Positions 1 to 64,000 of a stretch of 64,000 nucleotides of DNA are shown piece by piece. The notes beneath the pieces are model-generated. The model was not told the DNA's origin. It worked only from the letters and a program-made list of their open reading frames with translations, and searched no databases. Position 1 is the first letter of the stretch; every line of letters begins with the position of its first letter. Source of the stretch: Candidatus Parvarchaeota archaeon (lineage in GTDB: Archaea > Nanobdellota > Nanobdellia > WJKC01); the NCBI GenBank assembly GCA_030615175.1, contig JAUWZX010000001.1, positions 346,029-410,028 of the forward strand. The letters are read 5' to 3'. The translations under genes and the position numbers were made by a program.

Positions 1-1292
1 TTCCAGTGTACTTCTATTGCACTATATATCTGTCCTTTTTCTAGTAGTTTGTTTCCGAACGTTATTAGTTCTTCTTTACCTGCTTTCTCGTATGCTTCTA
101 TTGCGTTAAATATCCTTCCTTCTTCTAATGCCTTGTTTCCGCATTCTATTAGTCCTTGTTTGTTTTCTGCTTTCCCGTATGCCATTATTGCATCCCTTAT
201 CAATCCTTCTTCCAATGCTTTTTTTCCGCATTCTATTAGTCCTTGTTTGTTTTCTGCTTTTTCGTATGCCATTACCGCGCTGCTTATCCATACTTTTTCT
301 AGCAATTTGTTGCCGCATTCTATTAGTCCTTGTTTGTTTCCTGCTTTCCCGTATGCCATTACCGCGCTGCTTATCAGTCCTTTTTCCAGTAATTTGTTTC
401 CGAGTGTTGTTAGCCCTTTTTTTTCGTAGTCGCTAAGTATTAATTCTTCTTCCATGTTCAGTATTATTTCTCCTAATTCTTCGTAATTGATTTTTAATCG
501 TTTGGTTCTGTACTTGTTTAATATAGGGTTTTCGTATTCTGTTTCCTCATCTTGCTTTATTTTATCCTTGATTACTTCTGCATGTGTTAATCCAATTTCA
601 GGATCTTCTTTGCTGGCTGCTTTAATTACGTCTTTGATTATATCTCTATGAATGTTTTCGCCGTATTCATTTTTGAATTGCTGGTATATGTACCAGTTAT
701 TAATATGGATTCTCAGTGCTTTTTCAAAGCTTATTTTATTACTTAAGTCAGTGCGTCGTTCTTTTTCGATTAGTATTATTTTATCAGGTTCCTTGTTAAT
801 TATTGATTCTGCTTTCCATTTACCATTACTATGTGTTGCTTTGGTTTTGAATATGCCGTATGATTCATAGTCTACTTCAACTATTTCTATTGGGATTACT
901 AATCCGTGAGCGCAGTTTCTTTGGTTGAGTATTTTTATTTTATTATTCCTTTTAGTGTATGGGTTTAAGTGTATGACTCTATCATTGTTGTATAAGCCGT
1001 AACCTGCTTCTGTTCTTGTTTGGGTTGTTAATAGTTTTAGTATTGCGTACTCAACGTCTTTTTCTTCGTGGTATAGTATTTTTTTTTCTTTGTGGTATAG
1101 TATCCTGATGCCTGTTTTAGTGAATGAGCCGTATTTATTACTAAGTATCCCTTTTACTTTCACTTCAAGTTCTTCTCCTGCTTCAGGCATTAATTCTGCT
1201 AAGTTATTTAATCGCTGGTGAACGCTATTAATGTAATTATCCTTTTCTTCCTCATAAGCGTTAAATTCATTGATTAATCCATTTAAATCCAT
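1..1292 (-). CDS. Alpha-helical (TPR-like, ~28-29 aa) repeat protein; partial, runs off the window start; long paralog of 1351..2073
   Basis: Manual translation from ATG 1292 (MDLNGLINEFNAYEEEKDNYINSVHQRL...) stays open to position 1. C-terminal repeats GNKLLEKG.ISSAVMAY.KA.NKQGLIEC. Absent from the ORF track because no stop lies in the window. Confidence 0.85.
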   Translation of the reverse strand, partial: MDLNGLINEFNAYEEEKDNYINSVHQRLNNLAELMPEAGEELEVKVKGILSNKYGSFTKTGIRILYHKEKKILYHEEKDVEYAILKLLTTQTRTEAGYGLYNNDRVIHLNPYTKRNNKIKILNQRNCAHGLVIPIEIVEVDYESYGIFKTKATHSNGKWKAESIINKEPDKIILIEKERRTDLSNKISFEKALRIHINNWYIYQQFKNEYGENIHRDIIKDVIKAASKEDPEIGLTHAEVIKDKIKQDEETEYENPILNKYRTKRLKINYEELGEIILNMEEELILSDYEKKGLTTLGNKLLEKGLISSAVMAYGKAGNKQGLIECGNKLLEKVWISSAVMAYEKAENKQGLIECGKKALEEGLIRDAIMAYGKAENKQGLIECGNKALEEGRIFNAIEAYEKAGKEELITFGNKLLEKGQIYSAIEVHW

Positions 1293-1327
1293 GAGTAGAG
1301 ACTAATGATTAATTTGATTTAAAAACT

Positions 1328-1377
1328 TTACTGGTGAGCGTAAATGAATTCTAAGCCCTTTTTATTCTTTTTCTAAG
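1328..1377. repeat. Degenerate copy of the gltX 3' end (other copy 2110..2160)
   Basis: ggtgagcgtaaatgaattctaagc is shared exactly; the following promoter/start region is also duplicated. Confidence 0.9.
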
Positions 1378-2073
1378 TTTTTCGGTATTTTTCCCTGCTT
1401 TCCTGTATGCTTCTTTTGCGCTGGTTATCCATCCTTTTTCCAGTGCTTTTTCTCCGCATTCTATTAATCCTTGTTTGTTTCCTGCTTTCTCGTATGCCAT
1501 TACCGCGCTGCTTATCCATCCTTCTTCTAGCAGTCTGTTTCCGCATTTTATTAATTCTTCTTTTCCTGCTCTTTCGTATGCCATTATTGCGTCCTTTACC
1601 CTTCTTGCTTTTAATAATTTGTTTCCGAGTGTTATTAGTTCTTTTTTTCCTGCTTTTTCGTATGCCAGTATTGCGCTGTTCATCCATCCTTTTTCTAGTA
1701 ATTTGTTTCCGAGCGTTATTAGTTCTTCTTTCCCTATTTTTTCGTAGGCCGCTATTTCTATTGGCATTACTAGTCCGTAAGCGTATTTTATTTGATTGAA
1801 TGTTTGTATTTTATCATTCCTTGTTTTGGTTGTTAATAATTTTAGTACTGCGTACTCAGTGCCTTCTTCTTCATGGTATAGTATTCTGATGCCTGTTTTA
1901 GTGAATGAACCATATTTATTGTTAAGTACTCTCTTAGCTTTCATTTCAAGTTCTTCTCTTGATTCAGGCATTAATTCTATTAAGTTGTTTAATCGCTGGT
2001 AAACGCCATTAATGTAATCATCCTTTTCTTCCTCATAAGCGTTGAATTCATTAATTAATTCATTCAAGTTCAT
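1351..2073 (-). CDS. Alpha-helical (TPR-like) repeat protein, short paralog
   Basis: Repeats of ELITLGNKLLEKGW..SA..AYEKAG; N-terminus nearly identical to the ORF starting at 1292. Confidence 0.8.
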   Translation of the reverse strand: MNLNELINEFNAYEEEKDDYINGVYQRLNNLIELMPESREELEMKAKRVLNNKYGSFTKTGIRILYHEEEGTEYAVLKLLTTKTRNDKIQTFNQIKYAYGLVMPIEIAAYEKIGKEELITLGNKLLEKGWMNSAILAYEKAGKKELITLGNKLLKARRVKDAIMAYERAGKEELIKCGNRLLEEGWISSAVMAYEKAGNKQGLIECGEKALEKGWITSAKEAYRKAGKNTEKLRKRIKRA

Positions 2074-2109
2074 TGAGTAGAGACTAATGATTAATTTAAT
2101 TTAAAAACT

Positions 2110-3762
2110 TTACGGGTGAGCGTAAATGAATTCTAAGCTTTTCTTATTCTTTTTTTCAAGCCTTGCGAATGCGTAGCGCTGGAATTGAATTACTTCTCCT
2201 TTCTTAATCTTCTTACACTGCGCCTCGCAGTAACCATTATCCCATGAACCGTCAGGCATTAATACTCTGCACGTTAAGTACTTCTTATCTAGTACGTAGT
2301 GGATTTTCTTAATGTCATAAACCGTTTTCTGGTCCTTAGCACGCTCAGCCCTGCCCTTACTAATTAATTTAATGTTCATGTAATCCATTAAACGCACTTT
2401 CATTCCTTTACTTAATGCTTTCGCATCCCCCTCAGTAATCCATATAGTTTCCCCGTCCTTTATGATTAATTTCATTGGATTCTTAACGAATGAGTAACGC
2501 TTGCATTCTGAATCTATTATTTTTCTATTAATAGTGTATAAACTTTCAATTGGCACTTTAACTTCTGCCTTGCTTAAACCCATTGATATTATGAACTCCC
2601 TTAATGCCTGCTTCTTGAACCCGCGCCTCTTAAGGCTCTGAACGCTCCAAGTCCTAGGGTCATCCCAGCCAGTGTACCTGCCTGACTCAACTTCCATTCT
2701 TGACTTGCTCTTACTAATCTTCGCTCCCTCTATCTGGAATAAACCGATAAGCATTATTTCAGGTTTTTCATTATAATCAAGGACGTTCCAGATAAATTCC
2801 TCCATCCTGCCTTCAATCATTAATTCCTTGCCCCTAATAATATGCGTGACTCCTAGCAGCATGTCATCAACAGCCCAACTCATTTCAAGCATAGGCCACA
2901 CAGAATACTTATTACCAATCCTTGCATGCTTCCTCTTGCTTATCCTGAATAATACTCTGTCCCTGAACGCAGGGTCCTTATCCTTCATATCAGTTTTTAA
3001 CCTGACCACTGCTGTACCTTCATCGTATTCTTCTTTAAGCATGCTTTTCCATTTACTTAAATTCTTATTAACACTATTATTCCTATGCTCACAATCTATG
3101 CCTTTCGCCCTGTAATCCCTTATTAAGGCGTTAGGGCATTCGCAAACGTAAGCAGCGCCTTTCCTTATTAATTCCCCACCGTACTTGTAGAATAATTTCA
3201 AGCGGTCTGACTTGTAAATGATTTTTGAGTCATATTTTATTCCTAACCATTTTATGGCTTCAGGTATTAACTTGTATGCTTCCCTTACTATTGGTTTCTG
3301 CTCGCTTCCAATAGTGTCATCAATCACTAGTAATAATTTCCCTCCATACTTCTTTGCATACTCATCATTTATTATCATTCCCCTGATATTACCAATGTGT
3401 ATTGCTCCTGAAGGAAATGGTGCTAAGCGCATTACTACTCTGCCCTTAAGTCCTGGTAGTTCAGGCAGCCCCGTTCTTACTTCTTTTTTTTCTAATTGTT
3501 CTGGGAATTGTTTTCTTAACATTTCTTCCTGTTCTTTAATCGTCATATTATTAACTTCTTTAATGACTTCCTTAACATTCTTCGTTAATTCCTTAATATT
3601 ATCCTTCAAACTGGGATTCTCGCCTATCATTTTAGGAATAATTGCTTTAAGCATTGCTTTTCCGTCATGAATCATGGCATTCTTCAAGGCATGCTTGAGC
3701 GCACAAGACTTTGTCTTGGCACCCAGAAAATCTTTGATTTTCTTGGGTATTGATGATTTCAT
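2110..3762 (-). CDS. gltX: Glutamate--tRNA ligase (archaeal type)
   Basis: RLAPFPSGAIHIGN (HIGH), THIIRGKE, KISKS (KMSKS), GWDDPR. Confidence 0.97.
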   Translation of the reverse strand: MKSSIPKKIKDFLGAKTKSCALKHALKNAMIHDGKAMLKAIIPKMIGENPSLKDNIKELTKNVKEVIKEVNNMTIKEQEEMLRKQFPEQLEKKEVRTGLPELPGLKGRVVMRLAPFPSGAIHIGNIRGMIINDEYAKKYGGKLLLVIDDTIGSEQKPIVREAYKLIPEAIKWLGIKYDSKIIYKSDRLKLFYKYGGELIRKGAAYVCECPNALIRDYRAKGIDCEHRNNSVNKNLSKWKSMLKEEYDEGTAVVRLKTDMKDKDPAFRDRVLFRISKRKHARIGNKYSVWPMLEMSWAVDDMLLGVTHIIRGKELMIEGRMEEFIWNVLDYNEKPEIMLIGLFQIEGAKISKSKSRMEVESGRYTGWDDPRTWSVQSLKRRGFKKQALREFIISMGLSKAEVKVPIESLYTINRKIIDSECKRYSFVKNPMKLIIKDGETIWITEGDAKALSKGMKVRLMDYMNIKLISKGRAERAKDQKTVYDIKKIHYVLDKKYLTCRVLMPDGSWDNGYCEAQCKKIKKGEVIQFQRYAFARLEKKNKKSLEFIYAHP

Positions 3763-3815
3763 TATTAATTATTTAGCAATCCCTTATTTTTATACCATAT
3801 GGAATTCGTCACACG

Positions 3816-5147
3816 TTAGATATCTAATTCCTGTCCGTCCTGCAGTAAATGCGAGTCCTTGCCTAACTTGTAACCCAGTTCTGCTGCTAATTGTATGGCA
3901 TTTGATAACTTAATTATTCCTCCATGAGTTGGTATGTAATGCTGCGGTCTAATCATTTTAAGGAACTCCCTCATATCCTCTCTGGCAGCGTGCCCGCTCA
4001 TGTGAATATCCTTAAAAATTCTAACTCCCTTGCTTTTTATTTTTTTATCAAGCACTGACCTGTTAGCCTGGTTAACAGGGCTTGGTATTACTTCAGAGCA
4101 GAATACAACTATGTCTTCTGGCAGTAGTGTGAAAGGCATTTGGTCATCAGCCATTCTTACAAGCATTGCATTAGGTTCTCCCTGATGTCCTGTAGTTATT
4201 ATTAAGAACTTGCCCCTGCCCTCACTCTCAATTCTCTTAAGCATTCTTCTATTCTCCCTCGGTTTTACAAGTATTGCTTCCCTGCTTAACTTGCATAACC
4301 CAACGTTCTCTGCAGCAGTCACGTAATTATACATGCTCCTGCCAATAAGCACTGGAATCCTATTCATTAATTTAGCAATTCTTACAAGAGTTGTTAGCCG
4401 GGCAATATGGCTTGCGAAAGTTGTTACAATAACTGCCTTATTCTTAGTGTCAATCCATAACAAGACATCCTTTAACATTTCCCTAACAAGGCTTTCTGAC
4501 ATGGTTCTTGAATCCCTGTCAACCCTTGTAGAGTCAGTTATTAATGCCTTAACTCCTTTAGCACCTAACTCCTTAAGCCTCTTATAATTAGTTTTCTGAC
4601 CAATTATTGGGCTTTCATCAAACTTGAAGTCAACGCTGTAAATCAAATCCCCTTCCGTCGTGTGCAGTACGCACATAACTGTCTGGAGTGTTGAATGCGT
4701 TGCGTAAACAAACTCAACTGACATAGTATTACTTATCTTGTAAGTGCTCCCGGCATTCAGCATTACTAACTGATTCCTTAACGGTCTTGACTTCTTAATT
4801 AATTGCTTCAGCACTTCAAGAGTGAACGGCGTTGCAATAACAGGGCATTTATACTTGCCAGCAAGAACTGGCACTCCAGCGAGATGGTCTAAGTGCGCGT
4901 GACCAATTATTATTGCCTTAACCTGCCTGCCATACTTCTTGTAGAATTGTCTGTCATCTGGAGCGACTTTCTCGCTTATTAATCGCGGTTCAGGCAGTTT
5001 AAGCACTTCCTCCTCGCCTGATCCTTGAAGTGTTGCTAGTTTATCAACGCTTACCCCGCAGTCAAGTATGACTGTTTCATTTCCTACTGTTACTCCTGTC
5101 ATATTCCTTCCAAATTCTGAGTAACCTCCTATTGCATGTATCTTCAT
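3816..5147 (-). CDS. rnj: Ribonuclease J (MBL/beta-CASP)
   Basis: IGGYSEFGRNMT, HAHLDH, TTFASHIAR, TGHQGEP, HMSGHA, PTHG. Confidence 0.95.
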   Translation of the reverse strand: MKIHAIGGYSEFGRNMTGVTVGNETVILDCGVSVDKLATLQGSGEEEVLKLPEPRLISEKVAPDDRQFYKKYGRQVKAIIIGHAHLDHLAGVPVLAGKYKCPVIATPFTLEVLKQLIKKSRPLRNQLVMLNAGSTYKISNTMSVEFVYATHSTLQTVMCVLHTTEGDLIYSVDFKFDESPIIGQKTNYKRLKELGAKGVKALITDSTRVDRDSRTMSESLVREMLKDVLLWIDTKNKAVIVTTFASHIARLTTLVRIAKLMNRIPVLIGRSMYNYVTAAENVGLCKLSREAILVKPRENRRMLKRIESEGRGKFLIITTGHQGEPNAMLVRMADDQMPFTLLPEDIVVFCSEVIPSPVNQANRSVLDKKIKSKGVRIFKDIHMSGHAAREDMREFLKMIRPQHYIPTHGGIIKLSNAIQLAAELGYKLGKDSHLLQDGQELDI

Positions 5148-5352
5148 TTAATATCACCTTTTAATTAATTATTTAATATAATCCCTTTCCTTTTTTTTAG
5201 GATTAGTTAATGATTTAATAATTAATCGTATTTATAAATATTTATGCGTAACAGTGCAATGGAATGAGGCTAACAAGACTCATTCTTATAGGATGCTCTG
5301 CTGTTTGCATTATCAAAAGACTTATAAAGGTATTATATGTGATTTACTTTCC

Positions 5353-5967
5353 ATGATTTCAAAAGATATTAAGAACTTGAATGAAGTAATCCATACTAAT
5401 TATAAATCTTACTTTCATAAACCCTGGGAGTTCCCAATAACGTCAATTTTCCCTGGCTGGCATTATTGCGGTCATGCTGGAGACCCGGAGGAGGGGGTTA
5501 GGAGAATAACTTTTGAAAATTACTCGCGCCCGCAGATCATCCTTGAAGTCCTGCCTTCAGGAGATTATAATTTCACTAAGAATTACTTTAATCATACTAG
5601 CCTGATTTTTTTAAGAACTGATGTTAATCCACTAATTAAGGGTTTAATTAAGCGGTATAAGAATGGAGCGCACACTAATTTTTATTTTGACTTAAATAAT
5701 GGTAATAATGGTAAAATCAGTGTTTACAAGTTTGGTAAATTATTAAGGAAAGGGGAGTTAATTGATGAACTGCCAAGAAACAGTTTTCCAAAAATGCTTG
5801 ATTCACTGCAACTCTATAATGATGTAATCAATGTATGTTTTAAGTCAAAGGACTTGTATAAATTAATATCTGATTCCTTTATGCACAAGATGACTTACCT
5901 TAGTGACTCCATGCCTTTAGAGGAATTACTTGAGCATTCCAGAAAACACCTTAACCTTAATTCTTAA
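5353..5967 (+). CDS. Hypothetical protein (start reassigned to MISKDIK)
   Basis: Open frame; TATA-like cttataaa ~25 nt upstream of ATG 5353; no recognised motif. Confidence 0.6.
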   Translation: MISKDIKNLNEVIHTNYKSYFHKPWEFPITSIFPGWHYCGHAGDPEEGVRRITFENYSRPQIILEVLPSGDYNFTKNYFNHTSLIFLRTDVNPLIKGLIKRYKNGAHTNFYFDLNNGNNGKISVYKFGKLLRKGELIDELPRNSFPKMLDSLQLYNDVINVCFKSKDLYKLISDSFMHKMTYLSDSMPLEELLEHSRKHLNLNS

Positions 5968-7200
5968 TGCTTCAAGCATTCCCCTCTGTATTAAAGGATT
6001 CCTCTTATCTTTTTCTTTTTCATAAACGTCCTTGCTGCATAAATCAATTAATTTAATTCTTAACTTCCTGCAAGCATTCTTTAATGCTATTCCTGACTCG
6101 CTGTCAGGCTTAAAGTATGACAGGTAATGCTCGTACTTCTGTGCTTTCAAATAATTAATAACTCGTTCTTCAGTTACTCTTAAGTATTCATCCTTAATAC
6201 TCTCTGTTTCTTTTCTTTCATTCCAGTCATAATTATTAAACGGATACTTCCCAGAGAACTCAACTGGTATCACGCCTGGATTGCTAATCACTACGATGTG
6301 CAACTTATTATAGAATGGGAATCCTGATATCATCCGCCTTATTGTCTTATGCGTTCTTGATTTATAGTACGGCTTCCTCTTAGAGCATGGAAGGAATAAG
6401 ATTATTGTCTTGTCAGCAGGTCTTTTGTAGAAGCGCGTGAAGTAGTCCTGCCATACAGTAAAGTATGGATGCACTAAGTACTTCCTTCCAACGCCAGTTA
6501 ATCTCTCCTGCTTTTCAAATCTTGGCTCAAAAGAGTAATTATCAAAGTCGAGTTTAATCCTCTTATCATCATTGTACTTCTCTGTTGCTTCATTAAATTC
6601 TTCTTTATTTATCGGCTTCCATTCACTTTTTATCCAGTAATTAAATAATTCTGCCTTGGCGTGAGGATAAGTATTAATTAGTACTAATTCATCGCAATGC
6701 TTTAACCCATGCTTAACACTCTTTTGAAGCAGTCCCTTATAATTAAATGGCGGGTTCACTAATATGTAACCTTTTACTTTGAATTCGTATTCATGAATTA
6801 ACTTGCATGCTTTATTGAATTTTTTTAGTGTCATGCCCTTTCTTAGCTTCCTTAATACAGCGTCATCTGCTGCTTCTAATCCTATTGCCACTATTAATTT
6901 AACGCCCTTAAATAATCCTAGTTTTTCGCGCGTCACGTATTCTGGTCTTGATTCAATTATTAACTCCCTGTCCTTCATTACTCTGGCAGCATGCTTTAAG
7001 AATTTTATGGGGAATTGTTTCTCATCAAGGAATGAGCCTGAGCCAAATATTTTAAGGCTGGTGACTTTATCATCAACGTTTTCATTAAATGTTTTAATTA
7101 ATTCTTTTGAATCCACTTCAAAGTCATGCTTGCCCCACCCGCAGAAAACGCATCTGCCCCAAGAGCATTTCCCTGAATTTAATATAATTATCTTTTGCAT
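5926..7200 (-). CDS. Fusion of RaSEA-like radical SAM domain and ArcS-like (DUF5591) domain; archaeosine synthesis
   Basis: N-terminal CSWGRCVFC cluster motif, KIFGSGSFLD, IESRPE, AIGLE; C-terminal PCSKRKPYYKSRTH fits the ArcS signature PCx3KPYx2Sx2H; start moved to ATG 7200. Confidence 0.85.
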   Translation of the reverse strand: MQKIIILNSGKCSWGRCVFCGWGKHDFEVDSKELIKTFNENVDDKVTSLKIFGSGSFLDEKQFPIKFLKHAARVMKDRELIIESRPEYVTREKLGLFKGVKLIVAIGLEAADDAVLRKLRKGMTLKKFNKACKLIHEYEFKVKGYILVNPPFNYKGLLQKSVKHGLKHCDELVLINTYPHAKAELFNYWIKSEWKPINKEEFNEATEKYNDDKRIKLDFDNYSFEPRFEKQERLTGVGRKYLVHPYFTVWQDYFTRFYKRPADKTIILFLPCSKRKPYYKSRTHKTIRRMISGFPFYNKLHIVVISNPGVIPVEFSGKYPFNNYDWNERKETESIKDEYLRVTEERVINYLKAQKYEHYLSYFKPDSESGIALKNACRKLRIKLIDLCSKDVYEKEKDKRNPLIQRGMLEALRIKVKVFSGMLK

Positions 7201-7234
7201 AACCCTTAAAATGTAAAAGAGGGTTTTTAAATTT

Positions 7235-8872
7235 ATGTTTGAGTTAAAAAGCAGGGACGGCTTAGGGCGGATTGGCAGATTCACTGTTAATGATAAGTCA
7301 ATAGTGACTCCTAACATTGCAGTAGTTGTTAACCCTAATAATCAAGTCATTCCTCCAAGAGAACTTTACAAGGATTTCGGTGTTGACTTAATCATAACTA
7401 ATGCTTACATTATTAAGAGGTCTAAGAAGAAAATTAAGAACCTGCATGAGTATTACAAGTTCCCTGGACTCATTTACACTGATTCAGGTGCTTATCAGAT
7501 GTATAGCAAGGGCGGTGTCAGCATCACTAATGAGGAAACACTGCGCGTTCAGAAAGAAATAGGCTCTGACATACTAACTCCTCTTGACGTTTTCACTTTC
7601 CCTGATGACTCAAAGAGAGTTGCAAAAGAAAAATTAATAGAGACTAATAAACGCATAATTAAGTCTTTAAGCCCTAACCTCGTGGCGCCAATCCAAGGAG
7701 GATTGTATCTTGACCTGCGCAGGAAGGCTTGCAGGGAGTTGTCAGGAATTGAACCATTAATATATGCTGTTGGAGGTATTGTTCCATTAATAATTAATTA
7801 TGATTACAAACGCTTAATTGAAATAATTCTTGCCTGCAAGCAGAGCCTGCCTTCAAGCATTCCAATCCATGCTTTCGGAGTAGGGCATCCAATTGTGTTC
7901 TCATTGCTCGCGCTTGCTGGTGTTGACTTATTTGACAGTGCTAGTTATGTATTGTACGCGCGTGATGGCAGGTACTTAACTGAGTTCGGCACTAGACGAG
8001 TTAGTGCCTTGCAGTTCCTTCCCTGTTCATGCCCAACATGCATGTCCCATTCACTTAATGAGTTGCGTAATGATTTCTCATTGCTTGCGCGCCATAACTT
8101 GTACATTATCATGAGAGAGATTAAACTTGTTCGCGAGGCGATTCACAGTAATAAATTATTTAACCTTGTCTCGAGCAGAGTTCATGCTCATCCAAGCCTT
8201 TACTATGCTTATAAATGGTTACTTGAGCAGAAGCCATTCATGAATTCTGACCCTGTTACTAAGCGTTCAGCATTCTTCTGGACTGGAGAATTATCTAATT
8301 TGAGACCTGAATTATTAATGGCAAATGAGAGACTTAAGGAACTGGGTTTTAGGAAAGTCCCGCGTGCGTTAAATTTAATGTATCCTTACGGGCAGTCAGA
8401 AGGCATTAGTTTCCCATACCTTAAGAAGGATTACACTGATATTGAGACATTAAGATTGCTTGCTGATTACCAGTTAAGTAAAAGTGCTGGCAGGGCATTA
8501 TTCCCTGATAATATTCATATTGAGTATTCTCGTAATGAACGCATTAATAAAGTGTTTTTAGATAATAAATTGTTATGCGTGCTCAGGGCTAGTGACGGTC
8601 ACTTAATCCTTCATAAAGCCGGCGCTTTACGCGTTAAGAAATTCCTGAAAAAAATTATTATTCAGGAAGATGTTGCTGAATTCCCAGGCAAGGGAGGAAA
8701 TGTTTTCGCAAAGCATGTATTAAGAGTTTCTTCTGGAATCATTCCTGGCATGGAAGTCTTAGTAATGAGTGGCGGCAGGTCAATTGCTGTTGGCGAGGCA
8801 TTGCTTAATTCTAAAGAAATGAAGGAGTTCAAGACAGGCGTTGCTGTTATTGTGCGCGAGGGTTTCTATTAA
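7235..8872 (+). CDS. tgtA: Archaeosine tRNA-guanine(15) transglycosylase with C-terminal PUA domain
   Basis: TDSGAYQ, PIQGG, HAFGVGHP, DLFDSASY, Zn motif CSCPTC..H, PUA-like C-terminus. Confidence 0.95.
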   Translation: MFELKSRDGLGRIGRFTVNDKSIVTPNIAVVVNPNNQVIPPRELYKDFGVDLIITNAYIIKRSKKKIKNLHEYYKFPGLIYTDSGAYQMYSKGGVSITNEETLRVQKEIGSDILTPLDVFTFPDDSKRVAKEKLIETNKRIIKSLSPNLVAPIQGGLYLDLRRKACRELSGIEPLIYAVGGIVPLIINYDYKRLIEIILACKQSLPSSIPIHAFGVGHPIVFSLLALAGVDLFDSASYVLYARDGRYLTEFGTRRVSALQFLPCSCPTCMSHSLNELRNDFSLLARHNLYIIMREIKLVREAIHSNKLFNLVSSRVHAHPSLYYAYKWLLEQKPFMNSDPVTKRSAFFWTGELSNLRPELLMANERLKELGFRKVPRALNLMYPYGQSEGISFPYLKKDYTDIETLRLLADYQLSKSAGRALFPDNIHIEYSRNERINKVFLDNKLLCVLRASDGHLILHKAGALRVKKFLKKIIIQEDVAEFPGKGGNVFAKHVLRVSSGIIPGMEVLVMSGGRSIAVGEALLNSKEMKEFKTGVAVIVREGFY

Positions 8873-9585
8873 TCAAGTCCAAAGTATGAGTCAATAAGTT
8901 TTTCAATTCGTTCAGCAGGGTCAGTCTTTTTTTTCTGAATTACTTTATCTTCTCTAACTAAATCATATAATTCTTTCATGTCTTTTAAAGAGAATTTTTT
9001 ATATGCCCAGTCACTTCTTAATTTTTTAAAATAGTCACTTAGTATTTTCATGTATTTTTCTTTTATTTTATCCATCTTCTCTTTTTTCACTATTTTTTTA
9101 CTAAAAACTATTAAAGTGAACATTTCTTTATTCCCTCTTGTTGCATCTGAATTTACCCTAAAGTCTACTACTTCAATGTAATACTCTTCACTTGATTGCC
9201 TTAAAATGAATCTCCCGTCCTGTTCTATTATCTTTATCTTGAACTTTTCATTAAGTTCTGATATAATATGTTCTATAATTTCTGGTGGCGATTTTTGTAA
9301 TTCACTTGATAAGTTTGCAAGAATTATTGAGCAGAATTTTAATTTTTTTAAATCATTTTCATCTTTTTGGTATATGGTTTTTTCAATCTTAAAGCTTTTA
9401 CGTAAATTTGCATGGTCTTTTTTATAACCAGCAAATAAAGGACCTATTGTAATATCAAAATGAACTAGTAACACTTCTTTAACATTGTATTTCTTCTTTA
9501 ATTTTTCATTAATCTTTTTTAGTTTCGTAAAGTAGAATTCAACGAATTTTTTATCTATAACTTCTTCAATTTTACTTTTAGCCAT
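8869..9585 (-). CDS. Hypothetical protein with uDENN/folliculin-like longin motifs
   Basis: VLLVHFDITIGP and F.V.SDATRGNKEMFTLIV resemble the FDxxxGP and D..ARG motifs of uDENN longins. Confidence 0.55.
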   Translation of the reverse strand: MAKSKIEEVIDKKFVEFYFTKLKKINEKLKKKYNVKEVLLVHFDITIGPLFAGYKKDHANLRKSFKIEKTIYQKDENDLKKLKFCSIILANLSSELQKSPPEIIEHIISELNEKFKIKIIEQDGRFILRQSSEEYYIEVVDFRVNSDATRGNKEMFTLIVFSKKIVKKEKMDKIKEKYMKILSDYFKKLRSDWAYKKFSLKDMKELYDLVREDKVIQKKKTDPAERIEKLIDSYFGLD

Positions 9586-9636
9586 AATAAATTCTTAATT
9601 AATGATAGCATTTATAAATATCTTTTCTTAAATTAT

Positions 9637-9710
9637 TGGTGCGGTCGCCGGGAGTCGAACCCGGGCTGCGAGCTTGGAAGGCTCGTGTCCTACCATTAGA
9701 CTACGACCGC
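9637..9710 (-). tRNA. tRNA-Gly(TCC), CCA encoded
   Basis: GCGGTCG acceptor stem, CGAGC-CT-TCC-AA-GCTCG anticodon arm, TTCGACT T-loop, ACCA end. Confidence 0.97.
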
Positions 9711-9768
9711 AACAATTAATGAGATAATAATAATTCTTTTAAAAAGGTTTTTCATTTATAAATAAGGG

Positions 9769-10503
9769 ATGAGGATTGTTTCATGGAATGTTAATGGCAT
9801 ACGCTCAATTCATAAGAAAGGATTTCTAGAATGGTTTAGCAGAGAATTACCTGACATCCTGTGCCTGCAGGAGACAAGGGTTAATGAGGAGTGTATTCCG
9901 GAGGAATTACTAAAAATAAATGATTATTATTCTTACTGGAATCATGCAGAAAGAAAAGGTTATAGTGGGGTGTGCGTTTACACAAAAAAGAAGCCTTTGA
10001 AAGTGAAGAAATTATTTAATGAGCAGGGAAGAGCGTTAGTTCTCAAGTACTCTGACTTCATGCTTGTGAATATTTACTTCCCTCATGGCGGCAGGGGCAA
10101 GGAAAGATTACCATATAAGTTAAGGGTTTATGATGAATTCCTCAGCATGCTAAAGAAGGGGCCGGTAATCTTGTGCGGGGACTTTAACGTGGCTCATAAG
10201 GAATTAGACTTGGCAAGACCTCGCAGTAACTTGAATAACGTGATGTTCACTCCTGAAGAGCGAGCAAGGATTGACAGCATCATTAGTAAAGGATTCATTG
10301 ATTCATTCAGGGAATTCCATAAGGAAGGAGGGCATTACACTTGGTGGCCCTACATGCATCACGCGCGTGCAAGAAATATTGGCTGGCGCATTGATTATGT
10401 GTTCATTTCACAAGCATTAAAGGAATCATTAAAGAAAGCATTCATAATGAAGGAAGTGCCCGGCTCTGACCATTGCCCTGCTGGAGTGGAAATCAATGTT
10501 TAA
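9769..10503 (+). CDS. xth: Exodeoxyribonuclease III / AP endonuclease
   Basis: SWNVNGIR, LCLQET, GYSGV, CGDFNVAH, GWRIDY, SDHCP. Confidence 0.96.
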   Translation: MRIVSWNVNGIRSIHKKGFLEWFSRELPDILCLQETRVNEECIPEELLKINDYYSYWNHAERKGYSGVCVYTKKKPLKVKKLFNEQGRALVLKYSDFMLVNIYFPHGGRGKERLPYKLRVYDEFLSMLKKGPVILCGDFNVAHKELDLARPRSNLNNVMFTPEERARIDSIISKGFIDSFREFHKEGGHYTWWPYMHHARARNIGWRIDYVFISQALKESLKKAFIMKEVPGSDHCPAGVEINV

Positions 10504-10549
10504 TAATTTTTCAAAGAATTTATTAATGCAATATTATTAATTATTAATC

Positions 10550-11347
10550 ATGGCAAGACGGAAGAAGAATGAAGGGAAGATTAAGTTAATGAGTCAGGGT
10601 AGGAGGATTAGTATCATACACCGCAGGATTAATTTCAAGAAGCCGTTAATAATTGCGGGTTTTCAAGGAATAGGACTCGTCGGAACTTTAAGCGCGCAGT
10701 ACATTGTAAGTAAATTAAAACTCGAGCAAATAGGGCATATTAATAGCGAGGAATTACCGCCACTTGCAGTATTAGTGAATGGTTCATTAATGCATCCGAT
10801 AAGAATATTCACGAATAAGAATAAGGATTTAATCATTATTGAATCAGAACTGCCAATACCAAGAAAACTTGTTTACAGGATGAGTGATGAAATAACCAGT
10901 TGGGCTAAGAAGATTAAGGCAAAGGGAATAATATGTTTTGAAGGCATTGCAATACCACCAGGAGGTAAAGGAGGGAAACTGGATGTTTACAGTATTTCAA
11001 CAACCAAGGTGTTAAGGGAGAAACTTGACGATCACGTGAATGAATTAAAGAATGGGATAGTGATAGGAATGAGTGCTGCAATACTGCTTCAATCAAAGGA
11101 TAAGAAATTAAATGCCAGCTGCTTAATGAGTGAAAGCAAGGTTAACGTTCCTGATGGCATGGCAGCTTCTGCAATAATTAAGAAGTTCAACCAGATTTAT
11201 GGTTACAAAATAAACACTTCTGAACTTGAAAAGCAGGCCAAGGAGTTTGAGAAAAAACTAGGCAAGATCTTAAGTCATACAAAGCAATTCTCTTTAATGG
11301 AAGCAGCGAAGGTAATGAAGGAGAAGCCGCCAGTAATTTATGGTTAA
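10550..11347 (+). CDS. PAC2-family proteasome assembly chaperone (PbaA/PbaB-like)
   Basis: GFQGIGLVG, HPIRIF, PDGMAAS; C-terminal HbYX-like IYG. Confidence 0.85.
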   Translation: MARRKKNEGKIKLMSQGRRISIIHRRINFKKPLIIAGFQGIGLVGTLSAQYIVSKLKLEQIGHINSEELPPLAVLVNGSLMHPIRIFTNKNKDLIIIESELPIPRKLVYRMSDEITSWAKKIKAKGIICFEGIAIPPGGKGGKLDVYSISTTKVLREKLDDHVNELKNGIVIGMSAAILLQSKDKKLNASCLMSESKVNVPDGMAASAIIKKFNQIYGYKINTSELEKQAKEFEKKLGKILSHTKQFSLMEAAKVMKEKPPVIYG

Positions 11348-11969
11348 GGCATTCATCCTTGACTTTGATGGAACATTAATTGACTCGCATGAAGTTCACG
11401 TGAAGTCATTCACTGGACCACTGCACTCGAGAGGATTATTCACTACTCAGCGTGACTTAAAGAAGTTCTTCGGCCTGCAGGAAGAAGAAATTTTAACAAA
11501 GTTATTCCCAGATATTTCTAAAAAAGTTTTAAATGAAATAATGAAGGAGAAACGCATGGAGTTCATTAAGAATGTTAACATTGTTAAGAAAAAAGAATGC
11601 GCTGATGAATTGCTTAAAACCCTTAATTCAAAAGGCGTTGTTGCATTAGCAACTAATTGTCATGAAAGCGAAGTATTAGCAGTTATTAATTACTTTAATT
11701 GGAGTCATTACTTTAAAGAAGTCGTTAGCAGTTATGAAGTATCCAGGCCGAAGCCGGCTCTTGACATCTTGTTATTCGTTATTAAAATCCTTAAAGTTAA
11801 GCAGGAGGAATGTGTTTTCATAGGGGACACTGTTTATGATGCAATGAGTGCTCAAGCAGCTGGCATTGAATTCATTGGAGTGAATAATAATCCTGAAGTA
11901 ATTGAGGAATTTAAGGCATTAGGGGTTAAGAAAATTCATAAGGATTTATGCTCTATTTCTTCTTTTTAA
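11340..11969 (+). CDS. HAD-superfamily phosphatase
   Basis: DFDGTLIDS, PKP, FIGDTVYD. Confidence 0.9.
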   Translation: MVKAFILDFDGTLIDSHEVHVKSFTGPLHSRGLFTTQRDLKKFFGLQEEEILTKLFPDISKKVLNEIMKEKRMEFIKNVNIVKKKECADELLKTLNSKGVVALATNCHESEVLAVINYFNWSHYFKEVVSSYEVSRPKPALDILLFVIKILKVKQEECVFIGDTVYDAMSAQAAGIEFIGVNNNPEVIEEFKALGVKKIHKDLCSISSF

Positions 11970-12363
11970 AGGCTTCTTTAATATTCTGGTAAACAATTGG
12001 CGGAATCTGGCTTAGTATTAATATTAATCCAATACTCGCAATTAATAATCCGAACGTTAATGTCTGAATAACCGCTAAGTCGTATAATGCTTCATTAGTC
12101 TTCTGAAATATTAACACGTTGCCAGCAATGAATAAGGCAAAGCCAATGAATAATAATAATCTGAATAAATTAACATCCTTCCTTGACATATCTTTATTAA
12201 GGATTGTTATCCCAGCACCTGCTAGTAATGAAATAACTATTATGAGCGCGTTTATTAATGAGTACTCCTCTGATTCAATGAAACTGCTTATTAAGAGATA
12301 AAAAATTATTGCCATAAGGGTTATCATTGACCCTCTAACTAAGTGCGAGCTGATTTCCTTCAT
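11953..12363 (-). CDS. Hypothetical membrane protein (~4 TM)
   Basis: Four hydrophobic segments. Confidence 0.7.
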   Translation of the reverse strand: MKEISSHLVRGSMITLMAIIFYLLISSFIESEEYSLINALIIVISLLAGAGITILNKDMSRKDVNLFRLLLFIGFALFIAGNVLIFQKTNEALYDLAVIQTLTFGLLIASIGLILILSQIPPIVYQNIKEAFKKKK

Positions 12364-12378
12364 TAATTAATTATTTAA

Positions 12379-12442
12379 TTAATAAGTAATTATTAATCTT
12401 TCTTTTTGAATTAATAAGTAATCATTAATCTTTCTTTTTGAA
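12379..12442. repeat. 32-bp tandem duplication spanning the stop codon of the DedA-like gene
   Basis: ttaataagtaat(t/c)attaatctttctttttgaa occurs twice. Confidence 0.9.
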
Positions 12443-13192
12443 TTTCTTGAATAATTTTTCCCAGTCAATAATTACTATTAGGAAGATTAGTAGTATGGTA
12501 ATTATTAGTGTGATATTGCTTACTAACGGATTCTGAGTGCTCACTGCAGTGCCGTCAACTATTTTTAGGCCGTAAAGGCTTAGCACGAATTGCCCTGCAG
12601 GGAATGCTTTTGCAATTACTGAGAATCCTGAGACTGTCATTGTCATGGCTACTTTGCCAATGAACGCCGCTGTTAATGACTTCTTTAATGAGTACTTGGC
12701 CATGCCTAAGGCAATGAGTAAGATATCGTCTGGTAGTGGCGTTGCCGCGAAAAGTATTATTAATGGGAATCCGAAACCCTTGCTAATTAACGCTTTTAAG
12801 CCCTTGATATTCTTTGATAACATGCCTTTCTTCTTGTCTATTTCAGCAATCTCTCCAGCCCCCCTGCCTATCAGCCACGCGCTTAACTCGCCAATCGCAG
12901 CCCCGAGTCCTGCGAATAATCCGATTATTAATGGATTAACTGGCAGCATTATTATTACGCTTGCAAGCGCTAGTAAGTATGGGACTGGAAGTATTACTGT
13001 GAAGTTGCCAATAATGCTTAACAGGAATATTGCGGTGTAAACCCCTATTTCCCCGAATGAGTCATAATACTCTTGAGTGAAATTAATCATTAAACCTGCT
13101 AAGTCAATGTTTAATGTTAGAAATATTATGATTCCAATTATTATTCCTATTACTCCTACAATTATTAGTGCTCGTTCGTATTCCTTCTTCAT
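12425..13192 (-). CDS. DedA/VTT-domain membrane protein
   Basis: LPVPY, GAAIGELSAWLIGRG, AATPLPDD, FIGK; start MKKEY overlaps the dys stop codon (ATGA). Confidence 0.85.
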   Translation of the reverse strand: MKKEYERALIIVGVIGIIIGIIIFLTLNIDLAGLMINFTQEYYDSFGEIGVYTAIFLLSIIGNFTVILPVPYLLALASVIIMLPVNPLIIGLFAGLGAAIGELSAWLIGRGAGEIAEIDKKKGMLSKNIKGLKALISKGFGFPLIILFAATPLPDDILLIALGMAKYSLKKSLTAAFIGKVAMTMTVSGFSVIAKAFPAGQFVLSLYGLKIVDGTAVSTQNPLVSNITLIITILLIFLIVIIDWEKLFKKFKKKD

Positions 13193-14076
13193 GCTAAGTA
13201 CCCTGCCATTATTGGTAAAGCAATTGTTGCGTCGCATAATACTTCAACGCGTTTTGCTTTTTGATTAATCTTACCCCAACTAATGCCTTCCCTTAACTCA
13301 GCGCCTGATAATCCTCCAGGGCTTGGAGTGTCAGTTGTTATTTGCACTGCGTAACTGGCATTTTTCGGCGTGAATTGTAATGCTTGCATTATGTGATTCT
13401 TCGGCACTCCTCCTCCAATAATTATTATTCCTGCTTTCTTAGCAGTCCATGCTAAATCAATTATTTCTTTTAAGTCCTTGAATTGGTTTATTCTTATTTC
13501 CTTGTTCAGTGCTAATTGTATTCCCAGCCCGCAGTCAGTGAATGCAGGGCAGAATATTGGCACTTTTTTTTTGGCTGCAGTCCTCATTATTGAATTATCA
13601 TCCTTTAACTTTTTACCCAAGAACCATATGAATTCCTTTACACTCATTCCTGAACTGAACTCCAATCCCTGCACGAAGTCTTCCATTGCCCCGTATACTT
13701 CGTTGTGCATGTAAACATCATAGATTCTGTTAAACCCTTTCTTGCGTAATTCCTTATCGCTTGCCTGACTGTCCCCTTGCAAGTGATGATAACCAAGTGC
13801 TTCTGCTAAGTCATGAGTTAAGTTAGCACCAGTAGTTACTAAAACGTCAATGTATCCTTTGTTTATCCAGTCCCTTATTATTCGCCTCATGCCTGCTGGA
13901 ATCATTGCACCAGCGAGTCCGAAGAACTTTCTGCACTCAGAGTCTTTTATCATTTCTTCATAAATCAAACAAGCCTTTGCTAAGCGCTTGCCGTTAAACC
14001 CTGTATCTTTCATTAGATTAATAATTCTTTTAATACTGGCTTCTTTAGGAATCCTTATTTGATTGACATTCTTCAT
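13189..14076 (-). CDS. dys: Deoxyhypusine synthase
   Basis: TTGANLTHD, PAFTD, GGGVPKNH, GGLSGA..E.ISWGK, DATIALP. Confidence 0.95.
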   Translation of the reverse strand: MKNVNQIRIPKEASIKRIINLMKDTGFNGKRLAKACLIYEEMIKDSECRKFFGLAGAMIPAGMRRIIRDWINKGYIDVLVTTGANLTHDLAEALGYHHLQGDSQASDKELRKKGFNRIYDVYMHNEVYGAMEDFVQGLEFSSGMSVKEFIWFLGKKLKDDNSIMRTAAKKKVPIFCPAFTDCGLGIQLALNKEIRINQFKDLKEIIDLAWTAKKAGIIIIGGGVPKNHIMQALQFTPKNASYAVQITTDTPSPGGLSGAELREGISWGKINQKAKRVEVLCDATIALPIMAGYLA

Positions 14077-14103
14077 TAGAATAAATTAATTAATTTGATA
14101 TTT

Positions 14104-14532
14104 TTAAATTGTTCCAATTGAGTTAATCAGTAATTCAAGATTTTTGTGAAACTTTTCATCATACTTTTTCAACTTCTTGTACTTATCATGCCTGCCAGCA
14201 TGAGTGCACGCGTATAAGATTCCACTAATTATTAATGGAAGTGAAAGTCCTATGAATATTGGCCAGCATTTTTCAGGACTGTATGTAAGAAAGCTGCAAC
14301 CAATTAAGAAGAATGGCACTTCCTCTATCACTGTGCATAAACTAGGGCCTTTCCAACTTTTAGTTTTGCTTTTAAGATGACAGTAATACTTGCTGTAAGA
14401 GTTTTTAAGGTAATCATTTAAGGATGCGGAGTCCCCGTTACTGTATAATTCTTCACTACGCGAGTCTAATGATTTTAATAATTTATTATGTCCCTTGCTC
14501 TTTATGAAACTCTTAAGGTGCTTGTAATCCAT
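14104..14532 (-). CDS. Hypothetical protein, 2 TM
   Basis: Open frame with its own TATA; two hydrophobic segments. Confidence 0.65.
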   Translation of the reverse strand: MDYKHLKSFIKSKGHNKLLKSLDSRSEELYSNGDSASLNDYLKNSYSKYYCHLKSKTKSWKGPSLCTVIEEVPFFLIGCSFLTYSPEKCWPIFIGLSLPLIISGILYACTHAGRHDKYKKLKKYDEKFHKNLELLINSIGTI

Positions 14533-14610
14533 GAGAATTTGAGTTATGCAAATTACTTATAAACTTTTGCATCAAAACCTTTAAAAACCCTCATTAATAC
14601 TTATTTAATT

Positions 14611-14670
14611 GCCACTGTGTCACCCAACACAGGAAGGACTTCTTTATTGAAGTCCTTCTCATTTTTTTTT
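14611..14670 (+). ncRNA. Candidate small RNA: two hairpins plus T-tract
   Basis: TATA tttaaaaa 14580-14587; stems CTGTGT/ACACAG and GAAGGACTTC/GAAGTCCTTC; T9 tail. Confidence 0.45.
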
Positions 14671-14713
14671 AATAATAGAAATCCTTAAATAATCTCATGT
14701 TCATTTTAATATT

Positions 14714-14830
14714 TGCCAGCGGCCATAACTTAAGTGGCAACACCTGATCCCATTCCGAACTCAGAAGTTAAGAACTTAAGTGTTATTGTGTGTACTGCGT
14801 AACACGCGGGAAATCAATAAGTTGCTGGCA
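14714..14830 (+). rRNA. rrf: 5S rRNA (stand-alone)
   Basis: TGCCAGC/GCTGGCA terminal helix, GGCCATA, CACCTGATCCCATTCCGAACTCAGAAGTTAAG, GTACTG..GGGAAA; own TATA and T-tract. Confidence 0.95.
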
Positions 14831-14871
14831 TTTCATTTTTTTTTCCGTCAACGCTTTTTCTAAAAGGGTTG

Positions 14872-14910
14872 CGCGGGAAATCAATAAGTTGCTGGCATTT
14901 CATTTTTTTT
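14872..14910. repeat. 39-bp direct repeat of the 5S rRNA 3' end and terminator (other copy 14805..14843)
   Basis: cgcgggaaatcaataagttgctggcatttcatttttttt occurs twice. Confidence 0.95.
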
Positions 14911-15433
14911 CAAGGATTAAATTAATTAAGTTTCTGAATGCCTTTTTCACGTTCTCGCCTGTCATTGCTGACGTTTTATAATACGCTTTAATTTCTTCTT
15001 TATGTTCTTTAAGAAATTTATTAATTAACTCATCCGTTTCTTCATCTTCTACATACTTGTCTAATTTATTCCCTAAGAGTATTGTCTGGCATTTATTATA
15101 ATCTTTATTATTCTCTTTGTTTACTCTAATCCAGTACTCTAAATTATTCAGTAGGTTAGGTCTTTCCAGGTCATAAACTAATATTAAGCCTTCTGGAGAG
15201 TTCTTGAATACGTTTTTTTTTAATTGCTTGAATCTATGCTGCCCTCCTAATTCTTGTATTAATAAATTAATTTTCTTACCATTCACTACTAAATCCTTAT
15301 TTGAGGAATTTACGTTTATCGTTTGTTTATACCCATGACTAAACTCATTTTTAGTGAATTTTGAGATTAATGATGACTTGCCAACGGCTGGCCCTCCAAC
15401 GAGCGCAATTTTGAACGAATAATCATCATTCAT
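14900..15433 (-). CDS. Rab/Ras-like small GTPase
   Basis: G1 GGPAVGKS, G2 YKQTI, G3 variant ELGGQ.RF, LVYD, G4 GNKLD, G5 TSAMTGENV..AF. Confidence 0.92.
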   Translation of the reverse strand: MNDDYSFKIALVGGPAVGKSSLISKFTKNEFSHGYKQTINVNSSNKDLVVNGKKINLLIQELGGQHRFKQLKKNVFKNSPEGLILVYDLERPNLLNNLEYWIRVNKENNKDYNKCQTILLGNKLDKYVEDEETDELINKFLKEHKEEIKAYYKTSAMTGENVKKAFRNLINLILEKK

Positions 15434-15464
15434 TACTTTTCTTAATTGCTTAAGTATTATTTAA

Positions 15465-15548
15465 AGATTATCAAGAAGCCCTCTTAAAGGAGGGCTCCTT
15501 GAAGTCTTTTGAGGGATAATAACAACACGGACAAGGAGTGTTGTTACC
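15465..15548 (-). ncRNA. Candidate small RNA or structured leader: two hairpins
   Basis: BRE/TATA cgaaaaatttataaa upstream; stems TAACAACAC/GTGTTGTTA and TCAAGGAGCCCTC/GAGGGCTTCTTGA (G-U pair only on the minus strand). Confidence 0.45.
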
Positions 15549-15661
15549 AAAACCTATTTTTAAGGAGTTCATTTATAAATTTTTCGGTGTCTTTTATTTT
15601 TTTATTAAATAATTTTATCTAAAGTTTTATATTATTTAATTGTCTTTTTTTATAATTAGTT

Positions 15662-15922
15662 ATGGCTGAGGGTTCGAAACTGACAAGGCTTGCCGGCTTT
15701 ATTTTATTAATAATTGGTGTTCTAGGGACCTGGGGCGGCTTAAGCGTTATGTTCGAGTTTTATAACCCATTGGGTGATTTTACTGTTGGTTTATTTAATA
15801 TTACTAATTTATTCTTTTCTGACTTGGCTGCAATTATTTTCTGGTTCATAATAATCTTATTAGGACTTGCCTTATTAACTCCTAAGGGCATAGGGTATTT
15901 TTACGTTCTTAAGCGACGGTAA
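15662..15922 (+). CDS. Small 2-TM membrane protein
   Basis: Two hydrophobic helices; own TATA. Confidence 0.75.
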   Translation: MAEGSKLTRLAGFILLIIGVLGTWGGLSVMFEFYNPLGDFTVGLFNITNLFFSDLAAIIFWFIIILLGLALLTPKGIGYFYVLKRR

Positions 15923-15954
15923 AGTTTATTATTTAACAAGCACTTACTTTATTC

Positions 15955-16209
15955 ATGCCTGATATTGAGGAAGTAATTACTGCCTTAATTGCTGCTTTCG
16001 CAGTGTTAGGGTTTATTGGGTTTCTTGGAGAGTTCATCCCAGTCATTAATGAAGTTCCTTATTTATTCTCTATTCCTCATTACGTTTTCACATTGTTAGG
16101 CAACTTTATCGACCAGTATATTGCTATTGGTGCGGGTATTTGGGCTGCAATCATTGAAATAATAATTGCAGTACTCTTTGCTTACATTTCCTACGAAATA
16201 GGCATGTAA
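15955..16209 (+). CDS. Small 2-TM membrane protein
   Basis: Same architecture as its neighbours. Confidence 0.75.
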   Translation: MPDIEEVITALIAAFAVLGFIGFLGEFIPVINEVPYLFSIPHYVFTLLGNFIDQYIAIGAGIWAAIIEIIIAVLFAYISYEIGM

Positions 16210-16247
16210 ATTAATTTAAATCATTAACACCTTATTCTAATTACTTT

Positions 16248-16493
16248 ATGGCTTCAAGAATGTTGGGTTTAAAACTTGGAATTATATTTGTCATTATTAG
16301 TTTTTTGTATCTTACTCAAACAGGTTTGAAATATGTTTTACCTATTCCAGTTATTGATAACTTTATTGAGGGCTTTGCAATGCCTATAGAGGTTTTTGGC
16401 ATTAACTTTGTAATAATTGCATGGGTTTTTCTGGTTTTAGGGATAATAATTTTAGTAATAACATCGTTAGATTTACCCCCATTTAATTATTAA
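16248..16493 (+). CDS. Small 2-TM membrane protein
   Basis: Same architecture as its neighbours. Confidence 0.75.
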   Translation: MASRMLGLKLGIIFVIISFLYLTQTGLKYVLPIPVIDNFIEGFAMPIEVFGINFVIIAWVFLVLGIIILVITSLDLPPFNY

Positions 16494-16507
16494 GTTTCCT
16501 TAAGTAG

Positions 16508-17305
16508 TCAAATCTTTATTTTAGGCATATTCAATATTTTTTTTATTTCTATCTTTTTTATTTCTTTGAATTTTTTTTCAAGTTTTTTGGTTATTCTGCT
16601 AGGGTCTAATGCAAATTCAGTTTTTAGCAGACCAACACTTATTATTGGAATCTTTTTCCCGTAATTTTTTATAAATTCATTTATGTTAGGTCCTTCCATA
16701 TCTAGTCCGATATCCTTATCAAGTGTTAGGAATATCCAGTACTCGTCAAAACCTGGTTTCTCGCGGTGCCAGATTATTAAACCAACATCTTCTTTTGCAA
16801 AACGGTCTGCGAATAATTCTTTCTCACCTACGTGTTTTGTAAGTTCTTCTCTAAAAGTCTCATAATCTTTGTCTATTGTGTGGATAAGGCATCCAATCTT
16901 GAGTCTTCTGGTCATAATTCCTCTTGGCAAGTCCTTAGGTTTTTCTTTAAACTTGTAGTCAGCAGTGTCTGCAACTTCTTTTGCACCTATTTCCAGTCCA
17001 ATATCATGAATTGGGATTTTAGGATAATCCATATTGAATTGTTTTAAGTTAAGAAGGCCTTTGTTAGATATTTTTCCTTCTATAAAGGATTTTTTACCTC
17101 CAATAATCACTAGAATAAATTCATCAGGTTTAAATCTTCTTCTATGCTTCCAAAGATACGCACCACCCTTAATGCCGCCTTCTTCTTTGAATACACGCCC
17201 CTTAAGTTCACCATGAGCTCTTAATTCATCTTCTAAATGTTTAATATCCTTTGCATCTGCCATTGTAATGACGCAGATTTTAACAGGGTACTTCAATAAG
17301 GGCAT
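16508..17305 (-). CDS. Hypothetical protein with two internally repeated alpha/beta domains
   Basis: KICVI..EDELRAH..W.H...DEFILV..KIPIHDIGL versus KIGCLI..REELTKH..WH...DEYWIF..KIPIISVGL; SD GGTGAT. Confidence 0.7.
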   Translation of the reverse strand: MPLLKYPVKICVITMADAKDIKHLEDELRAHGELKGRVFKEEGGIKGGAYLWKHRRRFKPDEFILVIIGGKKSFIEGKISNKGLLNLKQFNMDYPKIPIHDIGLEIGAKEVADTADYKFKEKPKDLPRGIMTRRLKIGCLIHTIDKDYETFREELTKHVGEKELFADRFAKEDVGLIIWHREKPGFDEYWIFLTLDKDIGLDMEGPNINEFIKNYGKKIPIISVGLLKTEFALDPSRITKKLEKKFKEIKKIEIKKILNMPKIKI

Positions 17306-17420
17306 TCCATAATCACCTAATTATTATTTAGTAATTTATTAATTAATAAATGTATTGATAGTCCTTTTTTTTTAGAAATCTTTATATATAAGTGATTGTT
17401 TCTCTTGTGAAATTGTAACA

Positions 17421-17588
17421 ATGATGAAGTGCGAGTTATGCAATAACAAGGCTGGCGAGGTTAATTCCTGCCAGAACTGTGAAACTAATTACTGCCCTGT
17501 GTGCGGGGATTCTGAAAGGGAATTATGCAATGACTGCATCAACTTCAATGAAGTAATAAACAATGATGTTGAAGCATACGAAGGATAA
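17421..17588 (+). CDS. 55-aa zinc-finger microprotein (4 x CxxC)
   Basis: Manual translation MMKCELCNNKAGEVNSCQNCETNYCPVCGDSERELCNDCINFNEVINNDVEAYEG; upstream tttatatat TATA; below the ORF-track cutoff. Confidence 0.8.
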   Translation: MMKCELCNNKAGEVNSCQNCETNYCPVCGDSERELCNDCINFNEVINNDVEAYEG

Positions 17589-17595
17589 TCCTAAT

Positions 17596-17859
17596 TTAAG
17601 CAAGGTCTTCTTCTGCAATTACGACGAAGTCGCCTACAGCAACAACTGCGCTGAAAGGAATTTGAACCGCGCCACGCCTATTCTTCTCCAAGTCAAAAGT
17701 AGAAGAGTAAGTGGTAGGGTTATTAAGGATTATATAAATTAACTCACCAGTCCTGGTTTCGAAAATAATGTCATCAACCTTGCCAAAAGTCTTACCAGTC
17801 TTGCTTACAATAGTCTTACCTATAATTTTCCGTGAAGGAAACCGCTCCTCCTTAACCAT
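17596..17859 (-). CDS. PRC-barrel protein (CdpB-like cell-division family)
   Basis: IIGKTIVSKTGKTFGKVDDIIFETRTGEL...IPFSAVVAVGDFVVI. Confidence 0.88.
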   Translation of the reverse strand: MVKEERFPSRKIIGKTIVSKTGKTFGKVDDIIFETRTGELIYIILNNPTTYSSTFDLEKNRRGAVQIPFSAVVAVGDFVVIAEEDLA

Positions 17860-17923
17860 GAATTTTTAAGAAACCAGACAATAATATAAATCTATTGGTT
17901 ATAGGATTAATATACTGAAGTAG

Positions 17924-18622
17924 TCATAAATTAAGATAGTAAGCATAAAGAACTAAGGCAACGAGAACTATTAATGAAATCATTACTGCAATAACCCAGC
18001 TAACAGTGGGCAGTAAGAAGAGTAATACGCAGGAAACACCAATCAAGGTTGACCACGCAATTCTGGACCAAATAAAAACTTTACTGCCATCAAGAGGAGG
18101 GAAAGGAATTAAGTTAAAAATTGCAAGGATTAAGTTAAGATTCACGGATAACCATGCAATAGGCAGGAATGGAGCAATCATTGCACTGATTAATGCAATA
18201 ATTAAGTTAATTGCAGGTCCTGCAGCACTAATAATCCCTGCTTCCTTAAGAGTTAAGGAAACGAACTTGTAACCAAGCCGCACAGGGTAAAAAGTACTGA
18301 TGCTCACGAACCCGAGAGCAGCGAAGATGAACCTGCCTCCAGTAAAGAAGAAAACTGCAAGGCTTAGTAACACGCCCTGAGGCCATAACACGTATTCAGC
18401 TTTTAAATCATAATGAATTGCAACAAACTTATGAGCTAATTCATGACCCACAAAGGCAATCCCAACGAGTAATGAAGCAGTAAGCCAGTTAATAATGAAT
18501 GAAGTTACGTAATCAGCAATAAATACTTCCATGTAGAAAGAAAACACGAAGCCGAGGATGAAGACACTAATAAGTAAGTCACGAATCTCCTTCTGCGAGA
18601 AGTACTTATTTTTCTTCTTCAT
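17924..18622 (-). CDS. Site-2 (M50) intramembrane metalloprotease
   Basis: HELAHK, AAGPAIN, FNLIPFPPLDG. Confidence 0.92.
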   Translation of the reverse strand: MKKKNKYFSQKEIRDLLISVFILGFVFSFYMEVFIADYVTSFIINWLTASLLVGIAFVGHELAHKFVAIHYDLKAEYVLWPQGVLLSLAVFFFTGGRFIFAALGFVSISTFYPVRLGYKFVSLTLKEAGIISAAGPAINLIIALISAMIAPFLPIAWLSVNLNLILAIFNLIPFPPLDGSKVFIWSRIAWSTLIGVSCVLLFLLPTVSWVIAVMISLIVLVALVLYAYYLNL

Positions 18623-18688
18623 TAATTAATAAATTAAGGCATCCTAACTTAAATCATTTTTGAAAAGTTACAGGATTCTAAGAAGGTC

Positions 18689-19477
18689 TTAGTCAGCAAT
18701 TAAACTAACATAATCAATGTAACTAACTTCTGGTTCGCCGTAATCAGTTGTGTAAGTCCCGCATAAATAGATTACATCACCCTGTCTTAATTCATTATCC
18801 AAAACCCATGAACCCTTAAAGATTTTAATGCTTTCATTATTATCACAGATGTAGAAGACTTGGTATTCATTACCTGCTTTAGAGTAGTAAGGATTAATGC
18901 TTGAACAAATAGTGCCGTTAAGCCTTACTCCCATGCCATTCAATACTTTATTGTTAATTAATGAATTAATACTTGAATCAGAACCCCTGCAAATAATTAC
19001 TGGACTTGCAATTAATAATAGTGACCAGCCAATAGTGAATGCCATTGAACCTTTTAAAGCAACGCCCCTACGAACCCTTGTTAAGTAATCAATTATTGAC
19101 TCCTTATTATAATAAACAACTGCGAGCAATGCAATAATGAAGATGTTAACAGGTACGTAGTTAGTGCTTGTTAAATTAAAACTAAAGAATGTGTTAAGAG
19201 ACCATAAAGCCTGAATACCCATGGTAGTTACTGCGTCAAGGAATAAGTGAGAGGTAAGCCCAATGAATAATGAGAAGGCAGCTCTTTTATCACGCAACTT
19301 GTAAACAAGCAGGCTGGCAAGCACTAGGAATAAAAGCGAGTGAGTAAGCCCCCTGTGAGTTAATCCTATTAAGAAGTCAATGTCAGGCAGCACTGCGCCA
19401 AGAACAACTAATGGAGTGCTGAGTAATAATATTTCTCCAAGCACTAATCCAACAACCGCATGAGTTACTTGCATCAT
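18689..19477 (-). CDS. YdjM-like membrane metal-dependent hydrolase with C-terminal OB-fold-like domain
   Basis: TH, LPDID, HRGLTHSLL, SHLFLD; C-terminal V.L.GTI...F.ICD..ESIKIF...GDVIYLCG. Confidence 0.8.
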   Translation of the reverse strand: MMQVTHAVVGLVLGEILLLSTPLVVLGAVLPDIDFLIGLTHRGLTHSLLFLVLASLLVYKLRDKRAAFSLFIGLTSHLFLDAVTTMGIQALWSLNTFFSFNLTSTNYVPVNIFIIALLAVVYYNKESIIDYLTRVRRGVALKGSMAFTIGWSLLLIASPVIICRGSDSSINSLINNKVLNGMGVRLNGTICSSINPYYSKAGNEYQVFYICDNNESIKIFKGSWVLDNELRQGDVIYLCGTYTTDYGEPEVSYIDYVSLIAD

Positions 19478-19992
19478 ATTAATCGCAAACTATTTATTAC
19501 GTGAAAGCCGTCAGTCCCTGGTATTGGCAGTAAATTAAAAATCGTTAACCATTTATTAATATTCATTAAAGCATAAATTGATTGAGCATTATTGTAAACA
19601 AAATCCCTGTCAGAGTAGTAGCGCAGCATGATGAAGGAGATTAAGTAAATGCTTAAATTAGTTAATGGTCCTGCAAGAGCTGTTAAGGTGAATCCTAAAA
19701 CATTAGTGCCTCCAGTAATGCTCACGTAAGCAGGGATGAAGAATAAAGGGAGTCCTAAGAGCCTGAGCATGACGCCAATAGTTAAGCCCCATATGTTAGC
19801 ATGGTAAACAGCGATGAATCCGAAACCCATTGCAACAAACTTATGAGCTAATTCATGGAAGACTATTGAGAGGGTGGCAATAATGATTACAGGCCTTAAC
19901 TCCCTACCCTTAGTCTTGACATAGGGCATTATTATGAAACTCACTGCACCGATAGTGATTAAAATTTCAATTAATTCAATAAGTGCAAACAT
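19474..19992 (-). CDS. Site-2 (M50) intramembrane metalloprotease
   Basis: HELAHK, LAGPLTN, FNLLPIPGTDG. Confidence 0.9.
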   Translation of the reverse strand: MFALIELIEILITIGAVSFIIMPYVKTKGRELRPVIIIATLSIVFHELAHKFVAMGFGFIAVYHANIWGLTIGVMLRLLGLPLFFIPAYVSITGGTNVLGFTLTALAGPLTNLSIYLISFIMLRYYSDRDFVYNNAQSIYALMNINKWLTIFNLLPIPGTDGFHVINSLRLI

Positions 19993-20081
19993 ATAATTTA
20001 AGGAATAAAAATGCAGTTTTTATAATCTTTTCTTTAAAAGATAAGCCTTAAATTCTTAGTAAGTCTTTAAATTAATTAGTA

Positions 20082-20822
20082 ATGATGCAACCGCACTTAA
20101 GAATAAAGAAAGGGGATATTAGTGAATACTGTATAATTGTTGGTCATCCGGGCAGGATTCAAGTTATTATTAATCACTTAAAGAATGCGCGAAAAGCCAG
20201 TGAGAACAGAGGATACATTGTTTATAATGGAGTATATGAAGGCATTCCAATAACTGTATGTAACACTGGCATTGGAGGTCCAAGCGCTGCAATTGCGATT
20301 GAAGAGTTAATTAATTGCGGTGCAAAAATAATAATAAGGGTTGGCAGTGGTGGCGTTTTAAGGAAGGAGATTAATACAGGTGACTTAGTCATTAGTACTG
20401 GAGTGTGTAAGGAGGAGAAAAGCACGCTTGCTTATGTTCCTGCAGGATTCGCGGCAGCGCCTGATTATGATGTTCTTCATGCTTTAATTAATAGTGCTAA
20501 AGAGTTGGGTATGAAATTTTATTATGGATTAACAATGTGTTGCGATTCTTTTTACGCTAAGAGTCATAGAGAGAAAATGCTTGAATGGTCTGAAATGAAT
20601 ATTATTGGAAGCGAGATGGAGTCATCAATGCTTTTCACGCTGTCACAATTAAGAGGTGTGCGCGCTGGATTAATTTTCTACGCTGGATTAAATATTATTA
20701 GAAAACAAACTCCTAAAGATATATTAAAACAAGAAAAGGAAAGGGTGAGGGGGGAGGAGAATGCAGTCATGGTAACTCTTCATGCTATTAAAAAACTTAA
20801 AGGAGGTGTAAATAATGGCTAA
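20082..20822 (+). CDS. Nucleoside (uridine/purine) phosphorylase, NP-I family
   Basis: GHPGR, TGIGGPSAAIAIEEL, IRVGSGG, SEMESS. Confidence 0.92.
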   Translation: MMQPHLRIKKGDISEYCIIVGHPGRIQVIINHLKNARKASENRGYIVYNGVYEGIPITVCNTGIGGPSAAIAIEELINCGAKIIIRVGSGGVLRKEINTGDLVISTGVCKEEKSTLAYVPAGFAAAPDYDVLHALINSAKELGMKFYYGLTMCCDSFYAKSHREKMLEWSEMNIIGSEMESSMLFTLSQLRGVRAGLIFYAGLNIIRKQTPKDILKQEKERVRGEENAVMVTLHAIKKLKGGVNNG

Positions 20823-21423
20823 ACAAGATTGGATTACTAGGATTAAGGCAGAATTCACAACGATAGCGATAGTGATGATACCAATAGCTATAGGTATTAA
20901 TCAGGCAGGAAGATTAATACACGAAGCGCTTGGATTGCCTGTATGGCTTGACACTATTGGAACAATATTCACTGCAATGCTTTGCGGTCCATGGGTTGCA
21001 GGAGTTGGCGGGTTCTTCACTAACGTGGTAACAGCAATTGCTTATGGAAGGGCAACAAGTGTTTTCTTCGGACTAGTGCAGTTAGGAATTGGTTTTCTAG
21101 CAGGATTCTTCGCCTGGAAAGGGTGGTGGAAGAAGTGGTGGAAAGTGCCTTTATGCGGTATTGCCTTAGCGGCGACGGCAGCATTGATTAGTGCTCCAAT
21201 AGTCGTCACAGTGAGAGGAGGAGTTTCAGGACAGGGAATTGACTTGGTCTTCGCGTTCTTCCTAGCGACAGGACAGAATTTCTGGACAGCAATATTTGCT
21301 TCAAGATTCTTGATAGAGATATTGGACAAAGGAATAATATCAACGTATATACCTTGGGCTGCAGTAAAGAGGCTGCCAGAAAAGTATGCAAGAATGTTCA
21401 AGTACACGAAGAAAGTAAGGTGA
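20815..21423 (+). CDS. ECF transporter S component (probably nucleoside-specific)
   Basis: IPIAIGIN..LPVWLDTIGT..GPW; co-operonic with EcfT/EcfA and the phosphorylase. Confidence 0.85.
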   Translation: MAKQDWITRIKAEFTTIAIVMIPIAIGINQAGRLIHEALGLPVWLDTIGTIFTAMLCGPWVAGVGGFFTNVVTAIAYGRATSVFFGLVQLGIGFLAGFFAWKGWWKKWWKVPLCGIALAATAALISAPIVVTVRGGVSGQGIDLVFAFFLATGQNFWTAIFASRFLIEILDKGIISTYIPWAAVKRLPEKYARMFKYTKKVR

Positions 21424-21475
21424 ATGCATAAAATAGTAATTAATATAACCTTCTTTTCCTTTTTATTTATTTAAC

Positions 21476-22252
21476 ATGCCTAGAGCTTTGCTTATTTCAT
21501 ACATTGATAAGGATTCATTTTTCCATAAACTTAATCCAGTAACCAAGTTAGTAATTACTATCAGTGTTATTATATTAATTTTTATAACTAAGAGTTTTAT
21601 TCATAACTTAATCATTTTTATTTTCATCATCCCGTTTGCTTATTATTCTAAATTAACAAAGCAAGTTTTCATGCCAATAAAGTACTTGTTCATAATATTC
21701 GTGATATTATTTGTTATTCAGGGATTATTTTATCCTTTCCGTGAAACAGTTTTAATACAACTCCCTTATGGTTTTGCAATCTGGACTGAAGGCTTGATTT
21801 ATGCTTCAATGATTTCATCAAGGCTTTTAGTAATGCTTGTTTACGGTTACTTATTTGTCCTGACAACTCATCCGGGAGACTTGGTTTCCGCATTAAGGAA
21901 GTTAAGACTGCCTTACATATTTGGTTACATTGTATTAGCCACGCTTCAGATAATACCAAGAGTGCAGTCTCAAATGGCAACAATCATTGAAGCACAGAAG
22001 AGCAGGGGGTTGGAAACTAAAGGCAGCATCGTGAAAAGATTAAGGGCTTATACCCCACTGCTTGGACCATTATTCATGGGCTCAGTTCAGAATGCAATAG
22101 AGAGGGCAACAGCATTAGAGGCAAGGGCGTTCTCAGCTAAGTGTGAGAAAACCAGTTACAGGGAAACCATTATCATGAAAAAGGATAAGGTTATCATGGT
22201 TTTAACAATAATTTGTTTAATAATTTTTGGAGTTACGTCATGGCTATTGTAG
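21476..22252 (+). CDS. ecfT: ECF transmembrane component T
   Basis: HKLNP.TK, TTHP.DL, AQKSRG, ALEARAF. Confidence 0.93.
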   Translation: MPRALLISYIDKDSFFHKLNPVTKLVITISVIILIFITKSFIHNLIIFIFIIPFAYYSKLTKQVFMPIKYLFIIFVILFVIQGLFYPFRETVLIQLPYGFAIWTEGLIYASMISSRLLVMLVYGYLFVLTTHPGDLVSALRKLRLPYIFGYIVLATLQIIPRVQSQMATIIEAQKSRGLETKGSIVKRLRAYTPLLGPLFMGSVQNAIERATALEARAFSAKCEKTSYRETIIMKKDKVIMVLTIICLIIFGVTSWLL

Positions 22253-23091
22253 AGTTCAAGAATTTCTCCTGGAATTACTCAGGGTACAGGAGTAAGGTAT
22301 TAAGAAATATTAATTTATCAATTAATAAAGGAGAATTCTTTGGGATAATTGGAGGCGTTGGTTCAGGCAGGACAACCTTTTGCTCTGCAATAATGGGTTT
22401 AGTGCCTCACTTATATCCTGGCAACATTGACGGTGAACTAATAGTTGATGGATTAAATACTGAGAAGTCAAGCATGTCTGATTTATCAACCCGGGTTGGA
22501 TTAATAATGCAGTCACCTGACACTCAATTGACAGGTGCTGGAATGAATGTAGAGGAAGAATTATCATTTGGTTTAGAGAATTTAGGGACTCCTAGGAAAG
22601 AAATGATTAAGAGAGTTAAAAAAATGATTAAGTTAATTGGCCTGGAATCATTTAAGTATAGAAACCCTTTTGAATTATCTGGCGGTCAGCAGCAGAAAGT
22701 AGCGATTGCAAGCGTTTTAATAATGCAGCCTGAAATATTAGTTCTTGATGAGCCAACAGCACAATTAGACCCGTTAGGCACTACTCTTGTTTTTAACTTA
22801 ATTAAGAAACTAGCTAGGAAAGGTATTACAATCATACTTAACACTCAAAAGATTGATTACCTTGCTGAATTCGCTGACAGGGTTGCAATACTGAATGATA
22901 ATGAAATAAGGAAGGTTGGAAAGACGAGAGAAGTATTAACTGATATTAATTTATTAAAGAAGAACAGGATTATTTCATCAGATTTCACTCAATTATCCAA
23001 TGAGTTAATTAATCGGAAGTTGTACAAGGGAGCGCTTTGCATGACTTTAAATGATGCTAAAGAAATGATTAGTAAGGTGAAGCGCGGATGA
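22240..23091 (+). CDS. ecfA: ECF ATPase (degenerate Walker A GSGRTT; His-switch Q)
   Basis: GGVGSGRTT, LSGGQQQ, LDEPT, NTQ. Confidence 0.9.
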   Translation: MAIVEFKNFSWNYSGYRSKVLRNINLSINKGEFFGIIGGVGSGRTTFCSAIMGLVPHLYPGNIDGELIVDGLNTEKSSMSDLSTRVGLIMQSPDTQLTGAGMNVEEELSFGLENLGTPRKEMIKRVKKMIKLIGLESFKYRNPFELSGGQQQKVAIASVLIMQPEILVLDEPTAQLDPLGTTLVFNLIKKLARKGITIILNTQKIDYLAEFADRVAILNDNEIRKVGKTREVLTDINLLKKNRIISSDFTQLSNELINRKLYKGALCMTLNDAKEMISKVKRG

Positions 23092-23921
23092 GTGAGCCAG
23101 TAATTAAAATTAAGGATTTAACATTCACTTATCCTGCAGGAGTCACTGCTCTTAGAGAAATTAATTTAGAAATTAACAAGGGTGAAGTATTGGCAGTAAT
23201 TGGTCAGAATGGCAGTGGCAAGACAACGCTTGTAAAACACTTTAATGGACTGCTTAAGCCATCAAGAGGCAATGTATTAGTAAATAATAATAATACTAAG
23301 AAATTTACAACCGCTCAATTATCAAGAACTGTTGGTTACGTATTCCAGGACCCTGATGACCAGATATTCATGAGTAAGGTCTATAAAGAAATTGAATTTG
23401 GTCCTAAGAATTTAGGATTAAAGGGAAGTGAGTTAAAAAGAAGTGTTAAGGAAGCTCTGGAAATTGTTGGTTTATGGGATTTAAGAAGGAAGCATCCTCT
23501 TGACTTGAATCTCAATGAGAAGAAATTAATTGCAATATCATCTATTATTGCAATGAAGCCTGAAGTAATAATTCTTGACGAACCAACCACTGGACAGGAC
23601 CATCATGGAGTAAAGAAGGTAGAGTCATTAATTAATGAGTTAAGCAGGAATCACACGATTATTGTGATATCCCATAACATGGATTTAGTTTCACGTGTAG
23701 CTTCAAGAGTAATCGTGATGTATGATTCAAGAATTCTCTTCCAGGGAACTCCTAAAAAAGTTTTTGTAAAAAACGCATTATTAAATAAGACTTACCTTAA
23801 GCCGCCTCCAATAGCGAGGTTAGCGCAGAGCATTAAAGGATTTAAGAGGGATGTATTAACAATTGATGAGTTCATTGATGAATTAATTAGTAATAAGTCT
23901 CGCTCTTCAAAATCTCATTGA
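23088..23921 (+). CDS. ecfA: ECF ATPase (degenerate signature LNLNE)
   Basis: GQNGSGKTT, FQDPDDQ, LDEPTTGQD, SHNM. Confidence 0.92.
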   Translation: MSEPVIKIKDLTFTYPAGVTALREINLEINKGEVLAVIGQNGSGKTTLVKHFNGLLKPSRGNVLVNNNNTKKFTTAQLSRTVGYVFQDPDDQIFMSKVYKEIEFGPKNLGLKGSELKRSVKEALEIVGLWDLRRKHPLDLNLNEKKLIAISSIIAMKPEVIILDEPTTGQDHHGVKKVESLINELSRNHTIIVISHNMDLVSRVASRVIVMYDSRILFQGTPKKVFVKNALLNKTYLKPPPIARLAQSIKGFKRDVLTIDEFIDELISNKSRSSKSH

Positions 23922-24411
23922 ATGATCTCATCTTCTTTTTGCCAGGCTTCTCGTCAGAGTAACCAATTGAAATCAAGCAAACAATGTGAACATGCCTTGG
24001 GAGTCTTAATACTTTATTGATTGTTTTCTCAATTTCAGGGTAGTCAGGGTCAAAGGCGCCGATGTAACAAGCACCGAGTCCTAAGGCGTTAGCAGTTATT
24101 AGTATATTCTCTGCAGCAATTGCAACATTCTCTAAGTTATGTGCTTTAGTGCGCGACTTCGTTTCATCATAACAGCAGGCGATTAGTAGTGGCGCGTCCT
24201 TTATGAACCGGCTCTTTTGGCTCTTCTGCGCTGTTATCCTGTCCTTTGTTTCCTGTTTCGTGATTGTTATGAATACCCATGGCTGGTCATTAAATGCTGA
24301 TGGCGCATTACGAGCACCTGTTATTAATTTCTTAATCAAGTGTTTAGGAATTCTCTTCTTCTTGTACTTCCTTATGCTCCTTCGGGTATTAATCGCCTTT
24401 AAGCAGTCCAT
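23887..24411 (-). CDS. Nitroreductase family protein
   Basis: RRSIRKY, APSAFNDQPW, LGLGACYIG. Confidence 0.92.
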   Translation of the reverse strand: MDCLKAINTRRSIRKYKKKRIPKHLIKKLITGARNAPSAFNDQPWVFITITKQETKDRITAQKSQKSRFIKDAPLLIACCYDETKSRTKAHNLENVAIAAENILITANALGLGACYIGAFDPDYPEIEKTINKVLRLPRHVHIVCLISIGYSDEKPGKKKMRSFNEILKSETYY

Positions 24412-24456
24412 GAATTTAGTTAATCTTTTATTAATTAAAAACCTTCTTGAATATTA

Positions 24457-24867
24457 ATGCCATGGCTTGTTTATGTATTAATTGCAGTAGTCCTTATGAG
24501 TTTTAGTTCTTTAATCGTTAAGAAGTTAATGAAGAATGTTAATCAGTTAATAATACTTTTTTATCAGTGCCTAATCGCAGTTCCATTAGTCATTATTTAT
24601 TCATATTTTAGTAGTGGAGCATTAATCACTATTAATAACTACCCGTTAATACTATTAGGAGTTATTTATGTAACAGCCATAGCACTTTATTATGTTGCAT
24701 TAAGCAATGGTCCTTTATCAAAGGTTTCCCCTGTGTTTAATCTTAAAATGATTGTCACAGCAGTTTTAGGGTTGATAATATTAATAGAACCTTTAACGAT
24801 TCAATTAATCCTTGGCTTAGTCTTTGGAATGTTAGGCATTTACTTGCTTGGCGGTGAGCGTGAATGA
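24457..24867 (+). CDS. EamA/DMT half transporter
   Basis: 5 TM; ALSNGPLSKVSP..LILIEPLT. Confidence 0.85.
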   Translation: MPWLVYVLIAVVLMSFSSLIVKKLMKNVNQLIILFYQCLIAVPLVIIYSYFSSGALITINNYPLILLGVIYVTAIALYYVALSNGPLSKVSPVFNLKMIVTAVLGLIILIEPLTIQLILGLVFGMLGIYLLGGERE

Positions 24868-25274
24868 ACTGGATTTATTATACAATTGTTGCAATGATTA
24901 TTATAGGAGGATTACTATTCTTTATTAAATTATTATCCTTTAACGTGTTCCCGCTAGTCTTACTGTCTTACCAGTATATTGGTAGTTTAATAACCATATT
25001 CATTTACTTACTAATCAGAAAAATTAGTTTTAGCGTAAACAGGATTAACCTGATTAAAATCTTTTTATCAGGATTACTTGTTTCAACAGGATTATCATTT
25101 TATTACTTATCTATTTCTTTGACAAGCACTTCAAGGGTTGTGCCATTACATAATGTTGGAGTAACATTGCTTCCTGCTTTGCTTGCATTCATTTTCTTAA
25201 AAGAAAAGATTACTAAGCGCGTGATTGCAGGGCTTGCATGCTCTGTTTTATGCATAATCTTTTTAACAATTTAA
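24864..25274 (+). CDS. EamA/DMT half transporter
   Basis: 5 TM; LAFIFLKEKIT. Confidence 0.85.
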   Translation: MNWIYYTIVAMIIIGGLLFFIKLLSFNVFPLVLLSYQYIGSLITIFIYLLIRKISFSVNRINLIKIFLSGLLVSTGLSFYYLSISLTSTSRVVPLHNVGVTLLPALLAFIFLKEKITKRVIAGLACSVLCIIFLTI

Positions 25275-25289
25275 TTCTTACTTTAATTC

Positions 25290-26150
25290 ATGCTTGACGT
25301 GTTAAGCGTTGGGAATGCTAATATGGATTTCTTAATTAATAGTAAGGGAATCCCTGATAAGAATATTATTCCATTAGTGCTTCCTGGAGGTTCAGCATCT
25401 AATTTCGCTATTGCCTGCGCAAAGCTTGGATTAAAAACTGGATTCCTCGGATTCACTGGCAGGGATGCCTTTAGTGATTTAATAATTAATAATTTCAAGT
25501 GCTGGGGCGTTAAAGCCTTTATTAAAAGGGTTAACAAGCATACAGGCATTGTTTTAGTTTTCACTAAGAAGCGTTTTAAGAGGATGATTCATTACAAAGG
25601 GGCTAATGAATTCTTAAAAAGTGCTGACTTAAAACCTTATGCTGATAAAACGAGTCACTTGCACTTAGCAACGCCTCCATTTAAATTATTAAGGTATTTA
25701 AGGTATTTTAAGTCAGCAAGCGTTGACCCTGGCAGCAGTCTGTCAGTGATTAATTTTGGAAAAATAAGACCATTCTTTAAGCATATTAATGTATTCATAC
25801 CTAACGAGTTAGAGATTGAGAGTATATGTGGTTGTAATTACAGGAAGGCTGCTGTAATGATTCTTGATGCTGGCTGTAAGCTAGTCATTGTTAAGCGAGG
25901 GTGGAAGGGTTGTTATGCTGCTGACGGTGAGCAGGAGATTAGTCTTAAAGCATTCCCACAGCAACCTATTGACACTACTGGTGCTGGCGACTCTTTTAAC
26001 AGTGCTTTCATTAATGCATGGCTTAAGAGTTGTGATTTAAGGACTGCATGCCTTAATGGATTAGCATCAGCTCATAAAACAATTCATCACCTGGGACCTC
26101 AGAATTCAGCCACTGCAAGAGAGATTAAAGAGATTCTTAAAAAGTATTAA
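25290..26150 (+). CDS. PfkB-family carbohydrate/nucleoside kinase
   Basis: GGSASNFA, PNELE, VKRGWKG, DTTGAGDSF. Confidence 0.93.
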   Translation: MLDVLSVGNANMDFLINSKGIPDKNIIPLVLPGGSASNFAIACAKLGLKTGFLGFTGRDAFSDLIINNFKCWGVKAFIKRVNKHTGIVLVFTKKRFKRMIHYKGANEFLKSADLKPYADKTSHLHLATPPFKLLRYLRYFKSASVDPGSSLSVINFGKIRPFFKHINVFIPNELEIESICGCNYRKAAVMILDAGCKLVIVKRGWKGCYAADGEQEISLKAFPQQPIDTTGAGDSFNSAFINAWLKSCDLRTACLNGLASAHKTIHHLGPQNSATAREIKEILKKY

Positions 26151-26152
26151 TT

Positions 26153-26497
26153 CTAGTGCATTCTTATTTCATCATTAATCTTTGTATTACCCGCGTCTAG
26201 TAATTCAACAACGTAACTGGCGCTTTTCTCTGGGAAGTAAAGCCTCCAGCGCTTGCAGTGCTTTTTATCCACAACCACTCCTTTCTCGTCAAGCCATAAC
26301 ACGTCTAATTCCTGAGGCACGAAGAACATGTGAATCCCTGCTCCTAACCTGTCATTATAAGGGTTCTTCAAAACGCATGCCTCGCCTTTTCTTAATTTCT
26401 TGAACATTAAGCCAAGAAACCTGCTTTCCCAGGCATTACGTGCAAGTATCTTCCTGCTCGTCACGTTCTTAATTATCATTATATATTCCTTAGACAA
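26153..26497 (-). CDS. DUF192-family protein
   Basis: GLMF, IHMFFVP..LDVLWLD, YVVEL. Confidence 0.85.
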   Translation of the reverse strand: MSKEYIMIIKNVTSRKILARNAWESRFLGLMFKKLRKGEACVLKNPYNDRLGAGIHMFFVPQELDVLWLDEKGVVVDKKHCKRWRLYFPEKSASYVVELLDAGNTKINDEIRMH

Positions 26498-26522
26498 TAA
26501 ATACTTATAAATTACTTCTTAA

Positions 26523-27053
26523 ATGAAGATATTTATGGGCACAAAATCAACTGAAGTTAAGATTAACAAGACAATTAGTGATCAAGACTTCTTAGACATT
26601 GTTGATGAAGCAATCCCTGAAGGATATAAGAAATACTTAATTGAGTATGGTAAGGCAAGAGTGAACTTTGAGCGTAACGGTGTACGTTTTGATTGGAAGG
26701 AATTAACCCCTGTAGACTCTCTTAGAATAAGGTACCCTGTTGGGATTATGGAATTATCTTTACTTGATTATAATAGACGCGACTACATTATTGAAAGTGG
26801 AAAATCCGCAAAATATTTTATTAGTGTAAACTCATATCGTGAGGATGCAGTAGTATGCAAGTTTAAAGAGAAACTTCCTATGGATGAAATAACATTTATG
26901 GTTACAGGTGGCTTACGGAATCAACGCCAAATGTATGAAGCATTGGAGAGAAAATTAGAATTAAGGCTAAAAGAGGGCTGTGTGGATATTATAAAGAACA
27001 ATGTTGGGGACGATAAATTGTCTAAGAAAGTGTTAGAAGAAATTATTTATTAA
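26523..27053 (+). CDS. Hypothetical protein
   Basis: Open frame; no motif recognised. Confidence 0.6.
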   Translation: MKIFMGTKSTEVKINKTISDQDFLDIVDEAIPEGYKKYLIEYGKARVNFERNGVRFDWKELTPVDSLRIRYPVGIMELSLLDYNRRDYIIESGKSAKYFISVNSYREDAVVCKFKEKLPMDEITFMVTGGLRNQRQMYEALERKLELRLKEGCVDIIKNNVGDDKLSKKVLEEIIY

Positions 27054-27150
27054 TATTTTTTATAGAAATTAAAACTTTATAAATTATTTTTGAAGTAAGG
27101 TTTTTTATGAATTCAAAAGAATATGATATAATTCCTTATTTTTTTATTAT

Positions 27151-27999
27151 TTATTTAAACACCAGGCCAGCGTAAGAAACCACGTTAGAGTAGTCTCTCG
27201 TAACGTCAGAGCTTGTGGAGTAATTAAGGAATTTAGGTCTGCCTCTTAAATTATGCATGGCCTGCATTAATGCAGTGATTGGTTTGTAACCGCAAATCGT
27301 TGATTTCTCCCCTAAGGCGTGGAACTCATTAACTTTTAATTTCTGAATTAAATTTATTGCCTTCATGTCATGGTCATACATTTCAACTTTCACGTTGCGG
27401 AAGGGTTCGTAACCGTAAAACGAGCCGTGATGAGTGAAGTCGCTGCTTGCAATAATTGTGGCATTAAGCTTGCTTAACTCCCTGCCAAGCAATTTTAATT
27501 CATCAAGTGATGCATTACTAATCATTATTGGAACTATTTTGAATTCACTGCCATATAATGCTTGAAGGAATGGTAATTGAACCTCTATTGAGTGCTCATT
27601 CATGTGAGCTAAGTGGTCAGGATTTTTCTTTAATGAGTTAAGCAGGACTTCAGCAACATCCCTGTCAATAAGTACGTCCCCTAGTGGAGTCTTCCACTTG
27701 GCGTTATGCATCACGCTAATTGACTCAATACTTATTCCAGTATGATTGGGCCCTATTATCACGAATGTTCTTGGCTCATGCTTTGATAACTCATAGTAAG
27801 AGTAAGCAGCAGTCATTCCTGAGTAAACGTAACCAGCGTGCGGACAGATTAATCCCTTCAAGTATTCCTTGTCGCGTTTCTTGTAAGGAGTCTTCTTAAC
27901 ACCTTTATCATAACAATCATTAATTGTTCTGAGCAATTCTTCTTTGTCCTCAGGATAGAATGTTCCTGCACCTATTGCCTCGCGAGCGTATAAAGCCAT
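27151..27999 (-). CDS. MEMO1-family protein (AmmeMemoRadiSam B)
   Basis: AGTFYP, PHAGYVYSG, GPNH, EHSIEVQLPFLQ, SSDFTH, TICG. Confidence 0.94.
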   Translation of the reverse strand: MALYAREAIGAGTFYPEDKEELLRTINDCYDKGVKKTPYKKRDKEYLKGLICPHAGYVYSGMTAAYSYYELSKHEPRTFVIIGPNHTGISIESISVMHNAKWKTPLGDVLIDRDVAEVLLNSLKKNPDHLAHMNEHSIEVQLPFLQALYGSEFKIVPIMISNASLDELKLLGRELSKLNATIIASSDFTHHGSFYGYEPFRNVKVEMYDHDMKAINLIQKLKVNEFHALGEKSTICGYKPITALMQAMHNLRGRPKFLNYSTSSDVTRDYSNVVSYAGLVFK

Positions 28000-28105
28000 T
28001 AAATGATTCTTATAAAGTAATAATTTATTAAATATTTCTTTTATAAGAATTTAAGTTTTTCAATAATCTAAATATTTATAAGTTACTATTTATGAAAAGA
28101 TAGTA

Positions 28106-28897
28106 ATGAAGTGGGATGTTCATAATAAAACAATGCCTCCTCAAACTTTTTTAGACCTTGTCGAAAGTGCTTTAAATAAAGTTGAAGAAAATTTGAGCAA
28201 AGGCATATTAGGTTCATTTAAGCATAAGAGATACTTAATTGAGAGTAATAAAGTCAAGAGGGATTTTAATCATGATAATACTAAGGTATTTGCAGAAATT
28301 AATTACGTGGCTCTAAAACCAATTGATTATCTTAAATGGGATTACATTATTAGTGATTCTCAGATAAAGGACTCTAATCTTGGCAAAGTTATTGACAGTT
28401 CATCGATAGAGAATCCAAGATTCATTATTACAAGGGATTATGATTCTGAGTATGGTGAGGAATTAGTGGACTACCTTATTAAAATGGATAAGAGAATTAC
28501 AGGAAAATTGGAAGAGAAGTATGCAGCAGAAGTTTATGCTGTTAAAAGACATTATTATCATGGAAAAGCAAAGTTATCATCATTTAAGTCAAACTTTGAT
28601 TTGCATGAATTAAAATCATTAATTGATTTATACGCGACTTATAATTCAAATGAGAATAAAGTGACCTTATCTAATTTTAACATGGTTCGCGAGTTGAGAT
28701 GGAGTAGTAGTTATAAGCGTTATAAACCTGAAAAAATAACAAGAATAAGTTATAATAGTGATGAAAGGGCCTGGTTTAAGTACTACATGTTAGATGAAAT
28801 CCTTAAAAATGATGATTATACCGGAGAAAAACATCCTAAAGGAAGTGTTTCAATAACAGTTAAAACTGGCTCTCCACTTAAAGCACGTTTTTCATGA
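28106..28897 (+). CDS. Hypothetical protein
   Basis: Open frame lying antiparallel between rps2 and MEMO1. Confidence 0.65.
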   Translation: MKWDVHNKTMPPQTFLDLVESALNKVEENLSKGILGSFKHKRYLIESNKVKRDFNHDNTKVFAEINYVALKPIDYLKWDYIISDSQIKDSNLGKVIDSSSIENPRFIITRDYDSEYGEELVDYLIKMDKRITGKLEEKYAAEVYAVKRHYYHGKAKLSSFKSNFDLHELKSLIDLYATYNSNENKVTLSNFNMVRELRWSSSYKRYKPEKITRISYNSDERAWFKYYMLDEILKNDDYTGEKHPKGSVSITVKTGSPLKARFS

Positions 28898-29464
28898 AAA
28901 CTGCTCTAACTCGTAAAGGAATTTGATTTTATGCGCTTTGCAGTATTCCCTTGCGAGAATGAAGTAAATTAATCCTAAACTCTTCCTGCCTTTATTATTG
29001 CATGGAATGACTAAGTCAATGTTATTAGTGTTATTATTAGAGTCGCATAAGGCTATTATCATGATGTTTGAGTTAAGAGCATCCTTTAAAGCCTGTTTAT
29101 CATACCACACGTCAGTGATTAATATCACTTTTGGCTCAACGTAATTATCAAAATTAGGATTAGTCAATGTGCCTGGCAAGTACCTGCCAGTCATGACTTT
29201 AATGCCTGTAGCTTTATTAAACATTTTAACAGCCTTCCTTCCATTCTCGCGTCTGCACACGATTAGTAATTCATCAGGTCCCAACTTATTAATGAAGTCA
29301 GCAAGAATCTTTAACCGCTCATTAATCTGTGAGACATTAAGAATGCATAAACCGTCAGGCCTGACTTTATAAATGTATTTTGACATGAAATTGGTTTTAT
29401 GCTTAGTCCCTATGTGAATGCCGGCAGTTAAATAAGCCTCTAAGGGCACCATGGTTTCACTCAT
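28892..29464 (-). CDS. rps2: 30S ribosomal protein S2 (uS2)
   Basis: YLTAGIHIGT, GRYLPGTLTNP, IPCNNKG. Confidence 0.97.
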   Translation of the reverse strand: MSETMVPLEAYLTAGIHIGTKHKTNFMSKYIYKVRPDGLCILNVSQINERLKILADFINKLGPDELLIVCRRENGRKAVKMFNKATGIKVMTGRYLPGTLTNPNFDNYVEPKVILITDVWYDKQALKDALNSNIMIIALCDSNNNTNNIDLVIPCNNKGRKSLGLIYFILAREYCKAHKIKFLYELEQFS

Positions 29465-29650
29465 TTAATCAATCCTCTCATCAGGACGCTCAACAGTTAT
29501 TGGAATCTTATTACTCTCTAATTCCTTAATTGCAATCTCAATAGGGTCAATTAAGTCTTTACTAATCTTTACTAGTATTGGCGCACCCATGCTAATCATT
29601 AGCGCTCTTGCGCCAATAATTCTTGCAACCTCATACTTAGTGTACTTCAC
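29465..29650 (-). CDS. rpoK: RNA polymerase subunit K (Rpo6)
   Basis: [27 protein letters not shown]. Confidence 0.96.
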
Positions 29651-30420
29651 TTAACATCACTTAACGCTTTTTTAAGCATTCCCCTTATCTTAAAAGAATT
29701 TTCTATTATTTTAATAACTTCATCCTCAGTAAACCCTCCTTTGCCACTTTTCTGCAATGCATTAATCCTGTCCGCTCCACTAGTTGATACTGTAATCCTT
29801 GCATCCATTACTTCCTCTTCCTCAATGCATGGGTCAACCACTATTGTGTCATTAATCTTTATAAAAGTTAAGGTTAACACCTCCTTGGTAATCAGCAATT
29901 TCTTGCTGCTCAACTCCTCGGTGGGCCTGCCATCATCGCCAAGTTTGGGCATCCTTGCAGTCTTTAATGCTGCAAGCGCTCCAAGGGCTCCTGCATCAAT
30001 TAAGTTGCCTGCATGATTTAATGGGTATATATCAATGAATACCATCCACACACTTTCACCTTCTTTAATGCATAACTTCTCTAAATCAATCATCTTAGTC
30101 TCCCTGATGCCCCTATCAATTATTCTAGCCATCTCTATTATTTTTGGCGGCGGCGGACCTGAATCAAAGTCAGGGTGTGATAACCTGGTTGCTTCCATAT
30201 TAACTATTAACGCGCCTTTGTTAGGCGTGTCAGGGAATGGTGTTCCAACTCCTAACTTGACTCCAACCAGTACTTTAGTGTCGCCAATAGTTACTAAGGC
30301 TGAACCCTCTGCCTTCTTAGCAACGCCTGTTTCAACGCTTATCGGCTTGCGCAACTCCATGAATCCTCTGCCGTCAATTCTTAAATTATCCTTTGCTAAT
30401 TCAATTATGTACTTCTTCAT
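29647..30420 (-). CDS. rrp42: Exosome subunit Rrp42
   Basis: [33 protein letters not shown]. Confidence 0.95.
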
Positions 30421-31136
30421 TTTTTATCACCTTTTAAATAATTAATTTTCAATGCTTCCTCCTGCAGTTTCACTAATTCCTTGCACTTATTAATTCCCAT
30501 TTTTAATGCTTTCTTAAAGCCTGCAAAACTAATGTCACCATCTAATTGCAGGCTAGTAATTAAGCCCTGCTTCGGCAGGTAAGTTATTGGGAGGTCAGTA
30601 GCTCCTTCAGGATAATCTTCTTCTTCCTTTGTTAAGTCAAGCACTACTAAATCCCCTAACGCGCCTGCTGCAATGCTTCCAGCTAACTCCCTCATTTGTA
30701 TTCCTGCATCAGCAAGTGCAAGGCTTGCAGCGCAGATTCCAGCACACCTTGTTCCAGCATCAGCTTGAGATATTTCAATAAATACGTCAATAGCCAGTTT
30801 AGGATACTTCTCAAGGAATATGAGCTGGCTTAACGCGTTTTTAATCACGAGTCCCAGTTCAATGTCCCTTCTGCTCGGTGCAGGTCTCTTCCTGTCACTA
30901 ACGCTGAAACTCATTAAATTATATTTGCACCTAAGTAATGCCCTGCTCGGATCCTGCTTGAATTTAGGGTATAATTCTCTTGGCCCGTAAACAGCTGCAA
31001 TTGCTGTAGTATTGCCTATTATGAATTCAGCGCTACCATCAGCATTCTTAACAACGCCTGCTTTACAGGAAACCTTTCTTATTTCATCAACCTTCCTGCC
31101 GTCAGGTCTTTTAACCGCTTTCTTACTTTGATTCAT
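30417..31136 (-). CDS. rrp41: Exosome subunit Rrp41
   Basis: RPDGR, ADGSA, VYGPRE, QADAGTRCA, DLTKEEED. Confidence 0.96.
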   Translation of the reverse strand: MNQSKKAVKRPDGRKVDEIRKVSCKAGVVKNADGSAEFIIGNTTAIAAVYGPRELYPKFKQDPSRALLRCKYNLMSFSVSDRKRPAPSRRDIELGLVIKNALSQLIFLEKYPKLAIDVFIEISQADAGTRCAGICAASLALADAGIQMRELAGSIAAGALGDLVVLDLTKEEEDYPEGATDLPITYLPKQGLITSLQLDGDISFAGFKKALKMGINKCKELVKLQEEALKINYLKGDKK

Positions 31137-31830
31137 CTTTCTTCCACCCCTTTATTAGTTCTTTTACTTTGTCAGTTAAGCCTCTTTCATGAGCATGTTC
31201 TTCAATGTACTTTACTGCCTTCATAGTGATTAATTCATCCTTCCTTTTATTCCCTTTAATCCATACCACGCCGTTCTGGCCAATTATTAATTCAGTGCCT
31301 GTTTCATCTATCAGCATGTTAATCATGCTTCCTTTTTTGCCAATAACTCTCGGCACTTTTACTGGTTTAATCTTAAATATTAAACCAATATTTAATTTCT
31401 TGTAATCCCTATCCTTGGTGCTTAATTGTATGTACATTGACTTACTTACTTTCACGACTTTTGCATAAATGTAATCATCAATGTCAAAGAACCTTCTTAT
31501 GTCAGTCCTGTTAATGTTAACATATGCTATTGTAGCATCCTGCACTAATAAGTTAGCAGATACTGGCGCGTTAATATCAACTTCCCATGCACTGTAACCA
31601 ACATCTTTTATCCGCCCAATCACGTTGTCATCCCTTTTAGGTATGTAAGCACCTTTTAATGGGATTATTTTAAGCAAGTTCTCCCTAATGTCAACTAATC
31701 CTAAGAGTGATGCTCTTATTTCCTCTCCCTCCCGGTAAGTGCCATCTCCAGGCAAATAGTTCATTCCTATTGCAATTGTTTCACCTGGAACAACAACGCT
31801 TCGCGATTCAGTAATAATTCCTTTATTCAT
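31123..31830 (-). CDS. rrp4: Exosome RNA-binding subunit Rrp4
   Basis: VVPGE, YIPK.DD.VIG, KVPRVIGKKGSMI, GQNGVVW. Confidence 0.95.
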   Translation of the reverse strand: MNKGIITESRSVVVPGETIAIGMNYLPGDGTYREGEEIRASLLGLVDIRENLLKIIPLKGAYIPKRDDNVIGRIKDVGYSAWEVDINAPVSANLLVQDATIAYVNINRTDIRRFFDIDDYIYAKVVKVSKSMYIQLSTKDRDYKKLNIGLIFKIKPVKVPRVIGKKGSMINMLIDETGTELIIGQNGVVWIKGNKRKDELITMKAVKYIEEHAHERGLTDKVKELIKGWKKDESK

Positions 31831-31834
31831 ATTA

Positions 31835-32548
31835 TCATTCCTCCTTTATTATTATATTTCCGTGAGTGACTGATTTAACTTCACTCACTAATTCATTTTT
31901 TAATCCTCCAGCAACTTTTACAGTGATTTCAGAACTGCCGTTACTTAAGTAGTTTTGGCTTAAGACTTGGCCGTACCTCTTTAATATGCCATAAATCTTA
32001 CCAGTATATTGAGGGCTTACCGTAATCTTTATCATTAACTCCTCAATACTTATAGGTATTATTGCTTTTAATTTTTCAATTACTTCCTTTACTTGGTCTT
32101 CAACACTTCTTAAATAATCAATCTTTACTCCTACCTGTTCCATGCCTAACTCAATCCTTTTAGGAGGTATTGGAGTTTTAGTTTTAGGGTCAATTGCCTT
32201 ACTCACTATTTCGTTAATAACTTGTTTTTTCTTCTGTTCAATTAATTCATTCCTGTAAGATTGGGTTAACTGTATTTCCCCTTCACTTATTATTTTACTT
32301 GCAATGCTTGCCACGTCATCAGTTCCGAAGTACTTAATTAATTCACCATGCTTTTCTCCTTTTCCAGCATCCTTGAATACTTCACGCACCATTAATGCTT
32401 CTTCAATGTTTCCACTTCCTTCCCTAACCTTCATTGCTTCCTTGCAGTCAACGAGTATTTCAAAAACCTTACCTTCCCTTCTTAGTCTGGCAACGGTTGA
32501 TTCTTCACTTTTTTGTTTTTCCTTAATCACTATTCCTTGAGTACCCAT
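31835..32548 (-). CDS. SBDS/Sdo1 ribosome maturation factor
   Basis: FEILVD, VFKDA.KG, FGTDD, IDP.T.TP.PP.RIE. Confidence 0.95.
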   Translation of the reverse strand: MGTQGIVIKEKQKSEESTVARLRREGKVFEILVDCKEAMKVREGSGNIEEALMVREVFKDAGKGEKHGELIKYFGTDDVASIASKIISEGEIQLTQSYRNELIEQKKKQVINEIVSKAIDPKTKTPIPPKRIELGMEQVGVKIDYLRSVEDQVKEVIEKLKAIIPISIEELMIKITVSPQYTGKIYGILKRYGQVLSQNYLSNGSSEITVKVAGGLKNELVSEVKSVTHGNIIIKEE

Positions 32549-33268
32549 TTAAGTTTTTTTGCCTTTCATCATCTTACTTACTTGTTCATTGCTTAATTTC
32601 TTGAATTTACTGTCTATAGCTACTACTTCAACTTTTCTTTCATCATACTTTACTCCTAAGAACTTCTTTAACGCCTTGACTCCTAGAATTATTAATTCAT
32701 TTTTTGACAGTCCGTCCTTATACTCTTTTTCAAGAAATTTATTTACTATTACGCTTCCTTCACCAATAGCTATTGCTTTGTACTCAAAGAAAGTGCCTGC
32801 TGGTTCAGTGACGAATAATCTTGGTCCTGAATCATCAACCCCGCCAATTAAGAGCGAGACTCCGAAAGGCCTTATACCTCCATATTGCGTGTAGAATTGC
32901 TTGTAATCGCATAGTTCTTTTACAAGCGTTTGGACATTAATTGGTTCGTCATAAGTTAATTGATATCTCTTAGCTTCCTCCTGCGCCCGCCTAATGAGGA
33001 CTCTGGCATCGCTTATTAATCCTGATGCTGCAGCACTTATGTGCATGTCTATTTGGAATATTTTTACAATGCTTTTTATGACAATTAATTTATCAGGTAT
33101 CCTTTTCTTTGCTATGAATACCACCGCGTTCTTTCCAACCAGCCCAATAACTGTTGCTCCTTTATTAACTGTTTTACGCGCGTACTCTACTTGCAGTAAC
33201 CTGCCGTCCGGCGAGAAAACAGTTATTGCCCTGTCATATCCTAACATGTCTGTTGGTATTGCTGGCAT
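32549..33268 (-). CDS. psmA: Proteasome subunit alpha
   Basis: YDRAITVFSPDGRLLQVEYA, RPFGVSLL. Confidence 0.97.
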   Translation of the reverse strand: MPAIPTDMLGYDRAITVFSPDGRLLQVEYARKTVNKGATVIGLVGKNAVVFIAKKRIPDKLIVIKSIVKIFQIDMHISAAASGLISDARVLIRRAQEEAKRYQLTYDEPINVQTLVKELCDYKQFYTQYGGIRPFGVSLLIGGVDDSGPRLFVTEPAGTFFEYKAIAIGEGSVIVNKFLEKEYKDGLSKNELIILGVKALKKFLGVKYDERKVEVVAIDSKFKKLSNEQVSKMMKGKKT

Positions 33269-33274
33269 ATTATT

Positions 33275-33583
33275 TTATTTCTCCATTAACCTTTTTGCTT
33301 TCTTAAGGGTGCCAGTAGTATTTATTGGCTTAACATTGTAATCCTTTATTAATCCTAATACAACTTTTAATTCATTAACCATTTTATGTTTTACTCTTAT
33401 TATTCCTCTCCTGCCATTCCATAGTTCAGGTAAGAATATTATTCCTGCTTCTCCTGCCCCCTTTTGTCCTAAGAAAGTAAAGGTCTCTTTAAAAATCTTT
33501 TCCTTCATGGTTTCATAATCAACTCTGCCCTCTATCTTGAATATAATGTACCTTTTTTTCTCCCTAAGCACTGGTTCTATCAT
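33275..33583 (-). CDS. rnp2: RNase P protein Pop5/Rpp14
   Basis: LREKKRYIIF, TTGTLKKA; operon position. Confidence 0.9.
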   Translation of the reverse strand: MIEPVLREKKRYIIFKIEGRVDYETMKEKIFKETFTFLGQKGAGEAGIIFLPELWNGRRGIIRVKHKMVNELKVVLGLIKDYNVKPINTTGTLKKAKRLMEK

Positions 33584-33589
33584 GATGAT

Positions 33590-34210
33590 TTATAACTGCC
33601 TCCTATTCTTAATTTTTTCCTGAACATAAGTGAGTGTTTTTTTTGCCTGCCCTTTATTCATTCTCAATAACTGCCCGAAAGCGAGCAGTACTTCACTGTG
33701 AATCAGTTCATTTTCTTTTCGCGCGCCGCTTGCAATTATTATTGGCACTTTCTTCTTAATACAAATCCAAGTGTTTTGAAGCATTCTTCCCCAGATTACT
33801 GCGCGCCATAACCCGCCGGCTTTCTTCAAATTATTGAATTCAAGCACCATGCTAATTCTGTGTTTGCTCATGAGCTTGGCAGTCACTTGATTCAGTAATG
33901 TCTTCCTGTAATGAAGCCTGTCAAACCCTTTGATTAATTCAAGCCCTGAAACTGAGTCCGCAAGACTATTATCTAATATCCTTCTGAACACTTTCTCGCT
34001 TGGATTATTAATTGTTATGTAATCAGCATTCTTGAATTCACGTGCCTGCCTTAATTCATTAATCCTGACTCCGAGCAGATATTCATCATTTAATTCTAAT
34101 CTGCAAGCATCGTAATCCTGCTTGTTCCTGAATTCTTTCACTACGCAGGCGCCTTTGAATCCATAGTCCTTTAATTTTTCAGTTTTAAATCCAATGCTAA
34201 AGTCATACAT
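33590..34210 (-). CDS. rnp3: RNase P protein Rpp30
   Basis: PIIIASGA; position upstream of pop5-psmA. Confidence 0.8.
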   Translation of the reverse strand: MYDFSIGFKTEKLKDYGFKGACVVKEFRNKQDYDACRLELNDEYLLGVRINELRQAREFKNADYITINNPSEKVFRRILDNSLADSVSGLELIKGFDRLHYRKTLLNQVTAKLMSKHRISMVLEFNNLKKAGGLWRAVIWGRMLQNTWICIKKKVPIIIASGARKENELIHSEVLLAFGQLLRMNKGQAKKTLTYVQEKIKNRRQL

Positions 34211-34268
34211 CTTATTTCTTAATGAGTATGGAAAACTTTAAATAAACTTCTCATGTTTTCATTTCTTT

Positions 34269-34439
34269 ATGGCTAAGTTCCCTGAAGCTCAGGCGCGGTT
34301 ATTTAAGAACATGTTTGTTTGCCGCAAGTGTAAGCATAAGATTAGGGTTAATCCTCTTAAAGTAAAGTCAGGCGAGGTTAAGTGCCGCAAGTGCGGTAGC
34401 CATCAGTTAAGGCCTAAGAGGCGTGAGAAAAGGGTTTAG
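34269..34439 (+). CDS. rpl40e: 50S ribosomal protein L40e
   Basis: Manual translation MAKFPEAQARLFKNMFVCRKC...KCRKCGSHQLRPKRREKRV; missed by the ORF track. Confidence 0.93.
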   Translation: MAKFPEAQARLFKNMFVCRKCKHKIRVNPLKVKSGEVKCRKCGSHQLRPKRREKRV

Positions 34440-34685
34440 CGTTTGTAATAGTACTTCTAAGTTCTTTATTTCATTCTTAATTCTTGCTCTTGCAGTGCTG
34501 AAAGTCCTGCCGAATTCTTCTGTTTCATTAATGGCAAATACAATGTCATTTAGTAATTGAATAGTATTCCTCATTTCATTCTTGAATTTTACTAATTCCT
34601 TCATCTCCTTTAATGAGAGTTCCTTTTTGGACTTCTTTACTTTATCGTATTTCTCTTTCAAGGATTTGATTTTATCCTTAATCAT
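34407..34685 (-). CDS. Hypothetical coiled-coil protein
   Basis: Open frame; heptad-like pattern. Confidence 0.5.
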   Translation of the reverse strand: MIKDKIKSLKEKYDKVKKSKKELSLKEMKELVKFKNEMRNTIQLLNDIVFAINETEEFGRTFSTARARIKNEIKNLEVLLQTLNPFLTPLRP

Positions 34686-34742
34686 TGTTTATAAATATAA
34701 TGATGAAGTTTATAAATGCTGATTATAGAAGTATGAAGAGCT

Positions 34743-35570
34743 TTAAGTACCAGTAATTAATCCTTTATCATTTTCAAATAACATATACATTTTTGAACCT
34801 TCAGGATAGTCAAGTTCTTCACTGAAATTTTTAATGGCACCAATTAATCCTTTTAATCCAACCCAATTACTTTTTTTAGTACTAATTCCTAAGGCTTTCA
34901 TAAGAGATTCCTTAAACAGTTCAAGAAAATTATCAGGAACTATTATATTTTTATCTTTATACTTTTTAAGAGGGTTCTTACTAACAAATATTTTACAAAA
35001 ATTGCTTAGGATAACGTCAATTAATGATTCAACATCTTCTTTTTTAAAGACATCCTTAATTCCTTCTTTTTTCATTAATCTTTTATGTAAATCTTCAAGG
35101 ACTTTTTCATGCATTTTTGACTTAAATTCATCTGTTGTTTCTATCTTTCTATCCTTTAAATATGCTTTAGTTTTATTATGACAACTAAGAACCATTGGGT
35201 GGCTTACCTGGCCCCTTCCTTCAGTATCAAATGTCCACTCATCCTTTATGTTTTCCCATATATCATTGAATATCCTTTTTTTATGTTCTTCAAAGTTAAT
35301 GATTTTTTCGCTAAAATTAACAAAGAAATATCGTTCAGACTTAAACATTTGAAGTACTTTCTTGCTTTTATCTTTACTGATAATAATAGCTTTAATGTCA
35401 AGAGATATTTTATCTGAAATACTTGCTATAGACGCTAAAAGAGGCGATATCAAATTTGCTTTAAACCTTGTTTTTCCTTCATATAGCTTTATTTTATTAC
35501 CTTTGAATTCATAATTAATTATTGATAGTGGAATGCCTGATGGTGTAATAACTAAAAATGTATTAATCAT
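34743..35570 (-). CDS. Protein with N-terminal longin-like domain
   Basis: MINTFLVITPSGIPL...NLISPLLASIASISDKI...IKAIII..FFVNFS follows the longin beta-beta-alpha-beta pattern. Confidence 0.6.
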   Translation of the reverse strand: MINTFLVITPSGIPLSIINYEFKGNKIKLYEGKTRFKANLISPLLASIASISDKISLDIKAIIISKDKSKKVLQMFKSERYFFVNFSEKIINFEEHKKRIFNDIWENIKDEWTFDTEGRGQVSHPMVLSCHNKTKAYLKDRKIETTDEFKSKMHEKVLEDLHKRLMKKEGIKDVFKKEDVESLIDVILSNFCKIFVSKNPLKKYKDKNIIVPDNFLELFKESLMKALGISTKKSNWVGLKGLIGAIKNFSEELDYPEGSKMYMLFENDKGLITGT

Positions 35571-35607
35571 TTTTCGTATAACATTCCTTTTTTAGTTAAA
35601 TAATTTC

Positions 35608-36474
35608 CTAAGTCATAACTATTATTCTTTCAACGCTTTGCAGCGGGCTTTGAGTGCTTAAGTAACTGCTTAGTAAATTAATGTATGATACCTCCTTTTT
35701 TAGTGTCACGAGTTGAGGGTATTTTATGTCTGCAATACTGATGAGCAAGTCTTTAGCGTCATTAAATGACCCTATCGCGTCAATTAAACCGTACTCTAAT
35801 CCTTCAACACCGATATAGTAAGAGCCGTTAGCGTAAGGTCTTAATTCTTCAATAGTCATGTTGCGGTTCTCAGAAGCGCTGGACAGGAATGAGTCATAAA
35901 GTCTTATTAACTTATTAATTGACCAGTTATATTCTAATTCACTCATCTCCCTGTAAGGAGCTCCCACGTCCTTATGTTCAGGGTATGAGAGATTAATGTA
36001 AGTCACGTTGTAATCTTCCATTAACCCTGAGAATTCAAGGTAAGGGTTTAAGGCTATTCCAATGGCACCAATTACTGAATAATTATGAGCAACTATTTTG
36101 TTAGCAGCACTTGCAATGAGGTAAGCGCCGCTCGTGCCTGAGTCACGAATGTAAGCAACCACTGGTTTTGAGAAATTCAACACTGCTTCCATGATTAGAG
36201 CAGATGGCACGGCACTGCCTCCAGGCGAGTTAATATCGAGGATTAAGCCTTCAATAATTGGGTTGGCATTAGCAAGCGTTATTAATTCAATCACGTCCTG
36301 CGCCTTAATAGCGGGCTCGCCGAGCAGCGTGGCTCCTGATGATGAAATGAATCCATGGATTTCAATAACAGCAATATTGCCGTACGGAATGCTGAAGAAT
36401 AATCCGAGGAAGTAACCAATGGCTAAGGAAAGGCAGAATAATGAAATGAAAATCCATAATAATTTTAAAAGCAT
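35608..36474 (-). CDS. sppA: Signal peptide peptidase SppA (S49)
   Basis: INSPGGS, KPVVA, TSGAYLIAS, GAIGI. Confidence 0.9.
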   Translation of the reverse strand: MLLKLLWIFISLFCLSLAIGYFLGLFFSIPYGNIAVIEIHGFISSSGATLLGEPAIKAQDVIELITLANANPIIEGLILDINSPGGSAVPSALIMEAVLNFSKPVVAYIRDSGTSGAYLIASAANKIVAHNYSVIGAIGIALNPYLEFSGLMEDYNVTYINLSYPEHKDVGAPYREMSELEYNWSINKLIRLYDSFLSSASENRNMTIEELRPYANGSYYIGVEGLEYGLIDAIGSFNDAKDLLISIADIKYPQLVTLKKEVSYINLLSSYLSTQSPLQSVERIIVMT

Positions 36475-36987
36475 TTATATTAACCCCCTGGTGAGTTGTA
36501 TGCGTCCAACACTTAAAACACTAACGCCTAAAGCTTCGTCAGTGAAGCGCTGCTTATTCTTTGAGAAGATAATTCCTAGTAAATCAATTGGCAGTAATGG
36601 AAATAGTAATGACTTGAATAAGTTGCGGGCAATGAATGGAATGAATGAACGTTCCTTAATACTTACTACTTTAATCTTGAGGAATTGTTTGCCAACGGTT
36701 ATGCCAAGGAAGAATTCAAATAATGTTAAGTAAGCAAGCAATAGAACGAGGCTGGCGCCCAGCGCGCCAATAACCGCGCCTAAGATTTCAGGGTTTAATG
36801 TAATATATTCAATTGTTAGTAATTCATCAGTGATTCCTGATGATGCCTGGAATGCTGCCATGAATGGCGAGTAAATAATGAAGTTAAACACCATTAAGTC
36901 AATAATGAATGCCAGCGCCCTTTTAGTTAGTGGTGCTGGGCTTGGGAGCAATTCATGTTCAGGCATTGTAATGGAGTACTCGACCAT
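36475..36987 (-). CDS. RDD-family membrane protein
   Basis: KRALAFIID, TVGK...KIKV, R, KQRFTD. Confidence 0.88.
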   Translation of the reverse strand: MVEYSITMPEHELLPSPAPLTKRALAFIIDLMVFNFIIYSPFMAAFQASSGITDELLTIEYITLNPEILGAVIGALGASLVLLLAYLTLFEFFLGITVGKQFLKIKVVSIKERSFIPFIARNLFKSLLFPLLPIDLLGIIFSKNKQRFTDEALGVSVLSVGRIQLTRGLI

Positions 36988-37023
36988 CAAGATTTTAAAA
37001 GCAATTCTTGTTTAATAAGATTG

Positions 37024-38343
37024 ATGGTTAAACGGAAGCCTGTGCGTTCATTGTCAGGAGTGACTGTCATTGCTTTAATGTGCGCGCCGCATGAGTGCCC
37101 CGGGAAGTGCAAGTACTGCCCTAAGGGTGAGTACGCTCCTCAGAGTTATACTGGCGAGGAGCCGGCAGCATTAAGGGCTAAGTACTGTGATTATGATGCA
37201 AGGAAGCAGGTAATGCATAGACTAAAGCAGTATTCAGAGACAGGTCATGACGCGAGCAAGATTGAAGTCGTGATAATGGGTGGCACATTCCTAAGCACTG
37301 ACCCCGCGTACAGGGAGGGATTTATTAATGGGATTTACCAGGCGCTTAATAATTCAAGGAAGAATGACTTGGAAGTCTTAAAGCAGGATAATGAGAAAGC
37401 ATTACATCGCTGCGTTGCAATGGTTATTGAAACGCGTCCTGACATCTGCGGAAAAGAAGAAGTGAAAGAAATGCTTAGATATGGATGCACTCGAGTGGAG
37501 TTAGGAGCTCAGAGCACTAATGATAAAGTATTAAGGAATATTGATAGAGGGCATTCAACAAGCATTACTAGGCAGGCAATTAAACGCCTTAAAAATTCAG
37601 GCTTTAAAGTGGATTTGCACATGATGCTCGGACTGCCATGGCAGGATGAATTAATGGACTTCAAGGAGTTATGGGTTAATCCTGACTGGCGTCCTGACGG
37701 CTTGAAAATTTATCCTGCACTCGTTATTAAGGGAACTGAATTATATGATGACTGGAGTAAAGGCAAATATAATCCTTTAACTAATGAGCTGGCTTTGAGT
37801 AAAATTGTGAAGGTGTTAGGAGGCATTCCTTACTATGTGCGTGTTAAGCGCGTTATGCGTGACATTCCTGCTAAGTGCATTAGTGCTGGTCCAACGTGGG
37901 GTAATTTAAGGCAGAGGGCTTGGAATTTAATGAAGAAACCGTGCAATTGCATTCGCTGCAGGGAGATTGGCAGGCGTGAATTAAAAGGAAGGATAAAACT
38001 TAAAGTAAGAAGTTACGAAGCTTCTGGAGGCGTTGAGTACTTCATTAGTTATGAAGGCAGTAATGACTCGCTTATTGGTTTTTGTAGATTAAGGATTATT
38101 GGCAGGGAAGCATTCATCCGGGAATTGCATGTTTACGGCAAAACAGTTCCTATAGGCAAGAAAGGTGCTGGCTACCAGCATAAGGGTTATGGCAGGAAAC
38201 TTTTAAGCAAGGCAGAGGAGATTGCGAGAAATAAGGGAGTAATGGACTTACGTGTCTTAAGCGGCGCCGGAGTAAGGAATTATTACACGAAACATGGTTA
38301 TGAATTAGTTGGGGATTATATGATTAAGAATATTAATAAGTGA
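37024..38343 (+). CDS. elp3: Elp3 tRNA U34 carboxymethyl synthase (radical SAM + GNAT)
   Basis: RSLSGV, CPGKCKYCP, MGGTF, ETRPD, IRELHVYG, QHKGYG; start reassigned to ATG 37024. Confidence 0.95.
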   Translation: MVKRKPVRSLSGVTVIALMCAPHECPGKCKYCPKGEYAPQSYTGEEPAALRAKYCDYDARKQVMHRLKQYSETGHDASKIEVVIMGGTFLSTDPAYREGFINGIYQALNNSRKNDLEVLKQDNEKALHRCVAMVIETRPDICGKEEVKEMLRYGCTRVELGAQSTNDKVLRNIDRGHSTSITRQAIKRLKNSGFKVDLHMMLGLPWQDELMDFKELWVNPDWRPDGLKIYPALVIKGTELYDDWSKGKYNPLTNELALSKIVKVLGGIPYYVRVKRVMRDIPAKCISAGPTWGNLRQRAWNLMKKPCNCIRCREIGRRELKGRIKLKVRSYEASGGVEYFISYEGSNDSLIGFCRLRIIGREAFIRELHVYGKTVPIGKKGAGYQHKGYGRKLLSKAEEIARNKGVMDLRVLSGAGVRNYYTKHGYELVGDYMIKNINK

Positions 38344-38385
38344 AAAGCACTTATTAATAAGTGAAGAGCGCTTAAATGAGGTTCA

Positions 38386-39531
38386 ATGATAGTTTCTGAC
38401 ATAATGACTAAGAAGGTTAGGACGATTACTGCAAACGAGCCGGTAAGCAAGGCTTTTGGCATGATGAAGAGGCATGGCTTGAATAATATTCCTGTAATGA
38501 GTGAGGGACTGCTCATTGGCATGATAACTATTAAGGAAGTACTAAGCCAGCCAAGGTATGGCACCAGCGTGAAAGTAAGTAACTTAATGTTCATGCCTCC
38601 AACAATAAGTGAGGATGAAAGTATTGAGAGCGTTGTTAGCATGATAACTGAGACAGGAGTTAATGTAATACCAGTTATTTCAGGATTAAGACTTGTGGGG
38701 ATAATCAGCGACCATGATGTTCTTGGAGTAATGAAAGAAGAGTTTGAAGAAGTTCAAGTATCAGATTTAATGAAGAATAACGTGCCGTTACTGGAGAAGA
38801 ATGATGCTACTGGCAAGGCGACGAGGTTAATGGATTACCATAAACTAACAATGCTGCCAGTAATTAATGACAGAGGGTTACTAATAGGAGTTATTTATGA
38901 TTATGACATACTTAAAATGTTTTACAAGCCGAGGGAGAAGGCAGGGGTTAGGATGTCTGAGAATGTTGCAGTGGGTAGTGGCAGGAGCATTAATCCATTA
39001 TCAAGTCCTATAAATGTGGTAACGTCAAGTAATTATGAATCATTAAATCCTAATGACAAAGTCAGCAAGGCGCTTAAGATAATGCTTAAAAAAGACTTGA
39101 ATACTTTAGTAATCATTAATGATGCTGGAGCACCTGTTGGAGTATTGGAGCGCAGAAAATTAATTAATTACTTAAACAGGAAGGCAGGACCCAGGGGTGT
39201 GTTACTAACTTTTTCAGGTTTAAAACTTGATTATGCCATGAATCAATTACTTACTAAAGTCTTGCGAGACCATTTGTTAAGGGTTAATTACTTAGCTGTT
39301 GGTTTAAACAAGGTGAAGGTTTACATAAAGCCAGTGCATGAGGGTGCGGGCGTCAGGAAGTATGAGCTGAACTTAACGATTTACCAGCGTGGAGGCGGTG
39401 TTGAACGCACACAAAAGGTTGGTTACGACTTAAGAGCTGTTTTTGACGATGCATTAACGGATATTGAGAGAGTAATGATTAAGACTTATAAGAAAAAAAG
39501 ATATAATTTATGGCGCAAGCCAAGAGAGTAA
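38386..39531 (+). CDS. Tandem CBS-domain protein with C-terminal HPF/RaiA-like domain (ribosome hibernation factor candidate)
   Basis: Four CBS domains; C-terminal YDLRAVFDDALTDIERVM resembles HPF DLYAAID.A.DKLERQL. Confidence 0.8.
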   Translation: MIVSDIMTKKVRTITANEPVSKAFGMMKRHGLNNIPVMSEGLLIGMITIKEVLSQPRYGTSVKVSNLMFMPPTISEDESIESVVSMITETGVNVIPVISGLRLVGIISDHDVLGVMKEEFEEVQVSDLMKNNVPLLEKNDATGKATRLMDYHKLTMLPVINDRGLLIGVIYDYDILKMFYKPREKAGVRMSENVAVGSGRSINPLSSPINVVTSSNYESLNPNDKVSKALKIMLKKDLNTLVIINDAGAPVGVLERRKLINYLNRKAGPRGVLLTFSGLKLDYAMNQLLTKVLRDHLLRVNYLAVGLNKVKVYIKPVHEGAGVRKYELNLTIYQRGGGVERTQKVGYDLRAVFDDALTDIERVMIKTYKKKRYNLWRKPRE

Positions 39532-39565
39532 GATTTATTATTAAGTAATTTTATCTTATTAATCA

Positions 39566-40132
39566 ATGCCGATTAAAAATAAGACAATGGCTTTGATAAG
39601 GCTTCGAAAGACTCCTTACTCTGGCTTGCTTTCATTTCTTCAGGATGTTTTTTACAGGGATGTTACAGGAGTCTTAGCAGATAAAGCGTTAAAGTTATTA
39701 AAAAGGATTTATAAGGAGGACGTTAAGGCTTCTGACTGGAGGGTGATTATAAGTGAGTTATTTAATGTTAGTTACAGCACTAGTGCTGATGAGTCAGTGC
39801 TTGATAAAGTATGCTTTAATCATTTAGGGTTTCACAGGATGGATGTTGAGGCAAGCAAGCATAAACTAAGAGGCAGGAAGGTTTACCAAGGGTTAATTGA
39901 AAAGGATAAGGCAGGAGTCATTAAATTAAATGATAAGGAGTTAAGCGTTCTGAAAAAAGTTAATGAATGGAATAAAGCTGTTACGAGTTATTATTCAGTA
40001 CTTAATAAACTTAAGGCCTTAGGGTTCATTGAGAAGAAAAATAAGTATTATTCTAAGAGCCAGAAGTTCAAGAACAGGTTTACTCAAGTAATTGATTTAA
40101 TGAGCGGGTTCGAGAATGAATTAAGTGCTTGA
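39566..40132 (+). CDS. Hypothetical protein with C-terminal winged-helix-like segment
   Basis: YYSVLNKLKALGFIEK. Confidence 0.6.
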   Translation: MPIKNKTMALIRLRKTPYSGLLSFLQDVFYRDVTGVLADKALKLLKRIYKEDVKASDWRVIISELFNVSYSTSADESVLDKVCFNHLGFHRMDVEASKHKLRGRKVYQGLIEKDKAGVIKLNDKELSVLKKVNEWNKAVTSYYSVLNKLKALGFIEKKNKYYSKSQKFKNRFTQVIDLMSGFENELSA

Positions 40133-40744
40133 AATCGTTATTAAGTCATCCTTAGTATGCCTGCCGCCTAACTCATCAATGAATATTGTGTGAATGCTTG
40201 CCTCGTACTCACCTTCTGGGCAGGTTAATTCAAAAGTGGCTAGTACGATCTCATTAGGGTTTAAGTAACCAGTAACGTAATCTCTTTCAACAGTGCAGTC
40301 CACTGTAATGGTTGATTCATAAAATAATCTCTGGTCCTGATTATTAATTATATCATAATTTATCCCTGTCTTCTCGTCAGGCGTTACTTGATAATTAATT
40401 GACGGTGTCAGGACAACATCTTCTTCATGGGATATTAAGCACGCTGCTGTTATATCATAATCAGCGTTAACTGATCTTGCTTGCAGCGTGTCATTAAATA
40501 ATTGACCAATGATGAATACTTCCTTATCAATTAATTCATGCAGTAATGTATTATTAATTAATTTAAACACTCTCTTATCAATCTCGCATTTAACATATTT
40601 TGATTCCATTAAGTAAGTGTTATTCCTAAGTTTTACTGTGCCGTAAACCTCTATGTAAAACCCGCCAGGCGGTAATACTATTATTATTAGCAGTGTTATG
40701 AGTACTATAATTATTATTGACTTAATTATTGACTTCTTCTTCAT
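40121..40744 (-). CDS. Hypothetical membrane-anchored extracellular protein
   Basis: N-terminal signal/anchor; beta-rich, possibly Ig-like C-terminus. Confidence 0.6.
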   Translation of the reverse strand: MKKKSIIKSIIIIVLITLLIIIVLPPGGFYIEVYGTVKLRNNTYLMESKYVKCEIDKRVFKLINNTLLHELIDKEVFIIGQLFNDTLQARSVNADYDITAACLISHEEDVVLTPSINYQVTPDEKTGINYDIINNQDQRLFYESTITVDCTVERDYVTGYLNPNEIVLATFELTCPEGEYEASIHTIFIDELGGRHTKDDLITISST

Positions 40745-40794
40745 TATTGAATACTAAGATTTAAAACTTTAATAATCTTATTCAATTGATAAGC

Positions 40795-41451
40795 ATGATT
40801 AAATTACCTGTTATTGTAATTAACTTTAAGGCTTATGAGCAAGGCACTGGCAGGAAGGGTTTGATGATTTCAAGAATTATTAATAAGTTAAGCAAGTCAA
40901 TAATTCTTTGCCCTCAAGCGTATGACTTAAGAATGATTGCCATGGAGGTTAGTAACCCAGTGTTCACTCAATCACTTGAGCCGTTCACATCTGGAGCGCA
41001 TACAGGAAGTAATACTTGTCTTGCTGCTAAGATGGCAGGTGCGAGCGGCGTGCTTATTAATCATTCAGAGAATAAATGCAGTTTAAAAGTTATTAAGTTA
41101 TTAATTAATGTTTGCAGGAAGCATGGGCTGGTAAGCCTTGTATGCGCTCAAAGCCTTTCATGGGTTAAGAAGATTGTTAAATTCAAGCCTGACTTAATTG
41201 CTTATGAGCCGCCGTCACTTATTGGTGGCAAAGTGAGTGTTAGCACTTCTAAGCCTGGAGTTATTAGTGACTGCGTTAAGGCTTGCAAGGGCATCCCTTT
41301 GCTTGTCGGCGCTGGCGTCAGGAGTCCGGTTGATGTTAAGACAGCATTAAAATTAGGAGCTCAGGGAGTGCTAGTTGCTTCAGGCGTGATGAAGGCAGAG
41401 AAGCCTGAAGCAGTAGTTAAATGCTTGATTGATTCACTAAAAGTTACTTAA
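40795..41451 (+). CDS. tpiA: Triosephosphate isomerase (archaeal type)
   Basis: INFKAY, GAHTG, INHSE, AYEPP.LIG, GVLVASG. Confidence 0.95.
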   Translation: MIKLPVIVINFKAYEQGTGRKGLMISRIINKLSKSIILCPQAYDLRMIAMEVSNPVFTQSLEPFTSGAHTGSNTCLAAKMAGASGVLINHSENKCSLKVIKLLINVCRKHGLVSLVCAQSLSWVKKIVKFKPDLIAYEPPSLIGGKVSVSTSKPGVISDCVKACKGIPLLVGAGVRSPVDVKTALKLGAQGVLVASGVMKAEKPEAVVKCLIDSLKVT

Positions 41452-41452
41452 T

Positions 41453-42631
41453 TTACTTCCTTTTCTTATATATTTTATGCCTTTGCTTAACTTTCTTTTC
41501 AAGCTCCATTCTCATTACTTTTTCCTTAATTCTTTTATAATCAGCTGCCTTGAATTTATCCTTCATTTCATGAAGAATTTTTGGCAGTGTTGTGTACTCC
41601 ATGATGTCACTTGGTAGTCTGTGAGGTTCGAATGGCCCGTGGCGCCTTAAGTATTCACCAATCATGTTAGCTTTCTGCCTTGCTAAGTCAAAACTTGGAT
41701 CGTCAAACATGTCTCTCGGTTTGCCAAGCCTGCCGTTGCTTAACTGGAATCCTAAGCAAATAACTCTTGGGGGTCCGTCAAATCTTGTTGGATGAGCTTC
41801 TTTAACGCTTACAGGCATTAATGGCCCGTTATGGCTTCCTCTCATCCACCCTGCAACTAAGTGAGGGAAAGCAAATGCTTCAAGTACTTCACCAACCGCT
41901 GGCAGTCCCTTCTGAGCCCTGATAATTAATGCAGGGTCGTCTTTTCCTACGTACTTGCCTGCTATTAATGATAACTTGGTTGTTGTTGCAGTGGCCGCAA
42001 TTATTTTCGGCTTGTTCTTGTAAACATTTTTTATCACGTACCTGCCCGGACTGCCAATTAATACTAATAAATCATAGATGTGTTCAGGGCATCTTAGTTT
42101 TATTGACTTGTCCTGCTTAACGTCAAGCACTTCGAAAGTGAATCCTTCATGCATTGTGAAGTCAATGATTAATCCGGCAGTATTAAATGGGTCTGCGAAA
42201 ATCTTGTATAATGGCAAGTTCCACGCGCCTGGCTCTGTCTTGTCAGCCATGAATATCAGTATTGGCTCGCTCTTACGTTCTTCAAAACTCATTTCAGCCA
42301 CTCCAGGACCCATTCCTTTAATATTCCCTGAGAAACTTGTCTTAAGCAGGTCCTGTCCTGCACCGTATAATTTTAATTCCCTGGCTTTTTCAGTGCATTT
42401 AAGGAATGTTTCCCAGCCAAGTTCATGAATGTGTTCTGAATTAATTCCTTTCTTGTGAGTCATTATTAATTCCAAGTCATCACCGCATGCTGTTACATAA
42501 GAATCAATTAGTAAGTCACTTTTCCTTAATTCCTTTCTTGCTAGTGTTATTACTTCAGGATGACTGGCTGAGTGCCCGACGTATCCTCCTACATCTGCCT
42601 TGAGCAAACTAATAGTTATTTTTTTTGCCAT
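41453..42631 (-). CDS. fbp: Fructose-1,6-bisphosphate aldolase/phosphatase (class V)
   Basis: KADVGG..GH, GDDLELIMTH, YGAGQDLL, YVGKDDP, GWMRGSH.GPLMP. Confidence 0.97.
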   Translation of the reverse strand: MAKKITISLLKADVGGYVGHSASHPEVITLARKELRKSDLLIDSYVTACGDDLELIMTHKKGINSEHIHELGWETFLKCTEKARELKLYGAGQDLLKTSFSGNIKGMGPGVAEMSFEERKSEPILIFMADKTEPGAWNLPLYKIFADPFNTAGLIIDFTMHEGFTFEVLDVKQDKSIKLRCPEHIYDLLVLIGSPGRYVIKNVYKNKPKIIAATATTTKLSLIAGKYVGKDDPALIIRAQKGLPAVGEVLEAFAFPHLVAGWMRGSHNGPLMPVSVKEAHPTRFDGPPRVICLGFQLSNGRLGKPRDMFDDPSFDLARQKANMIGEYLRRHGPFEPHRLPSDIMEYTTLPKILHEMKDKFKAADYKRIKEKVMRMELEKKVKQRHKIYKKRK

Positions 42632-42664
42632 GTCATTTATTAATGAGTTAGTAGTTTATGAACT

Positions 42665-42952
42665 TTACCGCCAGTATATTGGAGGAGCCTTCTCCCTCCC
42701 ACTTCCTTTAATCATGAAGTAAATGATTGTTCCTATTAAACTAATGTAGAATAATCCTAACCCCCAAGGAATTAGTGATAATAAAAGTATTGTTGGGTCA
42801 TCAGCCATTGCCTCATCCGCAGCCACTAACTGCGCTTGGAATTCTTGGAATACAACGAATGCCTGGAATATTACTGAGAATACGAATAAACCGACAACGA
42901 ATACTATTGTTCCAGCAATTAATACTTTATACGCTGGTATCTCTTCTGGCAT
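42665..42952 (-). CDS. Small 2-TM membrane protein
   Basis: Two hydrophobic helices. Confidence 0.7.
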   Translation of the reverse strand: MPEEIPAYKVLIAGTIVFVVGLFVFSVIFQAFVVFQEFQAQLVAADEAMADDPTILLLSLIPWGLGLFYISLIGTIIYFMIKGSGREKAPPIYWR

Positions 42953-43006
42953 TACTATTTTATTAATCGTTTGGTTTTTATATTAGTTTTCAATTAATAT
43001 TAATTA

Positions 43007-43453
43007 ATGGCGCGTAAAGTTTTCAAAGACATACCTGTTATTGATGTTCATATTAGGAAATTTGAGAAGCCTGATAATTTTTCACTTAATGTTTTAATGA
43101 GAAAGTTCTGCATTAGCATGGGCTTACTGCAGCCTGGTGATGGCAGGGATTCAATTGTTGACTTATTAACTCTTTTCTATAAGGCTGGCAGGGTTAAGAG
43201 GTACCTGACTATTGAGGAGGTTTATAAGTTCATGTTAGGGCTTGAGAAGTCCGGCACTGCTCAGTCAAATGTGAGGCGCAATATTCTCCGCTTGAAAGAC
43301 TTAGGTTTTATTGACAGGACTGGTAATGGTTACAGGATTCGCGAATGGCTTTCCTTTCATGGCTTAGTTAGCGAGTTCACTAAATTCAAGGTTGAACCCG
43401 TTCTTGAGCGTATTAAGGAATATGCTAAGGCATTGGATGATTCATGTAAGTAA
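43007..43453 (+). CDS. Winged-helix domain protein
   Basis: SMGLLQPGDGRD, SNVRRNILRLKDLGFI. Confidence 0.75.
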   Translation: MARKVFKDIPVIDVHIRKFEKPDNFSLNVLMRKFCISMGLLQPGDGRDSIVDLLTLFYKAGRVKRYLTIEEVYKFMLGLEKSGTAQSNVRRNILRLKDLGFIDRTGNGYRIREWLSFHGLVSEFTKFKVEPVLERIKEYAKALDDSCK

Positions 43454-43465
43454 TTACAACCTTCT

Positions 43466-43771
43466 TTACTTTCTTCTTGCCATTTCTGCTTTATTGAATA
43501 ATCTGATTAATTGCTCCATGTGACTGCCGACGTCCCTGCCCACCGGCGTCAGCCTTATTAGTTTCAGCCTTCCTTTCTTATCAAATTCTATTAGTTTATT
43601 CTTTTCAAGTATTTGCAGTATCCTGACTGTGTGACTGTAAGTGCAGTCAACTTCCTTTGCCAGCAGGCTTGCGTATCTTGGTTTATCATCATTTCTGAGT
43701 TTTACCAGCATCATCACAGGCTTGCGTCTTAAGAAAAAGTGAAGTAATCTTTTTTCAGTATTATCTTCCAT
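43466..43771 (-). CDS. Winged-helix (MarR-like) transcriptional regulator
   Basis: YASLLAKEVDCTYSHTVRIL..LE...LI.F.KKGR.K..RLT..G. Confidence 0.88.
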   Translation of the reverse strand: MEDNTEKRLLHFFLRRKPVMMLVKLRNDDKPRYASLLAKEVDCTYSHTVRILQILEKNKLIEFDKKGRLKLIRLTPVGRDVGSHMEQLIRLFNKAEMARRK

Positions 43772-43860
43772 GCTCTACGTTATCTATATACTTCTTTATA
43801 TACTTTATGGTTATGTATTCACAACTACTATTTTTCTAAGATATAGATGATAATGTCTAT

Positions 43861-44334
43861 TTAAAAAACATCATAATCAAAAGGATTGTTATACTTTTTT
43901 GATAAAATATGATTTAAGTAGTAAATCATCTCCCTTCGCGGTTCACCCCACGTAAGCATGTTCACACAGCTTTCCTTGACATCTTTTATTTTATCTTCTG
44001 TTAAATCCTTTATCACCCATTTAGGAATCCTGAAGCCGTAAATCCTTCCGCATTCCTCATCATATTGTCTGACTCCGTGAACTAAGAATGATAAGTCTTC
44101 CCAGAAAATATTCATTAAGAATTCATACTTCCCTCTTAAAGCGTGTGGGTCATTTATCTTTTTCAAGTCTTTTCTTAAATACTTAAAGATGTCTTTGGAG
44201 CGTTTCCTCATTTTTTCATATAATACTGGAGCAATATAATGGTCATCTTCATTGTCTTTAACTGTTAATGATTTATAATCAGCGAAATCCCATAACTTCT
44301 TTTGAATATGCCAGAACTTAATTTTCTCAAACAT
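43861..44334 (-). CDS. Hypothetical protein (start reassigned downstream of the tRNA)
   Basis: The track ORF overlaps the tRNA; ATG 44334 has a TATA ~24 nt upstream. Confidence 0.6.
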   Translation of the reverse strand: MFEKIKFWHIQKKLWDFADYKSLTVKDNEDDHYIAPVLYEKMRKRSKDIFKYLRKDLKKINDPHALRGKYEFLMNIFWEDLSFLVHGVRQYDEECGRIYGFRIPKWVIKDLTEDKIKDVKESCVNMLTWGEPRREMIYYLNHILSKKYNNPFDYDVF

Positions 44335-44415
44335 CAATGATTTATATAATAAGTTCATAAATATATAAATGCCCCCACCCCCTGCATTTGATGTTTTTTT
44401 ATATAAAGAAGAAAA

Positions 44416-44531
44416 TGCTCCCGCCGCGATTTGAACGCGAGTCAAGCCCTCCGCAGGGGCTCGTTCTATTTGCCCTGCCAGTCAAATCCCTTTAAAAGGA
44501 TTTAATGGTTTCCAGGCTAAACTACGGGAGC
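44416..44531 (-). tRNA. tRNA-Arg(GCG) with ~42-nt intron in the D-loop (about 44470..44511)
   Basis: GCTCCCG/CGGGAGC acceptor, AGCCC-CT-GCG-GA-GGGCT, TTCAAAT; removing 42 nt restores the D-loop AGCCTGGATA. Confidence 0.9.
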
Positions 44532-44572
44532 AAACAATCTTTAAATAATATCCACTCTTTAATAATGTTATC

Positions 44573-45793
44573 ATGAAAAAGAAGCTCTTAATGATTATTC
44601 TTGACGGCGCTTCAGGACTGCCTGCAAAGAGTTTAGGAGGCAAAACGCCTCTTGAGGCTGCTCGCACCCCATTCCTTGACAGGGTGGCGATTTCTTCAAA
44701 GGCCGGAGTAATGAATGTGATTGCTAAAGGCATTGCTCCTCAGAGTGATGCGGCTGCGTTCGCGTTACTAGGAAATAATCCTTTCAGGATTCCTGCACGC
44801 GGAGTTACTGAGGCAGTTGGTGCTGAACTTGAATTCAAGAACGGCGAGTTAGCGCTTCGCTGTAATTTCGCTCAAGTGCATGGCGGCGTGATTAAGAATG
44901 TCCGGATTCCAAAACTGCATCACTTCACTGGCAGGAGGATTGAGAAGGTAATTAATGAAGGAGTTAATTTAAATGTGCCTTTCACTTTTAAGTTCACTAT
45001 TGGTTACAGGGCAGTATTAGTCCTTCATGGAAAGGACTTGTCAGACAAGGTGACTAATACTCATCCAGGCTACGTGCGGGAACGCATTGGCGGCGAGTTA
45101 GTTAGTGTTGCAAAGCACTTGAAGGGCTTGAAGAAGATTAAGGAAGCAAAACCATTAATTAAGGATGCTCATTACTCTGCTGAATTAATTAATGACTTCT
45201 CAAGGCAGGCGCATGAAGCATTGAAAAAGGCAGCGATTAAAGACCCTAAAGGAGGCGTTATTAATTACATTTTGTGCAGGGATGCTGGTAATAATAAACC
45301 TGAATTCACTAGTTTTTACAGCAAGTATAAACTCTTATTCGGTTTGGTTGCTGAAATGCCTGTTGAATTAGGGATTGCGAGAATGCTTAAATTAGAAATA
45401 ATTAAGCCTAAAAATACTTATCAGAAAACAGCTCACTGCATTATTAAAGAATTGCCTGATTTTGACGGCTTATACATTCACTTGAAGGGTCCTGATAAGT
45501 ATGGTCATTTAGGCGATGCTGTTGGCAAGAAGAAGGCTATTGAGAAAATTGATAAGGAATTCATGAGCGTAATGCTTAAACATATTAACCCAAGAGAGCA
45601 CTTGTTATGCGTGACTTCTGACCATTCAACCCCCGCTGTTTATGGCAGTCATTCAAGCCATCCAGTACCATTATTAATAACTAGTGGTATGCCCGATGGT
45701 GTGAAGAGGTTCACTGAAAAGGAATGCGCTAAGGGCTCAATTAAAGGACTGGTTGGCAGGGAATTAATGAATGAGTTAGTAAAGAGATTATAA
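44573..45793 (+). CDS. apgM: Cofactor-independent phosphoglycerate mutase (archaeal ApgM)
   Basis: ILDGA, KTPLEAA.TP.LD, SD, RCNF, KGPD..GH.GD, TSDHSTP, HSS.PVP. Confidence 0.94.
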   Translation: MKKKLLMIILDGASGLPAKSLGGKTPLEAARTPFLDRVAISSKAGVMNVIAKGIAPQSDAAAFALLGNNPFRIPARGVTEAVGAELEFKNGELALRCNFAQVHGGVIKNVRIPKLHHFTGRRIEKVINEGVNLNVPFTFKFTIGYRAVLVLHGKDLSDKVTNTHPGYVRERIGGELVSVAKHLKGLKKIKEAKPLIKDAHYSAELINDFSRQAHEALKKAAIKDPKGGVINYILCRDAGNNKPEFTSFYSKYKLLFGLVAEMPVELGIARMLKLEIIKPKNTYQKTAHCIIKELPDFDGLYIHLKGPDKYGHLGDAVGKKKAIEKIDKEFMSVMLKHINPREHLLCVTSDHSTPAVYGSHSSHPVPLLITSGMPDGVKRFTEKECAKGSIKGLVGRELMNELVKRL

Positions 45794-46183
45794 TCTTGGA
45801 TTCTTTTTTGTAAGGGATGTTTTACTAATTCTGCCTTTTGTTGGGTCACTGACCGTAATTATCTTTGGCAGCTCTCCTAAGCCTCTGAGGATAATGTATC
45901 TCTTCTTGAACAAGCCTGTCTTGACAGGGTTGAATTCTCCTAAGTATTTGTCAAGACTTTTATTTTCATCTATTAAATTAATCTGTATTTCGAATCCTAT
46001 AGGCTTCTTGTTTACTACCTTGCTTAAATGCTCTTTGCACGCGTATAAGATTTCAGCCGCTGGCGCTCTTCTGAAGATAATTGTCTTCACATACTTAACT
46101 ATCATGTATTTTGAATCCTCAGAACCGCATTCAAAGCAATTATTATAAACTTCACATGGTACTTCACTAATTTCATCTGCCAT
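45788..46183 (-). CDS. Hypothetical protein with CxxC...CxxH (possible Zn site)
   Basis: CFEC, CKEH. Confidence 0.6.
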   Translation of the reverse strand: MADEISEVPCEVYNNCFECGSEDSKYMIVKYVKTIIFRRAPAAEILYACKEHLSKVVNKKPIGFEIQINLIDENKSLDKYLGEFNPVKTGLFKKRYIILRGLGELPKIITVSDPTKGRISKTSLTKKNPRL

Positions 46184-46216
46184 GAATAATAAGAAATGCT
46201 TGTAGGAATATAAATA

Positions 46217-46816
46217 TTATGTGATTAAGTTAACGAATAATGATTGGTTGTGAATTACTATGTGATTCTCGAATAATTTATCATAAAGGTCTGACTTAGT
46301 GTTCTTGAATTTGAGGAACATTTCCTTATTCATTATCCTGGCAGTAATAGCATTCTTAACATCACTGAAAGCATGCTTTAAGAAGTTAATTACTTGTTCT
46401 TTATTTAAGTTATCACTTAAGACTAGGATGTTTATATTAGCATCTTCCTCGCGCTCATTAACGAATGAGCCGAAGAATATGATGCTCTTAATCTTTAACC
46501 TGTGGCAGTTATCCTTAATTATCAAGACTCCTTTACTGAATTCAGGGTAGATACTTAGGAATTCATAGTAATTCTCCTTTTCAATAAGTGAATAAATTAA
46601 TTGCCCTGCCTCACTGTTAAGCTCCGGCTTTAATAATCTTATAGAACCAGCCCTTGATTCAGCAATTATTCCTGACTTAATTAATTCATCCAAGTGCGCG
46701 TAGCCAATCTTCTGACTTATACCTAACTGCCTAAGCAGTCTGGATATTTTTATTCCCCGGGTTGAATAAATTAATCTAAGCATTTTATGCCTTGACTTAC
46801 TTATCGGCAGTATCAT
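46217..46816 (-). CDS. wHTH + minimal nucleotidyltransferase-like fusion (degenerate catalytic site)
   Basis: N-terminal HTH; IIFFGSF followed by ANINILV where SDIDLLV is expected. Confidence 0.8.
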   Translation of the reverse strand: MILPISKSRHKMLRLIYSTRGIKISRLLRQLGISQKIGYAHLDELIKSGIIAESRAGSIRLLKPELNSEAGQLIYSLIEKENYYEFLSIYPEFSKGVLIIKDNCHRLKIKSIIFFGSFVNEREEDANINILVLSDNLNKEQVINFLKHAFSDVKNAITARIMNKEMFLKFKNTKSDLYDKLFENHIVIHNQSLFVNLIT

Positions 46817-46855
46817 TAATTAGACGTTAATGTCTATAGTTATTTAAAAATTTTA

Positions 46856-47542
46856 CTATTTAATTATGAATAAATATTTTTCAAGCAGCCCGTGTTTAAT
46901 TTCATCCCAGTCTTTTTCATTATTCATAAAATCATCTAAGGAAGTGTTTGTTATTATTACCTGATGCTTGTTAAATAATTTCTTTAGTGGATTAATTTGT
47001 TTAAGTAAGGCCTCCTCATCAAGAAGTATTTTATCAACTGATTTTATTCTTATAACTTTTTCAGCCAAATCACCCGGATTACTTGATATAATTATGTAAT
47101 CAATTTTTAGTCTTGGATAAATATTTTTTATATGCTTTAATAATCTATCCTCACTAATTTCTGAAAAACTTCCTTTTATTATTATTCTTTTATCATCATC
47201 ATTTAATCTTTCTGTCCATTTTTCACAAAAATATGAACGGCACGTACTTGACCTGTAATCATAAACCAAGCACTTCTTCTCCAGGTCATAAGCAGTGCAT
47301 GGATTTATCATTGCTATTTCTTTTTTTCCCTGTAAGTTATGGTAAGCCCAGAGTACTGGTTGAATGTTAAGCTTTTCATTCTTCACTTTAATTAAGTTCT
47401 CTAAGAATTCAGATAATATGAATCCATAACAGCAGTGAAGCGGATGCTTATCTGATTCTTCAATGCTCTTAGTGCTCTTTGGCTTGCACTTACCGCAAAT
47501 CTTATTTGACAGCTTGTAATATTGTTTTTGCCATTCATTCAT
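46856..47542 (-). CDS. YkgJ/CxxCxxCC cysteine-cluster protein
   Basis: CGKC...CC, PC..Y....CLVYDYRSSTCRSYFC; start may be 47542 (TATA spacing) or 47593. Confidence 0.75.
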   Translation of the reverse strand: MNEWQKQYYKLSNKICGKCKPKSTKSIEESDKHPLHCCYGFILSEFLENLIKVKNEKLNIQPVLWAYHNLQGKKEIAMINPCTAYDLEKKCLVYDYRSSTCRSYFCEKWTERLNDDDKRIIIKGSFSEISEDRLLKHIKNIYPRLKIDYIIISSNPGDLAEKVIRIKSVDKILLDEEALLKQINPLKKLFNKHQVIITNTSLDDFMNNEKDWDEIKHGLLEKYLFIIK

Positions 47543-47598
47543 GTCTGAAGTAATCTTATATTCCTGTTTATAAATCTTTTTAAATAAATTCATGATTA

Positions 47599-48603
47599 AT
47601 GAATGTTATGGACAGGGAATTACTTGAGGATGTGCCGCGCTTAAAAGATTATAAAGTAGGACAAGTAACAACTCATTCTCATAATAAGACGCCAATTCCT
47701 TTTAAAGCATTAATTGATAGATTCTACAGGACTCCGCGAGTAAATGACCACAGTGACTGCGTGAGGATTGAGCCAGGCTCTTCATTTAAATTCAAGGAAG
47801 TTAAGGGACCTGGCATAATTAATCATGTGTGGATGACGATATTGCCTACAATTAGTAAGGTATTATTATCACCATTTAATCTTAAGAGTTTGGCCCCGTT
47901 TGGAGGGTATAATCCAAAGGATTCCTTAAAACTTGCTAAAATAAAGATTTACTTTGATGGCAAGAAACGAGTTGACGCGCCATTAGGTGACTTCTTTGGA
48001 GTGGGGTTTGGCGAGTATAAATCATTTACTTCACGATTCTTAAAGATGACGAGCGGAGGCTACGTTTGCTGTTTCCCAATGCCATACTGGGATTCATGCA
48101 GGATTGAAGTAGAGAATACGAGTAATTCAAGAGTGATACCAATTTTTTATGGAGCAGTCACTTATCAGGAGCATGAGTCATTGGATGATAAGTTATGCTA
48201 TTTTAACGCAAAGTATAATGAGGAGAAGCCGACAACTAAGTGGAAGCCGTACACAATATTAAAGGCAAAAGGTAATGGGCATTTAGAGGGCTGTGTTTTA
48301 AATATTAAAGGAAATAAGAGATGTCTTGAAGGAAATCTTAAGATTGTGCTTGATGATGAACGATTAATAGAGTATACTGGAATTGAAGATTATTTTAATG
48401 CTGGATGGTACTTTACTAAAGGACTTTTTGATGATGATTACCATGGCTTAACAGTTAAGAAAGATGATATGATTTCAGCTTATAGGTTTCATGAAGGCGG
48501 AATGCCTTTTAAGAAAGGAATTAAGGTCTCAGTACACCATGGAGAATTTGATGAATTAAGAGCTGATTTCTCAAGCGTTGCGTATTATTACCTTAAAGAT
48601 TAA
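47599..48603 (+). CDS. DUF2961 / GH172-like glycoside hydrolase
   Basis: GPGIINHVWMT, PLGDFFG, FPMPY, LEGN, TGIEDYFNAGWYF, YRFH, SVAYYY. Confidence 0.88.
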   Translation: MNVMDRELLEDVPRLKDYKVGQVTTHSHNKTPIPFKALIDRFYRTPRVNDHSDCVRIEPGSSFKFKEVKGPGIINHVWMTILPTISKVLLSPFNLKSLAPFGGYNPKDSLKLAKIKIYFDGKKRVDAPLGDFFGVGFGEYKSFTSRFLKMTSGGYVCCFPMPYWDSCRIEVENTSNSRVIPIFYGAVTYQEHESLDDKLCYFNAKYNEEKPTTKWKPYTILKAKGNGHLEGCVLNIKGNKRCLEGNLKIVLDDERLIEYTGIEDYFNAGWYFTKGLFDDDYHGLTVKKDDMISAYRFHEGGMPFKKGIKVSVHHGEFDELRADFSSVAYYYLKD

Positions 48604-48642
48604 ATAAATCTTTTTAATTAAGAATTGCTATTAAATTAAGTA

Positions 48643-50172
48643 ATGATTAATTTAGATGCTGATAATAAAGTATCAATTAATGAGCAGGAATTACTTACCG
48701 GGCGTTCATGCATTATTGGCCAGTCAGGTTCAGGCAAGAGTTATGCCATTGCAGTGATTTGCGAGTCATTATGCGATAACGGCTTAGGATTCATCATTAT
48801 TGACACTGAAGGGGAATACTTCAGTTTAAAAGAGAAGTTTAACCTTATCTGGAGTACTTACTCGGATGAGGGCGACTTAGATTTAAGAAAAGTGGATTTT
48901 AAGCGGTTAGCAAGACAGGTTATTAAGAATAATGTGCCATTAATATTTGACGTTTCAGAAGCAGAAGACCCGAGAGGGGAAGTTGGAAAAATCTGCAAAG
49001 CATTATACGACCAGGCAACCATTCTAAGAATCCCTTACTTAATAATTATTGAGGAAGCGGATAAGTTCTGCCCTCAGAGAGGCGTGTGCGTACCAGAGGT
49101 TGAGGAAATCAGCAGAAGAGGGCGCAAGAGGGGTTTAGGATTGCTTGTTGCAAGTCAGCGCCCAGCACTGATTAATAAGGCAGTATTATCTCAATGCAAT
49201 ATTCAATTAATTGGCAGGTTAACAATTGATAATGATATTGATGCCGTGAAGTCATTCATTCATAACAGAGTGTTATTGTACAAGCTTCCTGACTTAAGTG
49301 CAGGTGAGTTCGTGCTAAGCGGTTTAGGAGAGGACTTCATATTCAAGTTTAAGAAGAGAGTGACTTCTCATAAGAGTTCATCACCGCCAATAAAGAAGAA
49401 GGAGCAGCCAATGATTAAGGAAGTGCTTAATAATTTAGGAATCATGAAACCTGAATTAATAACTGGTAATGGCGTGAAACCATTAATTTCATTAAGTGAT
49501 GCGAGGAAGAAGGTAATTAGGTTGTCACGCAAGAAGTACTTATTCTTCGGCAAGAAGGAGAAAATAACAGGCATTAACTTAATTTATGAGCCATTAATTG
49601 AGTTGAAAGTCAGGTTATTAAAGAAGAAATTTTTAGGAAAGGATTCGCATACTGATTACTACTTATATTTTAATAATTACATGGTTGTTAATAATAATTT
49701 TGAATTCATGTATAATTTAAAGCCGTTAAAAGAATTATCATATAATGAAGTTCAAGTATTAATCCAGTTACTATACTCTCATGGTTTGAAAACAATTAAG
49801 TCCATTACCCGCGGAACTAAGTTAAGCGAGGAGCGGGTGCGCAGGGCAGTGATTAATTTAACTGATAAGAAGTTAGCATTGAATGTTGGTAAGAGGGGCA
49901 GGGTTAATACTTATGAAGTGTTAAGAAGGATTGACGTGCCGCGCATTAAAAGCATGTCCCAGAAGAAGTTAAGAACAAGTATTAAGCCTGAGGAGAAAGG
50001 GAAGCCAAGCATTGATTTATCCGCTTTAAACAGTATTATTAAATCAATTAATCGTAAAGCAGAGATTTTAGAATCTAAAACTTTATATTTCCCCTTCTAT
50101 GAAATTACTTTAAGAAGGGGTGACAGAGGCAGGCGTTTATTAATTAATGGGGTTACGGGCAAGGTGAAATAA
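48643..50172 (+). CDS. HerA/DUF87-like P-loop ATPase with C-terminal winged-helix region
   Basis: GQSGSGKS, IDTEGEY, IEEADKF, RRGRKRG, SQRPA. Confidence 0.9.
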   Translation: MINLDADNKVSINEQELLTGRSCIIGQSGSGKSYAIAVICESLCDNGLGFIIIDTEGEYFSLKEKFNLIWSTYSDEGDLDLRKVDFKRLARQVIKNNVPLIFDVSEAEDPRGEVGKICKALYDQATILRIPYLIIIEEADKFCPQRGVCVPEVEEISRRGRKRGLGLLVASQRPALINKAVLSQCNIQLIGRLTIDNDIDAVKSFIHNRVLLYKLPDLSAGEFVLSGLGEDFIFKFKKRVTSHKSSSPPIKKKEQPMIKEVLNNLGIMKPELITGNGVKPLISLSDARKKVIRLSRKKYLFFGKKEKITGINLIYEPLIELKVRLLKKKFLGKDSHTDYYLYFNNYMVVNNNFEFMYNLKPLKELSYNEVQVLIQLLYSHGLKTIKSITRGTKLSEERVRRAVINLTDKKLALNVGKRGRVNTYEVLRRIDVPRIKSMSQKKLRTSIKPEEKGKPSIDLSALNSIIKSINRKAEILESKTLYFPFYEITLRRGDRGRRLLINGVTGKVK

Positions 50173-50580
50173 TTGTTAAAATTCAAGCAAGCGCCTGACG
50201 TGCACTTAATTGTGCGCGAAATAATTGAAGGACTTGGTTTTGATTACATTAATCCTGACCAAGTTATCTGTTTTAGGAGTGAGGGCACTAAGTCTGATGC
50301 TGTTCACGCTCGCTGCTGGTCCTTGCCCCGCATCTGGCAGCAGGCACTGCAAGTTAAGCCTCACTACACTCTTGAAGTAATTAGTGAGAAATTTGATTCA
50401 TTAAGCATGGCTGATAAGAAGAAATTACTCATTCATGAATTACTTCACATCCCTAAATCATTCAAGGGTGGTTTAAGACCTCATAAGGGTTACATTAGTC
50501 AAAAAATAGTTAATGAATTATACAGGAAATTAGAGATGAATCAGGAGAAGTCAAAGGAGTTCGGAATAAGATTCTTTTAG
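50173..50580 (+). CDS. Putative metallopeptidase (HExxH)
   Basis: ARCWSLP.IWQ.AL, EVISEKF, LIHELLHIP..F.GGLRPH. Confidence 0.85.
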   Translation: MLKFKQAPDVHLIVREIIEGLGFDYINPDQVICFRSEGTKSDAVHARCWSLPRIWQQALQVKPHYTLEVISEKFDSLSMADKKKLLIHELLHIPKSFKGGLRPHKGYISQKIVNELYRKLEMNQEKSKEFGIRFF

Positions 50581-50647
50581 AATAAAATTAATGGACCTCC
50601 TAAGGCTCATCAACCTCTTCCCTTTACAAACACAGAGAATAAATTAA

Positions 50648-50719
50648 TGGACCGGCCGGGATTCGCACCCGGGACCTCTTCCGTGCGAGGGAAGCATTCT
50701 ACTGCTGAACTACCAGCCC
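50648..50719 (-). tRNA. tRNA-Ala(CGC)
   Basis: GGGCTGG/CCGGTCC acceptor with G3-U70; CTTCC-CT-CGC-AC-GGAAG; variant T-loop TGCGAAT. Confidence 0.93.
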
Positions 50720-50735
50720 ATAAAGAGAGATAGTA

Positions 50736-51113
50736 TTATGCTTTTTTAAATTCTTCCCTGTAAGGCCATTGGTTCCTATCCATCACTTTTAGGACTTCAT
50801 CAATGCAAAGGCAGGTCTCACTGCAAACGCGAACATCTGACCTGTTTAAGTTGCGCTTGCAAATACTCTTAACAAAGCCGGTGAATTCATCATCACTGAC
50901 TTTAATAACGTAGTCATTCCTTGCTGGCTCTTTATTAACTCTGTGCAAGTACTTGTCATTTATTTTCCAGCCATTATGTTTCATGATTCCAAGCATGTAA
51001 TCAGTGAAAAGGCATTCACTGTATGCCTTAACATTGCCCTTTCTTAAATTATTCCTGCAAATACGATTAAGATGCTTTTCTAATTCACTTCTTGATGAGT
51101 AAATTGTAGTCAT
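50736..51113 (-). CDS. Hypothetical Cys-containing protein with two internal repeats
   Basis: ICRNNL...SECL...MKHNGW versus ICKRNL...SETCL...MDRNQW. Confidence 0.7.
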   Translation of the reverse strand: MTTIYSSRSELEKHLNRICRNNLRKGNVKAYSECLFTDYMLGIMKHNGWKINDKYLHRVNKEPARNDYVIKVSDDEFTGFVKSICKRNLNRSDVRVCSETCLCIDEVLKVMDRNQWPYREEFKKA

Positions 51114-51139
51114 TGAGAATTCAGTAGTAATAGCGTCTT

Positions 51140-51802
51140 TTAAATTTTTAGTTCGCTTGCCTTGAATTCAATGATTATTGAACCATCAATCAATCCTGCA
51201 TTAATTGAACTAACTATTGGAAGTCCAGTAATTCTTTCAAGGCAGAAGCTAACGCTTAAATTCATAACTTCACCGTCAATAATGTAATTAATGAAACTCT
51301 CTGACGTTGCCATGATTTCAGAGTTAATTAAGTCACAGTACAATCCGTTCACTACACTGAATCCTCCATAACTTAAACTGATTAATTCCTCATCAAGCAA
51401 TTCACTAATCTTAGTTATTGCTGAAACGCCAGCGAATCGCTGCGAAGTTAGTTTTGAAAGGTCTGCCTTGCTGCATTGATTATTCTCGCAGAAAAAGTGG
51501 GATTCATTCTCAATAATTAACTTAATAGAGTATACGCCGCCTTCATTAGGAAGGTTAAATGTGTAACTCTCGCTTGTTTCATTAAACATTATTATTGTTG
51601 GAATACTGGTTGTTACTGAGTAATTACCAATCTTTATTGAAGTAGTCATTAAACCAGTTATTGAATAATTAGTTATTAATGACTGCTTGTTCAAGGCATT
51701 AATAATCACTGTATTAGGATTCAAGTTAATTAATTGAGTGAAGATTAGTAGTAAAACTGATAAGCATATAAGGAGTGTTAAACCTAAACCCTTCATTTTC
51801 AA
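51140..51802 (-). CDS. Hypothetical secreted/anchored protein
   Basis: N-terminal hydrophobic helix; several NxS/T sequons; paired Cys. Confidence 0.65.
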   Translation of the reverse strand: MKMKGLGLTLLICLSVLLLIFTQLINLNPNTVIINALNKQSLITNYSITGLMTTSIKIGNYSVTTSIPTIIMFNETSESYTFNLPNEGGVYSIKLIIENESHFFCENNQCSKADLSKLTSQRFAGVSAITKISELLDEELISLSYGGFSVVNGLYCDLINSEIMATSESFINYIIDGEVMNLSVSFCLERITGLPIVSSINAGLIDGSIIIEFKASELKI

Positions 51803-51932
51803 TTAAGAATAAAGGATTTATAAGTATTTTAAGGTTTTTAATATAATTTTCCGCAAGCATTTTTACTCTCCTATAGCACTACTTTTTTTTTGGGACAAAA
51901 TTTAATAATTCGGAACTTTTAAGTAATACTTT

Positions 51933-53060
51933 ATGAAGGTGGCTATGCTTGGATGGGAGTTCCCTCCATTTATTTCAGGCGGATTAGGCACTCACTGCTA
52001 TGAATTAACAAAGAAGTTAAAGAAGTGGTGTGAAATATTGTTCTTCATGCCAAAACCTAAAGGAGAATTTTCAGCGCCTCATGTTCAAATAATACCAGTG
52101 CCTGGCGGATTCAGTGGTCCATACTTAAAAGAACTTGAAGGAATGGTTTCTGACGGGTTCTTTAGCAGGGTAAAACATTATAATGAGAATGTTATTAAAA
52201 CAGCGTTAAAGCATAGTTTTGACATAATACACTGCCATGACTGGATGACTATTACTGCAGGAGTTAAGTTAAAGAAATTAACAGGCAAGCCATTAGTATT
52301 CACTGTTCACAGCACTGAATGGGACAGGACTGCAGGCCATCCATGGCAGTTCATAGCCGATATAGAAAGGTTAGGGCTTAATGAGGCTGATAAAATAATA
52401 ACAGTAAGTAATTGGATGAAGAAACAATTAATGGACAGATACAATGTTAATGCTTCGAAGATTAAAGTGATTTACAACGCTATTGACCCTTCAAGGTTTA
52501 AGGCAATGGTTGAGAAATTAGGCAGCAAAGTGGTATTATTTCTCGGAAGATTAAGCATTCAGAAAGGAGCTGATTACTTCATTCACGCTGCTAAAAAAGT
52601 TTTAGACGTTGAACCAAACATTACTTTCCTAGTCGGGGGTAAGGGTCCTGAATTAAAGAACTTAATTAAATTAACAATTAACTTAGGAATTAGTGATAAA
52701 GTAAAATTCTTAGGCTACATTCCTGACGAGGACCTGCCTAAGTTATACGCGCTCGCTGACGTTTACGTAATGCCAAGCGTTGCCGAGCCGTTCGGCATAA
52801 CTGCACTAGAATCAATTGCTTCAGGCACACCATTAATTATTAGCAAGGATGCAGGTGTTTCAGAAGTCCTCCAGCACTGCTTGAAAGTTGATTTCTGGGA
52901 TGTTAATGAGATTGCTAACAAAATAATAGGCGTTCTAGAATATACAGGGTTAGGAGAGGAGTTATCAAAGCATGGATTAGAGGAATGTTCTAAAATCACT
53001 TGGGGTGAGGTTGCTAAGAAAACGCATGATTTATATTCATCATTAGCAGTTAATACATAG
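51933..53060 (+). CDS. GT4 glycosyltransferase (glycogen-cluster type)
   Basis: WEFPP..SGGLG, HCHDWMT, HSTE.DR, MPSVAEPFGITALE. Confidence 0.93.
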   Translation: MKVAMLGWEFPPFISGGLGTHCYELTKKLKKWCEILFFMPKPKGEFSAPHVQIIPVPGGFSGPYLKELEGMVSDGFFSRVKHYNENVIKTALKHSFDIIHCHDWMTITAGVKLKKLTGKPLVFTVHSTEWDRTAGHPWQFIADIERLGLNEADKIITVSNWMKKQLMDRYNVNASKIKVIYNAIDPSRFKAMVEKLGSKVVLFLGRLSIQKGADYFIHAAKKVLDVEPNITFLVGGKGPELKNLIKLTINLGISDKVKFLGYIPDEDLPKLYALADVYVMPSVAEPFGITALESIASGTPLIISKDAGVSEVLQHCLKVDFWDVNEIANKIIGVLEYTGLGEELSKHGLEECSKITWGEVAKKTHDLYSSLAVNT

Positions 53061-53062
53061 TA

Positions 53063-54262
53063 ATGGTTAAGGTCTGTTTGTACTTTCAGGTTCACCAGCC
53101 GGAGAGGCTTGCAGGGTATAACGTGTTCAGGCGTGACGGCAAGTACTTTGATGATGAGAGGAATAAGAAGATATTCCTGAAGGTTGCAAAGAAGTGTTAC
53201 TTGCCGACGAATAAGTTAATCCTTAAATTAATTAATGAAACTAAAAATGCTTTTAAGGTTTCTTATTCACTGACTGGAATCTTCATTGACCAGGCATTAA
53301 AGTACTGTCCAGAAGTTATTGAATCATTCAAGGAGTTAGTTAAGACAGGATGCGTTGACTTACTGTCAGAAACTTACTATCACTCGCTTGCATTCCTAAT
53401 GGATGAGCGCGAGTTCAGGGAGCAGGTGAATCTTCACAGGACAAGGATTAAATCATTATTTAATTATGAGCCATTAGTATTTCGGAATACTGAGGCAATG
53501 TATAATAATGAATTGGCAAGAATGGCAGAGCAGTTAGGCTTTAAAGGAGTTGTTGCTGAAGGATGGCATAAGTACTTGGAATGGCGGAGCCCTAATTATA
53601 TTTACAAGCCAGTTAAATCTAACATCAGGTTGTTACTGCGTAATTACAGGTTGTCAGATGATATTGGCTTCAGGTTCTCATTAAGGGACTGGTCTGAGTT
53701 CCCGTTAACAGCTGATAAGTATGCTTTATGGCTTAGCAGGGTTGAGGGGACGAATGTTAATTTATTCATTGATTATGAGACTTTTGGAGAGCATCAGTGG
53801 ACGGAGACAGGGATTTTTGAATTCCTTAAATACCTGCCAAGGGAAGTCCTTAGATACCCTCACTTAAATTTTGTCAGGATTAATGAATTATTAAGCGAAG
53901 AGCCTGTAGGAGTTATTGACATTCCTGACTTACTGTCATGGGCTGATATTGACCGGGATGCGTCAGCATGGCTTGGCAATGAAATGCAGCATAATGCTTT
54001 TAACAAGTTAAAAGAGTTAGCTGGTCTTGTTTACTCGCTTGGCAATGCTGAATTAATTGATTCGTGGCGCAGGCTTCAAACAAGCGACCACTTTTATTAC
54101 ATGTGCACTAAATGGTTTGCTGACGGCGACGTTCACAAATACTTCAATGCTTATGAAAACCCTTATGATGCTTACATTAATTACATGAATATTTTACAGG
54201 ACTTGAAGCGATTAATTAGTAACAAACTTAACGCGCGCGGAACACGCAAGACTACATCTTAG
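53063..54262 (+). CDS. GH57 alpha-amylase-family glycoside hydrolase
   Basis: FQVHQP, ETYYHSL, FRNTE, DYETFGEHQW, QTSDHFYYM. Confidence 0.95.
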   Translation: MVKVCLYFQVHQPERLAGYNVFRRDGKYFDDERNKKIFLKVAKKCYLPTNKLILKLINETKNAFKVSYSLTGIFIDQALKYCPEVIESFKELVKTGCVDLLSETYYHSLAFLMDEREFREQVNLHRTRIKSLFNYEPLVFRNTEAMYNNELARMAEQLGFKGVVAEGWHKYLEWRSPNYIYKPVKSNIRLLLRNYRLSDDIGFRFSLRDWSEFPLTADKYALWLSRVEGTNVNLFIDYETFGEHQWTETGIFEFLKYLPREVLRYPHLNFVRINELLSEEPVGVIDIPDLLSWADIDRDASAWLGNEMQHNAFNKLKELAGLVYSLGNAELIDSWRRLQTSDHFYYMCTKWFADGDVHKYFNAYENPYDAYINYMNILQDLKRLISNKLNARGTRKTTS

Positions 54263-54285
54263 CATGCCCAAAACTAATGTCTTGT

Positions 54286-54591
54286 TTACTTCCTTAGCAA
54301 TGCTTTAATTTTCTGCAGGGTGCGCCATTTATTTAATTCCTTGTCAAGTACTCTTATAATCTGGTCTTTCACTTCCACTTCGTTGCCCATTATTAAGGCA
54401 ATCTTGAAAGCCAGGCCGCTCTTATTTAGTGATTCATTAATCCATGCTGCAAAATCATTCTTATCCTTGGTCACATGATGTTTTATCGCATTATTGCCAG
54501 TATTAATCAGCGAGTTCCTTAATTCTTTTAAATTATTTATTACCTTAATAACTGTTTCTTCATTTTCTTTTAAGTAAAATGGTTCATTCAT
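54286..54591 (-). CDS. DUF5752-like small protein
   Basis: PFYL, NLKEL, IKHHV..DKNDFAAWI. Confidence 0.75.
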   Translation of the reverse strand: MNEPFYLKENEETVIKVINNLKELRNSLINTGNNAIKHHVTKDKNDFAAWINESLNKSGLAFKIALIMGNEVEVKDQIIRVLDKELNKWRTLQKIKALLRK

Positions 54592-54866
54592 TTTAATTCC
54601 TTAATAAGCTTGTTCTTTAATTCCTTCCTGTTTTTTGCTTTTAACTTCCTTACCTTGTTCGCTAATGCTTTGCTTCCTATAATATTCCTAATCCAGTCAG
54701 CGAAGTCATTCTTATCCTTTGCCACATGATGCTTTATAACGCTTACCGGCGCTTTCTTCAGCGCATTTCTTAACTCTTTAAGACTGTAACATGCATTAAT
54801 ATTCTTGAAGGGCGCTGCGCATAACCAGAAAGGGTTACTAACGCGCTTTTCATAATCCTTCTTCAT
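54588..54866 (-). CDS. DUF5752-like small protein (paralog)
   Basis: PFWL, SLKEL, IKHHV..DKNDFADWI. Confidence 0.75.
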   Translation of the reverse strand: MKKDYEKRVSNPFWLCAAPFKNINACYSLKELRNALKKAPVSVIKHHVAKDKNDFADWIRNIIGSKALANKVRKLKAKNRKELKNKLIKELK

Positions 54867-54901
54867 TATTTATAATTAACAGTGTTTGTGTTTAAATAAC
54901 T

Positions 54902-56737
54902 TTATTTCACTGCCATATTATACGCTTTAACGTAATTATTGATTTGAATTCTCCAGTCTAATTGTTCAGCAATGTTGCGCGCATTAATGCTTAATTCCAA
55001 TAGTGAGTCCTTATCCATTAATACAATGCCTTTCATTATCTCGCTTAAGTCATTACTAATCTGGTCGTCGTTTTTCTGTTTAACATTAAGAACTATTAAT
55101 CCTTTTTTCACTTCCTTAAAAGTTTTTTGAATAAATGAACCTGCACCGCTTGAATTAGTCGTGACTCCTAATGCAAGCAGGGCTCCTGCTTCCATTATAG
55201 TTAATCCCCACGGCTCATACCTTGAAGGGAATACGCCCATTGTGCAACTCATAACAGCGTCATTCACGTCCATGCTTAGTATCGGGTCCTTAGGGTTTAA
55301 GTACTCAGGGTAAAATATCACTTTAACAGGGTCATTGGCTTTATTCATTAATCCATTCTTCTTTAAGCTCTTCATTATCATGTCATTTTTTTCATTAATT
55401 TTGAAAGCGCATAATGAAGGCACTTCGCCTTTCCTCATGTTAAGGAATGATTTGCTTGCAAGTCTTAATTCATTCATGAACTCTTCGCCAAAAATAAATT
55501 TTAAACTCATTTCCTTCTCTTCAAGCGAGTTAATTAGTAAATTCTCCTTTATCTTGCCCATTTCTTCATTAATTAATTCATCAATCCTGTCAAATGACAG
55601 CATGTTCTCCTCAATTTCTTCCTTAACCCCTTCATTTTTTTGTGGAATCCAGATGAATGCGTAAACAGGGTTGTACTCGCCTTCCTTCATCCCTTTTAAT
55701 TTCTTATTTAATTTTCCTAACGCGTCAATGTATAAGTTAATGCCTTTGTTATAGAATTCATATCTTCCCAGAGTATAGAATATAACGCAGTCACTTGTCT
55801 TAATTATATAATAACTTGAGAAGTATGCTAAGAGGAATTTCTTCATTTTAAGCCTCATAACTCTTCTCTTGGCAATTACTTTCTCCATTGTCAGGTAATC
55901 ACTGAATTCTAAGGCATTAGGCATGATAATGTGTGGTTTTACTCCTAAGATGCTCGTTGCTTCCTCTGCAACGACATCGCTTACTGTAGTGAACGCGTCT
56001 GCTGATTCAGCGCATTTCTTCTCAAGCATGTGCTGAGCCTTAATCCCTAATCTTGAGGCTTCTTTAAGGTAATTATTTATTCGTGCTTCGCTGACATTAA
56101 TCCTTTTAGAACTTAAAGCCCTTCCAAGTCTTGTAGCATGAGTAGTGAATACTAATCCAATCTTGTCATAATTCTTCTTTAAGTATAATAGTCCTGCTCC
56201 TGAAAGCCATTCATGGAAGTGAGCCACTGCCTTGCCGTGCCTTCCTTGACTGCATACTTTCTCTACTAACTTTCCTGCAGCATAACTCCACGCTAAGGGC
56301 TCATCATAATCCATTCCAGTGTTTAATGAGTCAATGCCGTAATCATCCCATAATCTCTTCTTAATTAAATTAACATTCCGGTCAATAATCATTTCATTAT
56401 CTTTCTTAAACCAGATTCCCTTCTCCCTGAACTCCTTTGTTTCAAGTAATATTAATCTAATATTATTAGCAGTCACCCATCTACCATAATAAGCATTTAT
56501 TCCTTCATTCTTTAATTCCTCAAATACTTTCTTGTAATCACTTGGCGCTTCTTCCTGCTCAAAGTGTTCTAGAGCGCTTTTACTGTCATAGAAACCTATT
56601 GCCACGTAATTATTCCCATAAATCCTTTTCATTTCCTTGCTCTTGCTCTTTAGTACTGTAAATATGCCTCCAACTTTGTGCCCTGCTTCAAAGCTTATTT
56701 CAAAAATAGTATTAACTTTATTCCTTACTTCTTCCAT
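54902..56737 (-). CDS. GT3-family (eukaryote/Bacteroidetes-type) glycogen synthase
   Basis: FEISFEAGHKVGGIFTV, HFHEWL.G, FTTHAT.LGR, GRYEFYNKG, FPSRYEPWG.T. Confidence 0.93.
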   Translation of the reverse strand: MEEVRNKVNTIFEISFEAGHKVGGIFTVLKSKSKEMKRIYGNNYVAIGFYDSKSALEHFEQEEAPSDYKKVFEELKNEGINAYYGRWVTANNIRLILLETKEFREKGIWFKKDNEMIIDRNVNLIKKRLWDDYGIDSLNTGMDYDEPLAWSYAAGKLVEKVCSQGRHGKAVAHFHEWLSGAGLLYLKKNYDKIGLVFTTHATRLGRALSSKRINVSEARINNYLKEASRLGIKAQHMLEKKCAESADAFTTVSDVVAEEATSILGVKPHIIMPNALEFSDYLTMEKVIAKRRVMRLKMKKFLLAYFSSYYIIKTSDCVIFYTLGRYEFYNKGINLYIDALGKLNKKLKGMKEGEYNPVYAFIWIPQKNEGVKEEIEENMLSFDRIDELINEEMGKIKENLLINSLEEKEMSLKFIFGEEFMNELRLASKSFLNMRKGEVPSLCAFKINEKNDMIMKSLKKNGLMNKANDPVKVIFYPEYLNPKDPILSMDVNDAVMSCTMGVFPSRYEPWGLTIMEAGALLALGVTTNSSGAGSFIQKTFKEVKKGLIVLNVKQKNDDQISNDLSEIMKGIVLMDKDSLLELSINARNIAEQLDWRIQINNYVKAYNMAVK

Positions 56738-57261
56738 ACCTTACTCACGTTTTTTAATAAATCTTTTTGTATTTCATCAAGGGTTTCAGGAACTACTCTC
56801 GTGTCAGCTGTTGACTCCATGAATCCTGCTTCGCGCTTGTACCTTGGCACTATTTGCCAGTGCAAGTGGTCAATGCTTGCTCCGCCGTATTCCCCAATAT
56901 TTAATCCAACATTGAAGCCGTCAGGATTGTAGGTTAATTTGATTAACTTCATTGCTTTCTGAACTCCTGTCATTAAGTTCCGCACTATTCTCCTGTCAAG
57001 ATTAATAAATCCTGTTACATGCTTGTTCGGGACGACCATTAAGTGCCCCAGGTTATAAGGGTAAATATTCATTAACACGAAGTAGTCATCTCCCTTGTAT
57101 ATCACTATTGATTTGAGTTTGCCGTTGCGTATGGCACACAGAATACATTTATGCTTTTTTGCTTTCTTAACATTCTTAACGTATTGTTTTCTCTTGCTTG
57201 ACCATAAGAAGTGGTCGTAAACCCCTTTAAACCCCTTGCCCATTAAATTAATAACAACCAA
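56725..57261 (-). CDS. HIT-family protein, HxHxQ (phosphorylase/transferase-type) variant
   Basis: CILC, N.YPY..GHLMVVP, GFNVGLN.G, HLHWQIVPR. Confidence 0.9.
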   Translation of the reverse strand: MVVINLMGKGFKGVYDHFLWSSKRKQYVKNVKKAKKHKCILCAIRNGKLKSIVIYKGDDYFVLMNIYPYNLGHLMVVPNKHVTGFINLDRRIVRNLMTGVQKAMKLIKLTYNPDGFNVGLNIGEYGGASIDHLHWQIVPRYKREAGFMESTADTRVVPETLDEIQKDLLKNVSKVWKK

Positions 57262-57279
57262 CCTGTTTATTTATCATTT

Positions 57280-58194
57280 ATGCTTGACGTGTTATGCGTT
57301 GGTGATGTTAATCAGGACATTATTACTACGCCGCTTGATGATTACCCTAAGAGGAATGAACAGGTAGTAATCCCTGAATTCAAGTATTACCTTGGAGGCT
57401 CGTCAGCTATTTGCAGCGCTGCTTGCCAGTCATTAGGTCTTAAAACAGGGTTTGTTGGGGTTGTTGGTGATGATTTCCACGGTTTAAATCTTAAGAGAAA
57501 ACTTAAGGCATTTAATGTTAAGTCTTACGTGAGGGTTTCGGGCAGGGCAGGGACTGATACTACTTTTGCAATAACATTTAAGAATGGTAAGAGGAGTTTC
57601 ATCACTTCTCATGGCGCTAATGATGAGTTAAGTATTAATGATGTTAAGAATGATGTTTTAATGAGTTCAAGGCACTTGCATGTTAGTGGTTACTGGCATT
57701 TGAAGAATTTAAGACCGCGGCTTCCTGAATTATTTAAACGCGCTAAGAGGCATGGTCTTTCAACAAGTTTTGATATTGGCGCGACTATTGAGAAGAGGGA
57801 TTGGAGTAGAATTCTTTCATTATTAAGTGATGTTGACGTGTTATTCCTTAATGATTATGAGTTAAGACTGCTCACTAAATCCTCAATGCTTAAAGGAATT
57901 AAAAAATTAATTCCTTTAGTCAGCGTTCTTGCTCTTCACTTGGGAGGTGAGGGCGCCATGGCTTGCACTAAGGATAAGCGCGTTAGGATGGATTCTTTTA
58001 ATGTTAAAGTAATTAATCCTACTGGAGCGGGCGACACGTTTAATGCAGGATTCCTTTACGCTTACTTGCGTAATGAACTCTTAGGGTCCTGCTTGAAGCA
58101 TGCTTTGGCTAATGCCTGCGTTTATATTTCAAGAAGTGAGCAGAGGTTTCCATCAATTAATGAAGTCAGGAAATTCATCCGAAGTAATCCTTGA
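57280..58194 (+). CDS. PfkB-family carbohydrate kinase
   Basis: GGSSAI, VGDD..G, NDYE, PTGAGDTFNAG. Confidence 0.93.
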   Translation: MLDVLCVGDVNQDIITTPLDDYPKRNEQVVIPEFKYYLGGSSAICSAACQSLGLKTGFVGVVGDDFHGLNLKRKLKAFNVKSYVRVSGRAGTDTTFAITFKNGKRSFITSHGANDELSINDVKNDVLMSSRHLHVSGYWHLKNLRPRLPELFKRAKRHGLSTSFDIGATIEKRDWSRILSLLSDVDVLFLNDYELRLLTKSSMLKGIKKLIPLVSVLALHLGGEGAMACTKDKRVRMDSFNVKVINPTGAGDTFNAGFLYAYLRNELLGSCLKHALANACVYISRSEQRFPSINEVRKFIRSNP

Positions 58195-58585
58195 ATTTCT
58201 CTTCAATCTTAAATTCCTTGTTTAGGAATATATCTTCAAAAGCACTTCTTAATTCATTAATCATTTTATAATTCTTCATGCAGTTCTTCTTGCTTGGATT
58301 GAAATGATAGCCCTCTGTTTCCTTCAAGTATAAGTAGATATTTCTGTACTCCAAGTTCATATTTGCAATCGTTATGCCATTTAAAGCAATATTGTATATT
58401 TCGCCGCTTAGCAGTCTTTTCTTCTTGCTTGTTGAGTAATTACTGCATAATCTGCATTCATTGCACATCAAGTTAATATTCCTTGCAATATTTAGCATGT
58501 AGAAGAGTTCATTTAGTAATTCATCATTACTTAATTCTTCAATTAATTTATTTAATGAATCCTTGACTTCTTTAACAGTTGTCAT
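58175..58585 (-). CDS. Hypothetical protein
   Basis: Open frame; CxxCxxC segment. Confidence 0.6.
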   Translation of the reverse strand: MTTVKEVKDSLNKLIEELSNDELLNELFYMLNIARNINLMCNECRLCSNYSTSKKKRLLSGEIYNIALNGITIANMNLEYRNIYLYLKETEGYHFNPSKKNCMKNYKMINELRSAFEDIFLNKEFKIEEKFKDYFG

Positions 58586-58640
58586 TAAGTAATTTTTATT
58601 ATTAATAATTAAAAAAGAATTCTATAATAGAGAATATACA

Positions 58641-58715
58641 TGAGCCCGGAGGGATTTGAACCCCCGATCTGCTGGTCCGAAGCCAGCCGCGCCATCCAGG
58701 CTACGCCACGGGCCC
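58641..58715 (-). tRNA. tRNA-Arg(TCG)
   Basis: GGGCCCG/CGGGCTC acceptor; GCTGG-CT-TCG-GA-CCAGC; TTCAAAT. Confidence 0.96.
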
Positions 58716-58734
58716 GTTAAATAATATCAATGCT

Positions 58735-59223
58735 TTATTCTTTTTTTAAACTTGTTGGCGTTGCGAATTCATTACCTGACACGTGCATTAACGGCGTGTA
58801 ATCCATTGTTTTCACGTGCTCTAATACTACTTCGCATAATACAATATTATGGTCTCCTGCGGGTATTACTTTCTTAACTTTGCATTCAAGTTGTACAGGG
58901 CTTTTCTTTATTCTTCTAGGCTTTACTTTGCTGCTTTCCTCCCACTCAATCTTTTCATACTTGTCAGTGTTTCTTCCTGTGCGCGTGCCACAGTATAATG
59001 CGTCGTCAAGCATTTCCTTTGTTGACACATTAATAACGCACTCAGGATTCTTTTCAATTAATTCTTTTGTATACCTTGCATGCCCAATGCTGAACGCTAA
59101 TAATTGTGGTTTAAAGCTTATTGGCGTCACGAAGCTGAATGTTGCCACATCATGAATTCCGTCAGCGAATGAAGTTACTAATAACACTGTTCTTGGCTGT
59201 AATAAACTACTAATGTTTGTCAT
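58735..59223 (-). CDS. Flavin reductase-like (flavoredoxin) protein
   Basis: PRTVLLVTS, PISFKP, CGTRTGR..DK, LECKV, GDHNIVLCEV. Confidence 0.9.
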   Translation of the reverse strand: MTNISSLLQPRTVLLVTSFADGIHDVATFSFVTPISFKPQLLAFSIGHARYTKELIEKNPECVINVSTKEMLDDALYCGTRTGRNTDKYEKIEWEESSKVKPRRIKKSPVQLECKVKKVIPAGDHNIVLCEVVLEHVKTMDYTPLMHVSGNEFATPTSLKKE

Positions 59224-59293
59224 ATTAATTTAGAGAAGTAATTGTTATTAATAAAAATTAATAAAAATTAATAAAATAAACTTCTTTAAAGGA

Positions 59294-60178
59294 TTAATCT
59301 TCTTCCCAATCAATGTTTATTTTTTTAGGAGAAAAACTGTAATGTAATTTATTAATATTATCAATCCATTTTCCAGGCTTGAATTTGTATATATAGTACT
59401 TTTTGTTTTTAATCATTATCTTCTTTGGTTTGAATATTAAATTTTTAGAAAAGTAGTCTTTTGCTTCGAACACGCGTGAATTATTATATTCAACGCGTAT
59501 GTGATTAGTATGGCTTTCAATGAATAAAGCATCATCTTTGTATTGAGCTTCTGAATACCAGTCGCTATCAGTAGTGCTATGCCCAATTTTCCAGGCAATC
59601 TTGTCACACTTATTTATTAAGTCTTCATTTATGACTTGTTCTAAATCCTCTTCATTAACTGCATGAACTACTCCCCAATTATTATAAGCCCTCTCAGCAG
59701 TACCCTTCTCCATCTTCCACCACATTTTTCTAATAGACTCTTCAAACAACGTCATTGCCCTTACCGTTCCATCAGAACTTATTGCCAGTTCATTACCATA
59801 TATTATTGCAAGCATTGTATCAAATTTAGGCATCTCTTCAACATCAACAAATGAACCTCCAAGGCTTCTGTAAACGCTTGGCCAAACATGATAATTCTGT
59901 ATTACTTCATGAATTCCTTCTAATAATTCACCAATCCTTTTATTATGCGTTGTTTTAGGCTTAATCTCAACAATGTTACTTAATAGTAATCCCTTCTCAA
60001 GCATTATTAAAGGATTTTCTTGACTAATATCTAAATCCTTAAAGTTATTATATAACTCATTAATCTCTTTAATTATACTTTTTAGTTTTTCTTTTTCTTC
60101 ATCATAATATAAATCCCTTTCAATTATAGTCTCTAAGTCTTCTCTTAAACTTAAATAGGAACTTATTTTAACAGGCAT
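59294..60178 (-). CDS. Hypothetical protein
   Basis: Long open frame; no motif recognised. Confidence 0.65.
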   Translation of the reverse strand: MPVKISSYLSLREDLETIIERDLYYDEEKEKLKSIIKEINELYNNFKDLDISQENPLIMLEKGLLLSNIVEIKPKTTHNKRIGELLEGIHEVIQNYHVWPSVYRSLGGSFVDVEEMPKFDTMLAIIYGNELAISSDGTVRAMTLFEESIRKMWWKMEKGTAERAYNNWGVVHAVNEEDLEQVINEDLINKCDKIAWKIGHSTTDSDWYSEAQYKDDALFIESHTNHIRVEYNNSRVFEAKDYFSKNLIFKPKKIMIKNKKYYIYKFKPGKWIDNINKLHYSFSPKKINIDWEED

Positions 60179-60247
60179 TAGAAGAGTTGCATCTTTTATT
60201 TATTAAAAGCGTTTTGATAGAATAAAATATATTTTATAAAAGAAAAG

Positions 60248-60394
60248 CGGACCCGGAGGGATTTGAACCCCCGACCTACAGCTAACTCCTATAACGCTCA
60301 GAGTAGGTCAGTTACTCCATAAATGGAGATTCGTCGTCTATCATCATCGCTGGATTAGGAGGCTGTCGCCCTGTCCAGACTAGGCTACGGGTCC
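60248..60394 (-). tRNA. tRNA-Arg(CCT) with 72-nt intron at 37/38 (60284..60355)
   Basis: GGACCCG/CGGGTCC acceptor; ACAGC-CT-CCT-A^A-GCTGT; BHB central helix CTCC/GGAG with bulges TA^A and TT^A. Confidence 0.95.
60284..60355 (-). ncRNA. Putative intron-encoded box C/D guide RNA
   Basis: Box C ATGATGA (60347-60341); box D CTGA (60301-60298); D-guide CTGACCTAC complementary to its own exon GTAGGTCGG. Confidence 0.6.
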
Positions 60395-60464
60395 GCCCTT
60401 AATAAATAAGTAAAGAACGCGGTTTATAAGATTTTCCAAAGGGAAAATTTTATATCCTGCTTAA

Positions 60465-60872
60465 TTGTCATTAATTCTTATGCCCTTGGTACTCTTAAAG
60501 AATGTGAGGAGTGATGAATTCAGCATTGATGAGAATAATCTTGAAAACTTCTTAGTTAAGCCTACGAGAATGGAGTTAGCAATTCTTTTTGGTTTGCAGT
60601 ATTATAATATTACTTTAGACTTGAAAAAGGATGAGAAGCGCATACACATTATTGATATCTGCAAGTATTGGTATGAGAATGAAGCTAATGAAATGTATGA
60701 TAAAATAAGTGAGTGCATTAAAAGAGGAAATTATAAATTAATTAAAACAGAGATAAACTTTGGATGCCCTGACCTTGAAAGAGAAATTGGCAGACGAGAA
60801 ATATTATTTTATGTGAAGCAACCTAAAGGGGAAATACCTGAAGCCATAATAATAGATAAGAACGATAAATAA
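60465..60872 (+). CDS. Hypothetical protein
   Basis: Open frame; no motif recognised. Confidence 0.55.
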   Translation: MSLILMPLVLLKNVRSDEFSIDENNLENFLVKPTRMELAILFGLQYYNITLDLKKDEKRIHIIDICKYWYENEANEMYDKISECIKRGNYKLIKTEINFGCPDLEREIGRREILFYVKQPKGEIPEAIIIDKNDK

Positions 60873-60899
60873 TTAAGAAATGAACTCATAATAAGAATA

Positions 60900-61529
60900 A
60901 TGCTTGACGTTTTCGAAAGTCTTGAGTTCTTAAAACAGCAAGGCTTGCCTGTTGTTAAATCATTCCTTGCTGGTTCAAGGCATGAAGCTGTTTTTGCTTC
61001 AAGAGCAATTGGTTACCCTGTAGTCATGAAATTAGTTAGTCCTAAGGCAGTTCATAAGACTGATATTGGAGGCGTGATAACAGGAATTCATGATGAATTA
61101 AGGGCTAAGAGGGCTTATGATGAGTTAATATACAAATCTGAGAAGTTAAAAATTCCTTTAAGAGGCGTGCTCGTTCAGGAACAATTCTCTGGTGTGGAAT
61201 TAATAATCGGCGTGAAGAAAGACCATGTGTTTAATCAAGTAATAATGATTGGGGTTGGAGGAATATTTGTTGAATTATTAAAGGATGTTTCATTCCGCGT
61301 ATGCCCTGTTAATAAGAAGCAAGTATTAAGCATGATTAATGAATTAAGAGCGAATAAATTACTTAAAGGGTATCGTGGCGTTAAGGGAGTTAATATTGAT
61401 AAACTCGCTGGCTTGATAAGCAAGGTTTCAAGATTAGCGGTTGATAAGGATTTAATTGAAATGGATATTAATCCAATAATAATGAAGGCTGACAAGGCAT
61501 TAATTGTTGATGCAAGAATTAAATTCTAG
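60900..61529 (+). CDS. acdB: ADP-forming acetate--CoA ligase beta subunit (ATP-grasp)
   Basis: GYPVVMK.VSP..VHKTDIGGV, GVGGIFVELLKDVSFR, EMDINP, VDARI. Confidence 0.94.
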   Translation: MLDVFESLEFLKQQGLPVVKSFLAGSRHEAVFASRAIGYPVVMKLVSPKAVHKTDIGGVITGIHDELRAKRAYDELIYKSEKLKIPLRGVLVQEQFSGVELIIGVKKDHVFNQVIMIGVGGIFVELLKDVSFRVCPVNKKQVLSMINELRANKLLKGYRGVKGVNIDKLAGLISKVSRLAVDKDLIEMDINPIIMKADKALIVDARIKF

Positions 61530-62853
61530 TCGCAGCCTTTAATGAGTCAGCGACTTCATTAATTTCGTCAAAAGCAAATACTCCTGCTTTACTGAATAAT
61601 CTTAAAGCATCTTTAATCTTCTTACCGCCCAGGAAGCACGGAATCACTGGCTTCTTAACTGTTTTTGAGAATTCAATCACTGCTTTTGCAGTCTTCTCAA
61701 CTTCAGTCATTGCCTGAGGAGTAAGGATTATTATAACTGCATCATAGAATTTCTCCTTACTAATTATCTTAAACACTTTTTCATACCTGTCTGCTAACGC
61801 GTCACCTAAAACGTCTATTGGGTTATTATGACTCCACGCTTTAGGAAGCGCCCTGTTAAGCGCTTTCTTAATTTTTAATGGCAGTTTAGGAATTATTAAG
61901 CCGTTCTTAATGCATGAGTCAGTCATTAAGATGCTTGGACCGCCGGCATTACTAATAATTAATATTTTCTTCCCAATGACTCCATGTTTGTTAATTAATT
62001 CAGCGCTCTTTATTAAATTATTAAATGATAATACACTAATTGCGTTGCACTGCTTGAAAGCTGCCTTGTATATTTCATAACTGCCTGCAAGCGACCCTGT
62101 GTGACTGCTCGCTGCTCTCTGACCTGCCTCACTAGTCCCTGCCTTTAATACTAATATTGGTTTTTTTGAATTAATGCATGCGTTCATGAATTTCCTGCCA
62201 TGCTTTATTGATTCAATGTATAATGCAATCACTTTTGTTTCCGAATCATTGTTTAATTCATTTATTAATTCATGGAAGCTGATGTCAGCCATGTTGCCAA
62301 TGCTTATGAAGTAGCGCAGCCCTATTCCTTCACCTATTGCCCAGTCAAGTATTGCGACTCCAAGGGCTCCTGACTGGCTTATGAAACTAATACCTCCTTT
62401 TTTAGGCGTTTCCTTGAAGAATGATGCATTAAAGTAGCCTGGCTTAATTACTCCCAGAACATTAGGTCCTAGTAACCTGACTCCTAATTTTTTTGCTTTC
62501 CTTATTAACTTGCTCTCAATTCTTGCTTCACCTGTTTCCTTGAATCCAGCGCTTACAATTATTGCTTCACTTACTCCTTTAACTCCGCATTCACCAATCA
62601 CTTTATCAACTAATGATGCTGGAACTACAATTACTGCTACTTCAACGTTTTCTTTTATCTTTGTTACATTTTCATAGCACTTAACTCCAAGAATTCTCTT
62701 AGCATTAGGATTCACTGGGTAAACTTTTATTCTTGATTTTTTTAAATTCTTGAAGACTATGTGCCCGACTTTACTTGGATTCCTTGAAGCACCAATCACT
62801 GCCACGCTTTTAGGGTTTAGAATCTTTAACATTATGTTTCTATAATTATTCAT
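61519..62853 (-). CDS. acdA: ADP-forming acetate--CoA ligase alpha subunit
   Basis: SVAVIGAS, GPNVLG, SQSGALG, SHTGSLAG, NAGGP, NPIDVLGDA. Confidence 0.95.
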   Translation of the reverse strand: MNNYRNIMLKILNPKSVAVIGASRNPSKVGHIVFKNLKKSRIKVYPVNPNAKRILGVKCYENVTKIKENVEVAVIVVPASLVDKVIGECGVKGVSEAIIVSAGFKETGEARIESKLIRKAKKLGVRLLGPNVLGVIKPGYFNASFFKETPKKGGISFISQSGALGVAILDWAIGEGIGLRYFISIGNMADISFHELINELNNDSETKVIALYIESIKHGRKFMNACINSKKPILVLKAGTSEAGQRAASSHTGSLAGSYEIYKAAFKQCNAISVLSFNNLIKSAELINKHGVIGKKILIISNAGGPSILMTDSCIKNGLIIPKLPLKIKKALNRALPKAWSHNNPIDVLGDALADRYEKVFKIISKEKFYDAVIIILTPQAMTEVEKTAKAVIEFSKTVKKPVIPCFLGGKKIKDALRLFSKAGVFAFDEINEVADSLKAATRI

Positions 62854-62933
62854 AGTATAAAAAACTTAACAACTTGTCTTATTTATTATAATATAACAAA
62901 CTTTAAATTAATTAAAAGCAATTAAGTGATATT

Positions 62934-63281
62934 ATGAGTGAGAGTTATATTGATAAAGATTTCGAGGAATTAATTGAATTGGCCAAGAAGAAACCAGCAT
63001 ATAATAAAGTGATTGATAGTAGTCCTGAAGGATTACAGGAATATGAAAATATAATAAAGCGTCTTTACTATCTTGTTAAGGATGGATGGTTAAATAAAAA
63101 TTTTGAAGGACATGCATTGAAAATCCGTGCACAGGCATATGTTCTTTCAATAATGGATATTTTCGATAAAGAGTTTATAGAGAAAACTAAGTATTTATTA
63201 GACAGTGAGGAAGGTAAGGAAAAGCTTGGAAGAATAATGAGCGAACTTGATGATAAGAATATAGAGTCATTATTAAAGTAA
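62934..63281 (+). CDS. Hypothetical protein
   Basis: Open frame with its own TATA. Confidence 0.6.
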   Translation: MSESYIDKDFEELIELAKKKPAYNKVIDSSPEGLQEYENIIKRLYYLVKDGWLNKNFEGHALKIRAQAYVLSIMDIFDKEFIEKTKYLLDSEEGKEKLGRIMSELDDKNIESLLK

Positions 63282-63290
63282 AGTTAGCCT

Positions 63291-63524
63291 TCATCCCCCA
63301 ATCATTTTTGGCAATATCACTATTCTTGAGTTATCCTTTATTTTCTCATTAAGGTCTTGAATGCTTAATCCATTAATCATGATTACGTAATCCTCAAGTT
63401 GCTTGATTTTCATTTTTTTAACAACATCTTTTATTGATGAATCCTTGCTCATGCTTAATATGATTTCTTTCTCTGCTGGCTCATAAGTCTTAACCTTTAC
63501 TTTTATTCTCTGCACACAACGCAT
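63291..63524 (-). CDS. Ubiquitin-like SAMP/MoaD/ThiS protein
   Basis: Beta-grasp pattern VIMING...IVILP..GG C-terminus; AGGAGG SD. Confidence 0.9.
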   Translation of the reverse strand: MRCVQRIKVKVKTYEPAEKEIILSMSKDSSIKDVVKKMKIKQLEDYVIMINGLSIQDLNEKIKDNSRIVILPKMIGG

Positions 63525-64000
63525 TTAGGATTCCTCCTTATCACTAGTGTATCAAATTTATTATCATGAAGTGAGAATATAGTGATAAATGATTTCTCTG
63601 GCTTAGTCATTCCTGACAATATGTGTATTGCTTGGCTTGCTGATAAACTGCCTGCAACCCCTGGCGCTGGACCAATAACTCCTATTAACTGCTTCTTTTT
63701 TGACTCCTTGTACACGCAGGCAAAGCATGCCTTGCCAGGCATGAAGACCGCACTCACTCCTTTATTCTTCTCTATTGCAGCATGTATGAATGGAATGCTT
63801 AACTTAATGCTTGCCTCATTCATTATGAAGCGGGATTCCATGTTGTCAGTTCCGTCAAGAATTAAGTCACAGTTTTTAGCAAGTCTTAATACACTATCCT
63901 TTGTAATCCTTGCATTCACTGCTTTTAATTTAACATTCTTATTCATTTTTTTCAATTTCTCTTCCGCAACCTTAACTTTAATCTGCCCAATATCCATTTC
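63503..64000 (-). CDS. ThiF/MoeB/UbaA E1-like enzyme (partial; starts beyond the window)
   Basis: DIG..KV, LDGTDN..SRF, CFAC, GVIGP..G..GS, CVVC. Confidence 0.93.
   Translation of the reverse strand, partial: EMDIGQIKVKVAEEKLKKMNKNVKLKAVNARITKDSVLRLAKNCDLILDGTDNMESRFIMNEASIKLSIPFIHAAIEKNKGVSAVFMPGKACFACVYKESKKKQLIGVIGPAPGVAGSLSASQAIHILSGMTKPEKSFITIFSLHDNKFDTLVIRRNPKCVVCRE

Follow-up and report, generated by a model that had tools for sequence, protein, structure and literature searches.

In the closest described system, the ArcS-RaSEA complex of T. kodakarensis (Euryarchaeota; NCBIfam NF040592 and TIGR01210), free ArcS is inactive, lysine transfer needs RaSEA, and the complex is active on preQ0 5'-monophosphate (5'P-preQ0) (PMC11298593; this and all other papers given by PMC number are cited from the portions of them that were available). 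The ArcS of M. jannaschii is reported in the same source to use ammonia or glutamine directly. The C1/DUF5591 domain forms the catalytic core of ArcS and is also found by itself in phages and in some archaea (PMC10516641). Such core-only proteins include the ArcS2 of Vibrio phage nt-1 (VPFG_00169) and of Methanobacterium virus PhiF1 (ORF75), stand-alone enzymes that act on DNA with DpdA. The nt-1 protein, placed in E. coli without a cognate RaSEA, yielded 4–7 dG+ per million nucleotides; STSV-2 has a gene for an ArcS core, but the modification that it carries is dCDG and not dG+ (PMC10516641). A fusion of ArcS with RaSEA was not found described in the open-access literature, a scope outside which most subscription papers lie, the founding ones included. 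The available portion of PMC11298593 mentions neither such a fusion nor DPANN, that of PMC8204110 treats queuosine genes in DPANN and mentions no fusion, and PMC7694415 supplied general background.

The locus described here lies in a window of 64,000 nucleotides from the small genome of a Candidatus Parvarchaeota archaeon, positions being counted from the first nucleotide of that stretch. A gene on the minus strand (5926..7200) encodes a protein of 424 amino acids in which a short RaSEA-like radical-SAM domain is joined to an ArcS core, the reading frame running unbroken from the ATG at 7200 to the stop at 5926. The start given by the ORF finder, at 7317, overlaps tgtA, and the nearest homologues start at the methionine at 7200. 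The radical-SAM domain occupies residues 1 to ~225 (6526..7200, minus strand) and is matched above the cut-off by Pfam Radical_SAM (PF04055; residues 12–154, E 5e-10). It holds the motifs GSGSFLD, ESRPE and CSWGRCVFC (residues 12–20), the last of these containing the iron-sulfur motif Cx4Cx2C (C12, C17, C20; 7141..7167, minus strand). A conserved connecting segment (residues 226–247; 6460..6525, minus strand), recognised in the homologue alignment from the F225-P226 region and with an invariant G236, leads to the ArcS C1 core (residues 248–423; 5932..6459, minus strand), where DUF5591 (PF17884) matches residues 250–368 above the cut-off (61 bits, E 1e-16). The ArcS signature PCx3KPYx2Sx2H, as given in PMC5699537 and PMC10516641, takes the form PCSKRKPYYKSRTH at residues 271–284 (6349..6390, minus strand). 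By analogy with ArcS, C272 is likely to be the catalytic nucleophile of this core. A thioimide step at the catalytic cysteine is a feature of the related enzymes. The sequence-only reading had proposed one ORF with a RaSEA-like and an ArcS-signature domain, without the TGT-like N-terminus or PUA domain of ArcS, and this was borne out: all the motifs that it named are present, and Pfam TGT, TGT_C2 and PUA gave no match in the 424 residues.

An AlphaFold2 model of the whole protein (42-row alignment) had a mean pLDDT of 94.6 and a pTM of 0.88, with no stretch below a pLDDT of 50, the connecting segment included. Residues 248–423 of the model matched the fold of AF0587 (2q07; Z 15.0, rmsd 3.1, 139 residues aligned), which carries the same ArcS motif.

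With regard to the integrity of the gene, a stop or frameshift between the domains was looked for and none was found: contigs from two runs of two studies, assembled sequences and not raw reads, cross the domain junction gap-free (6176–7263 and 6383–7071), and the sole indel listed in this comparison falls at 7233, between the fusion gene and tgtA. The same architecture recurs in 101 protein clusters (90% identity) that match the fusion over 82–100% of its length. Scanning one genome from each species with the alignment gave 167 stretches with a relative, and the best 80 of these loci all have both domains in one frame (80/80), three being cut by a contig end; a scan of the genome contigs with the single protein had found no relative. 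The notion that two chance neighbours, or two genes fused by an error of sequencing or assembly, lie behind the architecture could draw on one genome, G059, where the halves are encoded 420 kb apart as proteins of 230 and 245 amino acids. The split is derived, however, since both halves nest among the fused proteins, and with one frame kept across the clusters, the loci and the independent contigs the artefact is refuted and its probability is negligible. The break in G059 falls at residues 192/193 and has a cysteine on each side, whereas none of the 101 fused proteins has one in columns 190–193; the pair may possibly form a disulfide that replaces the peptide bond. The both-domain fusion is a genuine single gene, and its description as a natural single chain is upheld.

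The survey across archaea placed the carriers mostly in lineages labelled DPANN (Aenigmatarchaeota, Micrarchaeota, Altiarchaeota, Nanohaloarchaea, Parvarchaeota and Iainarchaeum), with a few labelled Thermoproteota or Asgard; the nearest relative among named genomes is labelled Parvarchaeota, at 76%. In one phylum sample DUF5591 was present in 29 of 41 genomes, and 25 of the 30 DUF5591 loci in these were fusions by the motif test, the other five not being scored. PCx3KPY is found in 101/101 homologues and the full PCx3KPYx2Sx2H in 85/101; Cx4Cx2C is kept in 97/101, the remaining four being gapped at the N-terminus. The three cluster cysteines, SGS, E83, GLE, K121 and N176 are invariant across the family. 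The fusion is common in uncultured archaea.

Upstream of the fusion gene, and head-to-head with it, lies tgtA (7235..8872, plus strand), encoding an archaeosine tRNA-guanine transglycosylase (ArcTGT) of 545 amino acids with TGT, C2 and PUA domains that passes TIGR00432 with 406 bits against a cut-off of 350. It is an ordinary member of its family, with the catalytic aspartate pair, preQ0 pocket, zinc site and PUA domain all present and nothing unusual other than a short C1 region. D83, D234, the GGIVP pocket and C264/C266/C269/H287 are conserved in 29 neighbour TgtAs, and D83, D234 and GGIVP were matched by motif to D95, D249 and V197/V198 of PMC5699537. An AT-rich spacer (7201..7234) separates the two starts by the 34 bp that had been claimed; possible TATA-like hexamers were picked out by eye on both strands ~25 bp from each ATG. 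A sigma-70 promoter scan of the locus, with a consensus ill-suited to archaea, gave chance-level matches.

The association with tgtA extends beyond this locus. Gene content was counted in 50 of the best 80 fusion genomes plus the genome of the window, and tgtA was above the cut-off in 48 of these 51, below it in one and not found in two (genome completeness not given), counts that are not independent because the carrier genomes are related. As a reverse control, tgtA was looked for in 151 genomes from the phylum of the window and occurred only in G000, with a fused gene, and G059, with the split one, and these were also the only two with a fusion-family match above 97 bits. The genes lie within 6 kb of one another in 29/80 loci, 27 of them head-to-head and 7 of these with a gap of 100 bp or less; in 51/80 tgtA does not adjoin the fusion, 16 of these loci being too short to tell. 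Canonical ArcS was above the cut-off in 0/52 genomes and canonical RaSEA in 0/53, and no member of the fusion family in the 53 genomes passes the RaSEA cut-off. The search for separate genes in the genome of the window left the fusion as its sole ArcS-core and RaSEA-like gene, and no QueF-type alternative was found there. Second ArcS-core genes elsewhere were a second fusion copy (G153) and stand-alone cores (G186 and G193). G15 is present in 31 of 32 tRNA genes, a weak point since G15 is common. The fusion is tightly tied to ArcTGT, the enzyme of the preceding step, as the proposed pairing of the two had suggested.

An absence of preQ0 genes, with salvage as a possibility, had also been noted for the window, and this was supported genome-wide, with no recognisable de novo pathway. 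The genome (87% complete) contained no QueD, FolE, FolE2 or QueF, nor any of the known preQ0 transporters YhhQ and QueT. QueC (E <= 1e-12) and QueD were each found in 8/53 genomes, both together in seven, and neither in 42 of the 51 fusion carriers; G059, which is 98% complete, is also without both. A divergent QueC-like gene of this genome (C5:518260-519063), detected in 1/53 genomes with the query used for it, scored 33 bits with Pfam and 14 bits of the 150 needed for TIGR00364, and was rejected as a source of preQ0, since neither QueD nor FolE was found next to it or anywhere else in the genome. Neither a conserved transporter nor a preQ0 gene was found beside the fusion in the 23 + 7 neighbour proteins scanned. 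An EamA gene was observed beside the fusion in one lineage. Archaea are known to salvage preQ0, to which the free G+ base decays (PMC5699537), and given this and the missing QueC and QueD in most carriers, the preQ0 of fusion carriers likely comes by salvage.

The assignment of the radical-SAM half to RaSEA stood in part. Its best NCBIfam model is TIGR01210 (RaSEA), with 104 bits, below the cut-off of 212, over positions 17–182 of the 313 in the profile, and TIGR01210 was also the best model for all 62 nearest relatives scanned of the 150 listed. The cluster cysteine motif, SGS-x-D, ESRPE, GLE and K are alignment columns common to the fusion and canonical RaSEA. The HNCxxC ... CxC tail, in contrast, is present in 0/101 fusions against 29/37 canonical RaSEA, and the KPPF lysine in 0/101 (Asn or Gly instead) against 35/37, both features being read from our alignment and not from the literature. 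In two quick trees with distant outgroups, an unsure root and QueL not included (67 rows, LG+G4; 47 rows, mixture model, 20 rows left out), the fusion domains form one group (SH-aLRT 99 in both) from which canonical and long RaSEA-like proteins stand apart (support 94–99). The N-terminal domain thus groups by itself, apart from canonical RaSEA, so that one outcome which the sequence-only reading had listed as refuting it has in part occurred, although by sequence comparison RaSEA is the domain's closest named family: the fusion-family profile ranks the family first, then a few short relatives that stand alone and then RaSEA.

A different role would follow if this half worked in the manner of QueL, the queuine lyase, and took a free 7-deazaguanine base or nucleotide as its substrate, feeding a precursor to ArcTGT where preQ0 is not made. 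QueL (6p78) is the best fold match to residues 1–223 of the model (Z 18.6, rmsd 3.0, 204 residues aligned); it is of similar size, shares the compact radical-SAM barrel and the Cx4Cx2C spacing, and cleaves a C-N bond on a 7-deazaguanine side chain, as is proposed for the fusion. The lack of QueC and QueD in 42/51 fusion genomes would fit such a role, as would one clade member (P0124) fused to a weak Q-salvage-like domain (E 0.006). QueL is, however, bacterial and stand-alone, with the free base as its substrate, and may be the best match by default, because no RaSEA structure was among the PDB matches of the fusion. With the family profile RaSEA reaches up to 174 bits, three times the 54 of QueL (one sequence scored), and Elp3 reaches 55. 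QueC and QueD are both kept in 7/51 fusion genomes, the free G+ base breaks down to preQ0 of its own accord (PMC5699537), and no other RaSEA would be left for the last step. A QueL-like role is for these reasons improbable.

The ArcS half has diverged as well. NF040592 (ArcS) scored 53 bits on the fusion against a cut-off of 440, with its C1 part alone matched, and in comparison with 17 full-length ArcS, all from one phylum, the half shows ~26% identity. In the ArcS tree, where the full-length ArcS are 17 rows from that one phylum and nt-1 is a long branch, it falls into one group (98/88) with the cores that stand alone in phage nt-1, in virus PhiF1 and on the metagenome contig L187; PhiF1 ORF75 is 46% identical to it over 143 residues. 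As both halves score under the cut-offs and lie outside the canonical clades, the fusion falls outside both equivalogs, RaSEA and ArcS. The phage ArcS2 proteins resemble the C-terminal half in consisting of the core only, but they are stand-alone and act on DNA, whereas the fusion is chromosomal and linked to tgtA. That the fusion defines the minimal catalytic domain of ArcS, as had been suggested, is not new, the C1 core already being described in PMC10516641. The divergence of both halves, and the ArcS core of STSV-2, whose DNA carries dCDG and not dG+ (PMC10516641), might be taken to mean that preQ0-15 is converted to another end product, such as a retained amine adduct, an amide or an acid. 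The STSV-2 protein lies across the ArcS tree from the fusion family, though, and the ArcTGT pathways in the cited literature, as far as available, all end in G+, which leaves an end product other than archaeosine very unlikely.

The fusion shares with the ArcS-RaSEA complex both catalytic signatures, the dependence on ArcTGT and the same two proposed steps. It differs in being one chain of 424 amino acids against ~575 + 313 profile positions of ArcS and RaSEA, in its RaSEA-then-ArcS order, in being without the TGT-like, C2 and PUA domains and the N-terminal extension and Cys-rich tail of RaSEA, and in the separate clades of its halves. Judging from these comparisons, the fusion is probably a single-chain archaeosine (G+15) synthase that follows ArcTGT and uses salvaged preQ0. 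In the first step, which is well supported, the adjoining ArcTGT would swap G15 of the tRNA for preQ0, most likely scavenged by the cell. By analogy with ArcS, the C-terminal core would then attach an amine (most probably lysine) to the nitrile of preQ0 by way of C272, so that preQ0-Lys is formed, and the N-terminal [4Fe-4S]/SAM domain, acting like RaSEA, would cleave the C-N bond of the adduct to yield G+. The two-protein dependence seen with free ArcS, inactive without RaSEA, would in this way be hard-wired. It had been suggested that tRNA binding is borrowed from ArcTGT, but this seems unnecessary: ArcS accepts preQ0 5'-monophosphate, and that of T. kodakarensis does not co-purify with ArcTGT (PMC11298593), so an enzyme without PUA would have no need of it. 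We propose that the enzyme takes the preQ0 nucleotide as its substrate, and not the shape of the tRNA, and for this reason can do without PUA.

Lysine as the donor is not certain, since nt-1 ArcS2 gave dG+ without RaSEA and the M. jannaschii ArcS used ammonia or glutamine. G+15 could accordingly be made by other chemistry, with another amine donor or by transferring the amidino group directly from ammonia or glutamine, the radical-SAM half being mainly an activator or scaffold. In the trees neither half falls among the canonical subunits, pocket residues are changed, the Cys-rich tail is lost, and nt-1 ArcS2, the nearest tested relative of the C-terminal half, makes low dG+ without RaSEA (PMC10516641). 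The invariant cluster cysteines, SGS, E83, GLE, K121 and N176 would, however, be needless in a mere scaffold, and the kept cluster points to a radical step because apo-RaSEA suffices to activate ArcS in T. kodakarensis (PMC11298593). We therefore regard this chemistry as unlikely, and retain lysine addition followed by radical cleavage as the probable course of the reaction.

Contig L187, which carries genes for DNA polymerase A and RecA as well as queC, has a short radical-SAM gene that overlaps a stand-alone DUF5591 gene in the order of the fusion. This gene pair is a single example. A 267-aa ORF of the contig did not match the TgtA profile, viral contigs scanned with the fusion alignment, the L187 radical-SAM protein and the alignment of short stand-alone relatives gave no relative, and the annotated phage collection held no RaSEA-like match. 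It is conceivable, though doubtful, that the fusion and this pair belong to a separate archaeosine-synthase lineage and that the fusion is no shortened version of the euryarchaeal complex: a compact module of radical-SAM and ArcS2 domains with no RNA-binding domain, variant donor or cleavage chemistry and host-derived preQ0, found fused and acting on tRNA in DPANN chromosomes and, as the L187 pair beside queC, in phage-like elements, perhaps acting on DNA.

At present the labels on genes of this family go no further than 'DUF5591' or 'radical SAM'. The solved structures searched included no ArcS-RaSEA complex, and structural and mechanistic work would be far simpler with a single chain of 424 residues that has a confident model. 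The fusion would also test directly whether the Cys-rich tail of RaSEA and the PUA and TGT-like domains of ArcS are dispensable. That most carriers, which are probable symbionts, have no preQ0 pathway points to a specific metabolite that must be taken up from outside via a transporter, and the fusion is predicted to supply the final step that archaeosine synthesis otherwise lacks in many uncultured archaea.

In the window, the fusion gene and tgtA are each flanked by an ORF of ~237 aa with no Pfam match. These ORFs, at 5254-5967 (+) and 8869-9585 (-), are convergent with, and slightly overlap, the fusion gene and tgtA, respectively. Elsewhere in the same genome, genes for a divergent QueC-like ATPase, a GH130 phosphorylase and two radical-SAM proteins lie in a row on one strand (contig C5, 514863-521128; locus L153). 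When the QueC-like gene was used as the query, nothing was matched in 52 other genomes.

A split form of the fusion was identified in G059, a genome of the same phylum, its halves being located at L111:3421-4113 and L112:3383-4120. There is a cysteine on each side of the break, where none occurs in the 101 fused proteins. The tgtA frame of this genome is also short (417 codons), with no PUA domain match in the same frame. Other domain arrangements were also observed. A ~200-residue insert separates the two domains of the fusion in P0120 (two members). P0124 (544 aa) joins a Q-salvage-like N-terminal domain (weak, E 0.006) to a radical-SAM domain that forms a long branch nested within the fusion clade of the tree. 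The order is reversed in P0157 (497 aa), with ArcS C1-C2-PUA first and a canonical-type RaSEA second; this possible independent fusion is a candidate represented by a single sequence from a 2.2-kb contig.

The closest unfused relatives of the fusion are stand-alone radical-SAM proteins of ~255 aa (P0125, P0286-P0292; loci L154-L163), whose gene contexts are mixed and on whose short contigs no ArcS motif was seen. A long RaSEA-like gene (190 bits) is present in another genome, G123 (96% complete), on contig C16 at 156269-157204; no match to tgtA or ArcS was found in this genome.

Stand-alone DUF5591 proteins with the altered motif PCSKVKPYRDSFMY are encoded at L116:3492-4277 and L117:943-1728, in two genomes that also carry the fusion and QueC/QueD, and these proteins cluster with the ArcS2 of the virus STSV-2. 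ORF75 of Methanobacterium virus PhiF1 (L152, about 1000-1612) is annotated as a tRNA-guanine transglycosylase, but its sequence is instead that of an ArcS core, with 46% identity to the C-terminal half of the fusion and similarity continuing upstream of the annotated start.

The module is found in unfused form, in a phage-like setting, on metagenome contig Ga0209777_10002403 (L187:1756-8432). Here a short RaSEA-like radical-SAM gene overlaps a stand-alone DUF5591 gene resembling that of phage nt-1, the pair being preceded by queC, HNH and a 267-aa ORF and followed by DNA polymerase A and RecA. This module perhaps has a role in DNA modification.

Follow-up and report, generated by a model that had tools for sequence, protein, structure and literature searches.

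Within the window, the 64,000-nt stretch of DNA that we analysed, a tRNA-Arg(CCT) gene lies on the minus strand at positions 60394-60247 (Rfam tRNA at 60248-60394, 51.2 bits), and ARAGORN, when run with introns allowed, predicts a 72-nt intron in this gene (Table 1). The genome to which it belongs is a 1.0-Mb archaeal assembly, designated here as G000; the other G labels refer to related genomes. The intron is bounded by a canonical 37/38 BHB motif, in which a 4-bp CTCC/GGAG helix is framed by two 3-nt bulges that contain the splice sites. The intron-side flanking helix of this motif is weak in G000, and the BHB motif is relaxed in the tRNA-Arg(CCT) introns of several relatives.

Table 1. Positions of the tRNA-Arg(CCT) gene, its intron and the guide RNA elements (window coordinates)
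Feature	Position	Strand	Remarks
TATA-like element, ~30 nt upstream of tRNA-Arg(CCT)	60423..60429	-	putative promoter, from sequence
tRNA-Arg(CCT) 5′ exon, positions 1-37	60356..60394	-	anticodon CCT = 60359-60357
Intron, predicted box C/D guide RNA, 72 nt, at 37/38	60284..60355	-
Box C ATGATGA, intron 9-15, after 2-bp kink-turn stem	60341..60347	-
D′ spacer, 12 nt	60329..60340	-	probable decayed relative of a 16S C1402 guide
Watson-Crick hairpin where relatives carry boxes D′ and C′	60315..60328	-
D guide	60302..60313	-	10-nt core 60312-60303 complementary to 16S 1194-1203; D+5 = G1197
Box D CTGA, intron 55-58	60298..60301	-
GGAG, intron side of the BHB 4-bp central helix	60286..60289	-	partner: exon CTCC 60361-60358
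tRNA-Arg(CCT) 3′ exon, positions 38-73	60247..60283	-	CCA not encoded
Exon 42-50, target proposed by the first-pass annotation	60271..60279	-	G45 = 60276; judged coincidental

Some further observations concern the tRNA and rRNA genes at large. In several tRNA genes on contig C5 of G000 (101,150-101,299; 276,169-276,277; 390,443-390,560; 424,514-424,611), the introns are non-canonical or multiple and ARAGORN assigned the genes wrongly, although just one EndA gene (190 aa) was found in the genome. On the same contig, tRNA-Pro(TGG) is present in two identical copies 5.6 kb apart (583,367 and 588,952), each with a 65-nt intron, and tRNA-Leu(CAG) (673,040-673,183) has a 58-nt intron with weak box-like motifs, for which the genome C/D scan returned no target. 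An apparent extra T-loop insertion, after TTCAAA, is seen in several tRNAs, including tRNA-Arg(CCT) of G001 (L002; G001:C15) and two of G000 (C5:69,606 and 532,016). The 5S rRNA gene (window 14715-14830) is located apart from the 16S and 23S genes.

A first-pass annotation of this DNA had described box C, box D and a CTCCAT/ATGGAG hairpin in the 72-nt intron, and all three are present where it had placed them. The hallmarks of a box C/D sRNA are thus in place, RUGAUGA being close to one terminus (5′) and CUGA close to the other (3′), ~50 nt apart, and the 6-bp hairpin (intron 28-41) has a 12-nt spacer on either side, which is the usual archaeal layout. The boxes are flanked by a terminal kink-turn, in which a 3-nt bulge is followed by a canonical stem, of only 2 bp in G000. 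Across 23 sequences, this stem has at least 2 bp in register in 21 (mean 3.9 bp), as against 1-3 of the 23 when the register was slid as a control (five registers), and its letters are very different among the sequences, i.e., the stem covaries. The annotation had made its case depend upon conservation of the boxes in orthologous introns; these introns do retain both boxes together with the guide core, above what would be expected by chance. Canonical D′ and C′ boxes are found in most orthologues, and in G000 and G001 a plain hairpin with fitting spacing takes their place. The C′/D′ motif is said to be essential for archaeal guides (abstract of PMC8413462), and its loss is the chief reservation about the copy in G000. 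Among Rfam sRNA and snoRNA families, none matched the intron above its gathering threshold, with snoZ30 scoring 15.2 bits (cut-off 50) and sR1 11.8 bits (cut-off 45). Taken by these features, the intron would be an archaeal box C/D guide in kind, with one defining feature (C′/D′) lost in this genus.

When the whole genome was searched for complements of the D guide, a perfect match of 10 Watson-Crick pairs (D-2 to D-11) was found in helix 34 of its own 16S rRNA, in keeping with the 9-12 nt of complementarity and the Watson-Crick pair at D+5 that mark a D guide. The 16S gene is on the same contig as the tRNA, 15 kb away (G000:C5, about 421.8 kb), and, as the window stops just short of the rRNA genes, the match had escaped the first-pass annotation. 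Alignment to E. coli 16S rRNA identifies the D+5 nucleotide as G1197, in helix 34 (the E. coli 16S record is 23 nt short, and positions were therefore raised by 23, with known landmarks as a check; a shift of −2 was applied to the 23S rRNA in the same manner). The duplex energy is −18.2 kcal/mol with 16S helix 34, versus −15.7 kcal/mol with the guide's own exon, and in 200,000 trials with shuffled guides, 10 such pairs adjacent to box D were reached in 0.9%. A crude genome-wide C/D scan of G000 gave 13 rows, of which the one aimed at G1197 is this intron, and no substitute G1197 guide was found elsewhere in G000. The 23S rRNA of G000 is divergent and was located with Rfam; as a target of either G000 guide it offers at most 7 Watson-Crick pairs. 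We consider it probable that the tRNA-Arg(CCT) gene hosts a box C/D sRNA whose predicted D guide addresses 16S G1197, such that the most likely target would be a conserved nucleotide of the small-subunit rRNA, and not the guide's own tRNA. Of the annotation's reading, the intronic C/D guide is supported, and the best target shifts from the exon to the ribosome.

The exon target put forward by the annotation was G45. The complementarity to exon 42-50 upon which it was based is real (8 Watson-Crick pairs and one G-U), and in G000 the nine pairs are contiguous and in the right register. The intronless tRNA-Arg(TCT) of G000 has an identical exon stretch, and a guide acting in the manner of the tRNA-Trp intron, which is a precedent, could thus methylate G45 of both tRNAs. 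At least 8 exon pairs are retained in 7 of 15 genomes; however, six of these seven are from one family, and in the other eight the exon pairing is lost although the guide is kept. Furthermore, in G015 and G018 a mismatch falls on the D+5 position itself, no genome has a Watson-Crick pair in place of the G-U, and the target straddles the anticodon and T stems of the folded tRNA. In G004, where tRNA-Arg(CCT) is intronless, the sRNA is still present as a free gene. The guide, in short, tracks the 16S rRNA and not the exon, and we think it very improbable that G45 is what it serves. The likeness of the exon stretch to helix 34 is judged to be a coincidence, and minor off-target methylation of the exon may occur. 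Given the host anticodon CCT, the lack of a guide to position 34 or 39, and exon complementarity that is broken in more than half of the genomes, the intron does not belong to the tRNA-Trp self-modifying type.

Evidence that the 16S pairing is maintained came from relatives. Orthologous introns were drawn from 60 relatives, 400 class genomes, a GTDB-wide scan and a metagenome scan, and 25 intron-bearing tRNA-Arg(CCT) genes from G-labelled genomes were tabulated. The D guide is present in 15 of these 25 genes, with two more in G083 and G090, and in its intronic form it spans seven families (f1, f2, f3, f5, f7, f13, and f16). At least 10 contiguous Watson-Crick pairs with the 16S site can be formed in 11 of the 13 genomes that have both an intronic guide and a covering 16S sequence (9 of 11 tabulated, plus G083 and G090; 6 of the 13 are from one family). 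In G009 and G026 there is one mismatch near the end of the guide-16S duplex, the guide and 16S of G026 being on one contig, and G001 reaches 10 bp only once an 816-nt insertion is removed from its 16S gene. The insertion lies between G1197 and G1198, and pairing in G001 would therefore be possible only after 16S intron splicing. This element (L080; G001:C15) has inverted-repeat ends and is positioned exactly between the two nucleotides; the 16S model of G001 spans 4.4 kb, which implies that further insertions are present.

The guide and the 16S rRNA change together in three families. Positions 1194-1195 of the 16S rRNA read AC in G018 and AT in G015, G023 and G004, and the guides are altered to match, at two positions in G018 and at one each in G015, G023 and the free-standing copy of G004. 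The 16S site being highly conserved, the covariation is limited to ~3 independent events. No such guide was found in G002 and G003, which belong to the same family as G000 (f1).

Twelve of the 15 matches in the GTDB-wide scan are carriers, recorded as Nanoarchaeia, Nanoarchaeota, Woesearchaeota, Parvarchaeota, Haiyanarchaeum, or archaeon, and the class is one of the DPANN; the matches L054, L055 and L059 were attributed to chance and dropped. Among the 15 metagenome matches, L140 and L148 fall outside the table, and L148, when read separately, proved to be an orthologue. A strict C′-guide-D pattern occurs in 12 of 401 class genomes and the intron pattern in 25 of 401, some by chance, which suggests that the arrangement is patchy or often unassembled, and not class-wide.

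For its second candidate guide, the annotation had reported no target in the window, and we likewise found no good one in G000; the D′ spacer now looks like a decayed guide for 16S C1402. In G023, G004 and related copies, the D′ guide is directed to 16S helix 44, with C1402 at D′+5 (9 bp in G004, 8 bp in G023), and in family f3 it matches 23S helix 69 over 10 Watson-Crick pairs, with C1920 at D′+5 (G024, G049, and G038); these assignments of D′ targets leave out G009, G027, G007/G026, G136 and G246. The D′ spacers of G000 and G001 resemble the C1402 guide but are now unpaired there (−6.0 and −1.9 kcal/mol, respectively). A separate free-standing C1402 guide is found in G000 (C5:496,874), and also in G001 and G018, where the intronic D′ guides have likewise drifted; the G001 copy fits its altered 16S. 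The D′ half presumably degenerated after the C1402 role had passed to another gene. The free-standing C/D sRNA of G000 that carries the C1402 D guide (C5:496,845-496,890) has further copies of its tail at ~502.0, 502.5, and 502.9 kb.

Other targets of the D′ spacer were considered. C1920 was ruled out for G000, since position 1920 of the 23S rRNA is G throughout family f1, G000 included, and among 30 Rfam-called tRNAs the best candidate was tRNA-Gly(CCC), with 9 pairs, 2 of them G-U, out of D′+5 register. Helix 69 of family f1 (G000-G003) is unusual in having G at 1920 and an altered loop (L051), and G004 and G023 have another variant. Within its own rRNA, the D′ spacer makes its best duplex with the strand of helix 34 opposite the D guide target (7 bp, −12.9 kcal/mol; next best −9.3 kcal/mol), and the match extends to 9 bp in G001. 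The RNA might accordingly be mainly a folding chaperone of helix 34, in which the D guide would hold the 3′ strand and the D′ spacer 1060-1066/68 of the 5′ strand, whether or not methylation takes place, as two-strand guides have been proposed to be chaperones (PMC4644070). However, a 7-bp run somewhere in the rRNA is available to 56% of shuffled spacers and an equal energy to 13% of 150, and the register is incompatible with D′+5. The intact C1402 guide of G004 also pairs equally well with that strand (−12.7 kcal/mol), and the match may be inherited. We therefore give the chaperone explanation very little chance, and return to a guide for methylation of G1197.

The proteins that such a guide would call for are all present. 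Fibrillarin, Nop5 and L7Ae, which the annotation had listed as a check on its reading, are each encoded in the genome, Nop5 as an intact 275-aa ORF adjoining the fibrillarin gene; a stop inside the Nop5 match is the natural end of the gene. In addition to the single 190-aa EndA, RtcB is also encoded. Based on these components, we propose that the pre-tRNA is transcribed and that EndA would cut the BHB at 37/38, both motif and enzyme being present. RtcB would then ligate the exons and would probably circularise the intron, by analogy with the tRNA-Trp case. L7Ae, by binding the terminal C/D kink-turn, would recruit Nop5 and fibrillarin, a step that the boxes, the covarying stem and the genes argue for. 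The D guide would pair in trans with 16S 1194-1203, as the pairing and its covariation suggest, and fibrillarin would be expected from the D+5 rule to 2′-O-methylate G1197 in helix 34. The family is one of two-guide sRNAs; in this genus, the D′ half appears to have decayed, the C′/D′ is a plain hairpin, the intron would act as a single-guide RNA, and C1402 would be served by the separate free-standing guide.

The same loss can be read in another way, namely that the family is a real rRNA guide but that this genus retains only an inactive or decaying relic of it. The hairpin in place of C′/D′, the drifted D′ guide and the short terminal stem could all be signs of decay that followed the loss of C′/D′, and the intron of G003, from the same family, is without boxes. 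Nevertheless, G000, G001 and two metagenome copies, which differ from one another in the neighbouring intron letters, have kept both boxes, the stem and the complete 10-nt guide. Moreover, the half that did decay has a replacement gene, whereas the intact G1197 guide has none that could be found in G000. On balance, we regard a relic as unlikely and favour a guide that is still in use.

The cassette is not confined to the intron. In G004, the two-guide sRNA is a free-standing gene and tRNA-Arg(CCT) is intronless, and G023, from the same family, has the intronic copy. In G040, the sRNA is free-standing with its two halves swapped, an order that would be expected from a circular intermediate, and G007 and G026, again from the same family, have the intronic form; the tRNA-Arg(CCT) of G040 was not found. 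The half-swapped sRNA (L157; G040:C2) seems to overlap a reading frame at the 3′ end of the latter, and the intron of G026 (L033) has a ~47-nt tandem duplication over the D′-C′ part of the sRNA.

The intron, in turn, is not confined to this cassette. Other guides in the tRNA-Arg(CCT) intron are directed to 23S G2454 (11 Watson-Crick pairs; G016 and G031) and to C1920 (11 pairs; G246). The introns of G016 and G031 (L042 and L043) are 131-132 nt long and combine the C/D guide to the 23S peptidyl-transferase centre (G2454) with a long hairpin. Five tRNA-Arg(CCT) introns have no recognisable boxes (G003, G044, G017, G236, and G080), and the gene is intronless in six genomes (G004, G008, G010, G013, G029, and G051). 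In our estimation, the chances are about even that the tRNA-Arg(CCT) intron in this DPANN class serves as a slot that different rRNA guide cassettes can reuse, with guides moving in and out of tRNA genes.

The best-known system of this kind is the tRNA-Trp intron of Euryarchaeota (Haloferax volcanii; Pyrococcus sR50), a C/D guide for its own tRNA that directs Cm34 and Um39, and the only functional intronic guide described in the accessible portions of PMC7994747 and PMC11408192. The present intron resembles it in being a predicted C/D RNA within a canonical tRNA intron, which would be released through the BHB and act in trans, but differs in its host, tRNA-Arg(CCT), in its predicted target, 16S rRNA, and in a cassette that also occurs outside the intron. 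The tRNA-Met intron of Nanoarchaeum equitans is a stable 66-nt RNA with box C/D elements and an internal hairpin, for which the accessible text assigns no target (PMC3491384). It has in common with ours a DPANN host, boxes C and D, and the internal hairpin. The host tRNA is a different one, and that text offers neither target nor comparative evidence, whereas here the target is assigned by covariation. The host here is, as the annotation inferred, other than tRNA-Trp, and the literature searched shows only self-targeting tRNA-Trp and untargeted tRNA-Met introns.

A guide with an identical D guide core and D+5 register on 16S helix 34 is sR32 of Pyrobaculum calidifontis, whose predicted target is 16S G1184 by the alignment numbering used in PMC4644070 (supplement 1). 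Unlike the guide described here, its second guide is directed to 16S C1205 (paper's numbering), and it is listed there as an ordinary sRNA. When compared by eye, the 26 N. equitans sRNAs listed in the same paper do not include this guide. In eukaryotes, helix 34 carries yeast Gm1428 (snR56) and human Gm1490, and loss of yeast Gm1428 has been linked to 1.2-fold more −1 frameshifting (PMC2794176). Like the present RNA, snR56 and U25 (SNORD25) are guides from the intron of a host gene with a target in helix 34, but they reside in spliceosomal mRNA introns, from which exonucleases trim them, and not in BHB tRNA introns. We take G1197 to be the counterpart of yeast Gm1428 and human Gm1490. Degenerate C′/D′ motifs are common in eukaryotic snoRNAs.

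Cm1402 and Cm1920 have been reported in N. equitans (PMC5389701), and position 1197 is absent from the supplement text of that paper, figure S3 being outside the text. Our search of the literature on Gm1197 in archaea yielded nothing relevant. A term search of the accessible text of PMC6009581, PMC8817022, PMC12558985 and bioRxiv 10.64898/2026.05.13.725050 detected no tRNA-intron guides for rRNA, and no paper on a tRNA intron guiding rRNA methylation was found in the searchable literature (mostly open-access papers, exclusive of bioRxiv and figure-only supplements).

The persistence of archaeal tRNA introns is an open question, and their established function, that of the tRNA-Trp intron, is self-modification only. 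In the present case, the ribosome appears to receive a modification guide from a tRNA intron, for a helix-34 site near the decoding centre, in parallel to the host-gene logic of eukaryotic snoRNAs. Given that the cassette is intronic in some genomes and lies elsewhere in close relatives of these, it offers a testable route to intron gain and retention, whilst the genus studied here provides a natural test case for guide function in archaea when the C′/D′ motif is missing. If the intron is truly a reusable slot for guide cassettes, it would be an archaeal counterpart of intron-hosted snoRNAs, and many archaeal tRNA introns may have a function outside their tRNA.
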